Positions 1 through 64,000 of a DNA stretch of 64,000 nt are shown here, piece after piece. The position numbers and the translations under genes were made by a program. Below the pieces are notes generated by a model that searched no databases, was not told where the DNA came from, and saw only the letters and a program-made list of their open reading frames with translations. How positions within the stretch are numbered: position 1 is the stretch's first letter; every line of letters starts with the position of its first letter. The DNA is from Candidatus Bathyarchaeia archaeon (lineage in GTDB: Archaea > Thermoproteota > Bathyarchaeia > Bathyarchaeales > Bathycorpusculaceae): NCBI GenBank assembly GCA_038727135.1, contig JAVYWL010000004.1, positions 64,001 to 128,000 of the forward strand, read 5' to 3'.

Positions 1-2
1 AA

Positions 3-173
3 GTTCTTTATGTTAGTGTTGGACATATGGTTTCGCTTGAAACAGCCATAAAGATTGTTAGGCACTGCATGCACTACGGTGGCATCCCAGAACCATTAAG
101 AATGGCACATAAAATAGCAACAGCTGAGCGAAACAAAATCCGCCCTAAACATCCAAGTGATTGTAAAGTGTAA
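3..173 (+). CDS. nfi: Endonuclease V, C-terminal fragment (runs off window start)
   Basis: Manual translation: VLYVSVGHMVSLETAIKIV...IPEPLRMAH, the typical EndoV C-terminal motifs; stop TAA at 171-173. Confidence 0.85.
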   Translation, partial: VLYVSVGHMVSLETAIKIVRHCMHYGGIPEPLRMAHKIATAERNKIRPKHPSDCKV

Positions 174-222
174 TATCCTTGTAAAGATGTAAAATAGGTG
201 AATAGTATTAAACCGACAGCGG

Positions 223-969
223 ATGCGTGAAAGTTTGCTTCATCCGAAAATAAAGGCCATAACAGAGAAAATTCGTGACAAGGAACTTCGTAAAAAGGTT
301 GTTGAACTTCTTGAGAATCCAGTTTTTGAGGTTGGCGGTAAAGTCTATTCTGGCTTACCGTTAAACACCGCGCCAGCTGGCTTGTCCCATCATCACTGTT
401 ATCCTGGCGGCTACATAGAGCACATAGTCTCTACGACAAATTTGGCTTTGGCGTTGTGCAATTCTGTCGAGAAAGTTTATCATGGGAAAGTGAACCGTGA
501 CCTTGTTGTGGCTGGCATTTTGCTCCACGACATCTTCAAACCAGTAACCTACACGGTTAATGAAAATGGGAGTTATGGCACAACTGGTTTGGCCGACTAC
601 ATGGACCACTTGTCCATCGTCATATCAGAGCTTGTTCGAAGAGGCTTTCCGCTGGAGCTTATTCACGTAGTTTCCGCCCACCACGGAGAATACGGCCCAA
701 TCAGACCGCACACAATTGAAGCCTTAATCTGCCACCTGGCGGATTTAATGGATTCGCGATTAAACGGCGAAGTCCTAAACGCTGCAGCTTATCTGGTTAA
801 GAGAGCAGTTGGCGAAGAGCTGCCGGGCTTAACCTCGAAAGAGGCCTTCGAAATAATCTATTCGAAGGCTGCCGAAGGATGGGAAGGCGTGGCAAAAACC
901 GTTGAAAAAATAAAGAAGAGAAGACTGCACGCAAAACTTAAAAGTGCTTCGTATACGAATTTGAGGTGA
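223..969 (+). CDS. HD-domain phosphohydrolase (YhaM/MptB-like)
   Basis: APAGLSHHHCYPGGYIEH, LLHDIFK, AHHG and HLAD motifs. Confidence 0.8.
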   Translation: MRESLLHPKIKAITEKIRDKELRKKVVELLENPVFEVGGKVYSGLPLNTAPAGLSHHHCYPGGYIEHIVSTTNLALALCNSVEKVYHGKVNRDLVVAGILLHDIFKPVTYTVNENGSYGTTGLADYMDHLSIVISELVRRGFPLELIHVVSAHHGEYGPIRPHTIEALICHLADLMDSRLNGEVLNAAAYLVKRAVGEELPGLTSKEAFEIIYSKAAEGWEGVAKTVEKIKKRRLHAKLKSASYTNLR

Positions 970-1304
970 TGCCTATGACGGAAATAACACTTGAAGAGTT
1001 TCAAAAACTTGACATGCGTGTTGGAAAAGTTTTGGAGGCAAACCAAATTCCGGGTTCACGAAACCTGATAAGAATGATCGTGGACTTTGGAACAGAGAAA
1101 CGCCAAGCTGTAGCTGGGCTTCTTCAATGGTATAAACCATCAGACCTTGTCGGCAAGAAATTCGCCTTCATCCTAAACCTTCAGCGGAGAAAATTCATGG
1201 GTGTGGAATCTCAATGCATGATTTTGGCGGCTGAAGACGACAAAGGCAACGTCGTAGTCCTACAACCAGAAAAGGATATAGCTGAAGGGAGTAAAATCTA
1301 CTAA
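966..1304 (+). CDS. tRNA-binding OB-fold protein (Trbp111/CsaA/MetRS C-domain-like)
   Basis: EEFQKLDMRVGKV...NLQRRKFMGVESQCMILA. Confidence 0.9.
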   Translation: MMPMTEITLEEFQKLDMRVGKVLEANQIPGSRNLIRMIVDFGTEKRQAVAGLLQWYKPSDLVGKKFAFILNLQRRKFMGVESQCMILAAEDDKGNVVVLQPEKDIAEGSKIY

Positions 1305-1309
1305 AGGCA

Positions 1310-2569
1310 TTAACTCAACAATTTGTTTATCTTTTCAGCTTTTTCCTTGCCTTCAGCTAAATATTCAACCATTTCCGGGGTTAGGTCAAGCCACTTCGCT
1401 ATTCCAGCGGCCATTTCCATGTTGTTTTTGAAGATTATCCGTAAGTATGGAAGAATCTCTTTCAAGGCTCTTGTGGCTGATATGTGGCATCTGCGCTTAA
1501 TTTTTCGGCCTATCTCCAACTGCATTGTCCGCTCCTCTTTAGACCTTGCTAATGCTTGTATCCGCTCTGGAAAGCGGAAGGGAGTCCAACCAGAAGTTTT
1601 TGTGTTAACCCTTGCCATGGCTACACCGGCAGTCATAAAGTCAATTACATAGCGCACGAAACTCCAGTCTTGTGTGCTTCTTATTCTCCCACGGTAAACG
1701 TCAGCCATTGAAAGAGCATCCATTGCTCTAGCCAAGTCGTGAGGATCTGTCAAGTGAGCTGGAACATTCTCGTAAATCCATTCAAAGAGCATGTCGATAT
1801 CCACGTCTGCCATGTTGACGGCTCGTTTAGCCCCTTCACATGTTTTCCCATACAAAATCATTCGCAGAACTGTGAATATTGTTTCTTGACGGTCTCGGAA
1901 ACCAAGCCACACCACATCCTCATATGTTAGGCGTTTTCTGCCCTGTGCCAAGGCTTGAAGATCCGTTACTGCCGAGCGGATGTCACCTTCTGAACGTTGA
2001 GCAATAAACTTTAAGGCGTTCTCCTCTGCGTCTATACCCTCTTTTAGGCATATAGCCTTCAAGTGCTTTAGGACATCAGTTACTGGAGGCTTTTTAAACT
2101 CTATTAATAGGCAGTAGTTGCGGAGGTTAGCGAACCTCGGGTCAAAGGCGTTGTTGGCGATGAGCACTATTGGGCATTGAGCCGTTTTAATTATGTCTGT
2201 TATGGCTTTAACTCCGCCTTTATCCGCTGTACCAGTCAATCCGTCCAGTTCGTCGAATAGGATTATCCTTTTTGTGCCGAATAGTGAACCGTATTGGGAT
2301 GCAAGTCCCGCAAAGCGTTTTACAGCTTCTTCTGTCCTATAATCGCTGGCGTTTTTCTCCACCAACTCCATTTTAAAATCGTTTGCCAAAGCCTCAACAG
2401 TGACAGTTTTCCCAACACCCGGCGGTCCGTAAAGAAAAACCGCCCTCTTTTTCGGTATCCCCTCATCCCAAGATTTTACCCATTCAACAAACTTTTGTAC
2501 GGCTTCCCGATTTCCAACAACCTCTTTCAAACTTTTTGGCTTGTACTTAACAGTCCAAGGCTGATACAC
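1310..2569 (-). CDS. rfcL: Replication factor C large subunit
   Basis: PWTVKYKP, GPPGVGKT, NASD, FDELD; adjacent to rfcS. Confidence 0.95.
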   Translation of the reverse strand: MYQPWTVKYKPKSLKEVVGNREAVQKFVEWVKSWDEGIPKKRAVFLYGPPGVGKTVTVEALANDFKMELVEKNASDYRTEEAVKRFAGLASQYGSLFGTKRIILFDELDGLTGTADKGGVKAITDIIKTAQCPIVLIANNAFDPRFANLRNYCLLIEFKKPPVTDVLKHLKAICLKEGIDAEENALKFIAQRSEGDIRSAVTDLQALAQGRKRLTYEDVVWLGFRDRQETIFTVLRMILYGKTCEGAKRAVNMADVDIDMLFEWIYENVPAHLTDPHDLARAMDALSMADVYRGRIRSTQDWSFVRYVIDFMTAGVAMARVNTKTSGWTPFRFPERIQALARSKEERTMQLEIGRKIKRRCHISATRALKEILPYLRIIFKNNMEMAAGIAKWLDLTPEMVEYLAEGKEKAEKINKLLS

Positions 2570-2572
2570 GTT

Positions 2573-3550
2573 TTACACCTTTCTCGTTCCCTTAATTTCG
2601 TAGGCTGCCTCAACGAGTCTGGCTAGTAACGCGCTTAATTGGACCTCTTCATCTGCGCCCTCAACAAGCCTATAATCAATTTCCCCAACAATGTCGGCTA
2701 ACTTTATCTTCCATGGTTCCGGAATGTCCGCCCTAAAAATTTCTGTGTGGATTTGGCGGATTATGTCGCTTCCAGCCACTCCATATTTCTGAATCATTTC
2801 TCGGAGCTGTTTTCGCGCCTCGAGGAAGTTGCCCTTCATGGCTGTTTCAATCATTTTCTGCACGTCTGCTGGGTTGGCTCTTCCAGCAATTGAATAAACA
2901 ATTTTTGCGTCCACTGGTTTGCCCAAAGAGGCGGCGGCTTGCAACGTGTTTATTGCTCTTCGCAAGTCTCCGCCGCAAACCTCGTAGATGGCGTCCAGCC
3001 CATCATTCAGAAGTTTTACGCCCTCGTTTTCAGCTATGTACCGCAAATACTTGTCGTGTTCCTCGCGTGGTAGGTATGTGAAGCGGAAGGGTGCACAACG
3101 CGACTGTATGGGCTCTATTATTTTTCCGCTGTAATTGGCGCACAATATGAAACGGCATGTTTCCGTATAACGCTCCATAGTCCGCCTCAAAGCTTGCTGA
3201 GCGTCCGCGGTCATGTTGTCCGCCTCATCTAAAATCATTATTTTGAATGGAACCTCGCCGATGGAGCGCACCCTAGCAAAAGTTTTGACAGTTTCCCGAA
3301 CAACATCTATGCCCCTCTCGTCGCTGGCGTTCAACTCCATAATGTATTCGCGGTAAGATTCACCATAAAGGTCCCTAGCCAGACAAAGAGCTGCCGTAGT
3401 CTTCCCAGTGCCGGGCGGTCCGGCAAAAATGCAGTGGGGCACATTTTTAGCTTTAACAAAACTTTTAAGGCGCTCCACTATCTCCTTCTGGTTCACCATT
3501 TCATCCAATGTTTTTGGTCTGTACTTTTCAGCCCACATCTCAAAACTCAA
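2573..3550 (-). CDS. rfcS: Replication factor C small subunit
   Basis: WAEKYRP, GPPGTGKT, ELNASDERG, DEAD, QSRC. Confidence 0.97.
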   Translation of the reverse strand: MSFEMWAEKYRPKTLDEMVNQKEIVERLKSFVKAKNVPHCIFAGPPGTGKTTAALCLARDLYGESYREYIMELNASDERGIDVVRETVKTFARVRSIGEVPFKIMILDEADNMTADAQQALRRTMERYTETCRFILCANYSGKIIEPIQSRCAPFRFTYLPREEHDKYLRYIAENEGVKLLNDGLDAIYEVCGGDLRRAINTLQAAASLGKPVDAKIVYSIAGRANPADVQKMIETAMKGNFLEARKQLREMIQKYGVAGSDIIRQIHTEIFRADIPEPWKIKLADIVGEIDYRLVEGADEEVQLSALLARLVEAAYEIKGTRKV

Positions 3551-3625
3551 TTGGAGAGCCTCCTACCGTTTTCATAATAAGGGAAGAGTTAATAAATACT
3601 TGTTTGGCTTCCCTAAAAGCTATTT

Positions 3626-5575
3626 TTAAGCTTCAGCCTTTTCTTCCTTTTCGAGGAAACCGGTTAAGAATATTGCATATTCACATGGGTGTTCATTTTG
3701 TAGTAGGGACTTTATGATTTTTATTTTCCCTTTCTTTCCGTGACTCACCCTTGAGATTATGTATTCGATCGTTTTTTTGCGGAGGCTGCAGAGCCACGTT
3801 TTCTGTCCCGTTTTTACAAGTTTGTAATAGGGACAGCTTTTGTATTTGAGGGTGAAACCCCCTTCAAAATATTCTATTTCAACTTCTATGCCGAGTTCTC
3901 TGTACATGTCTGTAATTCTTTCACCAACCTCCCTTATTGTCCATGGATAATCGTCCGGGAATAGCTCGTCAAGTTGTTCCTTTTCTATGGCGAACGCTTC
4001 CTCCACAGAGTTGCATGACATGCCTTCGATCAATGTTTGCATAAGCTTTTTCCGTGGCAATGGTTCAAGTATAGGCTTTTCCAAAAGTTTTAGTTTGAAA
4101 CTTAGGAGATTTTGGAAGGTTGTTGTCGTTATTTCATAGCCTAACTCTCTAAACATGGATTCTATCAGAACTCTTTGACTGTTCATTACGAGGGGATCTA
4201 TACGCTTAAAAATTATGGTGAAATGTTCATCATCCACGAAGCGAACCTCAGCATCTGGCTGGGTTGCATTAATATTTTTGAGGATGAAATTTTTGGCGAG
4301 TCTCTTAATCCTTTCAGGGTCGTTTCTTGCTAACATGCGGATGGCATTAGATATGCGGGTCCCGGTTACACGATATATCTCCTCAAACTTCCGCTTATCG
4401 CTTTCATAAACTTTTAAGGCGAAGGAATTGAAGAGGTCACGTGGGACAGGAATAACATCCAAGAATTGTTTGCCAATAACTTGGAAAAGGCTTAACTCAG
4501 CCAGCTGGTCGAGGAGGCTTTGGTCTTCCGCCCCCACATACTGAATTGTCATGTTAACTGTAGTGTGTTCTGTCGTGTAGTTCAAAGTCTTCCATCCGCG
4601 AGTCGCCAGCATGACAGATAAGGCTGCTACAGATATCCGAGTTATTGAAGGTAGCGCGGCCTGAAAAACAAGTTCCAAGACGTTTTCATCTTTCTCGATT
4701 AAAACCTTTGCCTGTTTAAACCAGTTCATTTTTACAAACGCGGATAATAATGCTTTCACAAAATCCTTTGGCTCCTTTGGAAACTCGTCTACCCCTAAAA
4801 CAATTCTTGCATCCTCTAAAAGATTGCCCAAATCTGATATTGGCTCTTCCAGATGTTTTTCTGCCCAGCTCATGAAGGCTGGTCCAACAAGCATTAGGGT
4901 ACCCTTAAACAGTCCGGGGGTGACTTTTGCTAGTTCATTTTCAACTTGTTGTTCCAGGAACTCTCCGAACTCTTTCTTCCTTAGGGGGTAAACTTCTGGC
5001 CTCACCATTTTTACGGCTATGTCTTCGCCCATAACGCGAATGTCGAAGTAAACTCCTATTCCTTCCAGTATTGTGGCAGTGTTGAAGGCGACTATTATCG
5101 GCAAACGCTTGAAAACTTTTGGTCTTAAAATTGCTATATTGTCGATTTCGCTATAGGATGGTATTTCATACATGTTTGTGAGATTTCTAATTTCCTCCAA
5201 GATTATGAGGAATTCTTTAAAGTTTGATGGTGGCTTCCAGCTGATGGAGCTTTTGAGAATTTCAATGGTGTTTTTTGCTTCTGCTTTTTGTTCCTTTATA
5301 AAATCCTCAATTGTTTTGTTTCCTATGGCTATTTCTAGGAGGCTGTCTAGGTTTCTTCTGCTAATTGAGGCTAGGTCGAGAGCTTCTTTAAGCTTGGTCT
5401 GCTCGTTTACCTTAGCTTTTATGGCGCAGTCGTCACATGAGCCAACCTTATCCACTCTAAGCAAGGTTTCGAGGGCTTTTTCAAGGGCGCGGCTTTTTGT
5501 GCCATACGTTTTGGCTAGCTCTTCAAGTATTTCATTTGCTTTTCTTGTTATTGTTGTGTGTAGGTGGACAGACAT
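3626..5575 (-). CDS. Putative regulator: N-terminal ribbon-helix-helix-like segment, CxxC, and repeated V4R/MetOD-like domains
   Basis: N-terminus VHLHTTITRKANEILEELAKTYGTKSRALEKAL has a strand-helix-helix pattern; SCDDC; C-terminal KSCPYY...LC...HPCEYAI Cys triad. Confidence 0.55.
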   Translation of the reverse strand: MSVHLHTTITRKANEILEELAKTYGTKSRALEKALETLLRVDKVGSCDDCAIKAKVNEQTKLKEALDLASISRRNLDSLLEIAIGNKTIEDFIKEQKAEAKNTIEILKSSISWKPPSNFKEFLIILEEIRNLTNMYEIPSYSEIDNIAILRPKVFKRLPIIVAFNTATILEGIGVYFDIRVMGEDIAVKMVRPEVYPLRKKEFGEFLEQQVENELAKVTPGLFKGTLMLVGPAFMSWAEKHLEEPISDLGNLLEDARIVLGVDEFPKEPKDFVKALLSAFVKMNWFKQAKVLIEKDENVLELVFQAALPSITRISVAALSVMLATRGWKTLNYTTEHTTVNMTIQYVGAEDQSLLDQLAELSLFQVIGKQFLDVIPVPRDLFNSFALKVYESDKRKFEEIYRVTGTRISNAIRMLARNDPERIKRLAKNFILKNINATQPDAEVRFVDDEHFTIIFKRIDPLVMNSQRVLIESMFRELGYEITTTTFQNLLSFKLKLLEKPILEPLPRKKLMQTLIEGMSCNSVEEAFAIEKEQLDELFPDDYPWTIREVGERITDMYRELGIEVEIEYFEGGFTLKYKSCPYYKLVKTGQKTWLCSLRKKTIEYIISRVSHGKKGKIKIIKSLLQNEHPCEYAIFLTGFLEKEEKAEA

Positions 5576-5616
5576 GGCGCCTCACGTGTTTACCTATTTA
5601 GAGGCCGCTTTTAAAT

Positions 5617-5653
5617 ATGTTCACATTTCTCAGAAAAATGTACACATGAACAC
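5617..5653. promoter_or_regulatory. ATGTWCA(C) repeat cluster upstream of the RHH-like gene
   Basis: ATGTTCAC 5617, ATGTACAC 5638, ATGAACAC 5646. Confidence 0.45.
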
Positions 5654-5669
5654 ACAGAAAAATAGGGGG

Positions 5670-7448
5670 TTATCTTTGTACTAGCAAAGGTTCAATTCGT
5701 GTAAGTTTTGTTCCTTTTCTTGTCATGAGGGCGTCAGCGACTCTTTTTACAGCCAACATGTAGGCGGCTACACGCATGTTTACATTATACTGTTTTGAAA
5801 TTTCTAGAACATCATAGAAAGCCTTAGTTATCGTTTCCTTCAGCTTGTTCCGCACTTCCTCCTCTGTCCAATAGTAGTTCATCTGGTTCTGCACCTGCTC
5901 AAAGTAGCTGACAATTACACCGCCTGAATTCGCCAGAATGTCTGGTATCACAAATACTCCCTTTTTGAAGAGAATTTCGTCGGCTTCTGGGGTTGTTGGT
6001 CCGTTGGCTCCTTCGGCTATTATTTTTGCTTTTATTTTGTCTGCGTTTGCCTTTGTTATCTGATTCTCTAAGGCTGCCGGCACCAAAATATCGCATTCTA
6101 ATTCTAACAGTTGTTCGTTTGTTATGAATGTGCTTTCAGGGTAATCAACCACCGAGCCTGTTCTGTTTTTGTGTTCAAGCACTTTTTCCGGGTCTAGCCC
6201 GTTTGAGTTGTATATTCCGCCTTTTGAGTCTGAAACTGCTATAATTTTGCATCCAACCTCGTGCAGGAGGCGTGCCGCATGATATCCAACATTTCCATAG
6301 CCTTGCACAGCTACTGTTGCGCCATTTAGGTTTATTCCTAGATGTTTAGCGGCTTCTATCACTGTGTACATTAAGCCTCTTGAAGTTGCCTCGCTTCTTC
6401 CGCGGGAACCGCCAACACTGACGGGTTTTCCTGTTACAACTCCGAAGGCTGGGTAGCCGACGATTTCGCTGTATTCATCCATTATCCAGGCCATTGTTTG
6501 GGCGTCTGTGTAAACATCCGGCGCCGGCACATCGATGTTTGGACCTATAAATTTCGCTATAGTCCGTACATACCCTCTTGTTAGACGTTCCAATTCGGCC
6601 TTGGACATTTCCTTGGGGTTGCATCTGATTCCGCCTTTAGCGCCTCCTAGCGGTAGTCCTACAACCGCTGTTTTCCATGTCATCCATGCCGCTAATGCCG
6701 TAACCTCGTCTAATGTTAGCTCTGGGTGGTATCGGATGCCGCCCTTAGTTGGACCTAATGCATCGTTATATTGTACACGGTAACCCGTAAAAACTTGAAT
6801 GCTCCCGTCATCCATAACCACTGGAATATTAACTATTAGGGTGCGCATAGGACGCTTCAAAATTTCATGGATGCCAGGATCAAGCTTCAGTTTTTCGGCT
6901 GCAATGTCCAACTGTTTAAGGGCGGCTTCATAAGGGTTTGGCGTAACAGCTAAGGGCGCCAAAGTATCTATTTTAACAAATACGGCTGTCTGGAGTTTCT
7001 CGACAAGATTTGTTAGAATTTGTCTCGCCACTTCGCCGTTTCCTTCTTTGCTTCCGTAAAACCAAATGTAGGTTTCAGCAACGGCATCCTCCCTTCTTGA
7101 AAACATTGAACCAACGGGCACCATTTTCGGATTTTCACAGAAATAGTCCACGAGGATCCGCAGCATGTTCAACTCTTCAGAGGTTAATGGCAGAAGCTTT
7201 CTTATAGGCTCTGGCGCCTTAACATGGACATATTCGGCTTCCGTGATCTTCTTTTGGAGTTCTTCAAAAACTTTTAGAGAGTCTTCGATTGGTATTCCAA
7301 AGTTTTCTGTGTATGTTGTTAGAAGGGCATAGTGGGCGGTTGTATAACTTTCTATCTTTGCGGTCAGCTCAGGTTTTTCAGCGAAGAAGTCCACCATTAG
7401 TTTAAGCATTCCTAGCTCTCTTGCGGAAAGCTCCACAGAGTTTAACAT
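5670..7448 (-). CDS. gdhA: Glu/Leu/Phe/Val dehydrogenase (GDH) with ~170-aa duplicated N-terminal extension
   Basis: [36 protein letters not shown]; probable start ATG 7448 after GGGGTGGA (ORF track starts at TTG 7499). Confidence 0.92.
5979..6083. repeat. 105-bp perfect inverted repeat, copy 1 (partner 11032-11136)
   Basis: Reverse complement matched base for base by manual alignment. Confidence 0.92.
6478..6533. repeat. 56-bp perfect inverted repeat, copy 1 (partner 10582-10637)
   Basis: Reverse complement is identical: GATGTGCCGGCGCCGGATG...TGGATAATGGA. Confidence 0.92.
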
Positions 7449-7491
7449 TTCATTTTCCACCCCTTCTTGTTCTAGAGCCTTAATATGACTT

Positions 7492-7590
7492 ATGTTCAAC
7501 TATAGAAATATTATGTTCATAATGTACACAACTGTACATCATTAAACCATCCGAAGCGACGACGTAACATTTTTAATGACGTATGTGAAC
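7492..7590. promoter_or_regulatory. Divergent promoter region with ATGTWCA repeat array
   Basis: ATGTTCA 7492 and 7513, ATGTACAC 7522, CTGTACA 7532, inverted GTGAAC 7585. Confidence 0.5.
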
Positions 7591-7610
7591 CTTACACCCG
7601 GTGCATTTCA

Positions 7611-8363
7611 TTGTCCAATAACCCTAGTGAAAAACAAGTCTTCTACTCTACAGGAGTTAGAGGACTTGACAAAATCCTTGGTGGCGGATTGTTATTAGGT
7701 GAAAATGTTTTATGGGAGGTTGAATCTGGAACATTTGCAAGGGAATTCTTATACTCTTTTATGCGGCAAGGCATAATTGAAGGGAACCAAGTTATATATT
7801 TGGAATTTATTTATCCCCCTCAAGCAATTATGCTACAATTAGAGCCATTAACCAAAACTTTGCCAGAAGGTTGGGAAAAGAAACTCCTAGTTTTGGATTG
7901 TTTTTCAGAAGCCGCAGGGCAAGGCGAATTAATATTTAACGACTTTTATGATAAAGCCCCAAGCTGGATTAGAAAAGTTCCAAGCTCAAAGGATCCGGAT
8001 CGTTTCCATCACTTCTTTGGAAGAATTGAAAGGGAATTTGTGACGCCTGGAACTCGACTTATTTTCAACAGTTTATCAATAATGGAGCACAATTGGGGAA
8101 GGGATGCTGTTAAAGCATTCTTTGGTCATGTTTGTCCGGCACTGTATGCTTACCAAACTCTCGCCTACTGGACCATGGCTAAAAATGCCCATCCCAAAGA
8201 GTTCTGCGCCCTAATAGAGCACATGACACAAGTGGTTATAGACCTCACTAGACAGGAGAATAAGAACTTTTTATGGATTAAGAAGGCTGGCGGAAGATAT
8301 AATCCCCAAACCTACACAAGACGAGAGTACACGGTCGATGGGTTGAATATAGAGATTCACTAG
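7611..8363 (+). CDS. KaiC/RAD55-like single-domain protein with degenerate ATPase motifs
   Basis: STGVRGLDKILGGGL N-terminus; Walker A position reads EVESGTFAREF; Walker B position reads LIFNSLS. Confidence 0.8.
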   Translation: MSNNPSEKQVFYSTGVRGLDKILGGGLLLGENVLWEVESGTFAREFLYSFMRQGIIEGNQVIYLEFIYPPQAIMLQLEPLTKTLPEGWEKKLLVLDCFSEAAGQGELIFNDFYDKAPSWIRKVPSSKDPDRFHHFFGRIEREFVTPGTRLIFNSLSIMEHNWGRDAVKAFFGHVCPALYAYQTLAYWTMAKNAHPKEFCALIEHMTQVVIDLTRQENKNFLWIKKAGGRYNPQTYTRREYTVDGLNIEIH

Positions 8364-8370
8364 CCTTCTA

Positions 8371-8388
8371 ATGTACAAGAATGTTCAT
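8371..8388. promoter_or_regulatory. ATGTACA/ATGTTCA direct repeat, 10-bp spacing, upstream of the glutamate synthase-like gene
   Basis: ATGTACAA 8371, ATGTTCAT 8381. Confidence 0.45.
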
Positions 8389-8473
8389 TTTTTTGTTACT
8401 TTTAGGATAACATTTAAATGTGGACGAAATTTTAAACCTTCCACACGGTTTACAAACGTAAAGGTGAAAATGT

Positions 8474-10081
8474 ATGACGGAACGAGTTTTCAGAAACAGC
8501 TCATACCTAAATGCAAAATCAACAACGGGAACAACAACCCGCGTCAAGGACACAAGCCCCACAAGCGGCATGTGCCCCATATGCATCCGCGACTGCCCAA
8601 TACTCTGCGAAATAGGATTGTCAGCATTTAGAGGAAGAGAGGCTCTCTATCCAGAACCAGTGCAATTCGGCTTCAGCACCGCCGGAGCCTTAAAGGACTT
8701 CGGCTTAGACTGGTCCCACTTTAACATACAAGCAAGCCTCTTCGAAGCCCATGGAATAAAGGAAGACCCGGATTTGGCATTGTTCCCCAACGTGAACATA
8801 GAAACAAAAGTTGGAGGCATACCGCTTAAAGTCCCCATATTATGTGGCGCTTTCGGCTCTACTGATGTTGCGAGGCTGAATTGGGAAGGCTTAGCCATAG
8901 GCACAGCCCTCTCAGGCGCCATGATAATCGTAGGCGAAAATGTTTGCGGCATGGACCCAGAGGCCCAATTCACAAACGGCAAAGTAACCTACTCAAAGGA
9001 GCTAAAGCGCAGAGTCGACCTATTCAGAAAATTCTGGGATGGAAAATACGGTGAAATAGCCGTTCAAACAAATGTTGAAGACCAGAGGCTTGGCGTAGAC
9101 GTTTACGCCATATCAAAGCTAGAAGTCAATGTCATAGAGAGAAAGTGGGGACAAGGAGCAAAAGCCATAGGCGGCGAAGTCCGCGTAAGAGACCTTGAAA
9201 GAGCCATAATGCTAAAGAAAAGAGGCTACATAGTAATCCCAGACCCAGAGGACCCAGCAGTACAGCAGGCCTTCAAAGACGGCGTATTCAAATCCTTTGA
9301 AAGGCACAGCAGAGTTGGCATACCAAAGGAGAAAAACGTGATAGAGGATGTAGAATGGCTGAGGAAACAGGGAGCAAAACATGTAACTCTAAAAACAGGC
9401 GCTTACAGGCCGTCAGCAGTGGCATACACCTTGAAAATAGCTTCTGAGGCAAAGATTGATGCTGTATACTTTGACGGGGCGGGCGGCGGCACTGGCATGA
9501 GCCCTGTTCCAATGATGGACGAGATGGGTATTCCAACAGTTTATCTAGAAGCCATTGTGCTTAAGTGCGCCCAAATATTGAAGAAGAAAGGCCGCTATGT
9601 GCCGGATATAATCATGGCTGGAGGCTTCATAAACGAAACTCAAATTTTCAAGGCCATAGCCATGAGCAACTTTGGAGATGGACCATTTGTGAAAGCCGTT
9701 TTGATGGGCCGTTCTCCACTTACTGCTGTGATGAAGGCAAGCTACTTCAAACAGTTGGCTGAAGAGGGAAAACTTCCAAAGGCTTTTGCCGACAAGTTTG
9801 GCGCAACTCCAGAGAAGTTCTTCATAGCTGTTCCAGAGCTAAAGGCGAAGTATGGAGAACGTTTCAAGGAAATCCCGTGGGAAGCTGTAGCCCTATACAC
9901 TTACTTGACGGACCGCATAGGTGTTGGGCTAAAGCAGCTATTGGCTGGCGCAAGGAAATGGCGACTAGACCTGATCAACAGAAACGACCTAATGAGCCTC
10001 TCGGAGCTTGCAGCCAAAGTAACCGGTATACCATTAGCCCACGAGGCAGAAGCAGACGCCATAGAAAGAATTTTAGACTAG
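8474..10081 (+). CDS. FMN-binding glutamate synthase family protein (stand-alone, Fe-S)
   Basis: CPICIRDCPILC, KWGQGAKAIGGE, DGAGGGTG, IMAGG; SD AAGGTGA upstream. Confidence 0.88.
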   Translation: MTERVFRNSSYLNAKSTTGTTTRVKDTSPTSGMCPICIRDCPILCEIGLSAFRGREALYPEPVQFGFSTAGALKDFGLDWSHFNIQASLFEAHGIKEDPDLALFPNVNIETKVGGIPLKVPILCGAFGSTDVARLNWEGLAIGTALSGAMIIVGENVCGMDPEAQFTNGKVTYSKELKRRVDLFRKFWDGKYGEIAVQTNVEDQRLGVDVYAISKLEVNVIERKWGQGAKAIGGEVRVRDLERAIMLKKRGYIVIPDPEDPAVQQAFKDGVFKSFERHSRVGIPKEKNVIEDVEWLRKQGAKHVTLKTGAYRPSAVAYTLKIASEAKIDAVYFDGAGGGTGMSPVPMMDEMGIPTVYLEAIVLKCAQILKKKGRYVPDIIMAGGFINETQIFKAIAMSNFGDGPFVKAVLMGRSPLTAVMKASYFKQLAEEGKLPKAFADKFGATPEKFFIAVPELKAKYGERFKEIPWEAVALYTYLTDRIGVGLKQLLAGARKWRLDLINRNDLMSLSELAAKVTGIPLAHEAEADAIERILD

Positions 10082-10155
10082 CCCCCTCCCTTCTTTTTCT
10101 TCCAGCTTAACAGCCAACCTTTTAAGGCTTTTCAGAATAGTAGTTTTGGAGGTAA

Positions 10156-11412
10156 ATGCTTATGGAAAAGAGCTACTCCGCCCTAGATACCGCGCTGGAA
10201 CAGTTGAGAATAGCCGCAGAAAAACTTGAACTTGACCCTGGGCTGCATGAGATGCTTAAATATCCAAAAAGGACGCTTACGGTTTCTGTAAACATTAAAA
10301 TGGACGATGGCACAATCAAAACGTTCCTAGGCTGCCGTGTTCAACACAACGATGCGAGGGGACCCTTTAAAGGTGGCATAAGATACCACCCAAACGTAAC
10401 CTTGGACGAGGTTACGGCGTTAGCCATGTGGATGACTTGGAAATGCGCTGTCGTCGACATCCCATATGGAGGAGCTAAAGGAGGAGTTTGCTGTAACCCA
10501 AAGGAAATGTCCAAAGGCGAACTTGAAAGGCTAACAAGGCGATACGTAAGCCTAATTTTAGACCTAATTGGACCATATCGTGATGTGCCGGCGCCGGATG
10601 TTTACACAGACGCCCAAACAATGGCCTGGATAATGGACACCTATAGCCAGTTTAAGGGTTACAGCGTCCCTGAATGTGTTACCGGGAAGCCTTTAAGTGT
10701 TGGAGGTTCTGAAGGAAGGGTCGAAGCCACATCCCTTGGTGTTATGTTCTGCGCGAGGGAAGCTGCAAAAATCCTCGGTTTAAAAATGAAAGATGCAAGA
10801 TTTGTGGTTCAAGGGTTTGGCAACGTAGGATGGAACGCCGCAAAAATAGCCTACGATTGGGGATGTAAAATAATAGGTGTAAGCGACTCCAGCGGAGGAA
10901 TCTATTGCAAGGAAGGATTAAACCCCTACAAGGTTTATGAGCATAAGGCGAAAACAGGTTCCGTCCTAAACTTTGAAGGATGCAAAAACATCACTAACGA
11001 GGAGTTGTTGGAGTTAGAATGTGACATTCTTGTGCCGGCAGCCTTAGAGAATCAGATAACAAAGGCAAACGCAGACAAAATAAAAGCAAAAATAATAGCC
11101 GAAGGAGCCAACGGACCAACAACCCCAGAAGCCGACAAGGTGCTCAATGAAAAAGGTGTGTTCCTAATTCCAGACATTTTAGCAAACTCCGGCGGCGTCA
11201 CAGTAAGCTATTTTGAATGGGTTCAAAACTTAACAAGGGAGCACTGGACCTTAGAGGAAGTGAACCAGAAACTTGAAAGAAAAATGGTAAAGGCATTTAA
11301 CGACGTCTACAAAACCTCAAAGGACGAGGAAGAACCAATGCGAACAGCTGCCCTAATGCTTGGAGTGGGACGGGTGGCTGAAGCAATAAAGACTTTAGGC
11401 TTGTGGCCTTAA
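10156..11412 (+). CDS. gdhA: Glutamate dehydrogenase (canonical length)
   Basis: [38 protein letters not shown]. Confidence 0.95.
   Translation: MLMEKSYSALDTALEQLRIAAEKLELDPGLHEMLKYPKRTLTVSVNIKMDDGTIKTFLGCRVQHNDARGPFKGGIRYHPNVTLDEVTALAMWMTWKCAVVDIPYGGAKGGVCCNPKEMSKGELERLTRRYVSLILDLIGPYRDVPAPDVYTDAQTMAWIMDTYSQFKGYSVPECVTGKPLSVGGSEGRVEATSLGVMFCAREAAKILGLKMKDARFVVQGFGNVGWNAAKIAYDWGCKIIGVSDSSGGIYCKEGLNPYKVYEHKAKTGSVLNFEGCKNITNEELLELECDILVPAALENQITKANADKIKAKIIAEGANGPTTPEADKVLNEKGVFLIPDILANSGGVTVSYFEWVQNLTREHWTLEEVNQKLERKMVKAFNDVYKTSKDEEEPMRTAALMLGVGRVAEAIKTLGLWP
10582..10637. repeat. 56-bp inverted repeat, copy 2
   Basis: Identical to the reverse complement of 6478-6533. Confidence 0.92.
11032..11136. 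repeat. 105-bp inverted repeat, copy 2
   Basis: Identical to the reverse complement of 5979-6083. Confidence 0.92.
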
Positions 11413-11503
11413 CAGCGATTATGAACTTTGAAAATTCCAAACCCTTTTGTCACATTTTTTAGACTACGCTTTTTATATCTTCCAAAAAGAGTAGTAGAAT
11501 CGG

Positions 11504-12103
11504 TTGAAAGGAGAAAGTGCTGTGCAAGTGAATATTTCCGGAAAAATTAAAGCCTTAGATTTCGTGTTTGAGAACTCACCAGTTAAGGTTATTGCCAACC
11601 GCAACTGCCCAGAAATTAGGCTGGCAGGATTAACCGTCGGCCCATTTGAGGAAGGAAACGAGTACGAGGTTATGTATTGGGTTGCGAGGGAGCTTGAAAA
11701 GTTTGGCGTTGTACGATTCAGAACCGAGGAGTTGCTTGATTCGGCTAAGCTTTACAAGATTCACTGGAAAGAGCGGGTGCAGACGGCTGGACAAGTTTCA
11801 GAACTTCCAAAGGACTTTTATCCTAAATTACGCAGATACTTGAAGGAGCTGAAAGAAGAGGCGGGTAAGCATCCGGAGAAAATGCGGGAATATGAGAAGG
11901 TGAAACAGTTGGCACTTGACATTTTAAACTTGCGGTTAAAGAAAATTATCTCCTTGGCTTCTGCTCCAGCCCAAACAGAGCATGTTTTGAGGCCCCTCAC
12001 AGCAGAAGAAAGGCTCCTTTACGAGCAGATTTTTAGGCTGATCAATAAGTGGAGAGCCCAATTGCTTGAACAAGAAAGCGAGGGAGGCGAAAAGGAGAAA
12101 TGA
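11504..12103 (+). CDS. GINS subunit Gins23
   Basis: EVMYWVAREL, ELPKDFYPKLR, RLKKIISLA; overlaps mcm start. Confidence 0.85.
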   Translation: MKGESAVQVNISGKIKALDFVFENSPVKVIANRNCPEIRLAGLTVGPFEEGNEYEVMYWVARELEKFGVVRFRTEELLDSAKLYKIHWKERVQTAGQVSELPKDFYPKLRRYLKELKEEAGKHPEKMREYEKVKQLALDILNLRLKKIISLASAPAQTEHVLRPLTAEERLLYEQIFRLINKWRAQLLEQESEGGEKEK

Positions 12104-14133
12104 CCGAAGAGCTGGAAGTAATAGATCCGCAGGAGCGTTTTCTAGAGCTATTCAAGACGGAGAAATACCGCCAAAGAATCTCCCAGCTGGCGGTTTCTGG
12201 AAAAACATCGCTAATCGTCGAATTTGAAGACATCCTCACATTCGACCATAGGCTTGCAGACCAGCTTCTTGAAAAGCCAGATGAATATTTGAAACATGCA
12301 GACAATGCGGCCCAAAACCAGCTAGCCATAGAGGCCCCAGAATACGCAGAAAAACAAAAGGTAACTGTTCGGATTGTTAGGCTTTTGGAACCAACTCCTC
12401 TGCGGAAGCTCGGCGCAGCCCATATTGGAAAGCTGGTAATGATTGAAGGCATAGTTGTCCGTTCAACACCAGTCCGCCCGATGGTGATGCGGGCAGCCTT
12501 CAAATGTAGGGGATGCGGAAACATAACGTATGTGGACCAAACTGGTCCTTTTCTCAAGGCTCCATTTGCATGCGCCGATCCTTCATGTAGGCGAAAGGGA
12601 CCCTTCGACTTCGTGCAGGAAGAATCAACATTCATAGATTCGCAGGACCTTCGTGTGCAAGAGCGCCCAGAAGACCTCCCGCCGGGACAGCTTCCGCGCA
12701 CATTACATGTTAAGCTTGTTGGAAGCGAAATTGTTGACGTGGCTAGGCCGGGCGACCACGTTTCGATTGTGGGCATTGTTCGCGCCGCAGCCCCAACCAT
12801 GCCTAGAGTTGGAAAACTTCGCACATTCGTCTTACATTTAGATACAAATTCTATCGAAGTTTTAGGGAAAGAGCCCGAAGCAACGCTTCCCTCACCTGAA
12901 GAGGAGAAGAAAATCCTAGAACTCGCAAAGGACCCGTGGATACATAGGAAAATAATAAACTCTATTGCACCCTCAATTTACGGCTACGAACATGTAAAGG
13001 AGGCGATAATGTACCTTCTCTTTGGCGGCGTTCCAAAAACGCTCCCAGACATATCAATAAGGGGCGAACTAAACATTCTTTTGGTGGGCGACCCAGGAAC
13101 AGCCAAGTCCCAACTCCTGCAGTATGTGGCGCGAGTTGCTCCTAGAGGACTTTATACTTCCGGCAGGGGAACGACTGCGGCTGGTTTGACGGCGGCGGTT
13201 ATACGCGAAAAGGGCGGCGGAATGAGCCTTGAAGCCGGTGCCCTTGTGCTTGCGGATAAGGGAATAGCCTGTATAGACGAGATAGATAAAATGCGCCCAG
13301 AAGATCGTGTTGCAATCCATGAAGCCATGGAACAGCACACGGTTTCTGTAGCGAAAGGTGGCATAGTGGCAACCCTTAACGCTCGGACAGCTATACTTGC
13401 GGCTGCAAACCCCGCATTGGGCAGATATGAATCCCGTCGAACGATAGCTGAGAACATTTCGCTTCCTGTGACTATTCTCTCAAGGTTTGACCTAATCTTT
13501 GTGCTGAGAGACGTCCCAAACAAGGAAATTGATGGCAAAATGTCAGAGCACATTCTTGAAATTCACCGTAAAGGCTTAAGCCCTGTGGAGCCGCCCATAC
13601 CCCTAGAACTCTTGCGAAAATACATAAGCTATGCAAAGACGATAAAACCAGCCCTAACCAGTGAGGCACTACAACGCCTAAAAGACTTCTATTTGGCTAT
13701 GCGTTCAGCAAGCGAATCAGAAGGCTCTCCAATTGCGATAACTGCCCGACAACTGGAATCACTCATACGTTTAGCCGAAGCTAGAGCCAGAGCCGCCCTT
13801 AGAACAGAAGTTTTGGCAGAGGACGCTGAAGCAGCCATAAACATAATGAAGCGCTCATTAGAAGAGGTTGGAATAGACATGTCCTCATACAAATTTGACA
13901 TAGACCTCATAATGACTGGAAAGCCGAAAAGCCTAAGGGACAAGCTGCAAGTGCTGCTTTCGGTGCTGACGGAAATGGAGAAAGAAATAGGAATGGTTGA
14001 CAAGACAGCTTTAATCAACAGGCTTGAAACAGAATACAAAATTCCGAGAATCGAGGCTGAACGCCTAATCAACCAACTCTTACGTGAGGGAACAATTTAT
14101 GAGCCTAGGGAAGGCTACTTAAAAAAGACCTAA
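12100..14133 (+). CDS. mcm: MCM replicative helicase
   Basis: GDPGTAKSQ, IDEIDKM, HEAMEQ, SRFD; no intein seen. Confidence 0.98.
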   Translation: MTEELEVIDPQERFLELFKTEKYRQRISQLAVSGKTSLIVEFEDILTFDHRLADQLLEKPDEYLKHADNAAQNQLAIEAPEYAEKQKVTVRIVRLLEPTPLRKLGAAHIGKLVMIEGIVVRSTPVRPMVMRAAFKCRGCGNITYVDQTGPFLKAPFACADPSCRRKGPFDFVQEESTFIDSQDLRVQERPEDLPPGQLPRTLHVKLVGSEIVDVARPGDHVSIVGIVRAAAPTMPRVGKLRTFVLHLDTNSIEVLGKEPEATLPSPEEEKKILELAKDPWIHRKIINSIAPSIYGYEHVKEAIMYLLFGGVPKTLPDISIRGELNILLVGDPGTAKSQLLQYVARVAPRGLYTSGRGTTAAGLTAAVIREKGGGMSLEAGALVLADKGIACIDEIDKMRPEDRVAIHEAMEQHTVSVAKGGIVATLNARTAILAAANPALGRYESRRTIAENISLPVTILSRFDLIFVLRDVPNKEIDGKMSEHILEIHRKGLSPVEPPIPLELLRKYISYAKTIKPALTSEALQRLKDFYLAMRSASESEGSPIAITARQLESLIRLAEARARAALRTEVLAEDAEAAINIMKRSLEEVGIDMSSYKFDIDLIMTGKPKSLRDKLQVLLSVLTEMEKEIGMVDKTALINRLETEYKIPRIEAERLINQLLREGTIYEPREGYLKKT

Positions 14134-14176
14134 GCTAGTCCTTGATTTTTGTAAGGAAAAAGGGCGATTTGCAATG

Positions 14177-14755
14177 TTATTCTGCAGCTTCAACGTTGGC
14201 TTCAACGTAGTACTGTGCATTTGCCGTGAAAACTGTTATGCCCACTGTTTGGCCGACGTCTTTTGAGGATATGCTGTCAGGGTTCTCTATATATATGACT
14301 ATGGTCCATCCGGACCTCAACGTCAAGTCACTTGTAGCTTGCTGGAAAACCTCACCGTCGCCAAGATACCCAAATGCCTCCTTCCAAACAGCTGGGTCGG
14401 TTATTTCGCTCGGCTTAATTTTTGTCACATTTAAGTCTGCTGAAATTGTTTTGCTATCTGTTCTCCAATAATAAACCTTTGACCATTGACATTCCTGTCC
14501 TCTAACGGATATTTTGTCGATTACAACATCTCTTCCACCGGTGTTTATTATAACCAAGGCTGCCTCAGCCCAATCTCCAGTGGTGTTGTACCATACATGT
14601 TGCTTGCTTAAGTGAAGTGATTCCTCTTGAACACGGGTTGTCACAACGTTTATGGCGTAGAACGTTACAATGGTTGCGAGGAGCACCGAAACCACTAGGA
14701 TTATTAGGGTTGTTACTACAACGCTTAAACCTCTAACATTCCTTAACAGACGCAT
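14177..14755 (-). CDS. Archaeal type IV pilin/archaellin-like protein
   Basis: Class III signal RNVRG|LSVVVTTLIILVVSVLLA from ATG 14755. Confidence 0.8.
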   Translation of the reverse strand: MRLLRNVRGLSVVVTTLIILVVSVLLATIVTFYAINVVTTRVQEESLHLSKQHVWYNTTGDWAEAALVIINTGGRDVVIDKISVRGQECQWSKVYYWRTDSKTISADLNVTKIKPSEITDPAVWKEAFGYLGDGEVFQQATSDLTLRSGWTIVIYIENPDSISSKDVGQTVGITVFTANAQYYVEANVEAAE

Positions 14756-14956
14756 ACATTCATCTCCAAGACCTTTTTGTTGACATTTAAAATAGAAAAG
14801 GAAAGTAATACGATTTGTACGTAGCAGAAACCAACGCAAGTTAAGGATTCTAATCAAAATTTTTGACTTTGTGAACATATTAAGATTAAATTTTATTAGT
14901 GTACATTACCAATTAGAAGCGTTAAGAAATGCAAAGTTAAACCATGTGAAGCGCTG

Positions 14957-16042
14957 ATGAAAAACTTGATGGTTGTTGTTGGAACAAGACCGGAAATAAT
15001 CAAAATGGCACCCATTATTAAAATATTGCAAAAAAGCGAAATCCCATTCACCCTTGCTCATTGTGGACAACATTATGACAATAACATGTCACAACAGTTC
15101 ATCGAAGAACTTGGGCTTCCTATGCCAGATTATAACTGTAAAGTTAGAGCACGCTCACAAGGGGAGCAAACCGCCAGCATAATCAAACATATGGAACATC
15201 TTTTAAAGAAAGCAAAGCCAACCATGATCCTTGTTGAAGGAGACACAAATGGGGTTCTTGCAACAACGCTAGCCTCGGTTAAGCTTGGCATCCCCGTTGG
15301 TCATGTTGAAGCTGGGTTGAGAAGCTTTGATTTGCGCATGCCAGAAGAACACAACAGACGACTAACAGATCATGCATCTACGTACCTTTTTGCACCCACA
15401 GAAAACGCGGAGGCCAATCTTAAGAGGGAATCTGTTTGGGGGAAAATCTATGTGACTGGAAATACAGTCATAGACGTCGTGATGCGGTATGCGCCAGTAG
15501 CTGAAAAGAAATCAAAGATAATGGAGAAAATTCGCTTCGAAAGATTCGCCTTAGCAACAGCGCATAGAGCTGAAAATGTTGATGACCCGTTAGTTCTGAA
15601 AAATTTTATGGAAGCTTTCATGGAGGCGCCCATACCAATCGTCTATCCAGTTCATCCCCGCACACAAAAGAGATTAAAACAAAACAGAATTTACACCAAA
15701 ATTAAAAAGTCAAGGAACCTCCAACTTTTGCCACCTTTGGGCTATCTGGACTTTTTGATGCTAATGAAGAAATGCGAAATTATTCTCACAGATTCTGGTG
15801 GCATACAAGAAGAGGCAACCGCCCCACAAATAAGAAAACCAGTTTTAGTTTTACGCACATCAACTGAAAGACCAGAGGCTGTTGAAGCCGGATTCGCAAC
15901 GGTTGTAGGCACAGAAAAGCAAAACATACTAGAAGCCATAAAAGGAACCATAGATAACCAGAAGGAGTTGCCCACGGAATCACCTTTTGGAAGGGGCGAC
16001 GCCGCTGAACAAATTGTCAAAATAATTGAGGAAAATTTCTAA
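14957..16042 (+). CDS. wecB: UDP-N-acetylglucosamine 2-epimerase
   Basis: GTRPEIIK, HVEAGLRS, PEEHNR, TDSGGIQEEA. Confidence 0.96.
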   Translation: MKNLMVVVGTRPEIIKMAPIIKILQKSEIPFTLAHCGQHYDNNMSQQFIEELGLPMPDYNCKVRARSQGEQTASIIKHMEHLLKKAKPTMILVEGDTNGVLATTLASVKLGIPVGHVEAGLRSFDLRMPEEHNRRLTDHASTYLFAPTENAEANLKRESVWGKIYVTGNTVIDVVMRYAPVAEKKSKIMEKIRFERFALATAHRAENVDDPLVLKNFMEAFMEAPIPIVYPVHPRTQKRLKQNRIYTKIKKSRNLQLLPPLGYLDFLMLMKKCEIILTDSGGIQEEATAPQIRKPVLVLRTSTERPEAVEAGFATVVGTEKQNILEAIKGTIDNQKELPTESPFGRGDAAEQIVKIIEENF

Positions 16043-16046
16043 AAGG

Positions 16047-16817
16047 CTAGGAAATATAAGTAATCTTTTTGTCTTCTTCTCTACGCATTTCCTCAGCCTG
16101 CAACATCCTTTTCTCCTCAATCTTGCGCAGTCTCGCCACCATGCTCTCAGCTTTAGCTATTTCAGCATCTAAGCCAGTCAAGTCGACATTAATCCCCAAA
16201 ATTTTGAGCAAGACTTCCAGAACGCTTTTGGCTGCCTTTGGATCAGGTAAATACCCGCGCGTTTCGCCTAGAAGACATAAAGCCTCAATTTTCCTGAAAG
16301 GTGCTAAGCCTAGGATTAGCCCCGCAGTGCCAACTATCGGGCTTCCCATAGGGCTTATTACGGCATCGGCTTGCAAAGCCTTATTAAGAAGGCTTTGACT
16401 CGTGGCGGCTGCCACAACCTTTGGTTTTTCTGTCTCCACTCTGTAGCCGCCTATTGTTATAACAAGTTTTACGCCGTGTTTTTGGGCAAAGTCAAGTATA
16501 CTATTTGAAATTTCATATTGCCCCTCAATGGTTTGGGCTTGGCTGTCCCCTGTGAAAAGGATTAAGTCATTTTCTCCATTATCATTTTTCCAGAAGTAAA
16601 AAGTGCCCCGAAGAAGTCTGACACTTCCCTTTTTACTTACAAGCACAAAATATGGAAAATGCGGCGAATATAAATATGCAAGTTTCTGCGCCTTCAACTG
16701 TTTAATCAAGTAGCGGGTGGCAATTTTTCCAACAAGGCCTAGTCCCGGAAGCCCCTCAATTAATATCGGGTTTTTAAGTTCAACTTTTGTTAACTCCTTA
16801 ATTGTTGTTTCTTTCAT
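16047..16817 (-). CDS. PAC2-family proteasome assembly chaperone
   Basis: IEGLPGLGLVG, LLGETRGYLPDP; conserved position after nop10. Confidence 0.9.
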   Translation of the reverse strand: MKETTIKELTKVELKNPILIEGLPGLGLVGKIATRYLIKQLKAQKLAYLYSPHFPYFVLVSKKGSVRLLRGTFYFWKNDNGENDLILFTGDSQAQTIEGQYEISNSILDFAQKHGVKLVITIGGYRVETEKPKVVAAATSQSLLNKALQADAVISPMGSPIVGTAGLILGLAPFRKIEALCLLGETRGYLPDPKAAKSVLEVLLKILGINVDLTGLDAEIAKAESMVARLRKIEEKRMLQAEEMRREEDKKITYIS

Positions 16818-16984
16818 TTAGCATCAGCCTCCCTCTTCAACGCCATCCTATATTTGAGGTATTTATCATCTGGCGAAAATTTTGGTGGATGCGGCACCCG
16901 CACTGGTCCACCACAGTATGGGCACTTCTCCCTCTTTAAAGTGTACCTTTTGCATTTTTCACATTTCCTCAGCAGCCAAGCCAC
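16814..16984 (-). CDS. nop10: H/ACA RNP protein Nop10 (not in ORF track)
   Basis: Manual translation MAWLLRKCEKCKRYTLKREKCPYCGG...HPPKFSPDDKY. Confidence 0.95.
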   Translation of the reverse strand: MAWLLRKCEKCKRYTLKREKCPYCGGPVRVPHPPKFSPDDKYLKYRMALKREADAK

Positions 16985-17773
16985 TTACTTCTCCCTTCTG
17001 AAAACCCCCTGTCCTCCAGCCTTAACAACATTTGAGATGATATTTTCGGCAACTCTTTGCAGAACTGCCTCCGCATGCTTATAATTGTCGGCTAAAACCT
17101 CAATGCAGTACTTTGGCGCCGCCATAACATAAAACCGAATGTTCGCCCCCTTTGTTTTCTCGATTTTCTTAGCGTTCATAAAAGCCTCTTTAATGATTTC
17201 CACCCCGTTAGGCTTCAAGCAGCGGAGCTCAACAATCCCCTTAATCTTAACCGTTGGCAGGCGAATTCTCTCCCTTGCAACCTCAACAAAAACCTCAGCC
17301 AATCCCTTTGGGACACCTATCTTTGTTAGGGCTTCCACCCCTTCTTTTGCAGCTTTCTCAAACCCCTCGTAAAGGCCATATTCCTTTTCAAGGAGTGCTC
17401 CAGCCTTCTCATACACTTCCTCCACAGATAAACCGGCTTTCTCGGCAACACTTCTGAGGAGCGCTTCAGCCTTTCGCTCCTTTTTCCATGAAAGCATCTT
17501 CTCAATTTTCTCTCTTTTCGTAACTCTTCTAAGGGATAAGTCTATGTGCCCCTTTTCCACGTCAACTCGTAAAACCTTTAAAACAACTTTCTGTCCTTCC
17601 CGAACAAAATCCCTTATATTCCTAATCCATGAAGAGGCAACCTCGGAAATGTGTAGGAGACCCCTCTTATCAAACTCGTCAAGCCTCACATAAGCCCCAT
17701 AATCAGTAACAGTCTCCACAGTAGCTATGACTAGGTCGCCGACTTCAGGCCACTCTTGCCTCCTCAAAACCAT
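16985..17773 (-). CDS. eif2a: Translation initiation factor 2 alpha
   Basis: WPEVGDLV S1 domain, KGHIDLSLRRV. Confidence 0.96.
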   Translation of the reverse strand: MVLRRQEWPEVGDLVIATVETVTDYGAYVRLDEFDKRGLLHISEVASSWIRNIRDFVREGQKVVLKVLRVDVEKGHIDLSLRRVTKREKIEKMLSWKKERKAEALLRSVAEKAGLSVEEVYEKAGALLEKEYGLYEGFEKAAKEGVEALTKIGVPKGLAEVFVEVARERIRLPTVKIKGIVELRCLKPNGVEIIKEAFMNAKKIEKTKGANIRFYVMAAPKYCIEVLADNYKHAEAVLQRVAENIISNVVKAGGQGVFRREK

Positions 17774-17785
17774 CCAGACACCATC

Positions 17786-17992
17786 TCACTCAAAAACAGC
17801 CACTACCTCACCCTTAATAGTTGCTTTCCCACCAGAAGGTTCAGCCAGCTCAGAACCACAAACATTACAAGTAACCCTGTTCACAGCATGGCTGAAAATT
17901 ATCTGCTCATTGCCACACTTTAAACACTTAACCCTAACAAAAGTGCTTTTAGGTCTTGGAATAAGCTTCTCCCACTCAGCCATAACTTCCAC
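17786..17992 (-). CDS. rps27e: Ribosomal protein S27e
   Basis: VKCLKCGNEQIIFSHA...CNVCG...PSGGKA. Confidence 0.96.
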   Translation of the reverse strand: MEVMAEWEKLIPRPKSTFVRVKCLKCGNEQIIFSHAVNRVTCNVCGSELAEPSGGKATIKGEVVAVFE

Positions 17993-18000
17993 TCACCATT

Positions 18001-18276
18001 CTAGACTATAACAAGCTTCCTTAACCTTATCCCCTCTTTATGCCTCGTGTAACCACAAACCTTACACTTCAACTTCAAAGTCTGCTTCTTAGTAGTTTTA
18101 GCAAACTTCCTCTGCAAAGGATACTTCTGCCCACCATAACCCTTCTTCTCCCGCTCGTGGTGCCGCTCACCCCTAGCCAAGGCCCTACGCTTACCAGCCT
18201 TATAAAGCGAAACCGTATGAACCTGATGCACCTTACACCTAGGACAGTAGGTCCTAATCTCCTTAGGCACATTCAT
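18001..18276 (-). CDS. rpl44e: Ribosomal protein L44e
   Basis: TYCPRC...GYGGQKYP...AKTTKK. Confidence 0.97.
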   Translation of the reverse strand: MNVPKEIRTYCPRCKVHQVHTVSLYKAGKRRALARGERHHEREKKGYGGQKYPLQRKFAKTTKKQTLKLKCKVCGYTRHKEGIRLRKLVIV

Positions 18277-18348
18277 CTAAACGCAGCCAACCTTTGCATT
18301 AAAGGGGAAATGCCTACTCATATACTTTTTCTAATCTGCTGTATAGTT

Positions 18349-18594
18349 TCACGATGTTGGTTCTTCTAAACTTTTAGCCTTAACGCTAACGAGAGCTAGT
18401 GCCATCATTAATATGCCCGTTACCAGTCCGGCAGAAAAAACAATAAACAACGCCGACAAATCCAGTTTCAAATTGGTTAAAGCAATAGCCAGCATCCCTA
18501 TCAAAAAACCTAAAATGAATATTGCGAAGCCTAACACTAAAAAGCCTTCAACGAAGCCCTTTTTAAATTTCACTACAGACGCCAAATCAGACAT
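18349..18594 (-). CDS. Small two-TM membrane protein
   Basis: Two long hydrophobic segments. Confidence 0.55.
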   Translation of the reverse strand: MSDLASVVKFKKGFVEGFLVLGFAIFILGFLIGMLAIALTNLKLDLSALFIVFSAGLVTGILMMALALVSVKAKSLEEPTS

Positions 18595-18678
18595 TGAAAT
18601 ATTTACTCCGCATTTAAAGTTAAAAAGGCATTGGTGTTATTTCCTATATAATATTTATGCGAGGTCATAACAATACAA

Positions 18679-19743
18679 TTGTTAAGCGTGTTAAAAATGA
18701 CATTAATGTCCAATCAAAAGCTTAAAAGAGTATTCTCAGCTTTTCTGAAACTTTTACCTGCATTAAGCTTTGTCGCAGCATTCTCCATATTATATCATCT
18801 TGATCCAACTTCTTTCGATTACACTTGGAAAGGACGGACCTATTACCTATTTTTCATATGGGCTCTTTTCCTTGAAACATTACTAAACTGGGATGACCTC
18901 AAGATGCGCGAGTGGAAACTAAAGTCCATAAAATCCATTATTTTTCCAATAACTTTGCTTCTCCCAACGATCTACGTTATAGCCGCTAACTATGTCAGTT
19001 TTAATGGATATACAAACTTCAATGAACTTGTCGTAAAATGGGCTATTAACTATAAAATTGGCGGATCGGATCCTTATTTTTCTGGGAAAATGCCGCTTGC
19101 AATGGAATATTTAGTTTTCACGGTAATCTTTGAATTCATAATTATAACAGAGTACGGCATAAGCAAATTGGGAAAATATTCACTTTCAATATTCTTTTTA
19201 GGACTCATTGGCTTCATATATCTTATAGACAATTTATATCCATATGGGGCATTCACCCCATTTCAAATTATTGTTCCAACTACCGCTTCTCTTGCGGCAT
19301 TTTTCTTGAACCTTATGGGATACCAAGCGACTCTAGAAGTTTCCAATGACGCTCTTCCTAAGATACGGATGGAGGAATTGAAAAATCCTGATGGTCGAAA
19401 ATTTTCAGGTTCGATTGGCATAGGTTGGCAATGCTCAGGCATTGATAGCCTACTAATATATTCAGTTATTACTTTAATATTTTTGAAAAGAAGCGACCTT
19501 TCGCGTAGGGAAAAAATTGGGTACTTTATCATGGGTGCCATAGTGACATATCTTGTCAATATTTTAAGGATCATTTCAATCTTTGTAATTGGAACAATTT
19601 ATGGTGTTGGTTCAGAGGAATGGTGGCGTTTCCATGATTACTATGGTCCATTATACTCTATTATATGGATTACTGCTTATCCATTAATTATAATTACGGT
19701 TAGCTCTTTATGGAAAAAGTTAAAGAAGAATTCTTTGAGCTAA
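18679..19743 (+). CDS. Exosortase/archaeosortase family protein
   Basis: Multi-TM with catalytic triad WQCSG (Cys), NILRI (Arg), FHDY (His). Confidence 0.88.
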   Translation: MLSVLKMTLMSNQKLKRVFSAFLKLLPALSFVAAFSILYHLDPTSFDYTWKGRTYYLFFIWALFLETLLNWDDLKMREWKLKSIKSIIFPITLLLPTIYVIAANYVSFNGYTNFNELVVKWAINYKIGGSDPYFSGKMPLAMEYLVFTVIFEFIIITEYGISKLGKYSLSIFFLGLIGFIYLIDNLYPYGAFTPFQIIVPTTASLAAFFLNLMGYQATLEVSNDALPKIRMEELKNPDGRKFSGSIGIGWQCSGIDSLLIYSVITLIFLKRSDLSRREKIGYFIMGAIVTYLVNILRIISIFVIGTIYGVGSEEWWRFHDYYGPLYSIIWITAYPLIIITVSSLWKKLKKNSLS

Positions 19744-20271
19744 ACCTTTCTTGACCAGCAATTCAGCATTTTCGACGGGCAAAGATGCCACATCCTCAGC
19801 CTTAAATGGACCGTAGGTTTTAAGGTCTAAACCAACTATGGCTTGGACGTCCTCCAAAAAGCGTAAGATAACAATTTTGTGCTCCCCTTTCGATTCACAT
19901 TTTAAACTTATAGTCTGCCTTTGGATAAGATCACTGATAAAGCTCTTGTAAGCCTGAGCGAAGTTTGAAGCGTTTTTTAAGATTTCCTCTTCTTCAGTTG
20001 TTAAGCAATTTAACGGTATCTTTTCTCCCTTAACTAGCTTTTTCGCCAGCTTTTTATATCGCAAATTCATGAGCTCTTGAGTTATGTGCTTGACGTTTTC
20101 CATCTCCTTTTTTAATAAGGAGGCCTTCAATGTTTTTTGATCTATCATTCGCGTTTCCTCCCTGATTTTTCTTAAGTACTCAACAATTTTATAGTAAAAA
20201 TCATCCGGAAGTTTTGTGAGCTCAAAAGTTGATTTTTCCTTTTGCCAGCTCTCATAAATCTTTTCATACAT
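19720..20271 (-). CDS. GINS subunit Gins51
   Basis: LTKLPDDFY; C-terminal VGLDLKTYGPFKAEDVASLP; follows priS. Confidence 0.9.
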   Translation of the reverse strand: MYEKIYESWQKEKSTFELTKLPDDFYYKIVEYLRKIREETRMIDQKTLKASLLKKEMENVKHITQELMNLRYKKLAKKLVKGEKIPLNCLTTEEEEILKNASNFAQAYKSFISDLIQRQTISLKCESKGEHKIVILRFLEDVQAIVGLDLKTYGPFKAEDVASLPVENAELLVKKGLAQRILL

Positions 20272-21489
20272 TCACCCTAAAACCTCCGCCTTTCCTTTAC
20301 AAATTAGCAGCATTGCTGCTGCCGTTGGTAGGGTAACCTTCTGATTTTTGTAAGGTCCATAGGTTTCATCACTCACCCTAAATTCAGGGGAATCTGAAAC
20401 AAAAACAGTTATAGTTCCCTCTTTAAATGCTATTGCCCTTTTAAATGGGTCGAAGTTGTCAATTTCTGACGGCGAAAACTCGACTTTTTTAAGTCCTGTT
20501 TTACCGTGTAAAGTTTCTGGAAGTCTAATTAGTCTATGTACATCTGTTGTAACCACGGTGTCGATTTTTACCGATTGAATTTTTGCAGCGTGTTCTATCA
20601 ATTTTTTAAAAGTTTCAAAACCAACTCCACCAATGCCATGGAAGGTTCCAAGTTTCAAGTTTTTTATAAAAGTCTCTTTGTTTTGAATTACGGTTTTCGA
20701 TATGTTCTTTTTTAGACCAATTTCTCTTAAATCATCTTCTGTGGCTTCATGAATGAACTTTGCCATGCTTTCTTTGATACGTTTTGCCCAACTATAGTCG
20801 CTTGTATGATCTTTGAACAAGTTGTTTCTTTTCATTTTTGAATAAGAAATTATGTCTAAACCTTGGCATATCATATAGTCAACGATTTCTTTACGTGCAA
20901 GCGCGTCAAGTTTTTTTACAATATCGCTTTCAATATGAATATGGTAACCGCGATGTCCAGAAAAGAATAGGCGTATCTCCTTTTCGGAAAAACCAAAATC
21001 TTTTGTTAACATGTCTAGAAGCTTTAAGGTTTCCACTTTTGCTGACTCTAAACAAATTTCACAAGGCCATGTGGTTGCATCAAATTTTCCACCACTGCAG
21101 ATAGGGCATTTTTCTGGCGTGATTCCTCTTCCGGTAAAACCGCAATTAGAGCAATTCCACGTGTCATGAATTTTGCTGCAAGGCGTTGGAATGTGGTCAG
21201 CGTCGATGTCAAAAATTAAGTCAGCTCCTAACCATCCTTTCCTATCCATTTCAGCTTCTGGATTTTCGTAATAGGCGCATGAAAAGTATGCATCTGATGG
21301 AACCGAATCTCGTAGAAAAGCTTCTAAATCCTCCGCTTTTTTAAAAGACTTGTGCCTCAGCATCCGACCCTCAAAGAGATTAAAGCCAAACTCGCGCCTA
21401 TTTATCTCGGAGATAAAAGAACTTTTCAGAAGAGAGTGACTTTGATAAAATTTACGAAACATAACTTTAACAAAAGCTTTAGATTCCAT
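20272..21489 (-). CDS. priS: DNA primase small subunit
   Basis: REFGF, LIFDIDAD, FSGHRGYH, RLIRLP; probable start ATG 21489. Confidence 0.95.
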   Translation of the reverse strand: MESKAFVKVMFRKFYQSHSLLKSSFISEINRREFGFNLFEGRMLRHKSFKKAEDLEAFLRDSVPSDAYFSCAYYENPEAEMDRKGWLGADLIFDIDADHIPTPCSKIHDTWNCSNCGFTGRGITPEKCPICSGGKFDATTWPCEICLESAKVETLKLLDMLTKDFGFSEKEIRLFFSGHRGYHIHIESDIVKKLDALARKEIVDYMICQGLDIISYSKMKRNNLFKDHTSDYSWAKRIKESMAKFIHEATEDDLREIGLKKNISKTVIQNKETFIKNLKLGTFHGIGGVGFETFKKLIEHAAKIQSVKIDTVVTTDVHRLIRLPETLHGKTGLKKVEFSPSEIDNFDPFKRAIAFKEGTITVFVSDSPEFRVSDETYGPYKNQKVTLPTAAAMLLICKGKAEVLG

Positions 21490-21609
21490 CTTAAACCAAC
21501 ATATAAAATGGTAGTAGTTGACTATAAAATCCTTCTCTGCACTTAACAAAAACAAGATTCAAAAATGCGATGAAATAAAAAGGTTAAATACATTCGTTAA
21601 TTCTACGAC

Positions 21610-23781
21610 ATGTTAATGAGCGAAAAGAAAGAAATCTTGACTGATCTTCATAGGAGAGCTCTAAAATCCCTGCAAGTCGTTTTGATAGTGTTGATCTTTC
21701 TGGTCTCTTTTCTTTTAAAGTTCTTTATAATCCGTGTGAACAATGGATTGGGGGCTGATTATGGCGCCTATCTTAAATGGGCTGATGTTTTGAGAGGTTT
21801 TGATGTTACGGGTAAAGGACTACGGTATCCGCCAATTTACCCCGCTTTGCTAAGTTTTTTCACGTCATTTTTGGATGAAATCACAGCATTGATGGTGTGC
21901 GCAGCCTTTGTTTTTTCACTAATAGTTTTCCCTTACTTTTTACTGGCGAAGAAAATATTTGGAAGGGGTGCCTTTCCCCTAGTATCTTCTCTTTTAATCG
22001 TTTTTAATACGCTATATTCCGAAATGATCGGATGGGGCGGGAACGCTAATATGTTGGCGCTTGTCTTTCTCGTAGCCTTTCTTATATTTTGGGTTAACTG
22101 CATAAGGAATGTTAAGAGTATGAGGGACAAACTGTTAGCCGCGTTCTTCGCCAGTTTAACTGTAGGTTCTCATTACTTAGCAGCCGCATATCTCCTCATG
22201 TTTTTTCTCTCTTTTCTTTTTCTACTTTTAGTGTTGTGGTGTAAAAATCACGGGGATAAAAATATTGTAAATCTTGCAAAGTCCACATTAATAATTGGGC
22301 TGATAAGCTCTGTTTTGTGCACTCCATATATTTTTAATTATACCCATATTCTAAATTCGGCGGTCCTACAAGAAACAAATCTTTCATTGGCTGATCAGCG
22401 CATTGGCTTACTGAGTTATTTACTTTGGTTCAAACAAGCGCATTTATTTACCATTATCCTCATATCTCTTGGAATCATTGGAGTTTTAATTCTGATAGGT
22501 GAAAACAGATTGCTGGGCATAACATTAGCAGCCCTTTTTATTAGTGGGTGTTTGCCGATTTTCTTCACTTTACACTCAGCACGATGGGTCTTCTTCTGGC
22601 CAATACCTTTATTCTTAGGTGTATCCGTTTTCGTTAAAAAATTGTTATCAAAGCTTGAAGGTTTTAACAAGCGTTTAAAACTAATTTCTTTAGCTTGTTT
22701 AACCCTATTGATTTCTATGTCTATTTTCGGCTCCTTCTCCTCTCTCTTAATGGCAGTTTCATACTATAAAGTTTTAACACCCCAGTTTCTGGACGCGCTT
22801 AACTACTTGAGAAATAGCACTAATGGAGACTCAATCATCGCTACATCTGGGCCCTTCAAGCGAGGTGGTGAAGGTGATGGAATTTGTTATGGTTGGTGGA
22901 TTGAAGGATACGCTGATAGGCAAAGTGTTGCGACAGCGCATTTACGTTTTCTAACCTATTATGATGAAAGAGAAGTAGCTAAAAAAGCCAACATAATCTT
23001 TTCAGGCACTGATGTTCTTTTAAATGACTTTGTGATGGTTGCTGAAACCTTTCCAGCCGGTGTGGGCAATCCGAAGATAAGCGTAAACATTGGAGATTTC
23101 TATGATGGCCTTTTATTTTTCGCCGATGATAAGACGATAATTACGTGTTGCCAAAGCTCAAACATCACTTTGGGTAGCATTAAAGACACTGTTACCTATC
23201 AAGAAAATGAAGCTCATCCTGAAATTAACATATCGTATACCATTCGCGGTTCGGCAGTTCTAATTAAAAGTATAAGTATTTTGGATGATTTGACGGTTGA
23301 GGTTTCCTTTCAAATTCTTCAAACCAATATTACAAAAATTTTTATGCCTCTTTTTAAGTCAGATTTTGTAGATCTTAACAGCTATTTTAAATGGAGTAAC
23401 AAAGAGGTTGCGCTTGAAATGATTACTTCCATGGGGGCGTATGTTCGGCTAAATATGATCATAGATTATGAAGGAACGGTTAATACATACGTCAGACCAG
23501 CAGTCGGGAAGGAACAGGAATTCGCAATACTTGCATTTGATATTCCATCTTATGATGCGGTAATACGCTTAAGATTTGTTCTTCCAAAGCTTCTAAGCAT
23601 AGGTTCCGGTCAAGTGCGATACTTTAATGCTTATAAGCTAATCGAGGAGATGGGGATAGACTATGTCTTGATCAATGTAAACCGCAGAAGGGAATTTGAA
23701 TGGTTCAACAGCGATAATAATTTTTCAAAAGTGTTTGAAAATGATGAAGTAGCAATTTTCAAGCATCTTCTCCAACATTAA
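21610..23781 (+). CDS. GT-C-like multi-TM glycosyltransferase with C-terminal extracellular domain
   Basis: GADYGAY, YPPIY, many TM segments; GWWIEGY and C-terminal IDYVLI...KVFENDEVAIF resemble STT3/PMT-type proteins. Confidence 0.65.
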   Translation: MLMSEKKEILTDLHRRALKSLQVVLIVLIFLVSFLLKFFIIRVNNGLGADYGAYLKWADVLRGFDVTGKGLRYPPIYPALLSFFTSFLDEITALMVCAAFVFSLIVFPYFLLAKKIFGRGAFPLVSSLLIVFNTLYSEMIGWGGNANMLALVFLVAFLIFWVNCIRNVKSMRDKLLAAFFASLTVGSHYLAAAYLLMFFLSFLFLLLVLWCKNHGDKNIVNLAKSTLIIGLISSVLCTPYIFNYTHILNSAVLQETNLSLADQRIGLLSYLLWFKQAHLFTIILISLGIIGVLILIGENRLLGITLAALFISGCLPIFFTLHSARWVFFWPIPLFLGVSVFVKKLLSKLEGFNKRLKLISLACLTLLISMSIFGSFSSLLMAVSYYKVLTPQFLDALNYLRNSTNGDSIIATSGPFKRGGEGDGICYGWWIEGYADRQSVATAHLRFLTYYDEREVAKKANIIFSGTDVLLNDFVMVAETFPAGVGNPKISVNIGDFYDGLLFFADDKTIITCCQSSNITLGSIKDTVTYQENEAHPEINISYTIRGSAVLIKSISILDDLTVEVSFQILQTNITKIFMPLFKSDFVDLNSYFKWSNKEVALEMITSMGAYVRLNMIIDYEGTVNTYVRPAVGKEQEFAILAFDIPSYDAVIRLRFVLPKLLSIGSGQVRYFNAYKLIEEMGIDYVLINVNRRREFEWFNSDNNFSKVFENDEVAIFKHLLQH

Positions 23782-24821
23782 TCTCTAGAAGCCTGCGCCT
23801 TCCCTAGGACTTGTTCAATTATTTCTAAGACCAGTTTACCATCCTCAGCCGGTACGGGTGGTTCGGTGTTTTTTTCTATAGCATCGATGAATTTGCGGAT
23901 GAGCTCGTTGTGTCCAAAGTAAAGGCTTTTTGCAAGAAAGCGGAAACCCGAGTTTGCCGTCTCTTTGGTCATCTGCCATATTAAGTTTAAGGAGTTTATC
24001 AGTACTTCATATGGTGTGTGTCTACCTCCTTCCTTCAACTCTATTATTGCGTCGCGGAAAAAGTCGATTATTGCCACACGTTTTGTCCCCATAATTGCCA
24101 TAATCCATTCATCTCTTGGGGAATTAAAGGCTGAGTAGATATATGCTGTTGAGTTTTCCGCTTTCGATTCTAAAAATGCCTCTACACGTGACAATGGTTG
24201 TGGATTATTCTCCCATTCCTCAACTCTAGACCATGAAACTGACGTGCCTCTGCCAAGAAATTCGAGAATTGAATAAATCATATGGGGTGATTCATCAAAA
24301 AACAAGCCTCCAGGAAGCATAGGGTACCATTTCGGCAATCTTCTCTTTAAATTTGACATTTGAAGAGCAATAATATTAGTCACATTTCCAAAGGCACCTA
24401 AGTCTCTAAGCCTCCTAGCCTTTTTCATTGAACGGGAAAAGAGGAAATTATGGGAAACACAGATTTTTACACTATTTCGCCTCGCTGCCTCTATCATCAT
24501 TTCAGCCTCCCTCGTATTCATGGCTAAGGGCTTTTCGACAAAAACATGACAGCTAGATTCAGCCGCCTTAACAGCAATTTCGCAGTGAGTGAATGGCGGT
24601 GTACAAATATCAACAATATCCAATGAATTGCTCAGTAAACTGTCTACATTATCATAAATCTTCGGAATTCCAAATTTCTTTGCAACCTTTCTGGTCTCTT
24701 CCGTGGCCTTGCTAACAATGCCAACTATCTTAACTCTAGGATCTTTAATTAATGATGGAATATGACGGTTTACCGCCACCCATCCTGACCCAACAATGCC
24801 AACTTTAAGCATATGCTTCAC
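23778..24821 (-). CDS. Gfo/Idh/MocA oxidoreductase
   Basis: VGIVGSGWVA, CTPPFTH, VEKPLA. Confidence 0.92.
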   Translation of the reverse strand: MKHMLKVGIVGSGWVAVNRHIPSLIKDPRVKIVGIVSKATEETRKVAKKFGIPKIYDNVDSLLSNSLDIVDICTPPFTHCEIAVKAAESSCHVFVEKPLAMNTREAEMMIEAARRNSVKICVSHNFLFSRSMKKARRLRDLGAFGNVTNIIALQMSNLKRRLPKWYPMLPGGLFFDESPHMIYSILEFLGRGTSVSWSRVEEWENNPQPLSRVEAFLESKAENSTAYIYSAFNSPRDEWIMAIMGTKRVAIIDFFRDAIIELKEGGRHTPYEVLINSLNLIWQMTKETANSGFRFLAKSLYFGHNELIRKFIDAIEKNTEPPVPAEDGKLVLEIIEQVLGKAQASRD

Positions 24822-25978
24822 CTCAACGACTCATAAACGGACAGAACACTTAAGGCTGCTGAATCCCAACTAAACTTTTCCCTAAAATGATGCTCAATAA
24901 AAGCCCGCGCGTTCCGTCCAAGCCTTAGAGCTTCAGCTGGTGATTCAACTAAGTATTTTATTGCTTCGGCAAGCTGCCTTGCGTTGCCGGGCTCTATGAG
25001 GATTCCCGTTTCGTTGTGCATAATGATTTCGGATGTGCCGCTTACATGTGTTGCGATTATTGGTAATCCAGAAGCCATTGCCTCAAGAATTGTTAGGGGC
25101 ATGCCCTCGGTTAAAGACGGACGGACAAAAATTCCACCGTTTCTCAGTATTTCTGAGACTTTTGGAACAAAGCCCAAAAATTCAAAATAGGGTGAAAGTC
25201 CATACCTTGCGACAAGCTCTTCGAGTTGTTGTCTGTATGGTCCGTCTCCAACAATTTTAAACCTTATCTTTGTGATTTTGCTATTTATTAGGATTTTTGC
25301 GGCCTCCACAAGGTATTCTAATCCCTTATTTGGGATGAGTCTCCCAACAAAAATAACTTCCGGCTTGATGCTTTTTTGCATATTAAAAGATGAGCTAAAC
25401 TCTTCAAGGTCAACACCGTTTGGAATAACCACAACCTTTTTGGGCGGAGCACCTAGCGAAATTACGTGCTGCCGGACTGCGTGGCTCACGGCTATAATGG
25501 CGTCGCTTGAGGATAGAATAATTTTTCCAAAAAATTTTTCATAAGCTTTTGCGGCTAAAGCTTTCCAGCGTCCCAAAAGTGCAAGGTTGCTGACGTCTCC
25601 CAGATGGGCAGAGAAAACCAGTTTTCGATGAGAAACGCGTTTAATAAGCACAGCCAGCAATGATGTTGTAAAGAAAATATTATGGGCATGTATTATGTCC
25701 GGCGAAAAATCTTTTGCTACATTCAGAACTTTTTTAATGTCTTTTGGAACTGACAATTGCATCTGGAAAAGTTTTGTTAAGTTCACACCAGCCACTCTGT
25801 AAACTTTGATGCCGTCAACATCGTAACATAAACAATTTTCCCCCAAAGTGATTACTAAAATATCACATCCCATCTTCACAAGCCTTTTAGATAATTCATA
25901 AACAACTTTTTCCACGCCGCCACCTACATGCGGATAGAAGTAATCACTAAACATTAAGACCCTTAATTTTTGGGACAT
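24818..25978 (-). CDS. GT4 glycosyltransferase
   Basis: PHVGGG, IPNGVD, VGRL, EGMPLTILEAMASG; probable start MSQK. Confidence 0.93.
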   Translation of the reverse strand: MSQKLRVLMFSDYFYPHVGGGVEKVVYELSKRLVKMGCDILVITLGENCLCYDVDGIKVYRVAGVNLTKLFQMQLSVPKDIKKVLNVAKDFSPDIIHAHNIFFTTSLLAVLIKRVSHRKLVFSAHLGDVSNLALLGRWKALAAKAYEKFFGKIILSSSDAIIAVSHAVRQHVISLGAPPKKVVVIPNGVDLEEFSSSFNMQKSIKPEVIFVGRLIPNKGLEYLVEAAKILINSKITKIRFKIVGDGPYRQQLEELVARYGLSPYFEFLGFVPKVSEILRNGGIFVRPSLTEGMPLTILEAMASGLPIIATHVSGTSEIIMHNETGILIEPGNARQLAEAIKYLVESPAEALRLGRNARAFIEHHFREKFSWDSAALSVLSVYESLR

Positions 25979-26084
25979 TGTTCTTTCCACTTCAACCGTT
26001 TTAATTTGACTGTTTAAGAATTTCACACGACCATAACACAGTTTAAACAAGTTAAATAGGCAGCATACTATTTTGGTGTTCGTT

Positions 26085-26918
26085 TTAGCATATTATTACT
26101 CGCCTTAAGTCTAGCAGCATCGGAGTGCGGCTGTTTTCCGGTAAATTGATGGGCGTATAAGCTGGTAGCCATGATGGCTTCGGTAGGATGAAGTACCATC
26201 TTAGGGTGAATAGGTGTAATGCATTTTTCATTCCATCCACCAACGTGTTGAGTTTTTGCTTTCCTATGCGTTTTCTGTAGGGTACTGGTATTTCCGCCGC
26301 CTTAAACAGTCTGAAGGCGAAAACCTTTATTTCTTCTGAGAATGCCATGCCATCTGCTAGAAAGTCTATTTTGTCCAGTATGCTTTTTCTGAAAACCCAC
26401 ATTCCTGACTGTGAATCGTTAATGTTTACTCTGAACAACAGCCTTGTTATATAAGTTAGTATCTTGTTTCCGACGAGGTGAAGCCATGGGAAGCTCTTAT
26501 GTGTAAACTTTTTCATTCTATTTGTTGAGATGAAATCCAGCCTATATGTTTCTAGCATTTTAACAAGTTTTGGAATTAAGTAGGCTGGGTATGAGTAGTC
26601 TCCGTCTAATGTTACTATTATATCTCCGCTTGCATGCATGAAACCGGTTTTGTAGGCCCTTCCATAACCTCTGCGTGGCTCTATTACAACTTTGACTCCA
26701 TTTTTATAGGCTATTTCCCTTGTGCGGTCTGTAGATCCGCCGTCTACTACTATGATCTCGCATTTGTAGCCTATTTCTTCAAGTTCTTCTCTGGGGATTT
26801 CATCTAATACTCTTTGAAGACCTTTTTCCTCATTTAAGACTGGGATAACTATGCTTACTAACTTTTGAGTGCTCAATCTCAACCTTACCTTGCTCATATT
26901 TCTGAAAGATGTTAACAT
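26085..26918 (-). CDS. GT2 glycosyltransferase (Dol-P-sugar synthase-like)
   Basis: VIPVLNEE, VDGGSTD, LDGD, DSQSG. Confidence 0.92.
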   Translation of the reverse strand: MLTSFRNMSKVRLRLSTQKLVSIVIPVLNEEKGLQRVLDEIPREELEEIGYKCEIIVVDGGSTDRTREIAYKNGVKVVIEPRRGYGRAYKTGFMHASGDIIVTLDGDYSYPAYLIPKLVKMLETYRLDFISTNRMKKFTHKSFPWLHLVGNKILTYITRLLFRVNINDSQSGMWVFRKSILDKIDFLADGMAFSEEIKVFAFRLFKAAEIPVPYRKRIGKQKLNTLVDGMKNALHLFTLRWYFILPKPSWLPAYTPINLPENSRTPMLLDLRRVIIC

Positions 26919-26979
26919 TTAAGTTTATCGCGGCGATTATGATTTTGGGTTATAAAACTGATCGTTTCTTTTATCCTAT

Positions 26980-28002
26980 CTATTTCCTTTTGTAATATGT
27001 TAGAGGATGGCTAACTTTTCTGCATGTTTCGTCTGGTTCTGTGCATAGTCCATGCGTTTTGAGGGTGTCGCACTTTGGTGGCTTATATCGGGTTCTTGAA
27101 CCTCTTTCGCCCGCTATATGTTCTACTTGGTAGCGGGTTAGGCGTTCGTTGAAGTCTGAGGAGTTTCTGAAGAAGTCTATTATGTTTTCGGTTGGCATTC
27201 CTATGTTCACGAGGAAGGATGTCAGGGTGAACCTTCCTATGTGGGATATGTGACGTCCCTTTGAGGCAGCGTCGTAGAGCGCTTTTATACATGGCGGGAA
27301 AGCATCCTTCTTTAAGGTTTTTGGGATGCCCTCTATCTCTGCTCTGCTGACTTTTTCGAGTGTTAAGCTCTTAATTTTTTCAACAGTTTCCGCTATTTTC
27401 TGTGGAAATTCCGGTAGATCCTTTACTTCTAGGCGTTTTTCTATGTGCCTTCTGATCTCTTCGCTTAGGAGTCTTGCAGTTTCGTTTATTGTTAGATAGA
27501 CGTTTCCGTCTTTAAGTAGGCGGTTTACTAGTTTCCATTTTTTCTCCTTTAGGTTTGTGGTGTTTCTGAGGTAGTCGGTAAAGTGAAGCTTAAACTGGTA
27601 TGGCATATCTGCTTCCGTGTTTGTTGTGATTTTCCATTGGAAGTTGTTTGCTATTGCCAAAATTTTTTCTGGAGGCTCGTTTTTCATGTTGTTGTAGGCT
27701 TGCTTTGCTTCTGCTAGGGCGTATCTTCTTTTTATGAAGGGGGTTTGGGTGGCTGCTGCTAGCATTATTGCCGTTGGAAATGATAGGATTTCTATTTCTT
27801 CGTTACGGGTTTTTCTTGTCACTATTGCGTATAGGATTGCTTCTTCCACTCTTTCTTCGGCGCGTTCTAGAATTTGGGAGAATTCTGGGCTTGCCAAGTC
27901 CTCAATTTTTAAGTCTAGGGTTTTTACGTATTCTGCTGCTTCTTTCAGGAAAGGGTATTTGGCTAGGTCGTTTTTTGTGAATTTAACCGTTGAAAGTTGC
28001 AT
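26980..28002 (-). CDS. priL: DNA primase large subunit
   Basis: AKYPFL, FPPCI, RYQVEHIAG, Fe-S cysteines. Confidence 0.95.
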   Translation of the reverse strand: MQLSTVKFTKNDLAKYPFLKEAAEYVKTLDLKIEDLASPEFSQILERAEERVEEAILYAIVTRKTRNEEIEILSFPTAIMLAAATQTPFIKRRYALAEAKQAYNNMKNEPPEKILAIANNFQWKITTNTEADMPYQFKLHFTDYLRNTTNLKEKKWKLVNRLLKDGNVYLTINETARLLSEEIRRHIEKRLEVKDLPEFPQKIAETVEKIKSLTLEKVSRAEIEGIPKTLKKDAFPPCIKALYDAASKGRHISHIGRFTLTSFLVNIGMPTENIIDFFRNSSDFNERLTRYQVEHIAGERGSRTRYKPPKCDTLKTHGLCTEPDETCRKVSHPLTYYKRK

Positions 28003-28009
28003 TTTTCCA

Positions 28010-28765
28010 CTAGGCTGTTTCTATTCTTGGTGCCAGATAGAAGGTTAGTTTTCCTTCTTTTGCTTGTTGGAAGTCTATTTTTATTGGCATGTCTGTTGAG
28101 AATTCTAGGGTTGCTATGTCTGATGTGGCCGACGCTGCCTTAATTATTTCTGAGAGGTAGCTTAGGCTGAAGGTGGCTTTTGATGGCTCTTTTGCTTCTA
28201 GATCTAGTAGGGCGTCGCTTCCCTTTTTCAGCTCTATTGTTGCACCCATAAGATCGCCCGCGGCTTGGAAAACCAGTTTTTCGTTGTCTGCCTCTATGCG
28301 GACATGATCGCTTACGAGTTCGGCGTCTTCCACTGCTTGGCGTAAGCCGTCTGTTGTGGCTTTTGCCCTAACATTGAATGATATTTTTGGTGTTGGCACT
28401 TCTTCTTCTGATGCTTCAAGGGTTGGCATTGTAAAGTTCCGCGTGTACTTCCCAGTTATCTTCAACTGTAAGCGTCCAGTTTTTTCATCTAGAGCCAGCT
28501 CGATAACTTCGTCCTTTCCAGCCCTTTTCAGAAGCTTTAACAATTCGCCTATGTTTATGCACATTTTTGTTGGTTCAGTACAAACATATTCATCGAAGAC
28601 TGTTTTTGGCCATTCAAAGTCCACCATGGCAACGCGGGATGGGTCCATAGCTCTTAGCTTTAGGGCTTCCGGCGTTATCTGAAATGTGGCCTCGTCAACG
28701 AGGATGGATATGGCTGTCGCCATGTCCCTTAAAAGTTTAGCATCTGAAACCTTGAGTCTGAACAT
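28010..28765 (-). CDS. pcn: PCNA sliding clamp
   Basis: RAMDPSRVAMV, FYLAPR. Confidence 0.97.
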   Translation of the reverse strand: MFRLKVSDAKLLRDMATAISILVDEATFQITPEALKLRAMDPSRVAMVDFEWPKTVFDEYVCTEPTKMCINIGELLKLLKRAGKDEVIELALDEKTGRLQLKITGKYTRNFTMPTLEASEEEVPTPKISFNVRAKATTDGLRQAVEDAELVSDHVRIEADNEKLVFQAAGDLMGATIELKKGSDALLDLEAKEPSKATFSLSYLSEIIKAASATSDIATLEFSTDMPIKIDFQQAKEGKLTFYLAPRIETA

Positions 28766-28838
28766 GTCTCTCCCTTTTAAAGGGTAATGTTTAAGGTTAT
28801 AAAACTTTTATACACTTAAGCGTAATGCTGAATGGCTT

Positions 28839-29192
28839 TTATGAGTATTCTCTGAATGTGTAGCCGCATTTTGTGCAGCGGAGGAACTGGGTTGAGGATT
28901 CGTCTGCTCCGCGGGTTTGCACTTGCCATACGTAAGCCGTGTTGTTTCCACATTTTGGACACTCAATTCTGACTGTTGGGAGGGTTCGGAGTTTTTGTTC
29001 TTCCTTGCCTATCACTGCAACTTGTTGCTGAGGGTTGTGCTGGATTATTTTTGCAACTTTTGGTGCAGCTTTTTCGCTTACTATGCGTTTCTTGTAGCCG
29101 CATTTTGGACAAGTAAGCGTGAGGGATTCCTTTTTCTCAGATTTTGCCTTTTTTGGCACGAGACGTGTTCCGCATTTTGGGCAAAATTCCAT
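28839..29192 (-). CDS. tfs: Transcription factor S
   Basis: MEFCPKCG, QTRGADE, CTKC. Confidence 0.95.
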   Translation of the reverse strand: MEFCPKCGTRLVPKKAKSEKKESLTLTCPKCGYKKRIVSEKAAPKVAKIIQHNPQQQVAVIGKEEQKLRTLPTVRIECPKCGNNTAYVWQVQTRGADESSTQFLRCTKCGYTFREYS

Positions 29193-29272
29193 TGTTTTAA
29201 ACTCCGGTTTCCGTTTGTTTTCCCATGACTTGGTGTCTTTTAAACTTTTTCTTTCGACAATTAGGATTCAAA

Positions 29273-29866
29273 CTATATTGTGCTAAGCCCGGATGCAATT
29301 AAATGTGCAACACGGAGTGCCTCGGGAATGTAGCTCCGCGTCGATGTCAACTGCAGAATTTTTTTGGCATCCTCTTCTGAGATTCCAGACATCTGCATGT
29401 AAATTTTGCCTCTCCCACCTCGTATGGGCACTTCGTAAAGTTCTCCGGCATTAAGTATGGCTTTCCATCGTTCCTCACTTTTTGGAAGCTTTTTTAGGGC
29501 TTCACGGATTTCGTCAAAGTTTGGTTTATCACGTGTCACAGCGATCACTGGGAGTCCCGTGTTTGCGTTGAGCTTTTTTATGTCCACCACGTTAAAGCCA
29601 GCAATAGTCACGCCATTAAGCATCACAACCCTCAACTGCTTATAGTGTGGAGAATTCTTTATCATGGATGAAATTTTTCTTGTGGCTTCAAATCCGTCAA
29701 CCTTAACCTTTGTGTGCATGACCCCATCAAGCCAGTATCCGCCGCGGAAAACAACGCCTACAACGGGCACTAAACTTTTTGTGTGGGGTTTAAATACTCC
29801 GTCATCAACTCCCAAAACGCGGATTTCAGGCTTTATTACACGAAACTTTCTTGTGGTGGTGGGCAA
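29273..29866 (-). CDS. DUF99 family (endonuclease V-like) protein
   Basis: GVDDG, AGFNVVD, IPEALRVAH. Confidence 0.88.
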   Translation of the reverse strand: MPTTTRKFRVIKPEIRVLGVDDGVFKPHTKSLVPVVGVVFRGGYWLDGVMHTKVKVDGFEATRKISSMIKNSPHYKQLRVVMLNGVTIAGFNVVDIKKLNANTGLPVIAVTRDKPNFDEIREALKKLPKSEERWKAILNAGELYEVPIRGGRGKIYMQMSGISEEDAKKILQLTSTRSYIPEALRVAHLIASGLSTI

Positions 29867-30016
29867 AATCTTCCCTCAAATTGTCCAGCAGAAATAGAGG
29901 CTTGTACACATTATAAGTTTAGCGAAAACATTTTGAGACATGATAGCAGAATACAAGAAAGCTTAAAAGTTTTTGGAAGTGCAACTAAAAGCGTCAGGGC
30001 TGGCACGTGAAGAGTT

Positions 30017-30211
30017 ATGGATAAAACGGAAACCATAGGCGCGTTTTTAATAGTCATCGGGCTCTTGCTAATTATTCATCATATGATTTTTTGGCAGAGA
30101 CCTTTTGACCTTGCCGACATGCTGCATCACGAGTTTTTTGAGGCAATATTTTTCACGGCTGGGGTAACCCTCCTAATAGTGACATGGTCAAATAAGCGGA
30201 GAGGAAGTTAA
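30017..30211 (+). CDS. Small membrane protein
   Basis: Two TM segments with HH pairs; 2 bp upstream of the deaminase gene. Confidence 0.6.
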   Translation: MDKTETIGAFLIVIGLLLIIHHMIFWQRPFDLADMLHHEFFEAIFFTAGVTLLIVTWSNKRRGS

Positions 30212-30213
30212 CA

Positions 30214-31566
30214 TTGAACCTTCTGCTTTATGGCGGAACCATAGTAACAATGCGTGGGAACGAAATAATCCGTGATGGAGCCATAGTAATAGAAGACGAG
30301 ACTATAATTGATGTTGGAAAGGCCGAGCAAATATTAAGAGAGTATGCAAGCGGCTATGAGAAGATAAACGCCAAAGGAAGGGTGGTGATTCCGGGGCTTA
30401 TAAACACTCATCAACATGCAGCCATGAGCCTTTTGAGGGGTTACGCTGACGACTTACCCTTGCAAGAGTGGCTTGAAAAGTGGATTTGGCCTATAGAAGG
30501 GTTGATGACGGCTGAAGACATCTATGTTGGCAGTTTGCTAACAGCCGTGGAATCCATAATGGGTGGCACAACAACCGTTAACACAATGTATCATTACATG
30601 CCCGAGGGAAATGAGGCGAAAGCCTTTGCGGATGCTGGTATTAGGGGTGTTGTTGGACATGTTTGCTTTTCATGGAGGAAAGATGAGGACAGGAGGGCGT
30701 TGGAGGATTTAGCCAAAAACTGGCATAATAAAGCTGGAGGGCTTATCCGCGTCAGCGTTGACCCTCACGCGCCTTACACTGTCGACCCAGAATACATGAA
30801 GGAACTTAAAGCTTTACGTGACGAATTCGACAAGAAGTATGGCTCTGAAAGGGCGCCAATTATATGGCATATCCACGTGGCTGAAACATTTGATGAGGCT
30901 GAAAAAGTTCGGAGAGTCTTCAGTGTTGATATGAAAGGCGGTGTGGTGGAGTATTTGGACTCTTTAGGAGTTTTAGACGAGCGTGTTGTTGCAGCCCACT
31001 GTGTGGCACTGACGGATAGGGATATGGCGTTAATGAAAGCCAGAGGCGTTAAGGTTTCCCATAACCCAATTTCGAATCTTAAGCTTGCTTCCGGCATAAG
31101 TCCCGTTCCAAGAATGTTGGAACATGGCATAACAGTCTCGCTTGGCACAGACAGTCCATGCTCTAACAATGCGGCGGACATGTTTGAGGTCATGAAGGTG
31201 GCAGCCCTGCTCCATAAGGGGGTTAGTCGAAATCCCACGGTGACGTCTGCGCAGCAAGTCCTAAAGATGGCAACTTTGGATGGCGCTAGGGCTTTATGCT
31301 GGGAAAACGAGATAGGCTCAATAGAGGCTGGGAAAAAGGCGGATTTAGTCATCATAAATTTTGAGAAGCCACACCTATGCCCACTATATAACGAATTTAG
31401 CCATCTGGTTTACGCCACAAAATCGGCGGATGTTGAAACTGTCATAATAAATGGTAAAATTGTTATGGAAAACAGGCGTCCAACAACCTTGAATGTTGAG
31501 AAGATTATGAAAATGGTTGAGAAAGCTAAAAACCGCCTTTTAGAAAAGCTTCAAGCGCAACATTAA
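30214..31566 (+). CDS. mtaD: MTA/SAH (5'-deoxyadenosine) deaminase, amidohydrolase family
   Basis: NTHQH, PHAPYT, HIHVAE, SNLKLASG, GTD. Confidence 0.85.
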   Translation: MNLLLYGGTIVTMRGNEIIRDGAIVIEDETIIDVGKAEQILREYASGYEKINAKGRVVIPGLINTHQHAAMSLLRGYADDLPLQEWLEKWIWPIEGLMTAEDIYVGSLLTAVESIMGGTTTVNTMYHYMPEGNEAKAFADAGIRGVVGHVCFSWRKDEDRRALEDLAKNWHNKAGGLIRVSVDPHAPYTVDPEYMKELKALRDEFDKKYGSERAPIIWHIHVAETFDEAEKVRRVFSVDMKGGVVEYLDSLGVLDERVVAAHCVALTDRDMALMKARGVKVSHNPISNLKLASGISPVPRMLEHGITVSLGTDSPCSNNAADMFEVMKVAALLHKGVSRNPTVTSAQQVLKMATLDGARALCWENEIGSIEAGKKADLVIINFEKPHLCPLYNEFSHLVYATKSADVETVIINGKIVMENRRPTTLNVEKIMKMVEKAKNRLLEKLQAQH

Positions 31567-31572
31567 ATAATT

Positions 31573-32862
31573 GTGGGTGAAAATGGCATAGCGGAAGGCG
31601 ATTTAATGGCAAGCTTTAAAGTTAAAGATGAAAGCCTAGCTCCAAAGGGGGCGCTACAAATAGAATGGGCTTCAAGACATATGCCCGTTCTAAACCAAAT
31701 CAAGAAAAGATTCAGCCAAGAAAAACCTTTAAAGGATGTTGTGCTCGGCGCATGCCTCCACGTCACAAAGGAGACAGCCGTGCTGGTTGACGTTTTCCTC
31801 GCTGGCGGTGCAAAAGTAGCCCTTTGCGGCTCCAATCCGCTTTCAACGCAGGATGAGGTGGCGGCTGCGCTGGCAGAGAAAGGCGTCCATGTTTACGCTT
31901 GGCGTGGTCAAACAAAAGACGAATACTACTGGTGCATTGAAAGGGTCGTAGACTATAAGCCCTTGATAACGTTGGACGACGGAGCAGACCTAGTCAGCAC
32001 AATTCACAGCAAAAGAACAGATGTACTGCCAAGCGTTAAGGGAGGCACCGAGGAGACAACAACGGGCGTCTTAAGGCTTAGAGCCATGGAAAGGTCTGGA
32101 ACCCTAAAATACGCGATAATAGCCGTTAATGACGCCTACACAAAATATTTGTTTGACAACCGTTATGGAACTGGGCAAAGCACAATAGACGGCATTTTAA
32201 GAACCACAAACATCCTTCTAGCCGGGAAAAACTTTGTTGTCTGCGGTTATGGATGGTGCGGCAGGGGAGTTGCAATGCGGGCGAGAGGAATGGGAGCCAA
32301 CGTAATAGTTACGGAAGTTAATCCTTTAAGGGCTCTAGAAGCAGTCATGGACGGCTTCCGCGTAATGCCCATAAGCGATGCAGCCGAAATAGGCGACATC
32401 TTCCTAACAACCACGGGCAACATAAACGTCATCAAAAAGGAGCATATGGAGAAAATGCGGGACGGAGCCATCCTCGCCAACAGCGGCCACTTCAACGTTG
32501 AAATAAGCCTAAAAGGCCTTGAAGAACTGGCAATCTCAAAAAGAACCGTTAGACCAAACCTTGAAGAATACACCTTAAAGGATGGTAGGAGGCTGTACTT
32601 GCTGGCTGAGGGAAGACTTGTAAACTTGGCGGCTGCCGAGGGACACCCGTCAGAAGTTATGGACATGTCCTTTGCAAACCAAGCCCTAAGCGTCGAACAC
32701 CTGGTCAAAAACGAGAAAATGCCGCCGAAAGTGTACCCTGTTCCAAGAGAGATAGACGAAATAGTGGCGAAATTGAAGCTTGAGGCAATCGGCGTAAAAA
32801 TAGACGAGTTGACAGAGGAGCAGAAAAGGTATTTGGCTGCATGGGAAATGGGAACAACATAG
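31573..32862 (+). CDS. ahcY: Adenosylhomocysteinase
   Basis: [24 protein letters not shown]. Confidence 0.97.
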
Positions 32863-32932
32863 CATCCCGCTTTCATGGTAAACTTTAAAAGGAGAACAAA
32901 CAATAAACATGGCTTTGTGTGGTGAAACGTAA

Positions 32933-33298
32933 ATGGTAAGCAAAGATCAATCAATAGGAGGCGCAATATTCATCATATGCCTCATAATAGCAATATTCTA
33001 TGTGGTAACACTATTCTATCCAGACTGGATTGTGAATTTAGGCTGGGCAAGTAGCAGGAACGCTGTTCAGTTTTGGCTCATTGCGATACCAGTTTTCATA
33101 GCTTTTATAGCCATAATGGGTATTGGTGCTTGGATAGGCTGGACTATGGCCACGACACCACCACCAAAGCCTATAGAAGAGATAACAAGCGAGATCGAAG
33201 AGGAAGAGAAAAAGGAAGAGGCGGCTAAGGAGCCTACAGAAGCTGCTGAAACAGAAGAGAAGGCAGAGGAGAAGGGAAAGGGTAAAACCAAAAAGTAG
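32933..33298 (+). CDS. Conserved archaeal two-TM protein with charged tail
   Basis: WIGWTMATTPPPKPIEEI. Confidence 0.75.
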   Translation: MVSKDQSIGGAIFIICLIIAIFYVVTLFYPDWIVNLGWASSRNAVQFWLIAIPVFIAFIAIMGIGAWIGWTMATTPPPKPIEEITSEIEEEEKKEEAAKEPTEAAETEEKAEEKGKGKTKK

Positions 33299-33309
33299 TG
33301 CGTAATGCT

Positions 33310-33681
33310 TTATAATCCCAACATTTTAAATGCGAAGTGTAAAGCGACGTTTATTGCTGCGGCTATACCAAAAACCAACAGTATTATTTTTGGCGAGAAA
33401 GATGTGAGAGAACCCTCCTCGCCTTTCGGCTGAATCTCATACGCTGTTATTTCTTGGGTTTCAGCGTCCACGTGAATTATGGCTGTGAGCTTCTTCATCT
33501 CCACTTCAACCGTGTAGATTCCCTCTTCTAGAGAGACCCTCTTAGGTTTTATTCCTCCTTTGTGCCCTATCCTCTTAAGAAAGCCGGTGGCAATGGCTGT
33601 TACTGATTCAGCGTTCAGTCTCTTCATCTGCGCCGTGGGAGTGACGACACCTGGAGCTTTTTTCTGCAGAACCGCCGACAA
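33310..33681 (-). CDS. Hypothetical protein, PepSY-like fold with C-terminal TM
   Basis: YTVEVE...IHVDAETQEI; hydrophobic C-terminus. Confidence 0.6.
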   Translation of the reverse strand: MSAVLQKKAPGVVTPTAQMKRLNAESVTAIATGFLKRIGHKGGIKPKRVSLEEGIYTVEVEMKKLTAIIHVDAETQEITAYEIQPKGEEGSLTSFSPKIILLVFGIAAAINVALHFAFKMLGL

Positions 33682-33755
33682 TTATGGTGTCTCCTACCCA
33701 TTTTGGAGGCGTGCTGGATGCTTAAAAGAAGGTGTGTGTATCATTGGCAACCAAC

Positions 33756-34145
33756 CTACTCTGTTATAGTTTTAAGCATGCACTGCACTATCTTTTCGCA
33801 TACAATACACTCTTCTGGGACACCTTCTTTTGATGAGCGCTTGCTTAAATATCCAAAATAATGTTTACATTCGGTTTTCTCTGGAATTGCTTGAATTTCA
33901 CGCTTTTCTTCGGTTAATGGTTTTCCTCCAACTTTGTTTTCTTCTGCTGGAATTTTCGGTTCCGAGGCAGATATGAGAACCTCTTTTTCAACAGTTATCT
34001 CCGTTAGGCAGTAGGGACATGCCTCATAAACGGCACCGCTTCCCACATTTTCAACCTTTATCGGGTTTGTGAAGTTTTTCCCACAGAGGGGGTTTGGGCA
34101 CGTGTGGCTTTTATTTTCTTCGGGGTCTTCCCTCTTCTTTTTCGT
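33756..34145 (-). CDS. Cys-rich zinc-finger protein; probable ACG start
   Basis: In-frame upstream CPNPLC pairs with CPYC; C-terminal CKHYFGYL...CIVC...C; GGAGG 8 nt before ACG 34145. Confidence 0.6.
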   Translation of the reverse strand, partial: TKKKREDPEENKSHTCPNPLCGKNFTNPIKVENVGSGAVYEACPYCLTEITVEKEVLISASEPKIPAEENKVGGKPLTEEKREIQAIPEKTECKHYFGYLSKRSSKEGVPEECIVCEKIVQCMLKTITE

Positions 34146-34234
34146 GGATTGTTCCTCCTTAAATTAGAATTGGACTCCGAGTTTATAGTGTTGATGAATC
34201 CAAAATACTTATCCTAACTAATCTTCGCGCAGTG

Positions 34235-34813
34235 TTATGGGGATGCAAGTTTTTCTAGGTCTTTTTCGCCTTCAGCGTAGCCTGAAGCAATTAGGATGTC
34301 GCCAACTTGTATCCGCGTGTCTGGTTTTGGGCGTATGCATTTGTCCCCTCTTTTTATGGCTAGAACCCACATGCCCGTCTCCTCGGGGATTTTTGCCTCC
34401 CGCAAAGTTTTGTTTACCAAGGGCGATTTTTCCGTCACCTTTGTGTACGTGATTGTTTCTTCAGCTTCTTCTATGGCGAGAGCCAACACTGGGTGGGGTT
34501 CTATGCCCCTTAAAACAACTTCAGCTATTTGTGCGGCAGCGTCGGCAATTTTCTCTGTTACAACGCCAAGCCTTATCAGCCCTAAAAAGCCTTTAGCCTC
34601 TTCCCTTTTGAATTTGCTTGATAGGACTAGTAGTTCAAATTCTGTGTGCAGCTTATCCATGTATTCTTCGAGTTTTTGGACTTCTTCGGCTAGCTCTTTG
34701 CTATTTAGGAGCAGCGATGAATAAGCAAGGTCAATCATTAGTTCTGATGTGTCTTTAAGCTCTACGAAGCGTTCGACGATTTCTTCAAATTTTTTCTGGC
34801 TTTTTCCCGCCAC
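34235..34813 (-). CDS. PhoU + TrkA-C (RCK_C) domain protein
   Basis: KDTSELMIDLAYS; C-terminal RCK_C GDILIASG. Confidence 0.9.
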   Translation of the reverse strand: MAGKSQKKFEEIVERFVELKDTSELMIDLAYSSLLLNSKELAEEVQKLEEYMDKLHTEFELLVLSSKFKREEAKGFLGLIRLGVVTEKIADAAAQIAEVVLRGIEPHPVLALAIEEAEETITYTKVTEKSPLVNKTLREAKIPEETGMWVLAIKRGDKCIRPKPDTRIQVGDILIASGYAEGEKDLEKLASP

Positions 34814-34815
34814 AA

Positions 34816-35424
34816 CTAGTCCTCCAGTTTGTCAAGTTTTCCCTCGCAGAGTTCCTTTAGCTCTCTTAATCCTTCATGGGTGCCGCGGGCAATGAGAATG
34901 TCGCCAGCCTTAACCTTCTCTTTTCCTTTCGGGTTTATTACCCAGTCGTTTTCTCTGAATATGGCGATTATGTCTATGCCCATTCTCGGGGCTAGTTCAA
35001 GCTCGCCTATCTCCTTCCCAACAAGAACCGATTTTTCGTTTACCTTGGCTTTTGCCAGACGTTCTTCAACCCTTTCGAATATTTCGCTTACGATAGGGTG
35101 AACGCCTATATTTTGAGTTACTATTGCTGCTATGTCTGCGGCAGCGTCTGAAATTTTGTCCGCGGCAGCGGCTACTTTCGAAACTCCGACAAGTACTTCT
35201 GCGTCTTTTGCGTCTCTTGCAGCCACCATGGTGGCCATTTCCAAGTGGTAAGCCAGTGTGTCTATGCGTTTTTCCAGTTCCAAAACGTCTTCAGCCAAGT
35301 CTTTGTCGTTAAAGAGGGCTGCTGAATAAGCCAAGTCTATCATTAGTTCGGAGAGGTTTTTCATTTCGCGGAGAACTTCCCTCACTGTTACTGGTTTATA
35401 CTCGATTTTTTCAAATTGAGGCAT
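34816..35424 (-). CDS. PhoU + TrkA-C (RCK_C) domain protein, paralog
   Basis: KNLSELMIDLAYS; GDILIARG. Confidence 0.9.
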   Translation of the reverse strand: MPQFEKIEYKPVTVREVLREMKNLSELMIDLAYSAALFNDKDLAEDVLELEKRIDTLAYHLEMATMVAARDAKDAEVLVGVSKVAAAADKISDAAADIAAIVTQNIGVHPIVSEIFERVEERLAKAKVNEKSVLVGKEIGELELAPRMGIDIIAIFRENDWVINPKGKEKVKAGDILIARGTHEGLRELKELCEGKLDKLED

Positions 35425-35506
35425 AGCGTTTTGGGCTCTCCAACCAGATATTTTAGCAGTAGGGGATATTTTAACCCTTATCCCAAGGACTGGCTTTCGA
35501 AACGGT

Positions 35507-36706
35507 TCAAGCTAGTATGCCAGCCCATAAGACAAGCGCCACGAGAAGCGAAATTGTTGTTATGCTGTCGGCAAGGGAACTCTCTATTGGAATTTCAAAA
35601 TTGTCCGGGTCTAAACCCCTCTGGTAAGTTAGGATGGCAACGGAATAGGAAACCAAGATTATTAAAGAAGCAGCGAAAATGTTGACTGTGAAAAGGAAAA
35701 ACGTAAAAGCTACAAGGCTTATTGGGGCAAATGTTCCAGTTATTAACAAGCCTAGAATAGAGTAAGCAAAATACATTATTAGCGACGCTGCCCACGCGCC
35801 TGAAATCTCCATCCAATGGCTTTTCAGAGAAGAAAGTGACGCCTTAAGAGTTCCAAGGGCAAGTTTTGTTGTGGCTGTTGAGCCTACAACAGCGCCCACA
35901 TCACCTATAGTGTCAATTAAAGCTGGATAAACAACATAAACTTGGCTAAGCTCTTTCCCACGTATGAGTTCTTCCACTCTGCCCAGCGTGGCTCCGGCAA
36001 CGTTAACAATGAAAGAGACTAAGACAAGCGTTAATAGAGACTCTTTTAATGTTCTGATGAACTCTGGCTCTTTTGCATTTTTAACCAAAAAGAATATAGA
36101 GGTTAACATCAGTGCCAAACTTATAAAAGTGAAAATGTAGCCCCAAAGAAGGCTGTTGGCAAGGAAGAGACCAAGCACCATGACATAAATTGAGGTTATT
36201 AGGAGATCTGCTACCGTGGACTCTATCGGGTATAAGATTATGTCTGGGTCAAGCCCATGCTTGAAGGAGATGAAAGAAACTGTCAACGTCAGCGGGGAAA
36301 TAACAACCAATGCCAAAGCCATTGTAGCCATAAAAACATTTATCAAACCCAAAAACTCTCCAAAGCCCCCAATAAAGGCTGCAATTAGGCTCATCATGAG
36401 GCTTGCTTCAAAAGTCATAATCACGATTGCTTGGAAGAGCAAATAGAAGCTTTTGGTGTTTCCAAAAAGGCGAGGTTGAACTGTTCCAAGGTGCAAGGCG
36501 GTGCTTAAACGTCCACAAAATAAGCCGCCTATAACCCCACGGGCACTGAGGATCGGTGGATAAATTACAACTGCCCATGGTGCTTTTGCAAAAAGACCGG
36601 AGTTATAGGCTATTATTGTTCCCGCAGCTATCCCGAAAATGTTAAAGGCATAAGCCATCACTGACTGCTTCAAGGTTTCAGCGAATCGCGGTTTAATCAA
36701 AGCCAT
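35507..36706 (-). CDS. mgtE: MgtE-family divalent cation transporter (duplicated membrane domain)
   Basis: GLDPD...PIES..AD motif present twice. Confidence 0.88.
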   Translation of the reverse strand: MALIKPRFAETLKQSVMAYAFNIFGIAAGTIIAYNSGLFAKAPWAVVIYPPILSARGVIGGLFCGRLSTALHLGTVQPRLFGNTKSFYLLFQAIVIMTFEASLMMSLIAAFIGGFGEFLGLINVFMATMALALVVISPLTLTVSFISFKHGLDPDIILYPIESTVADLLITSIYVMVLGLFLANSLLWGYIFTFISLALMLTSIFFLVKNAKEPEFIRTLKESLLTLVLVSFIVNVAGATLGRVEELIRGKELSQVYVVYPALIDTIGDVGAVVGSTATTKLALGTLKASLSSLKSHWMEISGAWAASLIMYFAYSILGLLITGTFAPISLVAFTFFLFTVNIFAASLIILVSYSVAILTYQRGLDPDNFEIPIESSLADSITTISLLVALVLWAGILA

Positions 36707-37099
36707 AAATTAACCTCCTCCAAAGTCTCGCCGGACCTTTGGTAGAAAACTGTGGAACAAGGCAAGGGAGGCTGTGGGTGAAAATACTTTTTTACATAGA
36801 ATTTTTCATGGGCACGGCTGGGCATTTGATGGTTCCTGTTTCTTTCTTTTGGCGTGCCGTTGGCTAGCTTCATCATTTTCGCCTTCTTGGCTTTCCCCGT
36901 TTTTCTCCATCCATAGGCACTCCTTCAAAGCAGCTTTTTCCAGCGTGCCCTCAAACTCCACCTTTTATATCGCTCCCAAACCTCTTACAATTGGTGAGCA
37001 ACTCCCTTAATTATTTTTCCGGCAAATCCAAAATCCATATCTAAAATTCATAACTGTTTTAATTAGCCAGTCTCCAAATTTACAGTACACTGGTGAAAA

Positions 37100-37285
37100 G
37101 TGTTGTATGCTATATGGGTAAAGATTGATGAAACAATGCCATGGATTGAGCTTAGCGGAACATATCAGACAAGAGAAGAGGCTAGGAAAGTGGCTAATGA
37201 ACTTTTAAGCAAAATGAGGATAAAAATCGTTAAGGTTGAGGAAAAGCGAAGACAAATGAAGGCTATAGTGATGGTAAAGCGGTGA
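37100..37285 (+). CDS. Small hypothetical protein
   Basis: 61-aa ORF with SD GGTGA. Confidence 0.55.
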   Translation: MLYAIWVKIDETMPWIELSGTYQTREEARKVANELLSKMRIKIVKVEEKRRQMKAIVMVKR

Positions 37286-37319
37286 AACTAACTTAAACCT
37301 CAAACTTTCCTTTCCAGTT

Positions 37320-37715
37320 TTAAGTTTTTGATAAAGGATGGCATGTGGCGCACTTGCACTCCTTGAGGGTTGGCAGGTCTTCTTGATGAAGTTTGCAGAT
37401 AACCTTTTCATACCTTATGGTGGCGCATATTTCGCAAAGCCTTTCTATGATGCTTTCTGGTGTTGCGCCTTCTTTGGCGAGGGTTTCAGCAAGCTTTGAT
37501 ATCATTTTCATGACGTCTTCGGATTGGGCTATTTCGTTTGCGAGTGTTGCTCCTCTTTCACCTTTGAAATATTGGGTTATGGCGGCTGGGGTTAGCTCCA
37601 TTTTTTCAGAAGCCTCAATTTTCCGCATGTTATGTTTTTCTATAAGCTCTTTGGTTACCAGCACTCTTATTGCTGGGAGGAGATATTTTACTACAATTAC
37701 GCATGGTGGTTTCAA
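37320..37715 (-). CDS. HTH transcriptional regulator with Cys-rich C-terminus (COG2522-like)
   Basis: MKPPC, LTPAAITQYFKGERG, CEIC...CKLH...CKCATC. Confidence 0.85.
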   Translation of the reverse strand: MKPPCVIVVKYLLPAIRVLVTKELIEKHNMRKIEASEKMELTPAAITQYFKGERGATLANEIAQSEDVMKMISKLAETLAKEGATPESIIERLCEICATIRYEKVICKLHQEDLPTLKECKCATCHPLSKT

Positions 37716-37755
37716 GGTTTTTCCCTAGTTATTTTTGGCGGTAGGTTTATATATT

Positions 37756-37790
37756 TTTAACGGCGTTAAATAAGTTTTAACGGTGTTAAA
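37756..37790. promoter_or_regulatory. Tandem palindromic operator TTTAAC-N3-GTTAAA x2
   Basis: Copies at 37756-37770 and 37776-37790, between TATA (TTTATATA 37746-37753) and ATG 37791. Confidence 0.8.
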
Positions 37791-39515
37791 ATGGCTGAAA
37801 TTCACCTAATCAAACTAGAAGAACTCAACGAGCACGAAGAAACAGACCCAGAACACTTAAAAGAACTAATACGACAAATAGCCGCAGATAAAATCCTAAA
37901 GCACCCAATAGTTGTCGACGAAAAAACAAACACGATACTGGATGGAGAACACCGCTTCAATGCCCTCAAAAGCCTTGGATGCAAAAGAATCCCGGTGATT
38001 TACGTGGATTATAGCTCTCCAAACATAGTGGTTCAAACATGGAGAAATGATTACAACCTAACGAAGAGGGACGTAATAGAAGCAGCCCTATCTAGGAAGC
38101 GTTTTCCACCTAAAACAACATGCCACATGATAAAGAACAGCGAAACCCTATCGCATATATCGTCAATTGAAAAAAGGGTTGACGTCCCCTTAGAAGTGCT
38201 GAAAAGCGAACTCACACTTACACCCATAAAGCGCATAAAAGCCGCCATGAATGTTGAACTCGCAGATGTTCTACCAACATATACTAGATTCCTTAAAACA
38301 GAAGTCGTCGATGTCCCCCTAATAATGGATAAAAGAACAGGCGTTTTAATACATGGCTATGAAGCCTTTCAAGCACTCGACCTACTTTCGGTAGAGAAAG
38401 CACCCACCTTTAGAGTGAACTTGAAGGAAGTGGAAATCAAAGCATCAAACATGGAAAACTTTTCTAAGGAGAGAATTATTAAGGCTGGGATTAAGGGGCC
38501 AAAACTTCCACCAAAAAGTTTCACTCTTCTATCAGAACCAGTCAAAATTAACGTTCCACTGAAAAAGTTGATGACCAAAAGGAGGCAAAGCCGCAGGGTG
38601 CTAAAAGTTTACAATAGCACTTTAGAACTGCTTTACGAGGGTTGGCCGACCCCGCTCGTAAAGTTAAATTCCCTTTCTTCCGCTTCCCGGAGTGTTTGGG
38701 CTAAGCTTGAATGCTACAATCCCTTCAGTAACAGCGTAAAAGACAGAATAGGCTGGGCCATGATTAAAGAGGCGGTGGAAAACGGAAAACTTAAAACAGC
38801 TTTGTATGAGGCAACATCCACAAACACTGGAATAGCCCTAACCTCCATAGCCAACATCCTCGGCGTGAAGACAAGGCTTTACATACCAAAAACCATACAG
38901 AGGGCAAGCGACACTTACCTAAAAGTTCTAGGAGCAGAAGTTGTAAGGCTTCCGGTAGGCCTAACCGTCGAGGCAATAAGCCAAGTAGAAAAGGAGGCAA
39001 AAACCGATAAGGCCGCCCACTTAAACCAGTTCGAAAACGACGCCAACTTCAAAGTCCACCTAAAATACACAGCCAGAGAAATAGATGAACAGCTAAACAG
39101 TCGAGGCTTAAAGCCCACATGCATAATCGGAGGACTTGGAACATCAGGACACATGAGCGCCATATCCCACTACTTCAAAACCAAATACGGAGACAGCGTA
39201 AAAATTGTGGGCGTCCAACCAGCCCAAAACGAGGTTATCCCGGGCATAAGGCGAATAGAAACCGGCATGAAATGGTTTCATAACGCAACTTTCGACGAAA
39301 TAGTAGACGTGAAACAGACAGAAGCCATAGAAGCCGCAATAGAATTAGCGCGAAAAGAGGGTCTCATAATAGGGTTAAGCTCCGGAGCTGTTGCCCACGC
39401 CTTTCAAAAAACCGCCGGGGAAAAAGGCGTATACGTTCTAATTTTCCCAGACAGCGGATACAAATACGTGGAACAGTTCGAAAAATACTTGGCAAGTGTT
39501 CCGCCGAAAAACTAG
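37791..39515 (+). CDS. SerK/ParB-like serine kinase fused to PLP-dependent cysteine synthase (O-phosphoserine sulfhydrylase type)
   Basis: N-terminal HEE, LDGEHR, FPPKTTCH and a second ParB-like repeat; C-terminal WPTPLVKL, NPFSNSVKDR, GTSGH. Confidence 0.82.
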   Translation: MAEIHLIKLEELNEHEETDPEHLKELIRQIAADKILKHPIVVDEKTNTILDGEHRFNALKSLGCKRIPVIYVDYSSPNIVVQTWRNDYNLTKRDVIEAALSRKRFPPKTTCHMIKNSETLSHISSIEKRVDVPLEVLKSELTLTPIKRIKAAMNVELADVLPTYTRFLKTEVVDVPLIMDKRTGVLIHGYEAFQALDLLSVEKAPTFRVNLKEVEIKASNMENFSKERIIKAGIKGPKLPPKSFTLLSEPVKINVPLKKLMTKRRQSRRVLKVYNSTLELLYEGWPTPLVKLNSLSSASRSVWAKLECYNPFSNSVKDRIGWAMIKEAVENGKLKTALYEATSTNTGIALTSIANILGVKTRLYIPKTIQRASDTYLKVLGAEVVRLPVGLTVEAISQVEKEAKTDKAAHLNQFENDANFKVHLKYTAREIDEQLNSRGLKPTCIIGGLGTSGHMSAISHYFKTKYGDSVKIVGVQPAQNEVIPGIRRIETGMKWFHNATFDEIVDVKQTEAIEAAIELARKEGLIIGLSSGAVAHAFQKTAGEKGVYVLIFPDSGYKYVEQFEKYLASVPPKN

Positions 39516-39648
39516 AGGGGGTATCCAATTTAACAATTTTCAGACCGCTAAAATTGACGTTTGAAAGACGGAACGAGAAATTTGCTTTTAGCCTTCAGTG
39601 GCATGAATAAGTTTTTAAGCACCCTTTGTCCTTCTAAATGGGTTCAGA

Positions 39649-40062
39649 TTGTTAATGAAAGATTTAGCCACACTTAAAGTGAAAGTCAGCAGAATTATGA
39701 CAAGAAACTTAATCACGGTTTCGGTGGGCAGCACAGTGGAAGAAGCCGTGAAAAGGATGATTGACAGTGATGTGGAATGTCTACCGGTTATAGACTCAAA
39801 AGGAATTTTACGTGGCTTACTAACCTTCAGAGACATAATCACAAAGGCCGTTTATTCACAAGCCGATGTAAGAAAGCTAAAAGTTGAAGACATAATGACA
39901 AAAGACCTTGTAACATGCAAACGCAACGACACTGTTCTTGATGTTGTCAAAACGATGAAGAATAAGCATCTTAGAAGAATCCCAGTTGTAAACACCAAAA
40001 ACAAACTTGTAGGCCTAATAACAGACTTTGACCTGGCACTGTTCGGATGGAACTTCAAATAA
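39649..40062 (+). CDS. CBS-pair protein
   Basis: Two CBS repeats (LPVID...GLLTFRD; IPVVN...GLITDFD). Confidence 0.92.
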   Translation: MLMKDLATLKVKVSRIMTRNLITVSVGSTVEEAVKRMIDSDVECLPVIDSKGILRGLLTFRDIITKAVYSQADVRKLKVEDIMTKDLVTCKRNDTVLDVVKTMKNKHLRRIPVVNTKNKLVGLITDFDLALFGWNFK

Positions 40063-40074
40063 GTTCTAAGGTTA

Positions 40075-40449
40075 CTAGCATCGGAACAAGCGTCCACCAT
40101 AAATTTCTTCCAAAAGCCGCATGAGAATTTTTGCCTTACGCTTAAACTCTACATCGGAAACCGTGTGCCTCATGGGGCACAAATCATCCAACACTACGCC
40201 TTTGCCATCCACATAAACAACCGGGTAAAGGCGACACCCCAAAGGCCTTATCTTATAAACCCGACACCTCTTATCGGCGAGACTATAAAAATAGCACCAA
40301 CCATTAACATTCTTAAGACGTGGCACCCCATCACAAACAACTATAAAATCTTCTGGACGATAGCCAGCACTCGCCAACCTCTTCACATCATGATTTGAAA
40401 GCTCCATCTCAGTTTCATGGCAGCATTCCCCACAACCCGAACAACGCAT
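40075..40449 (-). CDS. YkgJ family cysteine-cluster protein
   Basis: CSGCGECC, CYFY, CRVYKIRPLGCRLYP; probable start MRCS. Confidence 0.9.
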   Translation of the reverse strand: MRCSGCGECCHETEMELSNHDVKRLASAGYRPEDFIVVCDGVPRLKNVNGWCYFYSLADKRCRVYKIRPLGCRLYPVVYVDGKGVVLDDLCPMRHTVSDVEFKRKAKILMRLLEEIYGGRLFRC

Positions 40450-40671
40450 AAGAGACCCCCTAACGGCATGTTTTAACGGGGTAAATTCGAACATGCAATA
40501 GTGTGAATTTTCCGAACCATCCCTCCGCTAAGTCCTTATGAAATTCTGATATTACCTAGGTTTCTTGGATTTTCATTGTTTTGCCCAGCATTTTTCCTTT
40601 TTATTCATCGCGTTACAGAGCGTTTCCTCGCTATATTTATCTAAATAACCTTTTATTCATGCGGTTCCCAT

Positions 40672-42096
40672 TCACTTCCCTTGATATTTGGCATAGGTGT
40701 CAAGTATAACCACGTAGGATTTTTCGCAGCCGGCTAGGCCTTGGACTTTTTGGTTTCCTTCAATGACGAAGTATTCATCTGGTGAATGTGCTCTTCCACC
40801 GTGTCCGAGTCCCGCGTCTATGAATGGTAGATATAATGGTCCACGGTTAAAGAGGTAATATGGAACACTTGAAGCGGTCATCGGCCAGATTTCGGGTTCA
40901 TACCCCATTTTTTGATATGCTTGGATTGTGGCTTGCACGATTGGTTCTTTGACGCTTGTTTTGGCCCATTCATATGGGTCTAAAGATCTAACAGTTATGT
41001 CCGTATATCCGTGCTTGTCAAGGTGTCTTCGAATTTTTCTTACAATTTCTTCTGATTTCTGGTCTGGAACTAGCCTGGCATCCATTTTCACTATGATTTT
41101 ATGTGGAAGCACTGTTTTTGAGCCTGGTCCAACGTATCCTGCATATATCCCATCGATGTTTAGTGTTGTAGAGTAAAGGTATTGCAGGAGAAGCTCTTTG
41201 CCGTGTAAATCGTTTATGAATCTGTCAACTTTTATTTCATGTTTTATTGCTTCTTCATCGAATGTTTCTGCGAGTTTATCGATTAATTCGAGGTCTTCTT
41301 TTGTTGGTGGTTTTACATTTTCGTACCAGTCTTCAATTAGGATTTTGTTTCCGTCTTCCGATGTCATGGTGGCTAAGGCGTGAATCATCCGCCATACTGG
41401 GCTATCAACCCAAGATTTATCGCTGCTATGAATATCAAATTCCTTGGGTCCTCTTCCCCAAAGTTTACCGCTGCATTCAAGTTCAACGTATTCTATGCCC
41501 TTGTAGCCTAGTGCCATGATCACTTTTCCTTTTTCATCTTGACATGCGTCCGGCCCGAAAAGCGCATCGGCCTTTAACATTTCCTTATGCTCTTTTACAA
41601 ACTCTGCAAATGCGGTGCTTCCTAATTCTTCATCTCCCTGTGCTACAAACTTGAGGTTTACGGGAATCTCTTCTCCAACAGCCAAAATTGATTGAAGGGC
41701 GTTTAGAAATGCTATTAGGGGTCCTTTAGAGTTTATGGCTCCACGTGCAACGACGCATTTCCCGAAGGGTTCAATGTCGACTAATCTTGCTTCCAATGGG
41801 GGGCTTGACCATTTCTCGCCTGTAAATGGTTGCGTGTCATACATCATGTAGACAAGCAAGGTTTTTTCTGCATTTGCATCATATTCGCCATAAACTACAG
41901 GAAAGCTTCTAGTTTTAATGAGTCTCGTGTTTTTGCATCCAAGTTCATCAAGGTAACCTTTTAAAAGTTCAGCGCACTCTACCACACCATAGTTTTCAGC
42001 GGAGACGCTCGGCTGACGTAAAAACTCTTGTAGCCTTCTGATGTGTTCTTTAATATGGCCATCTATATATTTGCTAACTTTTTTAAAATTGACCAT
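40672..42096 (-). CDS. M20 family metallo-hydrolase (dipeptidase-like)
   Basis: QPSVSA, YDTQP, DEELGS, HSS, AHSPDE. Confidence 0.88.
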   Translation of the reverse strand: MVNFKKVSKYIDGHIKEHIRRLQEFLRQPSVSAENYGVVECAELLKGYLDELGCKNTRLIKTRSFPVVYGEYDANAEKTLLVYMMYDTQPFTGEKWSSPPLEARLVDIEPFGKCVVARGAINSKGPLIAFLNALQSILAVGEEIPVNLKFVAQGDEELGSTAFAEFVKEHKEMLKADALFGPDACQDEKGKVIMALGYKGIEYVELECSGKLWGRGPKEFDIHSSDKSWVDSPVWRMIHALATMTSEDGNKILIEDWYENVKPPTKEDLELIDKLAETFDEEAIKHEIKVDRFINDLHGKELLLQYLYSTTLNIDGIYAGYVGPGSKTVLPHKIIVKMDARLVPDQKSEEIVRKIRRHLDKHGYTDITVRSLDPYEWAKTSVKEPIVQATIQAYQKMGYEPEIWPMTASSVPYYLFNRGPLYLPFIDAGLGHGGRAHSPDEYFVIEGNQKVQGLAGCEKSYVVILDTYAKYQGK

Positions 42097-42152
42097 GTTT
42101 CATCCCTTGAATAACGTGCATAATATAAGAAATATTTAAGACTTAAAAACAC

Positions 42153-43829
42153 ATGAGACAGATAGCGCATGGTGGCTTCATGATGTTTGATCTGCTTATT
42201 AAAAATGGTCTTCTAATTGATGGTGCCGGTAACCCTTGGTTTAATGCGGATTTAGGAATATCAAATGGGAAAATAGTCGAAATTAGCAGGCGGATTAACG
42301 CTAAAGCGGAGAGAATTATAGACGCGAAGGGGCTTATAGTTTCACCGGGCTTCATAGATATTCACTCCCACTCTGATCTTACCCTTTTGATTAACCCGAG
42401 CGCAGATAGCAAAGTTAGACAAGGTGTCACCACAGAAGTTGTTGGAAATTGCGGCATGAGCGCCGCACCGGTAAGAAGAGAGAATCTGAGCTTGCTTAAA
42501 GATGAGTGGGGTTCTGGGGCCAATTACGTCGCATGGGATTGGACCACGTTTGACGAGTACCTAAATCGACTGGAGGAGCGCAAAATATCGGTTAATGTGG
42601 CGTCTTTTGTTGGGCATGGTACAGTTAGGACAGCAGTCATCGGGGTTGATGACAGAGAACCTACTCGGAAGGAACTAGATGACATGAAAAGTTTGGTTGC
42701 AGAAGCCATGGAAGCAGGTGCATTTGGTTTATCAAGTGGACTGGTTTACCTTCCAGGATGTTTTGCCAAGACTCAAGAATTAATTGAACTTTGCAAGGTG
42801 GTGGCTGAATACGGAGGCATTTATACATCACATATACGTGGTGAAAGGGAAACCATCGTGGATGCATTGAAAGAGGCAATAGAGATAGGCGAGAAATCAC
42901 ATGTGCCAGTTCAAGTATCGCATAACTGTCCAAAATATGGCGGTCAAGGGAAGCTAATGGAAATGTTTAAAATTTACGAAGAAGCGAGGGCGCGGGGGGT
43001 TGAAGTAACATTTGATAATGATGCACACACAGACTTTAATGCAAAATTAAGCCAGGTGCTACCCCAGTGGGCGCAGGTGGGCGGAAGCGAAAAAATTGTT
43101 AAAAGATTGAAGAATCCACAAATTCGTGAAAGGATCAAAAGAGAAATAATTGAGGATAAACATCCCGGTCCGGGGTATGTAGGACTTGTAAAACATGGCC
43201 GCTGGGATAGAATCTTCCTATTCCATTGCAGAAAAAATAAGGACTTAATTGGGAAAAGTATAGAAGAAATCGCAAAAGTTAGAAGTAAAGACCCATTTGA
43301 TGTTTTTCTTGATTTAATAGTGGAAGAGAGAGGCGACGTAAGCGCTCTTTTTAATTACATGGAAGAAGATGATATACGCACATTGATGAAACATCCGCTG
43401 ATGATGTTTTGCAGCGATGGTGTTGCATCCTCTAATCGGGGAATTTTAAGAAGGATTACGGGATATTCGCCGTGCAGTTTTGGCGAGTATCCCTATATTT
43501 TACAGCGATTCGTTAGAGAGGAAAAAGTTTTGCCGCTTCAAGAGGCGATTAGGAAAATGACGTCATTTCCAGCTCAAAAATTGGGGTTAAGGGACCGCGG
43601 CCTACTTAGAGAGGGTATGTGGGCTGACATCGTTATTTTTAATGCTGACACAATTAAAGATAGGGCAACAAACCGGTTTCCCTACAAATTTCCACTAGAA
43701 AATTATCCGCACAAATATCCGGAGGGCATAGAATATGTAATTGTGAACGGTGAGATCGTGGTTGAAAAAGGAAAACACAAAAATTGTTTTCCAGGGAAAG
43801 TTCTCCGTCATAAAAGTCTAATTAGTTAA
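42153..43829 (+). CDS. N-acyl-D-amino-acid deacylase family amidohydrolase
   Basis: PGFIDIHSHSD, QGVTTEVVGNCG, SHIRGE, AIRKMTSFPA. Confidence 0.9.
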   Translation: MRQIAHGGFMMFDLLIKNGLLIDGAGNPWFNADLGISNGKIVEISRRINAKAERIIDAKGLIVSPGFIDIHSHSDLTLLINPSADSKVRQGVTTEVVGNCGMSAAPVRRENLSLLKDEWGSGANYVAWDWTTFDEYLNRLEERKISVNVASFVGHGTVRTAVIGVDDREPTRKELDDMKSLVAEAMEAGAFGLSSGLVYLPGCFAKTQELIELCKVVAEYGGIYTSHIRGERETIVDALKEAIEIGEKSHVPVQVSHNCPKYGGQGKLMEMFKIYEEARARGVEVTFDNDAHTDFNAKLSQVLPQWAQVGGSEKIVKRLKNPQIRERIKREIIEDKHPGPGYVGLVKHGRWDRIFLFHCRKNKDLIGKSIEEIAKVRSKDPFDVFLDLIVEERGDVSALFNYMEEDDIRTLMKHPLMMFCSDGVASSNRGILRRITGYSPCSFGEYPYILQRFVREEKVLPLQEAIRKMTSFPAQKLGLRDRGLLREGMWADIVIFNADTIKDRATNRFPYKFPLENYPHKYPEGIEYVIVNGEIVVEKGKHKNCFPGKVLRHKSLIS

Positions 43830-43863
43830 GCGTTCTGTTCCTGGAAAATTCCTTGAATTTCAT

Positions 43864-45291
43864 TCAACTTTTCAAGTCTTTAACCGCTGCTTTTAGTATT
43901 TCTTCAAGCCGCTTGCATAAGTCCTTATCTAATTGGGGAGGCTCATGTTCCGCTAAAATCTTTTTAGCCTTTTCTCGTGCAACTTCAACTATGCTTTTAC
44001 AGCCCATTTTCTCCCATTGAGACCTTGAAGATCTATCTACAAGTTTTGGGATAAAATATTCCTCACGATAATGCTTTAGAGTATGTCTCTGTTGGAGAAA
44101 ATTCGACGATTCATTCACAACTTTCGTTATGACATCTACTGCAAGTTTTTCTTCATCAAACGCTATGCCTCTAACCGCCCTAAATATCATCCCAAATATT
44201 TCATCATCAATAACCAATTGTTCATAGCTTACCGTGATACCGCTTTCGATGCATCCGGCGCCGGATAATGCATCGGCACCGGCTAATGCGGGCAAAATGC
44301 CGTTAAAAGCTCTTTCAAAGGCAGCTTGTTCGTCTAGCACTTTTGAGTCTGTGTCAAGACCATACACGTCGCAGGGAAGCCCGTAAAATTTGGCGAGTTG
44401 CACGCATCCAACAGACATTAATGCCGCTTCAATTCCATCACATGCTTGGCCCGTGGACATGCTGAACGGTATGCATCTCGGAGAGTATTCCACGGGGTTG
44501 CCGGGGTTAAGAAGCTGTACCATCACTATTCCGGCTAGCATCTCAACATTTTGTTGGAGTATTGTTCCGGCCAATGTAACCGGGCTGGTTGCTCCGGAGA
44601 GGGGGCAGGGCAATACTGCAATGGGGATGTTATGGTTTGCTGCTCTAACCATTATTTTTGTGACATCCTTCGAAAATTGGAGGGGACTTGTTGGTGAAAT
44701 ACTCGTGGTTGCTATTGGGCGTTTCATCAGTTCCTCGTGTCCCACAACCGTTTCAAGCATTCTAATTATGTATTGGTAGTTGGTGTCGTTATATGGAGTG
44801 GCATCAAAATTTTTACCGGTGTTTCTGATAATTGCCTCCACGGCATAGATGTCCCTTAAATGTTCTGGTACATCCGTTGGATAAACGATCATTGTTTGGC
44901 TGTGGATATTTGGGAGAAAATCCACAATTCTCGTTAGTTTTTCCACATCTTCCCTAGTGGAGGGCCGCATTTTACCCGAATCGAGGTCAATCACATTGGC
45001 TGCTCCGCCCACTGGATGAGTGTAAATTTTCCCGTCTCCAAGTGTGATATTATATTTTGGCTCTCTAGCATACAACGTTACCTGTTTAGGCGCCTTTTTT
45101 ATGCACTCTTTAGCCAGACTAGCCGGAATTTTAGCTCTCTTAGTATTAAAGTCAACGTTTATTCCGTTATCGTTCAAAAATTTTAAAAAATCGTCATCAT
45201 GGATCAGAACACCTACTTCTTCTAAGATTTTCAGGCTTGAAGAATGTATTTTCTCGATTTGGTCTGAAGTAAGGAACTTTAACATCTTCAT
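43864..45291 (-). CDS. MttB-superfamily corrinoid methyltransferase, non-pyrrolysine
   Basis: SPTSPLQ, GATSPVTLAG, TDSKVLDEQA, SYEQLVIDDEI; no in-frame TAG. Confidence 0.93.
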   Translation of the reverse strand: MKMLKFLTSDQIEKIHSSSLKILEEVGVLIHDDDFLKFLNDNGINVDFNTKRAKIPASLAKECIKKAPKQVTLYAREPKYNITLGDGKIYTHPVGGAANVIDLDSGKMRPSTREDVEKLTRIVDFLPNIHSQTMIVYPTDVPEHLRDIYAVEAIIRNTGKNFDATPYNDTNYQYIIRMLETVVGHEELMKRPIATTSISPTSPLQFSKDVTKIMVRAANHNIPIAVLPCPLSGATSPVTLAGTILQQNVEMLAGIVMVQLLNPGNPVEYSPRCIPFSMSTGQACDGIEAALMSVGCVQLAKFYGLPCDVYGLDTDSKVLDEQAAFERAFNGILPALAGADALSGAGCIESGITVSYEQLVIDDEIFGMIFRAVRGIAFDEEKLAVDVITKVVNESSNFLQQRHTLKHYREEYFIPKLVDRSSRSQWEKMGCKSIVEVAREKAKKILAEHEPPQLDKDLCKRLEEILKAAVKDLKS

Positions 45292-45368
45292 TCCTTCTGT
45301 TATTGGAGTGCGTAAAATTTGCTATAAGATTCTTTGGAAATATAAAGTTTAGTGTAAAAGACGAAATG

Positions 45369-46361
45369 TTATTTTATTTTATGACAAGCTACGTAATGTT
45401 CTTTTCCAACGTTAATAAGTTTTGGCTCCTCTTTTTTACAAATTTCTTCCACAACCGGACATCGTGTGCAAAATCTACAACCGGGGGGTGGATCTATCGG
45501 GCTTGGAATTTCCCCTTTAATTGTTAACTTTGTGCGCCGCGATTTTGGATCAGGCACCGGCACAGCAGATATAAGTGCGGTGGTGTATGGATGCATGGAC
45601 TCATAAACGATGTCCTCAGCGCTTCCCATCTCCATTATTTTACCAAGATACATTACTGCAATTCTGTTACACATGTGGCGAGCTATAGCCAGGTCATGTG
45701 TAATAAATAAGATTGAAACATTGAATTTTTCTATTAACTCCACAATAAGATTGAGTATTTCTGCTCTTATTGACACGTCAAGCATTGAAACAGGCTCGTC
45801 TAAAACCACAAATTCTGGATTAACCACGAATGTTCTCGCTATGGCAACCCTCTGTCTCTGTCCTCCACTGAGTTCATGGGGATACCTGAACAAAAATTCT
45901 TCCGGAGGGACAAGCTTAACATCCTCTAAGGCTTTTATTACTCTTTCTTCAACTTCTTTTTCGCTGCCTACAATTTTTTGGATGCGCAGCCCCTCTGCAA
46001 CAATATCCATCACTGTTTTTCTCGGATTTAGGGATTCGTAGGGATCTTGGAAAACCATCTGCAATTTTCGTCGAATTTGTTTCATCTGGTTTCCGGAAAG
46101 ATTCGTTATATCTCGGCCTTTAAAGAAAATTTTTCCGCTTGTCGGTTCGATCATTTTGACAGCTAATCTTCCGGTGGTTGTCTTTCCGCTTCCGCTTTCT
46201 CCAACAAGACCAAAAATTTCCTTCTTTTTAACATTAAAGTTTATACCATCTACGGCTTTAACAAATGACTCTTTTTTCGAAAGTAAGGTTTTCAGAAAGC
46301 CCTTTCTAACATGGAACCATTTCCTTAAATCTGTCACTTCTATTACTTTATCTTGAGACAT
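45369..46361 (-). CDS. oppF: Peptide ABC transporter ATPase
   Basis: GESGSGKT, LSGGQRQR, GCRFCTRC. Confidence 0.93.
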   Translation of the reverse strand: MSQDKVIEVTDLRKWFHVRKGFLKTLLSKKESFVKAVDGINFNVKKKEIFGLVGESGSGKTTTGRLAVKMIEPTSGKIFFKGRDITNLSGNQMKQIRRKLQMVFQDPYESLNPRKTVMDIVAEGLRIQKIVGSEKEVEERVIKALEDVKLVPPEEFLFRYPHELSGGQRQRVAIARTFVVNPEFVVLDEPVSMLDVSIRAEILNLIVELIEKFNVSILFITHDLAIARHMCNRIAVMYLGKIMEMGSAEDIVYESMHPYTTALISAVPVPDPKSRRTKLTIKGEIPSPIDPPPGCRFCTRCPVVEEICKKEEPKLINVGKEHYVACHKIK

Positions 46362-46375
46362 TTTGTTCTCTCCGG

Positions 46376-47341
46376 TTAAAGATTTTCATATAAATGGCAT
46401 GCCACAAAGTGATCTTCTCCCTTTATCTTCCTTAATGGCGGTTCTTGTTCACGGCAAAGGCTTTTTGCATACATGCATCTTGGATGAAATCTGCAACCTT
46501 TTGGGGGATTTAAGAGGTTTGGCGGAGAACCTGGAACTGCGCTGATTCTTGTTTTAGCAGATTTTATGTTTGGGAACGCATGAATTAAGCCTTTAGTGTA
46601 AGGATGAAGAGGTTCTTCAAATAAGTCTATAACATCTGCATACTCAACTATCTTGCCGGCATACATTATGGCGGCTTTATCGCAAGTGTCGGCTATTATA
46701 GATAGATCGTGTGTTATAAGCATCACGGATAGGTTAAGTTTCTTCCTCAGCTCTTCCATGACGCTGAGCACTTGAGCTTGAACAATTACATCGAGGGCTG
46801 TTCCGGGTTCGTCAGCTATTAAAAGTTCTGGGTTACATGCCAATGCCATTGCTATAAGTCCACGTTGTCTCATGCCACCGCTTAACTCGTGGGGATAACT
46901 TTTAACCCTCCCCCTTTCCATTCCAACCAGTTCTAATAACTCTTCTGCCCTGTGTAAAGCTTCCTTTTTGTCAAGTTTTGGCTCATGCGCCAGAATAGCT
47001 TCCACAATCTGATCCCCGAGTCTATAAAGTGGATCAAGTGCATTCATGGCTCCTTGAAAAACTAATGCTATTTTTTTCCACCGAATTTGTTTCATTTGTT
47101 TTTCAGGAATTTTGACGATGTCAACACCGTTTAAAAGGATTTTACCATCAACTATTCTGCCACTTGAAGGCAGAATTTTCATTATTGATAAGGCTACTGT
47201 AGTTTTACCGCAGCCAGATTCTCCAGCTAATCCTAAGGCTTGTCCTCGTTTAATTTCAAAACTAACACCATCTACAGCTTTTACTTGGCCTCTTCTTGTG
47301 GAGTAATATACCTTTAGGTTTTCGACGTTTAAGAGGGACGT
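46376..47341 (-). CDS. oppD: Peptide ABC transporter ATPase; non-canonical start
   Basis: Walker A GESGCGKT lies in-frame upstream of the ORF-track ATG 47182; reading (ACG)SLLNVENLK from 47341. Confidence 0.88.
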   Translation of the reverse strand, partial: TSLLNVENLKVYYSTRRGQVKAVDGVSFEIKRGQALGLAGESGCGKTTVALSIMKILPSSGRIVDGKILLNGVDIVKIPEKQMKQIRWKKIALVFQGAMNALDPLYRLGDQIVEAILAHEPKLDKKEALHRAEELLELVGMERGRVKSYPHELSGGMRQRGLIAMALACNPELLIADEPGTALDVIVQAQVLSVMEELRKKLNLSVMLITHDLSIIADTCDKAAIMYAGKIVEYADVIDLFEEPLHPYTKGLIHAFPNIKSAKTRISAVPGSPPNLLNPPKGCRFHPRCMYAKSLCREQEPPLRKIKGEDHFVACHLYENL

Positions 47342-47342
47342 T

Positions 47343-48878
47343 TTAATACCTCTCCCTAAGTTTTGGGTTGAATATTTCGTCTAGAGCGTATCCAATGAAG
47401 ATGAATGATATTGAAATTGCTGCTATACATAAGCCAGGCGGGAGGACCCACCACCATTTTTGAACACCTCCGGGAGCCAGCAAAGCATCGTGAAGCATCC
47501 TTCCCCACGTCATCACTTCTGTTGGGTATAGCCCGAGGAAGCTAAGATATGCCTCTGAATAAATGGCTGCAGGGGCTGAAGTCGCCAGCGTGACATAAAC
47601 CAGATTCATAACGTTTGGAGTTAAGACTTTAAAAATTATGTAAAGGTTGTCTCCTCCTAGAATTTTTGATGCTTCAACGAAAGGTCTTTCTTTGAGACTG
47701 AGAATTTGGGATCTGACTATTCTGGCAAAACTCATCCACCCGAGGAGGGATATCGCTATAATTATAATCCATAACGACGGACCGAGAACGGCTACCAACA
47801 CTAAAAGTAATGGGAGTTCAGGTATTACCAAAAATGCGTCTGTTATTCTCATTAAGACCTCGTCTACGAACCCCCCGAAATATCCAGAGAGCAACCCTAT
47901 AATCAGCCCTATGCCTGTGGAGAAGAGCGCTCCGAGAAATCCGACCAGAAGGGATATTCTTGTTCCATAGATTAGTTGAGAGAATATGTCTCGTCCGAAC
48001 CTGTCGGTTCCAAGTAAACCGAAGGCTTCCCCAAATAATTTTAGGTTAAGGTCATCTATGTAAACTGTAACGTTCATCAGTTCTTTACTGAAAAGGATTT
48101 CAACGCCGAAGGTATAGTTTGTTTGTTTTGAGAATACTTTTCTGTCTGGATCTAAGATGTCAGAATCTATGAGTTTAGGATATGGCTTAAGTCCAGTTAT
48201 GCTTGGTTTAATCCATGTTCCGATTTCATAGATTCCCCCCTGCCTTCTAAGGCCTTCTTGTGGAGACCACAAAACTGTTTTGCTTCCATCATGTTGTTCA
48301 ATGAAAACTGTAATGTTGAGGTTATACATCGTTACAGTAGTGTTTTCAGGAGCATCAACTTTAAGAGAAATTGTTCCAGTCCATTTAACCGGCGGGTTTC
48401 CGTAGGGATAAACAAACTCTTTAGATAAAACGGCCTTTATTCCCCCTATCAGTGGAGTTTCAGAGCGGTTTAAGTTTATAGCTATGCAGCCTGGGCCGCT
48501 TTGTGGACTTCCCTCGTTATATAAGTATTTCAGGGAAATGCATTGAATTGTTGCGTTTGTAATAAACCTCCATTGTTGTAGTGATGTGCTCGTAGAAAAC
48601 CCCGGATCTTCAATGGGGTTTAGGTTTTCGCTGACGCTTCCGTAACCTGGTATGTATCTTATCCAAGAAGGCTTGGCGAGAGGACTGGCAATGATTTCTT
48701 TTGGTATTTCTATGGGGTCATAGGGGGCAATTATAGGCGCCGCTAGAGCTATAAAAACAAACAAAGTTAGTATAGCTATACCTAAAACCCCTCTTTTGTT
48801 CTGCATGATAATTTTTAATACGTTAATGAATCCTTTCAGGCGCAGCGCCAATTTTGTCTTGTGAAGTTTTGGCATCAA
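47343..48878 (-). CDS. oppC: Peptide ABC permease with large extracytoplasmic insertion
   Basis: LGTDRFGRD, FVEASKILG. Confidence 0.92.
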   Translation of the reverse strand: MMPKLHKTKLALRLKGFINVLKIIMQNKRGVLGIAILTLFVFIALAAPIIAPYDPIEIPKEIIASPLAKPSWIRYIPGYGSVSENLNPIEDPGFSTSTSLQQWRFITNATIQCISLKYLYNEGSPQSGPGCIAINLNRSETPLIGGIKAVLSKEFVYPYGNPPVKWTGTISLKVDAPENTTVTMYNLNITVFIEQHDGSKTVLWSPQEGLRRQGGIYEIGTWIKPSITGLKPYPKLIDSDILDPDRKVFSKQTNYTFGVEILFSKELMNVTVYIDDLNLKLFGEAFGLLGTDRFGRDIFSQLIYGTRISLLVGFLGALFSTGIGLIIGLLSGYFGGFVDEVLMRITDAFLVIPELPLLLVLVAVLGPSLWIIIIAISLLGWMSFARIVRSQILSLKERPFVEASKILGGDNLYIIFKVLTPNVMNLVYVTLATSAPAAIYSEAYLSFLGLYPTEVMTWGRMLHDALLAPGGVQKWWWVLPPGLCIAAISISFIFIGYALDEIFNPKLRERY

Positions 48879-48881
48879 ATT

Positions 48882-49862
48882 TCACCCGTATCTTATTCGC
48901 GGGTCGATAACTCCGTAAACGATGTCGACTATGAAGTTAGCAGCGATCACGCATAGACTTACAAGGTAAAATATTGTTTGGAGCGCTGGATAATCCCAGC
49001 TTTCAATGGACTGCCAGATCCACATTCCTAATCCTGGATATTGGAAAACCGTTTCTGTTAGCATAGCCCCAGATAAGGTGAGGCCGAAGGCTATTCCAAC
49101 CTGCGTTATTATTGGTAATGAAGCATTTTTCAATGCGTGTTTAAAGAGTATTTTTGTGTCACTGATTCCTTTCGCTTTTAAAGTGACCAAATAATCCTCG
49201 CTTAAAACTTCCAGCATTGAGGCCCTTGTTAAAAGAACGTATCCTCCTCCGCTTAGTAATACCAGTGCTAAGGCGGGCAAGAATAAATGGTGAAGGCGAA
49301 CTGCAAGTTCCACTAAAAAATTTTCGGGTTTTCCATAAATAGCCCACTCTGGTGGAAACGAAAAACCGGGAGGAAACCAGTGTAAAGTATATGAAAAGAT
49401 TAGAAGCAAAAGCATTCCTACCCAAAATACAGGTAATCCCTGTGTGACTACTGCAAGGCCGGAGATCAATGTGTCTATGATTCCTCCTCTTTTACTGGCT
49501 GCTATTACTCCGAGGGCTAGTCCAACTATGACTGCTAATATTTCTGCAGTGATGCACAATGTAAGAGTGTTCTGGAGACGTGAAGAAATTTCAAGGGATA
49601 CGGCTTGCCCTGTGCGGTAGGAGTAGCCAAATTGAAAAGTTAGGAGGTTTTGAATGTACTTTAAGTATCTAACATGAAGGGGGTCGAGCAGTCCGAAGCG
49701 TTCGTATAACTCTTGAATCTGTTCTTGCCGCAGTTTTTTCCCGCCAGCCAAAATTTGTACGGGGTTTCTAACCATAAATATGAAGAAGTTGATGGTGATT
49801 ACCACAAAAATTAAGATGATGGAGTAAATGGCCTTTTTAGCGATGTATGTCCGAAGCCCCAT
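48882..49862 (-). CDS. oppB: Peptide ABC permease
   Basis: KAKG...HALKNA, ETVFQYPGLG, DPRIR. Confidence 0.94.
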   Translation of the reverse strand: MGLRTYIAKKAIYSIILIFVVITINFFIFMVRNPVQILAGGKKLRQEQIQELYERFGLLDPLHVRYLKYIQNLLTFQFGYSYRTGQAVSLEISSRLQNTLTLCITAEILAVIVGLALGVIAASKRGGIIDTLISGLAVVTQGLPVFWVGMLLLLIFSYTLHWFPPGFSFPPEWAIYGKPENFLVELAVRLHHLFLPALALVLLSGGGYVLLTRASMLEVLSEDYLVTLKAKGISDTKILFKHALKNASLPIITQVGIAFGLTLSGAMLTETVFQYPGLGMWIWQSIESWDYPALQTIFYLVSLCVIAANFIVDIVYGVIDPRIRYG

Positions 49863-49966
49863 TTCTTGCCTCCAATGAATTTCTATAATTGTAATTTTTA
49901 ATCGCGGTTTTTATTAAACTTTAGTTCAATGAAAAAGCATGGATGAAATAAAAAATAAATGGGGTG

Positions 49967-51874
49967 TTAAGTCACTTTGCTTCTCTTTCTAAGGATTAGA
50001 ACTGCAGTGGCTACCACGATTACAACGACTATTACCGCCGCAACTACGTAGGGCGTGATGTCTGGTTTTTGCGCAGGCGTCACAACTTCTTCGCTTGGAA
50101 CGTATCTGAAGAAGTATGGGTTTGCTCTTAGAAGCCACCACTCGTTTGGTTGGTGTCCTGCGATTACGTAGGGTCCCGAGCATGTGAGATTGCCCGTTGT
50201 TACATATTCTCCTTGTTCTTCAACTTGTTCTGGTGGTATGTTTTCCCACACATGTTTTGGTATTATTGGGACGAATCCGACCATGTCGAGGAACCATATG
50301 GATTCGACGCTAAAGTAGATGATTACGGTATGTGGGTCTGGGGTCTCTATGTGTGGTGTGTCTGTATCTATGTCATCAATCATTTCAACGTATGGATAAA
50401 ATGTGCTTCCCGCAGCGTCATACATGTATTTCATGGTAAACGCCACATCTTCCGAAGTTAACGGTATGCCATCGGACCATGTGAGGTTTTCAAAGAGATG
50501 GAATGTTATTTTTGTCGCGTTTTTTCCCTCATTGTCCCATTTTTCTATAGTCCAGTCTTTTGCAAAGTATGGAATGTGTTCTCCCGTGAATGGATCTCTT
50601 AAAACTAATGTGCCATAGAGCGCGCTTGCAAGGAACATGTCCCATGTAGAGTATTGCGTCACCGGGTTTACGTGGTCAAGTTCCGAAAGCATTCCAAATC
50701 TTAAAACACCGCCCCTTAAAACGTCATCTGGATGTGCGTTCAAGAAGGTCCACCAATCAGAGACGCCTGCCGTGACGACGGCAAATTTCACATTGGGGAA
50801 GCCTTTCCACGGCATGTCCCAGTAAGCTTCTTCGCCTGACCAGTGTCCATATTTGGCTCTGTAGGCTGTTGCTCCAGCTGAGTGGTACACTGGGATTAGG
50901 GGCACTTGGTCCATCATTATTGCTAGGGCTTGTTTAAATGCGTATTTTGCCGTTTCGATGTCTGGTGCGTACTTAAATTGTGTAATCCAGTAATCGTATG
51001 TTTCATTCATGAAGAATACGTTGTTCCAAGCCCAGTCTATGTTGGGATCTGCAAATTGGCTGTGCCAGTAGTCATAGAAGAACAGTAGGTTGTTGTAGGG
51101 TCCCAACCCCTCTGTGTATATGTGGTAATCATAGGGCATGCAATAAGCGTGATCCCAGCATACTTCCTTGTCAACCACAAACATGTGTACGGGAATTCCT
51201 ACTTTTTCTAATTCAGCTGCATGCATCATCCCCAAAGCCGCCCTAAGTGGGTCATCCTCTCTCGCATAATATTTTAGCTCCGGCAAATCGAAGATGGTCC
51301 CATTTGGAGCTTTCCACTCTAACCAATCGTCAGAAGGATCCCAATTGTCGTAGCCAGCATCCTTAAGTATTTGAACAGCAGCATCTGGATTATACCAGTA
51401 TTTCGGAGCATCTGGATTATACCAGTCAGACCATTCTGGCTCGGACCATACCATGCTGTCCATCAACTCGCCAGCAAAAGCACGCAACACATTCGTGTAA
51501 AAGTCTTCGTATGGAACAAGGTAGGCTATGGCTTTCCTAAAGCGGTAATCACTGGTCGGCCATCTCAGACAGTTTAAGTCGAGGGGGTAGCTGTCCCACA
51601 TAGTTAACGGTTCTATAACAAAGTTGGGATCATTTTTCAATTCTTGCCAACTTTCATAGGTCAAAGGCCAATCCATAACATCGATCTGACCTTGTTTAAA
51701 CGCTTGATACTCTTGGTCATACCCTTGATAAATTATTAATTGAAGATGATTGACTCTCGGCCCCCGTATTTCAACGGTTTCTTCCTCGGCTTGAGTTGAA
51801 ATCGGAGTTAAGCTTAAGAGCAAAACTGCCAGCATCAAAATTAAAGCCATTTGCCTATAACAATCTTTATACAT
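49967..51874 (-). CDS. oppA: Peptide ABC substrate-binding protein with C-terminal TM anchor
   Basis: Signal peptide after ATG 51874; FRKAIAY, WSDGIPLTSEDVAFT, SGPY; TM then RKR. Confidence 0.88.
   Translation of the reverse strand: MYKDCYRQMALILMLAVLLLSLTPISTQAEEETVEIRGPRVNHLQLIIYQGYDQEYQAFKQGQIDVMDWPLTYESWQELKNDPNFVIEPLTMWDSYPLDLNCLRWPTSDYRFRKAIAYLVPYEDFYTNVLRAFAGELMDSMVWSEPEWSDWYNPDAPKYWYNPDAAVQILKDAGYDNWDPSDDWLEWKAPNGTIFDLPELKYYAREDDPLRAALGMMHAAELEKVGIPVHMFVVDKEVCWDHAYCMPYDYHIYTEGLGPYNNLLFFYDYWHSQFADPNIDWAWNNVFFMNETYDYWITQFKYAPDIETAKYAFKQALAIMMDQVPLIPVYHSAGATAYRAKYGHWSGEEAYWDMPWKGFPNVKFAVVTAGVSDWWTFLNAHPDDVLRGGVLRFGMLSELDHVNPVTQYSTWDMFLASALYGTLVLRDPFTGEHIPYFAKDWTIEKWDNEGKNATKITFHLFENLTWSDGIPLTSEDVAFTMKYMYDAAGSTFYPYVEMIDDIDTDTPHIETPDPHTVIIYFSVESIWFLDMVGFVPIIPKHVWENIPPEQVEEQGEYVTTGNLTCSGPYVIAGHQPNEWWLLRANPYFFRYVPSEEVVTPAQKPDITPYVVAAVIVVVIVVATAVLILRKRSKVT
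51380..51426. repeat. 20-bp direct repeat (27-bp period) inside oppA
   Basis: AGCATCTGGATTATACCAGT at 51380 and 51407, encoding WYNPDA twice. Confidence 0.85.
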
Positions 51875-51980
51875 TTTCCTTCCTCTTCGACGGAATTGTT
51901 TGTTTTTTAAGTTAAAAGTTAATTTAAGTTTTATGGAAACTAAAAGGAAATAGGCGCCATGTTGTATACTCTCTCCGAAT

Positions 51981-52553
51981 TTATTCTGGTTTCTCCCAGA
52001 GTTCCAGCATTCCTTTTTTAAGTTCTCTGCGTTTTCTGTGGAGGAATTTGTAGACTGTTGCGTGCTGTCGTCCTTCAATCAGCATTTGGATGGCTTCTCT
52101 AGCCACTTGGGCATTTTCGATTTTTCCGATGATGCTTACGGTGTGTCCGTAAACAGCTATGTTTGTATCCGTTAACTCTTCTATTATTCTTCTTGTTTTG
52201 CCGTCCATGCCAATTATTCGACCTTTTACACGTCTTATGTCTGATTCTGATCTTCCGAAGATTATTCGTAAATCTATAATGTCTAGGACGGCTTCTTCGT
52301 CTTGAATTAGTTTGAAGGCGTGTTCTGGTGAGAAGCCTCTACCTATGGCGGTTACGACATCTTTGGCTCTCAGAAGGACAGATGGATCTTCGGCGTTTTC
52401 AGCCAGCGTTATTGTTACGCCGCCGGTGTCGCTTTCTATTTGAAGTTCAACTGAAAGCGTTTTTTCAATAGCCCTTTTAGTCTCTCCTTTAGGGCCTATC
52501 AGCACGCCGACGCGTTCCTTAGGGATTCTCACAAAAGTGCTAGGCTGGGCCAA
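51981..52553 (-). CDS. KH-domain pre-rRNA processing protein (Dim2/Pno1)
   Basis: GVLIGPKG, AIGRGF, GRIIGMDG; probable TTG start. Confidence 0.92.
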   Translation of the reverse strand: MAQPSTFVRIPKERVGVLIGPKGETKRAIEKTLSVELQIESDTGGVTITLAENAEDPSVLLRAKDVVTAIGRGFSPEHAFKLIQDEEAVLDIIDLRIIFGRSESDIRRVKGRIIGMDGKTRRIIEELTDTNIAVYGHTVSIIGKIENAQVAREAIQMLIEGRQHATVYKFLHRKRRELKKGMLELWEKPE

Positions 52554-53337
52554 TTCCAGTAACCATCCTATAAAACTCGTTTGGCGGGAGAACTTCAATG
52601 CCTAAGCGGCTGAAAAATCTGTTAATGTTGGCTATGTCTCTGTTTAGGAGGAAGTCAGCCATCGGGTGGGATAATGGGACAGCTTGCGACATGTCGAAGA
52701 GCACTGGTCGTCCTTTCCAAATCATAATGTTGTATTCACTTAAGTCGCCATGGACAAGTTCTGCCTTTTGGTAGAGACGCTTAAGATAAGTTATAAGCAT
52801 TTTATAAATTCGCTCTGGGTTTTCTGGAGGCTGCTCCTTCATAGATGGTGCGCTTATGCCGTTTTTTCCAATAAACTCCATTATGAGGACGTTGTTTCTC
52901 ACGGCTATGGGTTTTGGCACCCTAACCTTTGCGGCTAACGCTTGCTCAAGGTTTTTAAACTCTTTCTGAGCCCATGCGAAGATTAACGAGCGAGTGTCAC
53001 GTTTCACATTTTTAAACCTTGGATCGCCCTCTATGTATTTTAGCATTCCCTTTCTGAATTCAGCTGAAACCGTTAGGTAGATTTTTATTGCCAGCTCATT
53101 TCCAGCCTTGTCCTTTCCCCAGTAGACGCGGGACTCTTTTCCAGCCTTTACAACGCCATAGATTCTGTCTATGATACCGCTGTTCATGAAGTCGTATATG
53201 ACCATGAGGGTTGAGCGGTCAAAAACTTCCTCTAAAACTTCGTATTCTTCGCTTCTCTTCTCCTTCATCAGCTGTTCAATTTCGTATTCCTTCTCCTCTT
53301 CATGGAGCTTTTTCTCAACACGTTCTCGAAAAGCCAA
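52540..53337 (-). CDS. rio1: RIO1 serine kinase
   Basis: AGKESRVY, VHGDLSEYN, FDMSQ. Confidence 0.95.
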   Translation of the reverse strand: MAFRERVEKKLHEEEKEYEIEQLMKEKRSEEYEVLEEVFDRSTLMVIYDFMNSGIIDRIYGVVKAGKESRVYWGKDKAGNELAIKIYLTVSAEFRKGMLKYIEGDPRFKNVKRDTRSLIFAWAQKEFKNLEQALAAKVRVPKPIAVRNNVLIMEFIGKNGISAPSMKEQPPENPERIYKMLITYLKRLYQKAELVHGDLSEYNIMIWKGRPVLFDMSQAVPLSHPMADFLLNRDIANINRFFSRLGIEVLPPNEFYRMVTGIGPA

Positions 53338-53353
53338 ACCTACGCTTCACATC

Positions 53354-53659
53354 CTAAATTGTCAAATAACCCTTCTTGCGGAGCCATTCCGCTTGTGCAT
53401 GGGTATAACGCCAAATCACATCTCCACGGATGTTAGACTGGAAATCCCATGGGGAGACTAGGACAACGTCTCCTTCGCGAATCCAAACCCGTCTCTTCAT
53501 CTTACCCCTTATCCGGCATAACCGCTCATTTCCATCCTGACACTTAACAAGTACACGATCAAAGCCGAGAAGTTTAACGGCTACGCCTAAAACATCGTTC
53601 CCGGATGGTAGCACCATCTCGCTTAATTCTTCCTCGCTTATGACCTTCTTCTTTCCCAA
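53354..53659 (-). CDS. eif1a: Translation initiation factor 1A
   Basis: RIRGKMKRRVWIREGD. Confidence 0.96.
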   Translation of the reverse strand: MGKKKVISEEELSEMVLPSGNDVLGVAVKLLGFDRVLVKCQDGNERLCRIRGKMKRRVWIREGDVVLVSPWDFQSNIRGDVIWRYTHAQAEWLRKKGYLTI

Positions 53660-53755
53660 TCAGGCACCTCAAAGCATTAGCCTTAAACGCTTCTCTTATA
53701 AAGAGACACTCTTCTCCCTTAAAAGCATGTATGCTTAATGTAAAGCCTAGAAAAT

Positions 53756-54052
53756 CTAAAGCTTCACTATCTGCGCGTGCGGCACTCCCTCTATATTTAG
53801 GATAGCCTCTGGGTGGACGTAGCCCTTTTCAACAGCCTTCTGCACAATGTTTTTTCCAACCATGTTAACAATAGTTGAGTTTTCTATCATGGCTATGGCT
53901 TCTTCAAGCTCCACCTCTGCACCCTTGTAAAACTCTTCTGTTACATGAAAGACCATTTTCCCTTCGCGCAGTGTTTTTCCGAGAATTTCGGCATCGCAGA
54001 TGGACAACAATACGTTGTTGCCGATTTTTCGGATTTTCATGTAGCACTTCAA
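53756..54052 (-). CDS. DUF424 family protein
   Basis: ICDAEILGK, FYKG, GVPHAQ. Confidence 0.88.
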   Translation of the reverse strand: MKCYMKIRKIGNNVLLSICDAEILGKTLREGKMVFHVTEEFYKGAEVELEEAIAMIENSTIVNMVGKNIVQKAVEKGYVHPEAILNIEGVPHAQIVKL

Positions 54053-54066
54053 CTTTCAGACGCTCT

Positions 54067-54492
54067 TTATAAGTGTCTGACGGAGGACTTTGCGCCGCAA
54101 GCTTCGCAAACGAGGAAGGATAGGCGCTTTTCCTTCACAATTTTTGTGTCTGGACGCTTGCAAACTGGACACGTAACAAAGGTTTCCATGTATCGCTGTA
54201 GGAGCCTCTCTATGGTTTCTCTTGGAAACTTGCCTTGAAAAATAACCCGTGACTCTTGCGTTATCGCCGCCGTCGCCAACTCTCCCGTCAGAAACTTTAA
54301 AATGTGCTGGGGGTCTCGGTTCAACGTTTCAGCAATCTCTTTAAAATTGTGCACTATTGTACGCATGCCCACAACCGTGTAATGGAGACTTGGAATTTCC
54401 AGCCTCTCCCGTTTTGAAGTCACTTCCGGAAGTTGGGAACGCGCCCTTTTAAGCAGCGCTTCATAGTCATATTTCATTGGCGGATGCTCCAA
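54067..54492 (-). CDS. eif2b: Translation initiation factor 2 beta
   Basis: LNRDPQH, CPVCKRPDT, CEACGA. Confidence 0.96.
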   Translation of the reverse strand: MEHPPMKYDYEALLKRARSQLPEVTSKRERLEIPSLHYTVVGMRTIVHNFKEIAETLNRDPQHILKFLTGELATAAITQESRVIFQGKFPRETIERLLQRYMETFVTCPVCKRPDTKIVKEKRLSFLVCEACGAKSSVRHL

Positions 54493-54565
54493 GAAACATG
54501 AAAGGAATCATTCTATTTAAAACTTAATACGCCAAAACAATGAAACATAATGGAAGGGAAATTGT

Positions 54566-55078
54566 TTGGGCTACATCTACCTTTACACCGGAACCGGTGC
54601 CGGAAAGACAACAAACGCTTTAGGTTTAGCCTTACGTTCCATCGGTCATAAGCATAGGGTGGTTATAATTCAGTTCTTGAAATGGTGGAAAAACACTGGA
54701 GAATACAAGATTAGGAAGATGCTTGCACCTTATTATGAGATTTACCAGTTTGGCCGCAAGGGGTGGCATGGGCTAAGCAATCTAGGTGAAGAAGACAAGA
54801 AACTGGCTAAGAAAGCGTTAAAATTTGCAGAAAAAATTGTTAAGGAGAAAAAGCCCCACTTGCTTGTCTTGGACGAGATTAATTTGGCACTGCACTGCAA
54901 ACTTCTAGACGTAAAAGAGGTTTTGGAATTTTTGGACAAAATTCCAAAGAGAACAGATGTTGTGCTGACAGGGCGGTATGCCCCAAAAGAGTTGATTGAT
55001 AGAGCCGAGTTTGTAAACGAGATTGTTGACATTAAGCATCCAGCCGAAATGGTTACAACAAAGGGCATACAATACTGA
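54566..55078 (+). CDS. cobO: Cob(I)alamin adenosyltransferase (CobO/BtuR)
   Basis: YTGTGAGKTT, QFLK, LDEIN, LTGR. Confidence 0.92.
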   Translation: MGYIYLYTGTGAGKTTNALGLALRSIGHKHRVVIIQFLKWWKNTGEYKIRKMLAPYYEIYQFGRKGWHGLSNLGEEDKKLAKKALKFAEKIVKEKKPHLLVLDEINLALHCKLLDVKEVLEFLDKIPKRTDVVLTGRYAPKELIDRAEFVNEIVDIKHPAEMVTTKGIQY

Positions 55079-55092
55079 AATTGGCGTGAGGC

Positions 55093-55869
55093 TTGAGATT
55101 GGTCAGAGAAGATGAGCCAATTTTTACACCGCAAGATTTTATCCGCTATGTAGCGGAGGTTAAAAAGCTTCCCATAAGCGTAATAAAAGTCCCGGAACGC
55201 CTTTTAATCACGTACCAGAGAAGCGCATACGAATATGCAAAGTCCCTTATCAACGGCAAACCCCTCGAATGGTGGATTTATGGAGAAAACCAGCCCTTCT
55301 CTGTGGGAAAATTTAACAATGTGGAAGTTGGGTTGGGACGTTTCTGGATTGGCGCACCAGCCGCCGCAACAACATTAGAAGAGGTGATTGCTTGTGGTGC
55401 AAAGGAAATATTCGAGGTTGGGTTATCTGGGGGCTTGCAGCAGTTCCTAAAACCAGGAGACATTATTGTAGTGACCGAGGCAATACGGGATGAAGGGACA
55501 TCACATCACTATTTTCCGCCTGAAGTGAAAGTTGAGTCCTCTGAAGATTTGAGGAATAGGCTGCTCAAGCAGCTAAACGCGGATGGTGTCAAATACTATT
55601 GTGGCACAGTTTGGTCAACGGACGGTGTTTATAGGGAGACCCGCAGAAAATTCCTCAAATTTAAGAGGACCGGTGTTTTGGCCGTAAACATGGAAACGTC
55701 AGCCATCTTTGCAGTTTCAAAATACCGAGGCGTTAAGGCAGCCTCTGTGCAGGTCATATCGGATGTTTTATCTGAAACCGGCTGGCTTCCAGCCTTCGAG
55801 CATGAAACGGTTAAAGATAGTGTAAAAATTGCAATTAACGCTGTTTTGAAGACGCTTTCAAAAAGTTGA
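55093..55869 (+). CDS. Purine/uridine nucleoside phosphorylase family
   Basis: IGAP, RDEGTSHHY, STDGVYRET, NMET. Confidence 0.9.
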   Translation: MRLVREDEPIFTPQDFIRYVAEVKKLPISVIKVPERLLITYQRSAYEYAKSLINGKPLEWWIYGENQPFSVGKFNNVEVGLGRFWIGAPAAATTLEEVIACGAKEIFEVGLSGGLQQFLKPGDIIVVTEAIRDEGTSHHYFPPEVKVESSEDLRNRLLKQLNADGVKYYCGTVWSTDGVYRETRRKFLKFKRTGVLAVNMETSAIFAVSKYRGVKAASVQVISDVLSETGWLPAFEHETVKDSVKIAINAVLKTLSKS

Positions 55870-55928
55870 TTGAAAAGCTTAAAGAGTGCTCAGTAGGTTA
55901 GTGTTTAATTCTCAATGGTGGAAAACGC

Positions 55929-57326
55929 TTGAAGAGGAAAGGTCACCCGTATATTCCAAACTCTAACCCGGAAATCAAGAAAGAGCTAATGAAGGAAATA
56001 GGCATAAAAAACATCGAGGAACTTTATGCAGACATCCCAGAAAAATATCTTCTCAAAAAACCGCTAAACCTTCCTGAAGCCCTATCGGAATATGAGGTTA
56101 GAAGGCATGTCGAAACTTTGCTATCAAAGAACAAGACATGCGAAGATATGCCAGTTTTCCTCGGTGCTGGATGCTGGCCTCATTATGTGCCAGCCGCGGT
56201 AAAAGAAATAGTTCAAAGAAGCGAGTTCCTAACTTCTTACACGCCTTATCAGCCTGAAATTTCGCAGGGCATGCTTCAAGCCCTTTTTGAGTATCAGAGT
56301 ATGATTTGCGAATTAACAGCCATGGATGTTGCCAACTGCTCTATGTATGATTGGGCTTCAGCCCTAGGCGAAGCAGCCCGCATGGCTTCAAGAGTAACTA
56401 GGCGAAACGAGATACTGGTTCCAAGGATTATCCATCCAGAAAGGAGGGTGACCCTTCAGACCTATACTGAACCAGCCGACATAAGCATAAGGGAGATAGC
56501 CTACAACCCCGAAACTGGACAACTAGACCTGAAAGATTTGGAAAACAAAATCTCCAGTAAAACAGCCGCCATTTACATAGAAAACCCATCTTATTTTGGA
56601 TTTATTGAAGAGCATGTTGACGAGATAGGCAGTATAGCTCACAAGCATGGCGCCCTCTTCATTGTTGGTGTTGACCCAACATCCCTAGGAATCTTTAAGC
56701 CTCCAGGCGAGTATGGCGCAGACATGGTGGTCGGCGAGGCTCAGCCCCTCGGAAACCCAATGAATTTCGGCGGCCCCCTTTTGGGCATTTTTGCATGTCG
56801 TGATGACTTGAACCTTGTTAGGCAAATGCCCGGGCGCATCATAGGCCTAACAACAACCACAGATGGGGGCAAGCATGGGTTCTGTATGGTTTTGCAAACT
56901 CGTGAACAGCATATCAGAAGAGAGAAGGCCACCTCAAACATATGCTCTAATGAAGCCTTGTGTGCTTTGGCTTCAGCTGTTTATATGGCTCTGCTGGGAC
57001 CTCAAGGCTTGAGGGAGCTTGGCGAAACGATAATGTATAGAGCCAATTATGCCATACGCCTCCTTTCAAGTATAAAGGGCATAAGAGCCCCACTCTTCAA
57101 ATCCCTGCACTTCAAGGAGTTCACCGTAAACTTTGATGATGCTGGCTTAAGCGTTAAAGACGTCAATCAGAAGCTTCTGAGCATTGGGGTCCACGGGGGC
57201 AAGGACATTTCAAAAGAGTTTCCAGAACTTGGCCAAACAGCCCTGTACTGCGTGACCGAAATTCATTCCAAAGAGGATATAGACCTTCTTGCAAAATCGC
57301 TTGAGAAAATCATCAAAAAGAGGTGA
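55929..57326 (+). CDS. gcvPA: Glycine cleavage P protein subunit A
   Basis: YTPYQPEISQG, REQHIRREKATSNICSN. Confidence 0.97.
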   Translation: MKRKGHPYIPNSNPEIKKELMKEIGIKNIEELYADIPEKYLLKKPLNLPEALSEYEVRRHVETLLSKNKTCEDMPVFLGAGCWPHYVPAAVKEIVQRSEFLTSYTPYQPEISQGMLQALFEYQSMICELTAMDVANCSMYDWASALGEAARMASRVTRRNEILVPRIIHPERRVTLQTYTEPADISIREIAYNPETGQLDLKDLENKISSKTAAIYIENPSYFGFIEEHVDEIGSIAHKHGALFIVGVDPTSLGIFKPPGEYGADMVVGEAQPLGNPMNFGGPLLGIFACRDDLNLVRQMPGRIIGLTTTTDGGKHGFCMVLQTREQHIRREKATSNICSNEALCALASAVYMALLGPQGLRELGETIMYRANYAIRLLSSIKGIRAPLFKSLHFKEFTVNFDDAGLSVKDVNQKLLSIGVHGGKDISKEFPELGQTALYCVTEIHSKEDIDLLAKSLEKIIKKR

Positions 57327-57332
57327 AAATAG

Positions 57333-58865
57333 ATGTTTAGGCAAGCTCGATGGGATGAACCAATAATTTTTAATCTTAGAAAAGCTGGACGAGTAGGCTA
57401 CACTTTGCCAAGGGTTGAGGAGGATGTTAAAAGGGCTGTCGGCGACTTGTACACGTTGATTCCCGAAAACTTACAAAGGAAAGATGCGCCTAGGCTTCCG
57501 GAGCTTTCGGAGCCTGAGGTTGTTCGCCATTTTATTCGGCTTTCGGAGATGAATTATGGTGTTGATTCTGGGCTTTATCCTCTTGGAAGCTGTACAATGA
57601 AGTATAACCCGAAAATAAACGAGTTTTTGGCTGATTTGCCAAAATTGGGCATGCTCCATCCATATCAGGATGAGAGCACAGTGCAGGGCATCTTGGAAAT
57701 CCTTTATAGGCTTGAGCGTTGGCTTGCTGAAATAACGGGAACAGCTGAAGTCTGTTTGCAGCCGTCCGCCGGCGCGCATGGAGAGTTTTTAGGAGTTTGC
57801 ATAATGCGTGCCTATCATAAGCTGAATGGCGAACTTGAAAGACGGAAAGACGTACTTGTTCCTGATTCTGCTCATGGAACTAATCCGGCAAGTGCGGCTA
57901 TGGCGGGCTTCAATGTTGTTGTAATTCCATCTGACGCGGATGGTTGCGTGGACATAGAAGCCTTGAAAGCGGCTGTTTCTGATAGGACTGCGGGTTTAAT
58001 GCTGACGAACCCGAACACCCTTGGAATATTTGAGAAGAACATTGAGGAGATAGCCAAAATTGTCCACGAGGCTGGCGGCCTCCTCTACTATGATGGGGCA
58101 AACCTAAACCCCATACTTTGCAAGGTTAGGCCTGGCGACATGGGTTTCGACATAGTCCACATAAACATCCACAAGACTTTTGGCACGCCTCATGGTGGTG
58201 GAGGCCCAGGCGCCGGACCAGTAGGCGTTACTGAAGAGTTAGCCAAGTTCCTGCCGGTTCCAAGAATCGTTTTTGATGGTGAACGCTACTGCCTAGACTA
58301 TGATAGGCCCTACAGCATTGGTAAGATTAGGTGCTTTTATGGAAATGTTGCTGTACTGTTGAAGGCTTACGCCTACATTCTCAGTCTTGGACGAGAAGGC
58401 TTAGAGGAGGTTGCAGAAGTCTCTGTTTTGAATGCAAATTATGTTTTGCGAAAGCTTAAGGAAATTGAGGGCTTGGTCCTTCCCTACAACAGCGAGAAGC
58501 CTAGAAAGCATGAGTGTGTTTTTAGTGCCAAGCCGTTGAAGAACAAGACTGGAGTTTCAGCTCTGAACATTGCGAAACGACTATTAGATTATGGGCTTCA
58601 TGCGCCCACGATTTATTTTCCATTAATTGTTGAGGAGGCTCTAATGATTGAACCGACGGAGACCGCTGAAAAGGAGGAGTTAGACCGTTTCATAGAGGCT
58701 ATGCGGGAAATCTGCAAGGAAGCCTATGAAAAAACAGAAGAAGTCTTGAAAGCGCCACACAACACTGCCGTTCAAAGGCTTGACGAGGTTAAGGCTTCCC
58801 ACCCCCAAACGATGGCTTTAAGCTGGCGGATGTACCAGAAGAAACCGGCTGCCAAAAACCCATAA
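57333..58865 (+). CDS. gcvPB: Glycine cleavage P protein subunit B
   Basis: PLGSCTMKYNP, HKTFGTPHGGGGPG. Confidence 0.97.
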   Translation: MFRQARWDEPIIFNLRKAGRVGYTLPRVEEDVKRAVGDLYTLIPENLQRKDAPRLPELSEPEVVRHFIRLSEMNYGVDSGLYPLGSCTMKYNPKINEFLADLPKLGMLHPYQDESTVQGILEILYRLERWLAEITGTAEVCLQPSAGAHGEFLGVCIMRAYHKLNGELERRKDVLVPDSAHGTNPASAAMAGFNVVVIPSDADGCVDIEALKAAVSDRTAGLMLTNPNTLGIFEKNIEEIAKIVHEAGGLLYYDGANLNPILCKVRPGDMGFDIVHINIHKTFGTPHGGGGPGAGPVGVTEELAKFLPVPRIVFDGERYCLDYDRPYSIGKIRCFYGNVAVLLKAYAYILSLGREGLEEVAEVSVLNANYVLRKLKEIEGLVLPYNSEKPRKHECVFSAKPLKNKTGVSALNIAKRLLDYGLHAPTIYFPLIVEEALMIEPTETAEKEELDRFIEAMREICKEAYEKTEEVLKAPHNTAVQRLDEVKASHPQTMALSWRMYQKKPAAKNP

Positions 58866-58904
58866 CCTTTTATACAGTGTCTTCACCTTTATTTCCGAGA
58901 AAAT

Positions 58905-59207
58905 TTGGATGTGTCAAGTTTGAATGAGTTAGAAAGCAAGGTGTATGAAGCTGTTGGCAGGGTTATCGACCCAGAAACTGGCTTAAGCTTTGCTGAGATG
59001 CACATGATTAAAAGCGTTAGGGAAGAGGAGCCTGGCGTTGTTAAGGTCGAGTTTATCCCTTCAAGTCCCTTCTGCCCAATAGCCTTCAAACTAGCCATGG
59101 ACATTAAACGTGAAGCCCTAAAAGTTCCTGGTGTTAAAAAGGCGCTGGTTTATTGCCGCGGGCACATGATGGAACAGCAGATTAACGAGGCAACAAACAA
59201 GGAATAA
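58905..59207 (+). CDS. DUF59/SufT-like Fe-S assembly protein
   Basis: VIDPE, SPFCP. Confidence 0.88.
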   Translation: MDVSSLNELESKVYEAVGRVIDPETGLSFAEMHMIKSVREEEPGVVKVEFIPSSPFCPIAFKLAMDIKREALKVPGVKKALVYCRGHMMEQQINEATNKE

Positions 59208-59250
59208 GCGAACGTTTACCCTATTCTATTGTCCAGCGAGCGTTAGCATC

Positions 59251-60123
59251 ATGCGTGTTAAAGGCGAGCATGAAATATACTGCTGCGGCGCCCGCGTACG
59301 CATTTCAGATAAAGGCATAGAAGTTTTAAGCGAACCAATGATTGATTATTGTCCTCTCCACGAGGCACTTTATGGTACAAAAAAGATTGATGTTGAGGCT
59401 GTGAGGAAAAGTGTTGAAATGAAGATTGCCGGCTTTGGCTTCTGTTGCGGAAACCGCGTCTTCAATGACGAGCCGATTGTGGCTTATGGGGCTTCTGAAA
59501 TGATGCGTGTCTGGCTGGAAAAGGGACTTATTGACTGCGCGGTTATCGTATGCGAGGGCGCTGGAACAGTCATAATTTTCAATGGGAGGCTTGTGCAAGC
59601 CATTGGCGCCCGCCTAACCGGAATAGTGAAGACCTCGCCAATACCCGAAATAATCCGGAAAATCAAAAGTGAAGGCGGGGTGGTTCTTGACGAGGCAACC
59701 GCCTCCATCGACCAAGCGAATGGGGTGAAAAGGGCTTTAGATTTGGGGTTTAGGCGCGTAGCTGTGAGCGTGGCTGGTTTTCAATCGAAGGCGATAAGTG
59801 ACATTAGGAAACTTGAGGCTGAGGCGAAAGCTGACGTTTTAATTTTTTCAGTCTGCAACACATGTGTTAGCAAGGCAGATGTGGAGTACATAGCTAGAGC
59901 TGATGTTGTCTGTGCAAGCGCTTCGAAAATACTTCGAGAGGAAATTGGCAAAAAAGCACTGTTACAGCTGGGTGTGACAATACCTGTTTACGCCTTAACT
60001 GACAAGGGGAAACGCCTTGTTCTGGCTTACTTGGCAGAGTTCAAAGATAGACTCGTCATTTTTAGAACTGGCATGCTTCCCTATGAAGTGGAAGGCAAGG
60101 GACCGCGACTTAAAGACTCTTAA
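59251..60123 (+). CDS. DUF2099 / methanogenesis marker 8-like protein
   Basis: YCPL, FGFC, GASE, VCEGAGT, LVQAIGAR, TSPI, IDQ, CASASK. Confidence 0.82.
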   Translation: MRVKGEHEIYCCGARVRISDKGIEVLSEPMIDYCPLHEALYGTKKIDVEAVRKSVEMKIAGFGFCCGNRVFNDEPIVAYGASEMMRVWLEKGLIDCAVIVCEGAGTVIIFNGRLVQAIGARLTGIVKTSPIPEIIRKIKSEGGVVLDEATASIDQANGVKRALDLGFRRVAVSVAGFQSKAISDIRKLEAEAKADVLIFSVCNTCVSKADVEYIARADVVCASASKILREEIGKKALLQLGVTIPVYALTDKGKRLVLAYLAEFKDRLVIFRTGMLPYEVEGKGPRLKDS

Positions 60124-60193
60124 TTAACCAAAATGCTTAAGTGAAGAGTCGTCGATATGTTCTTGCAACAGATGTAAAGGTGTTGATTTAGGT

Positions 60194-60670
60194 TTGGCAG
60201 TTGAAGGTTTTTCGGGAGGCAGAAAACCAGTAGACGTGAAAGTAGGCGAATTAACCCCCGCCTCAAGGGCTGTAAACGTGAAGGCAAAAGTCGTCTCAAA
60301 AAGCGAAGTTAGAAATGTGGCTTCTGGAAGGGACGGAGCACCCCACAAGGTCTGCGACGCCCTAGTAGGCGACGAGACGGGATGCATTTACCTAACCCTA
60401 TGGGACGACAATATAGCCAAAGTCAAAGAAGGCGAAACAATAAGTATAGGAAACGGCTACGTAACCCTATTCAAGGGGAGCATGCGCTTAAACGTAGGCA
60501 GATATGGCACACTTGAGGTTGCAAAAGAAGCATTAACTGTTGAGGTGAACACACAAAACAATCTTTCATCGAAGGTTTACGAGCAGCAAAGACGACCATT
60601 CAGGGGAAGAGGCGGAAGAGACTTCGGCGGACGGGAAAGAAGAGGCGGGTTCCGCCAAAGAAGATACTAA
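60194..60670 (+). CDS. ssb: Single OB-fold SSB (crenarchaeal type) with RGG tail
   Basis: VGDETG, LTLW, NGY, LNVGRYG. Confidence 0.9.
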   Translation: MAVEGFSGGRKPVDVKVGELTPASRAVNVKAKVVSKSEVRNVASGRDGAPHKVCDALVGDETGCIYLTLWDDNIAKVKEGETISIGNGYVTLFKGSMRLNVGRYGTLEVAKEALTVEVNTQNNLSSKVYEQQRRPFRGRGGRDFGGRERRGGFRQRRY

Positions 60671-60718
60671 CAATCGTAGTCCATCCCGTAATTATCGTAA
60701 ACCCCTTTTATTAGCCTC

Positions 60719-61498
60719 CTATTTTCTCTGCAATACAGTAATTGGTCTGTTAAATCTTTCAGCCTTTTCAAGGGGCTGTTTTAAATCAAAATTGTTGAAC
60801 CAGCCAATAAACTCAAATTTGCCATTCCTTTCAAGGAGTTCAAGAAACTCTTGTGGAAAAATCAGCTTGCCAACTTTTTCGGTCACAAAAACCTTCGTTT
60901 TTTCTTCTTCGATAACTTCAAGTGTTATCTTCTCAATTATTTTCTGCTCCACATAATTTAGCGGTGCAACACTCCAAGCTACATTTATGATAAGCCCGTC
61001 TTTTATCACAGTCCAGCTTTCTCCTCCAAGCCTCGTCCAGTCGAATCGGATGCAGCTATCTAAAAGGTATAAGCCGCCCTTTTCGAGGCATTCAGCCACA
61101 GAATCTAAATGTGTGAGAAGTTCCTTGTTGGTTTCAACGGTCAGGGAGCCGAGCATACAGAAGGCGAAATCAAAGCTTCCTTTAACCTTAAAGTTGCGCA
61201 TGTCTGCATGGATAACCTCTATTTCAACGCCAGCCTTCTTCGCCTTCCCCAAGGAATAGTCTAGCATAGGCTTGCTTATGTCCAAACCGGCAAAGGAGTA
61301 GCCACGCTTAACAAGCTCTAACATGTAGGGGCTTGGGCCACATCCCACGTCGAGGACTCGTTTAACCTTAATTTTTGAAAATCTTCTAATGCACTCTTCG
61401 AAAAAGTTAACCTCCCCGGCTATGTCCCGAAAGCCGAAGGCAACATCATAATAAAACGGATTTTCGTATACCTCTGGATAAGTTTCTCGCTTCGCCAT
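60719..61498 (-). CDS. Class I SAM-dependent methyltransferase
   Basis: VLDVGCG, ADMRNF. Confidence 0.92.
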   Translation of the reverse strand: MAKRETYPEVYENPFYYDVAFGFRDIAGEVNFFEECIRRFSKIKVKRVLDVGCGPSPYMLELVKRGYSFAGLDISKPMLDYSLGKAKKAGVEIEVIHADMRNFKVKGSFDFAFCMLGSLTVETNKELLTHLDSVAECLEKGGLYLLDSCIRFDWTRLGGESWTVIKDGLIINVAWSVAPLNYVEQKIIEKITLEVIEEEKTKVFVTEKVGKLIFPQEFLELLERNGKFEFIGWFNNFDLKQPLEKAERFNRPITVLQRK

Positions 61499-61543
61499 GA
61501 ACTCTCAAAGAGGATAATTAGTCAGAACGCAGATTTAAAGACT

Positions 61544-61879
61544 TCAATTAGCCTTCTCCTCAAAGGCTTTTCTAGCTTCATTCAAGCATTCCAAAAAGCC
61601 AAAATCTTTCTTGACATGGAACTCCAATCCAAGCTTACTGTATAGGCTTTTAATAATGGCTTTCTCAATAACCTCTGCACCGGAACCAAAAATGCTTCTC
61701 AAACATTCGACAAAAATTTCTGGATAGCCCGGAATATCTTCCTTTTTTAGGGCGTAAGACTGTTTTAGGCGAAAATATATGACTTCCCTTCCATTTTCCC
61801 CCAGCATGAGTAACCCTTCATCGATAGCCTCCACTAAAGCTTTTTTGAAGACTTCTGTCCTCTGGGTCATCATGCCCAC
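61544..61879 (-). CDS. NitrOD5/DUF3227-like small output-domain protein
   Basis: AIDEGL..LGE....IYF.L....IP...F...L..IFG.GA.VIE pattern. Confidence 0.7.
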   Translation of the reverse strand: MGMMTQRTEVFKKALVEAIDEGLLMLGENGREVIYFRLKQSYALKKEDIPGYPEIFVECLRSIFGSGAEVIEKAIIKSLYSKLGLEFHVKKDFGFLECLNEARKAFEEKAN

Positions 61880-61880
61880 C

Positions 61881-62636
61881 TCAAAACTCTTTGGCGTGAA
61901 CGTAGAAGGCCATCAAAAAGAATAGGTATGCGAGGTCGAAAAGGACGTCAAGCATATGTCCACTATAATAAGTGCCTTGCGCGGTTGTCCAGCTGAACAA
62001 TATGTCGGCGCAAGCATTCAAGGATATGGCTACTTTAATTAAAAGCCACGACTTTCCTAGTTTCCCCTTCCAGAAAATTATGAGACCTAAAAGTGCCACA
62101 GAAAACAGCGTGAGGTCGAGGATTGGATAGGCAAAGTCTATGACTACTGCTGTTGGGTTCTCTTCAGCCGTTAAAACCGGTGTTAGCAGCACGCTTGTGA
62201 CTAGAATTGTTAGGACAGCTGTTATGATCATGGATAATGCGAACGTTTTCTTTGTTAGTGCGCTGCCAAACAACTTAACGTAAAGATACAAAGCGATGAA
62301 GAAGGGAATGTATCCGCTTATCCAAAAAACGTCGGCGATGGACGGATAGGGCAGCTCAACGCCAAGCACCAGCGTGTATCCAGCCCAAATTGCCTCTCCG
62401 ACAAACCAGAGGAAAAGGCCGCACGTAAAATGGAGCCAAATAACGGAAAATTGTCCTTTTGCCTTTCTCCAATACCTCTCCAGAGACAGACCAGATACAA
62501 CAACCGCTGCACCAGCTATAACGGGCGGAAAAGCGTTGGAAAAAACGCCGATAAAATCCGGATAAAACCCTTGAAGGGCATAAATTAGTATCAGACCAAC
62601 GGTTATTAACAGACCAGCCTTGTAAATCCTCAGCAT
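61881..62636 (-). CDS. Stand-alone multi-TM sensor-like membrane protein
   Basis: About 8 TMs; PSIADVFWISGY, AYPILD, ADILF. Confidence 0.7.
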   Translation of the reverse strand: MLRIYKAGLLITVGLILIYALQGFYPDFIGVFSNAFPPVIAGAAVVVSGLSLERYWRKAKGQFSVIWLHFTCGLFLWFVGEAIWAGYTLVLGVELPYPSIADVFWISGYIPFFIALYLYVKLFGSALTKKTFALSMIITAVLTILVTSVLLTPVLTAEENPTAVVIDFAYPILDLTLFSVALLGLIIFWKGKLGKSWLLIKVAISLNACADILFSWTTAQGTYYSGHMLDVLFDLAYLFFLMAFYVHAKEF

Positions 62637-62888
62637 TCATGTGTCCTCCTTGAAGGGTGCGTGATGCGTGGCTACGTTTGCACGCGGATTTCTCGGAAGT
62701 GCGATGCTTGTCTTTGAGGAATGATAAATACGGGGGTCCCCGCCCAGATATATAAGTTGTGAACAGCAAATCTGAATTGTAAAAGCTCACAATCTGAAGT
62801 TTAGGGCTTGTGGGTTTTTACCGCAACCCTTAAAGCTCTAGTGCACGAAACAAAACATCTCCATCGAAGAAAAGGAGAAGATTATAGT

Positions 62889-64000
62889 ATGTGCTCAGCT
62901 GGAAAGGAGGAGAGAAAACCAACAGTTGAAGAACTTCTTGCAAAGGCGAAAAAGCCGTCACAGCTTGCACCATCCATGCACAAGTTTTATGAAGGAAAGG
63001 TTCAAGTTATGCCAAAATGCGCCATAACAAGCCCAGACGATTTCGCAATATGGTATACTCCTGGCGTTGCAGCTCCATGCAAAGAAATTCAGGCAAACCC
63101 AGAAAAAGTTTTTGAACTAACAAACCGTTGGAACTATGTGGCTGTTGTCTCCGACGGCACCCGTGTTTTAGGTTTGGGCGACATAGGTCCAGAGGCAGCC
63201 ATGCCAGTTATGGAGGGAAAAGCCCTACTCTTCAAGTATCTGGGTGGTGTTGACGCTTTCCCCATATGCCTAAAAACCAAAGACCCTGAAGAAATTGTCC
63301 GCGCCTGCGAGCTTATAGAACCCTCATTTGGCGGAATAAACCTAGAAGACATTGAAAAGCCCAAATGCTTCTACGTCCTGGAAGAAGCCCGAAAAAGACT
63401 GCAAATCCCAGTTTGGCACGACGACCAGCAGGGAACAGCCACAGTCATATTGGCGGGTTTAATAAACGCCTTCAAAATAGTCGGCAAAAAACCAAAAGAA
63501 AGCCTAATAACCCTCGTAGGCGCCGGAGCAGCCAACATCAGAACAGCCTACGTTCTAATAAGGTGGGGAGTAAAGCCTGGAAACATAATAATGGTGGACA
63601 CGAAGGGCATAATCCACGCCGGAAGAAAAGACTTGTCAAAAGAGGAAGACCCATGGAAGTACGAGCTTGCCCAAATAACAAACGCTGAAGGCAGAACAGG
63701 CGACATAGCAGAAGCCTTCAAAGGCGTAGACGCCGTTGTGGCAGCATCAAAACCGGGACCAGGAACAATAAAGAAGGAATGGGTTGCCACAATGGCAGAT
63801 AACGCCATAGTCTTTGCATGTGCAAACCCAATACCGGAAATATGGCCTTGGGAAGCAAAAGAGGCTGGGGCACGCATTGTGGCAACTGGAAGAAGCGACT
63901 TTCCAAATCAAGTAAACAACAGTTTGGGCTTCCCGGCAATTTTCCGTGGGGTCTTGGACGTGAAGGCTAAAACGGTTACTGATGACATGTGCATTGCGGC
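62889..64000 (+). CDS. NAD(P)-dependent malic enzyme (runs off window end; not in ORF track)
   Basis: Manual translation: WYTPGVA, DGTRVLGLGDIG, MEGKALLFK, NLEDI, HDDQQGT, TGRSDFPNQVNN. Confidence 0.95.
   Translation, partial: MCSAGKEERKPTVEELLAKAKKPSQLAPSMHKFYEGKVQVMPKCAITSPDDFAIWYTPGVAAPCKEIQANPEKVFELTNRWNYVAVVSDGTRVLGLGDIGPEAAMPVMEGKALLFKYLGGVDAFPICLKTKDPEEIVRACELIEPSFGGINLEDIEKPKCFYVLEEARKRLQIPVWHDDQQGTATVILAGLINAFKIVGKKPKESLITLVGAGAANIRTAYVLIRWGVKPGNIIMVDTKGIIHAGRKDLSKEEDPWKYELAQITNAEGRTGDIAEAFKGVDAVVAASKPGPGTIKKEWVATMADNAIVFACANPIPEIWPWEAKEAGARIVATGRSDFPNQVNNSLGFPAIFRGVLDVKAKTVTDDMCIA

Follow-up and report, generated by a model that had tools for sequence, protein, structure and literature searches.

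The closest described systems are known from Bacillus, Thermus and archaea. In the GltC-gltAB-RocG/GudB circuit of Bacillus subtilis, one regulator activates the glutamate synthase genes and also represses, and glutamate dehydrogenase (GDH) belongs to the circuit (PMC6794564). The GudB-GltAB counter-enzyme complex sets a GDH beside a glutamate-synthase homologue (10.1101/2021.04.12.439528), and Thermus thermophilus possesses two GDH paralogues, GdhA and GdhB, with the AMP-sensing TTC1249 as a possible accessory sensor (PMC9570180). For TrmBL1 of Pyrococcus furiosus the sign of control depends on site position, with activation from sites upstream of BRE/TATA and repression from downstream ones (PMC4706686). 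Inactivated KaiC-like domains of archaeal signalling (iKaiC, MEDS, DUF835) adopt the RecA/KaiC fold without a Walker A motif (PMC5847659). The locus described here recalls all of these: it holds two GDH paralogues with a candidate accessory sensor, a GDH gene beside a glutamate-synthase homologue, a KaiC-fold protein without Walker A, and a regulator for which control of both signs, set by site position, is proposed.

The window, a 64,000-nucleotide stretch of a Candidatus Bathyarchaeia contig, carries a five-gene block between rfcS and gins-mcm. An earlier sequence-only reading had placed these genes there, and all five open reading frames were recovered (Table 1). That reading proposed a five-part glutamate module switched by transcription together with a protein complex. 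A conserved, co-regulated glutamate module under a transcriptional switch finds support in the co-occurrence and co-decay of its genes, in footprinting and in a single RNA run; however, the unit consists of three genes and one regulated target, with GDH2 outside, and the protein complex is not supported. The host genome is 1.55 Mb and 94.7% complete. PII, NrpR, Amt and the glutaminase domain of GltB were all looked for in the whole genome and not found, extending the absence of PII and NrpR first noted for the window.

Table 1. Genes and promoter elements of the block, in window coordinates. TATA boxes were placed by patterns devised for this analysis.
Feature	Position	Strand	Remarks
Regulator, 649 aa	3626..5575	-	RHH-like N-terminus, CxxC, four tandem V4R/XylR-N/H-NOX-like domains
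Likely regulator TATA	5610..5615	-	predicted
Boxes at regulator promoter	5618..5652	.	5618-5623 (over BRE position), 5639-5644, 5647-5652
GDH1, 592 aa	5670..7448	-	Glu/Leu/Phe/Val dehydrogenase, catalytic motifs intact, N-terminal extension
GDH1 N-terminal extension	6951..7448	-	two ~80-aa alpha/beta repeats
Four boxes, divergent GDH1/iKaiC promoter	7493..7538	.	at 7493, 7514, 7523, 7533; flank likely GDH1 TATA
Likely GDH1 TATA	7501-7508	-	pattern-based
Likely iKaiC TATA	7570..7577	+	predicted
iKaiC, 250 aa	7611..8363	+	stand-alone ATPase-dead RecA/KaiC-fold domain, homologue of the input domain at the N-terminus of bacterial regulators
Tandem boxes, 10-bp period	8372..8387	.	at 8372, 8382; ~30 and 40 nt upstream of GltS-like TATA
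Likely GltS-like TATA	8413-8419		pattern-based
GltS-like, 535 aa	8474..10081	+	stand-alone FMN-binding glutamate synthase family; C34/C37/C41/C45 invariant; regulated target
GDH2	10156..11412	+	ordinary glutamate dehydrogenase with a promoter of its own; boxes absent

The regulator is, judged by its domains, a new type of putative DNA-binding regulator. The RHH-like segment (residues 1-42) comprises an HLHTTI strand and helices 11-24 and 29-42 with an invariant G25; RHH_3 matched weakly in one of six N-termini (E 0.031), and the structure model is of low confidence there, the strand being absent from the monomer model. An invariant CxxC (C47/C50) follows. Residues 364-498 superpose on DmpR (Z 9.1, rmsd 3.3, 125 aligned), PoxR (Z 9.0) and BcsD (Z 9.4), residues 64-191 and 520-638 give a structural match at Z 6.8, and a MetOD1 match (E 4e-4) falls below the cut-off. 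The alpha/beta domain with a cluster of three conserved cysteines agrees with the V4R/XylR-N/H-NOX/MetOD1 fold; C581, C596 and C631 are invariant in 102 sequences, H629 is likewise invariant, and the cluster is confined to the last domain. Foldseek returned no match at E<=0.001, and no mutual sequence similarity was detected among the four domains. Beyond Bathyarchaeia, 251 genomes of the phylum yielded a single fragment match (E 7e-4).

The motif shared by three intergenic regions, already pointed out from the letters alone, resolves into 6-bp boxes TGWACA/TGTWCA. ATGT-NN-ACAT had been read as a 10-bp palindrome, and this was discarded once the conserved unit turned out to be the 6-bp box. 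Single boxes show no enrichment (ATGTWCA, 20 observed vs 14.75 expected), whereas the 10-bp tandem pair occurs twice, both times in the block, against 0.04 expected (0/100 shuffles). Only three pairs spaced 9-10 bp exist in the entire 1.55-Mb genome, all inside the block. At least two boxes precede gltS-like in 30 of the 31 loci that have the regulator and in 6 of the 39 that lack it; of these six, five are either remnants of the cassette or a truncated contig, and the other 34 regulator-less gltS-like loci have no tandem pair. The offsets are fixed, at -30/-20/-11/+10 for gdh1 (26-29 of 31 loci), -9 or -8 for the regulator gene (33/34) and -42/-32 for gltS-like (20/25). The regulator is likely to bind these boxes. 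Since they overlap the likely TATA/BRE of the regulator gene and GDH1, yet lie 30-40 nt upstream at GltS-like, a dual repressor/activator is suggested, and we lean slightly towards control of both signs. A box pair upstream of glnA in the host genome is not conserved in regulator-bearing relatives, and glnA was rejected as a regulon member.

The regulator, GDH1 and iKaiC form a cassette that is gained and lost jointly. Among 201 genomes of the class, the regulator occurs in eight (one as a fragment), the GDH1 extension in seven and an intact iKaiC orthologue in six, all in the same genomes; the pattern is broken only by G134, at a contig end, and by the decayed remnants in G124 and G008. All three genes are full-length at 27 of 35 iKaiC loci and all five genes are present at 21 of 35, in genomes that are kin and not independent. 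The remaining eight loci comprise four contig edges, one locus frameshifted throughout and three in which the whole cassette shows decay or has been lost. G037, the most distant genome, is rearranged, yet keeps the three genes and the boxes. A neighbourhood check upheld the association for these three genes in Bathyarchaeia; the GltS-like gene is widespread. The tandem TGWACA boxes at gltS-like occur only in cassette lineages. Because G136, with an intact cassette, lacks a strict box before gltS-like, and the gltS-like gene of G037 sits elsewhere without boxes, gltS-like is not an obligatory target. Inversion between the inverted GDH paralogues was also considered and rejected, as none of the loci has a hybrid arrangement and the reads contain no joint of that kind.

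The KaiC-like protein had been described as lacking catalytic motifs, and its relatives bear this out: Walker A (GxxxxGK[ST]) is present in 0/101 aligned sequences, and VFNSL stands where Walker B should be. KaiC homology without a P-loop, fused to or beside signalling outputs, places it in the inactivated KaiC-like class. Its closest relatives are the N-terminal domains of bacterial HTH-cupin regulators. A word-index search revealed no longer forms, but an HMM search did, with XRE-HTH+cupin, GAF-sigma54-Fis, Ser/Thr kinase, PAS-histidine kinase and PPDK_N as fusion partners. A GltS-like gene lies in 23 of 79 bacterial-type loci (adjacent in 17), and a nitrogen gene of some kind in 29 of 79, representing 6/8 clusters at 70% identity. 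Because its relatives are HTH-cupin input domains and share loci with GltS-like genes, iKaiC probably senses glutamate/nitrogen status as a detached domain. We found no description of this subfamily; the KaiC-hub survey (Makarova et al., 2017) may already list it.

GDH1 starts at ATG 7448, not TTG 7499, with a GGTGG ribosome site and the 11-residue beginning of its homologues. The extension of ~165 aa consists of two repeats (hhalign 98%, E 2e-13); it has no family match and no fold match at Z>=5 among 48,161 chains, the best being HTH-like chains at Z 4.5, with Atlas matches of 0.76-0.77. TKGG, TWK, GGxKGG, PAPD, GxGxxG and NxGGV are kept in 35 GDH1 and 31 GDH2 sequences and match Thermococcales GDH. 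GDH2 has its own TATA and a box in only 1 of 30 upstream regions, and is therefore a neighbour, not a module member.

The GltS-like protein matches PF01645 above cut-off and, in a profile comparison, a GltB2 (98.6%, 322 columns), and carries the FMN/synthase motifs of GltB (KxxQGAK, K, GGTG, GG). It has no glutaminase (Ntn), central or GXGXG domain, and the genome, 94.7% complete, yielded no PF00310 match. Searches for a solved or characterised relative came back empty; TAL-effector and designed-TIM-barrel matches were dismissed as spurious repeats.

In the stranded metatranscriptome run X6, sense depth was 18-42 for gltS-like, 0-2.4 for gdh1, 0-0.45 for iKaiC and 1.2-3.3 for the regulator, in one run of four with 463 reads from mixed strains. 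X4 and X5 gave zero reads, and X3 contigs cannot rank genes. Read-recruitment bias between gltS-like and gdh1 is merely ~1-2x, and the depths fit the switch, with gltS-like high and gdh1 low. The low iKaiC RNA beside high gltS-like RNA counts against co-activation of iKaiC.

We propose that a lineage-specific three-gene cassette settled upstream of a housekeeping gltS-like gene, which would have come under the cassette operator. A regulator dimer would bind the TGWACA boxes through its RHH strand. Judged by box position, it would repress its own gene and gdh1, where boxes cover BRE/TATA, and activate gltS-like, perhaps iKaiC too, where they are phased upstream of TATA. In one state the FMN-dependent reaction that makes glutamate out of 2-oxoglutarate and free ammonia would be on and the extra GDH off; when glutamate is plentiful, the reverse would hold. 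iKaiC is most likely metabolite-binding, because bacteria fuse the same domain to a DNA-binding regulator of the same gene family; it might bind 2-oxoglutarate/glutamate or a nucleotide and relay the signal to the V4R-like domains, a contact with the regulator that we hold as possible and somewhat doubtful. The GDH1 extension may be a docking or feedback domain, the least certain step. With four ligand-type domains of its own, the regulator may not need iKaiC. Taken as a whole, this model of a dual-sign regulator, an iKaiC sensor and a GltS-like target stands at even chances.

iKaiC could instead serve GDH1 within the same regulon, as a nucleotide-responsive accessory subunit docking on the N-terminal repeats, or GDH1-iKaiC could act on the regulator as a trigger enzyme. 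The GDH1 extension and iKaiC keep to the same set of genomes and share a divergent promoter even in G037, and K225, R229, H194 and Q207, conserved throughout the iKaiC family, are compatible with a retained anion pocket. Precedents exist in the AMP-sensing accessory protein that tunes Thermus GDH (PMC9570180) and in RocG/GudB acting on GltC (PMC6794564). However, 80 bacterial iKaiC fusion loci lack a GDH1-type extension, GDH is nearby in only 4/79, and in bacteria the domain feeds into DNA-binding or kinase outputs; we regard this arrangement as unlikely. Less probable again is a complex in which GltS-like inhibits a GDH as a counter-enzyme, or in which GDH1 plays the regulatory part in a heterohexamer with GDH2. 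In its favour, many loci have gltS-like next to gdh2, and the two GDHs share 67% identity and exchange sequence. The likeness to GltAB-GudB drawn by the sequence-only reading fails, however, since GltA binds GudB by its central domain and Ntn-central loop (10.1101/2021.04.12.439528) and GltS-like lacks both. Nor does the likeness to Thermus GdhA/GdhB apply, as GDH1 retains all catalytic motifs. GltS-like and GDH are each often found without the other: eight genomes have gltS-like and no GDH match (G032, G082, G121, G145, G190, G014, G044, G056), and the G136 and G037 cassettes have no adjacent GDH2. Such a complex is very improbable.

RHH proteins are mostly repressors, and the regulator might simply repress all boxed promoters (its own, gdh1, iKaiC and gltS-like), with joint induction, for example in glutamate catabolism with GltS-like oxidative. 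Boxes at three of the four promoters fit repression or could be by-products of the divergent layout. Plain repression is nevertheless improbable: the boxes of gltS-like hold a fixed distance, 30-40 nt upstream, from a TATA kept also in genomes without the regulator, and the same RNA run has gltS-like high with gdh1 and iKaiC low. The signal could also be redox, not glutamate, because NuoE/F-like redox genes, which follow 46/79 of the bacterial iKaiC regulators, are their commonest neighbours. The cassette would then sense redox or NAD(P)H through cysteine metal sites of the regulator and balance electron flow through glutamate, nitrogen being secondary. The CxxC and Cys3His sites are invariant, glnA lacks conserved boxes, and NfnAB-like genes follow gdh1 in G037 and flank gltS-like in loci L060/L061. 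Yet the bacterial regulators repeatedly have NrpR, glnA, fragments of gltB and glutamine-type NAD synthetase as neighbours, and both archaeal targets are predicted to act on glutamate/2-oxoglutarate, leaving redox sensing a still smaller chance.

More broadly, the iKaiC subfamily could be an unrecognised glutamate/2-oxoglutarate sensor, fused in anaerobic bacteria and split in Bathyarchaeia, where it would be paired with a four-V4R RHH regulator and GDH1 feedback to control an ammonia-using, glutaminase-free glutamate synthase. We offer this tentatively and consider it rather unlikely; if true, it would join PII and NrpR as a third system for sensing nitrogen, in a genome where neither of those two was found. 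In Bathyarchaeia, archaea that abound in sediments, hardly any gene regulation has been described, and the result supplies a regulator, a candidate operator, predicted control signs and a candidate sensor. Through the link to bacteria, attention falls on an unstudied sensory domain and on a widespread family of glutamate-synthase-like flavoproteins; the latter could provide anaerobes with a separate route of ammonia assimilation.

Set against the known systems, each part has its own distinctions. The repeated domains of the regulator, the last of which bears a Cys cluster, share the fold of the DmpR/PoxR sensor domain, V4R, H-NOX and MetOD1; the regulator differs in having four tandem copies behind an RHH-like start and no AAA+ domain. 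TrmBL1 is a TrmB-family global sugar regulator of unrelated fold and far larger regulon (PMC4706686). Compared with iKaiC, MEDS and DUF835 (PMC5847659), the subfamily here, marked by an F..xCPxLY...AYW...H motif, is common to bacterial HTH-cupin/sigma54/kinase fusions and linked to glutamate-synthase-like genes. The F420-dependent type III glutamate synthase pairs FrhB10 with GltB2 (PMC9012536). Among the 18 neighbours scanned here, no FrhB turned up. Thermus GdhA is catalytically inactive, whereas both GDHs here have intact motifs and the accessory candidate is KaiC-fold (PMC9570180). GltC is LysR-type, whereas this locus combines an RHH/V4R-like protein with iKaiC, an FMN domain that stands alone and an additional domain on a GDH; the regulatory parts of the GltC circuit (PMC6794564) have no homology to those of the cassette.

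Five open reading frames flanked by rfcS and gins-mcm were located at the positions described in the sequence-only reading, and relatives carry the label Bathyarchaeia. Each gene is preceded by a likely TATA box of its own and oligo-T tracts lie 3′ of GDH1 and of GltS-like, indicating that the five genes are separate transcription units.

Open reading frames of the five-gene block (window coordinates)
Gene	Position	Strand	Type
Regulator	3626-5575	-	ORF, 649 aa
GDH1 (N-terminally extended)	5670-7448	-	ORF
iKaiC (KaiC-like, ATPase-dead)	7611-8363	+	ORF
GltS-like (FMN glutamate-synthase-like)	8474-10081	+	ORF
GDH2 (ordinary GDH)	10156-11412	+	ORF

Co-inheritance was assessed for all genes in one set of 201 genomes of the class. 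Within it, 8 genomes have the regulator (only as a fragment in G124), 7 the GDH1 extension and 8 an iKaiC match at E≤1e-15; of these matches, six are intact orthologues, one (G008) is a pseudogene and one is distant. Intact copies of the three occur in the same genomes, G134 being cut by a contig edge. GltS-like matches, with weak hits to ordinary GltB2 counted in, were found in 93 genomes and GDH in 141, each frequently present where the other was not. Among 35 iKaiC-bearing loci fetched, 27 contain three full-length cassette genes and 21 all five; of the incomplete loci, four stop at a contig edge, one carries frameshifts throughout, and in three the whole cassette is decayed or lost with gltS-like retained. 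The most distant genome, G037, keeps the regulator, iKaiC and GDH1 in a changed order with operator-like boxes at the divergent promoter, and its gltS-like lies at a separate location without boxes. Co-occurrence, joint decay and the G037 arrangement thus mark out a three-gene core, with gltS-like as a recruited target. Beyond the class, only a weak regulator fragment was found in 251 genomes of the phylum. G008 also encodes an MCM of 1202 aa and an RfcS of 759 aa (L033 2280-5888 and 11004-13283), far above the usual length, the excess probably being inteins.

The regulator has no family match over the cut-off. Its predicted structure (pLDDT 65, pTM 0.33) contains HLHTTI, then two N-terminal helices, then four α/β domains, which in the model superpose on the sensor domains of DmpR and PoxR and on BcsD, TRAPP and H-NOX (Z 6.8-9.4). 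The last domain matches MetOD1 below threshold, a relative of V4R/HNOB (PMC5847659). Every one of 102 sequences has C47/C50 and C581/C596/H629/C631. The RHH assignment of the N-terminus is based on a pattern and one weak match.

The motif noted as recurring in three intergenic regions is TGWACA or its complement, a box of 6 bp present in 9 copies. The single box is not significant (20 observed vs 14.75 expected), whereas the 10-bp tandem box pair is (2 vs 0.04), and all three 9-10-bp box pairs of the genome fall within the five-gene block. At least two boxes lie upstream of gltS-like in 30/31 regulator-bearing loci vs 6/39 regulator-free loci, four rows in which no anchor was found having been dropped. 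Among the six exceptions, cassette remnants or a truncated contig make up five (two of them from a single genome); a tandem pair before gltS-like is absent from each of the other 34 regulator-free loci. Measured from TATA boxes assigned by pattern, the boxes lie at -9/-8 and about -29 in the regulator promoter, at -30, -20, -11 and +10 in that of gdh1, at -42 and -32 in that of gltS-like, and at no fixed offset (-36 to -51) in that of iKaiC. A box precedes gdh2 in 1/30 upstream regions, and glnA falls outside the regulon when box conservation is compared in relatives. In L104, a rearranged block, gdh2 and gltS-like lie on the opposite cassette side and gltS-like retains both boxes. Upstream of the window in the same genome (L199 505-2568), an Lrp/AsnC-like gene and glnA are arranged divergently, a layout that recurs with a common TATTTAACATTTG element in many relatives. 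Reading by eye at 37320-39515 of the window gives a divergent gene pair: one small, Cys-rich and HTH-like, the other encoding 574 aa in what looks like a fusion of ParB-like N-terminal domains with a cysteine synthase.

The sequence evidence for co-regulation is strong. By the position rule seen with TrmBL1 of P. furiosus, which is an activator at upstream sites and a repressor at downstream ones (PMC4706686), the regulator would repress gdh1 and its own gene and activate gltS-like. Box binding by the regulator, the sign of control, the ligand and all protein contacts are what we infer. In one stranded hot-spring metatranscriptome run (463 reads, mixed strains; of the other runs, two gave no reads and one contigs only), all genes were read on the sense strand, at depths of 18-42 for gltS-like, 0-2.4 for gdh1, 0-0.45 for iKaiC, 1.2-3.3 for the regulator and 0.2-1.6 for gdh2. 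Recruitment bias is insufficient to account for the excess of gltS-like over gdh1 RNA and may lie behind part of that over gdh2. The regulatory cassette is real and conserved, with a specific switch model that can be tested, and apparently has not been published previously: full-text literature searches turned up no description of the module or of iKaiC-HTH-cupin regulators, although supplements may list the family.

The loss of catalytic motifs ascribed to the KaiC-like protein was borne out, Walker A being absent in 101/101 aligned relatives. When 1.84 billion representatives were searched by profile, all bathyarchaeal copies fell in one cluster. Judged by the domains of 22 of the 150 relatives listed, the next matches (E to 1e-48) are mostly 410-440 aa and fused to XRE-HTH and cupin; other fusions involve GAF-sigma54-Fis, Ser/Thr kinase, PAS-histidine kinase and PPDK_N. 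Named relatives belong to Planctomycetota and Deltaproteobacteria. The iKaiC domain is thus joined to a DNA-binding part in bacteria and free next to a separate regulator here. Among the best 80 of 554 confirmed metagenomic relatives (79 loci annotated), a GltS-like gene (44-53% identical) is present in 23 loci, adjacent in 17; NuoE-like occurs in 46, NAD synthetase in 8, NrpR in 6, glnA in 4, GDH in 4 and any nitrogen gene in 29, all lower bounds because many contigs are short. GltS-like neighbours recur in 15/36 clusters at 90% identity and 6/8 at 70%, these clusters collapsing into two groups at 60%; named cluster members are Nitrospirota and Thermodesulfobacteriota. In bacteria and archaea alike, the dead domain therefore adjoins members of one flavoprotein family. 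None of these bacterial-type loci has the archaeal regulator or the GDH extension. Bacterial iKaiC-HTH-cupin genes (L118-L197) lie most often upstream of a NuoE/NuoF/2Fe-2S module, found together with gltS-like in 12 of these loci and a candidate electron donor for GltS-like. In L186, an 868-aa protein with an iKaiC domain, of a length typical for iKaiC-PPDK_N fusions, adjoins GDH, NrpR, an iKaiC-HTH gene and gltS-like; fusions of this type may also be part of GDH control.

GltS-like aligns to ordinary GltB2 over 322 columns with synthase-site motifs conserved, carries four invariant Cys at its N-terminus and lacks the glutaminase, central and GXGXG domains. No other PF01645 gene was found in the genome (94.7% complete), nor were a GltB glutaminase domain, Amt, NrpR or PII, the last two of which had been noted as missing from the window. 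On the simplest reading, GltS-like would perform reductive amination using ammonia. NfnAB/SudAB-like pairs adjoin gltS-like in two genomes (L060 7310-9571; L061) and lie downstream of gdh1 in G037 (L278 11267-13500).

GDH1 and GDH2 form distinct clades in a quick tree. They share a 105-nt identical tract (5979-6083 and 11032-11136) in the cofactor-binding domain; identical within-genome tracts of ≥40 nt occur in 15/22 loci; between genomes the longest is 68 (median 17), a length surpassed in 8 of the loci, a pattern pointing to recurrent gene conversion between inverted paralogues. The GDH1 extension consists of two repeats of ∼80 aa (model pLDDT 77) with no clear match in structure comparison. 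On a rival reading, iKaiC might be an accessory subunit of GDH1 that docks on these repeats and tunes its activity, for which the best precedent is the Thermus AMP-sensing accessory protein (PMC9570180). Two precedents raised in the sequence-only reading do not fit: a GudB-GltAB-type complex is disfavored because GltS-like lacks the domains used for binding, and a Thermus GdhA/GdhB-type pair because both GDHs retain catalytic and cofactor motifs, neither being dead. The predicted transcriptional switch would work in a way like the B. subtilis GltC circuit (PMC6794564), but with no regulatory part in common.
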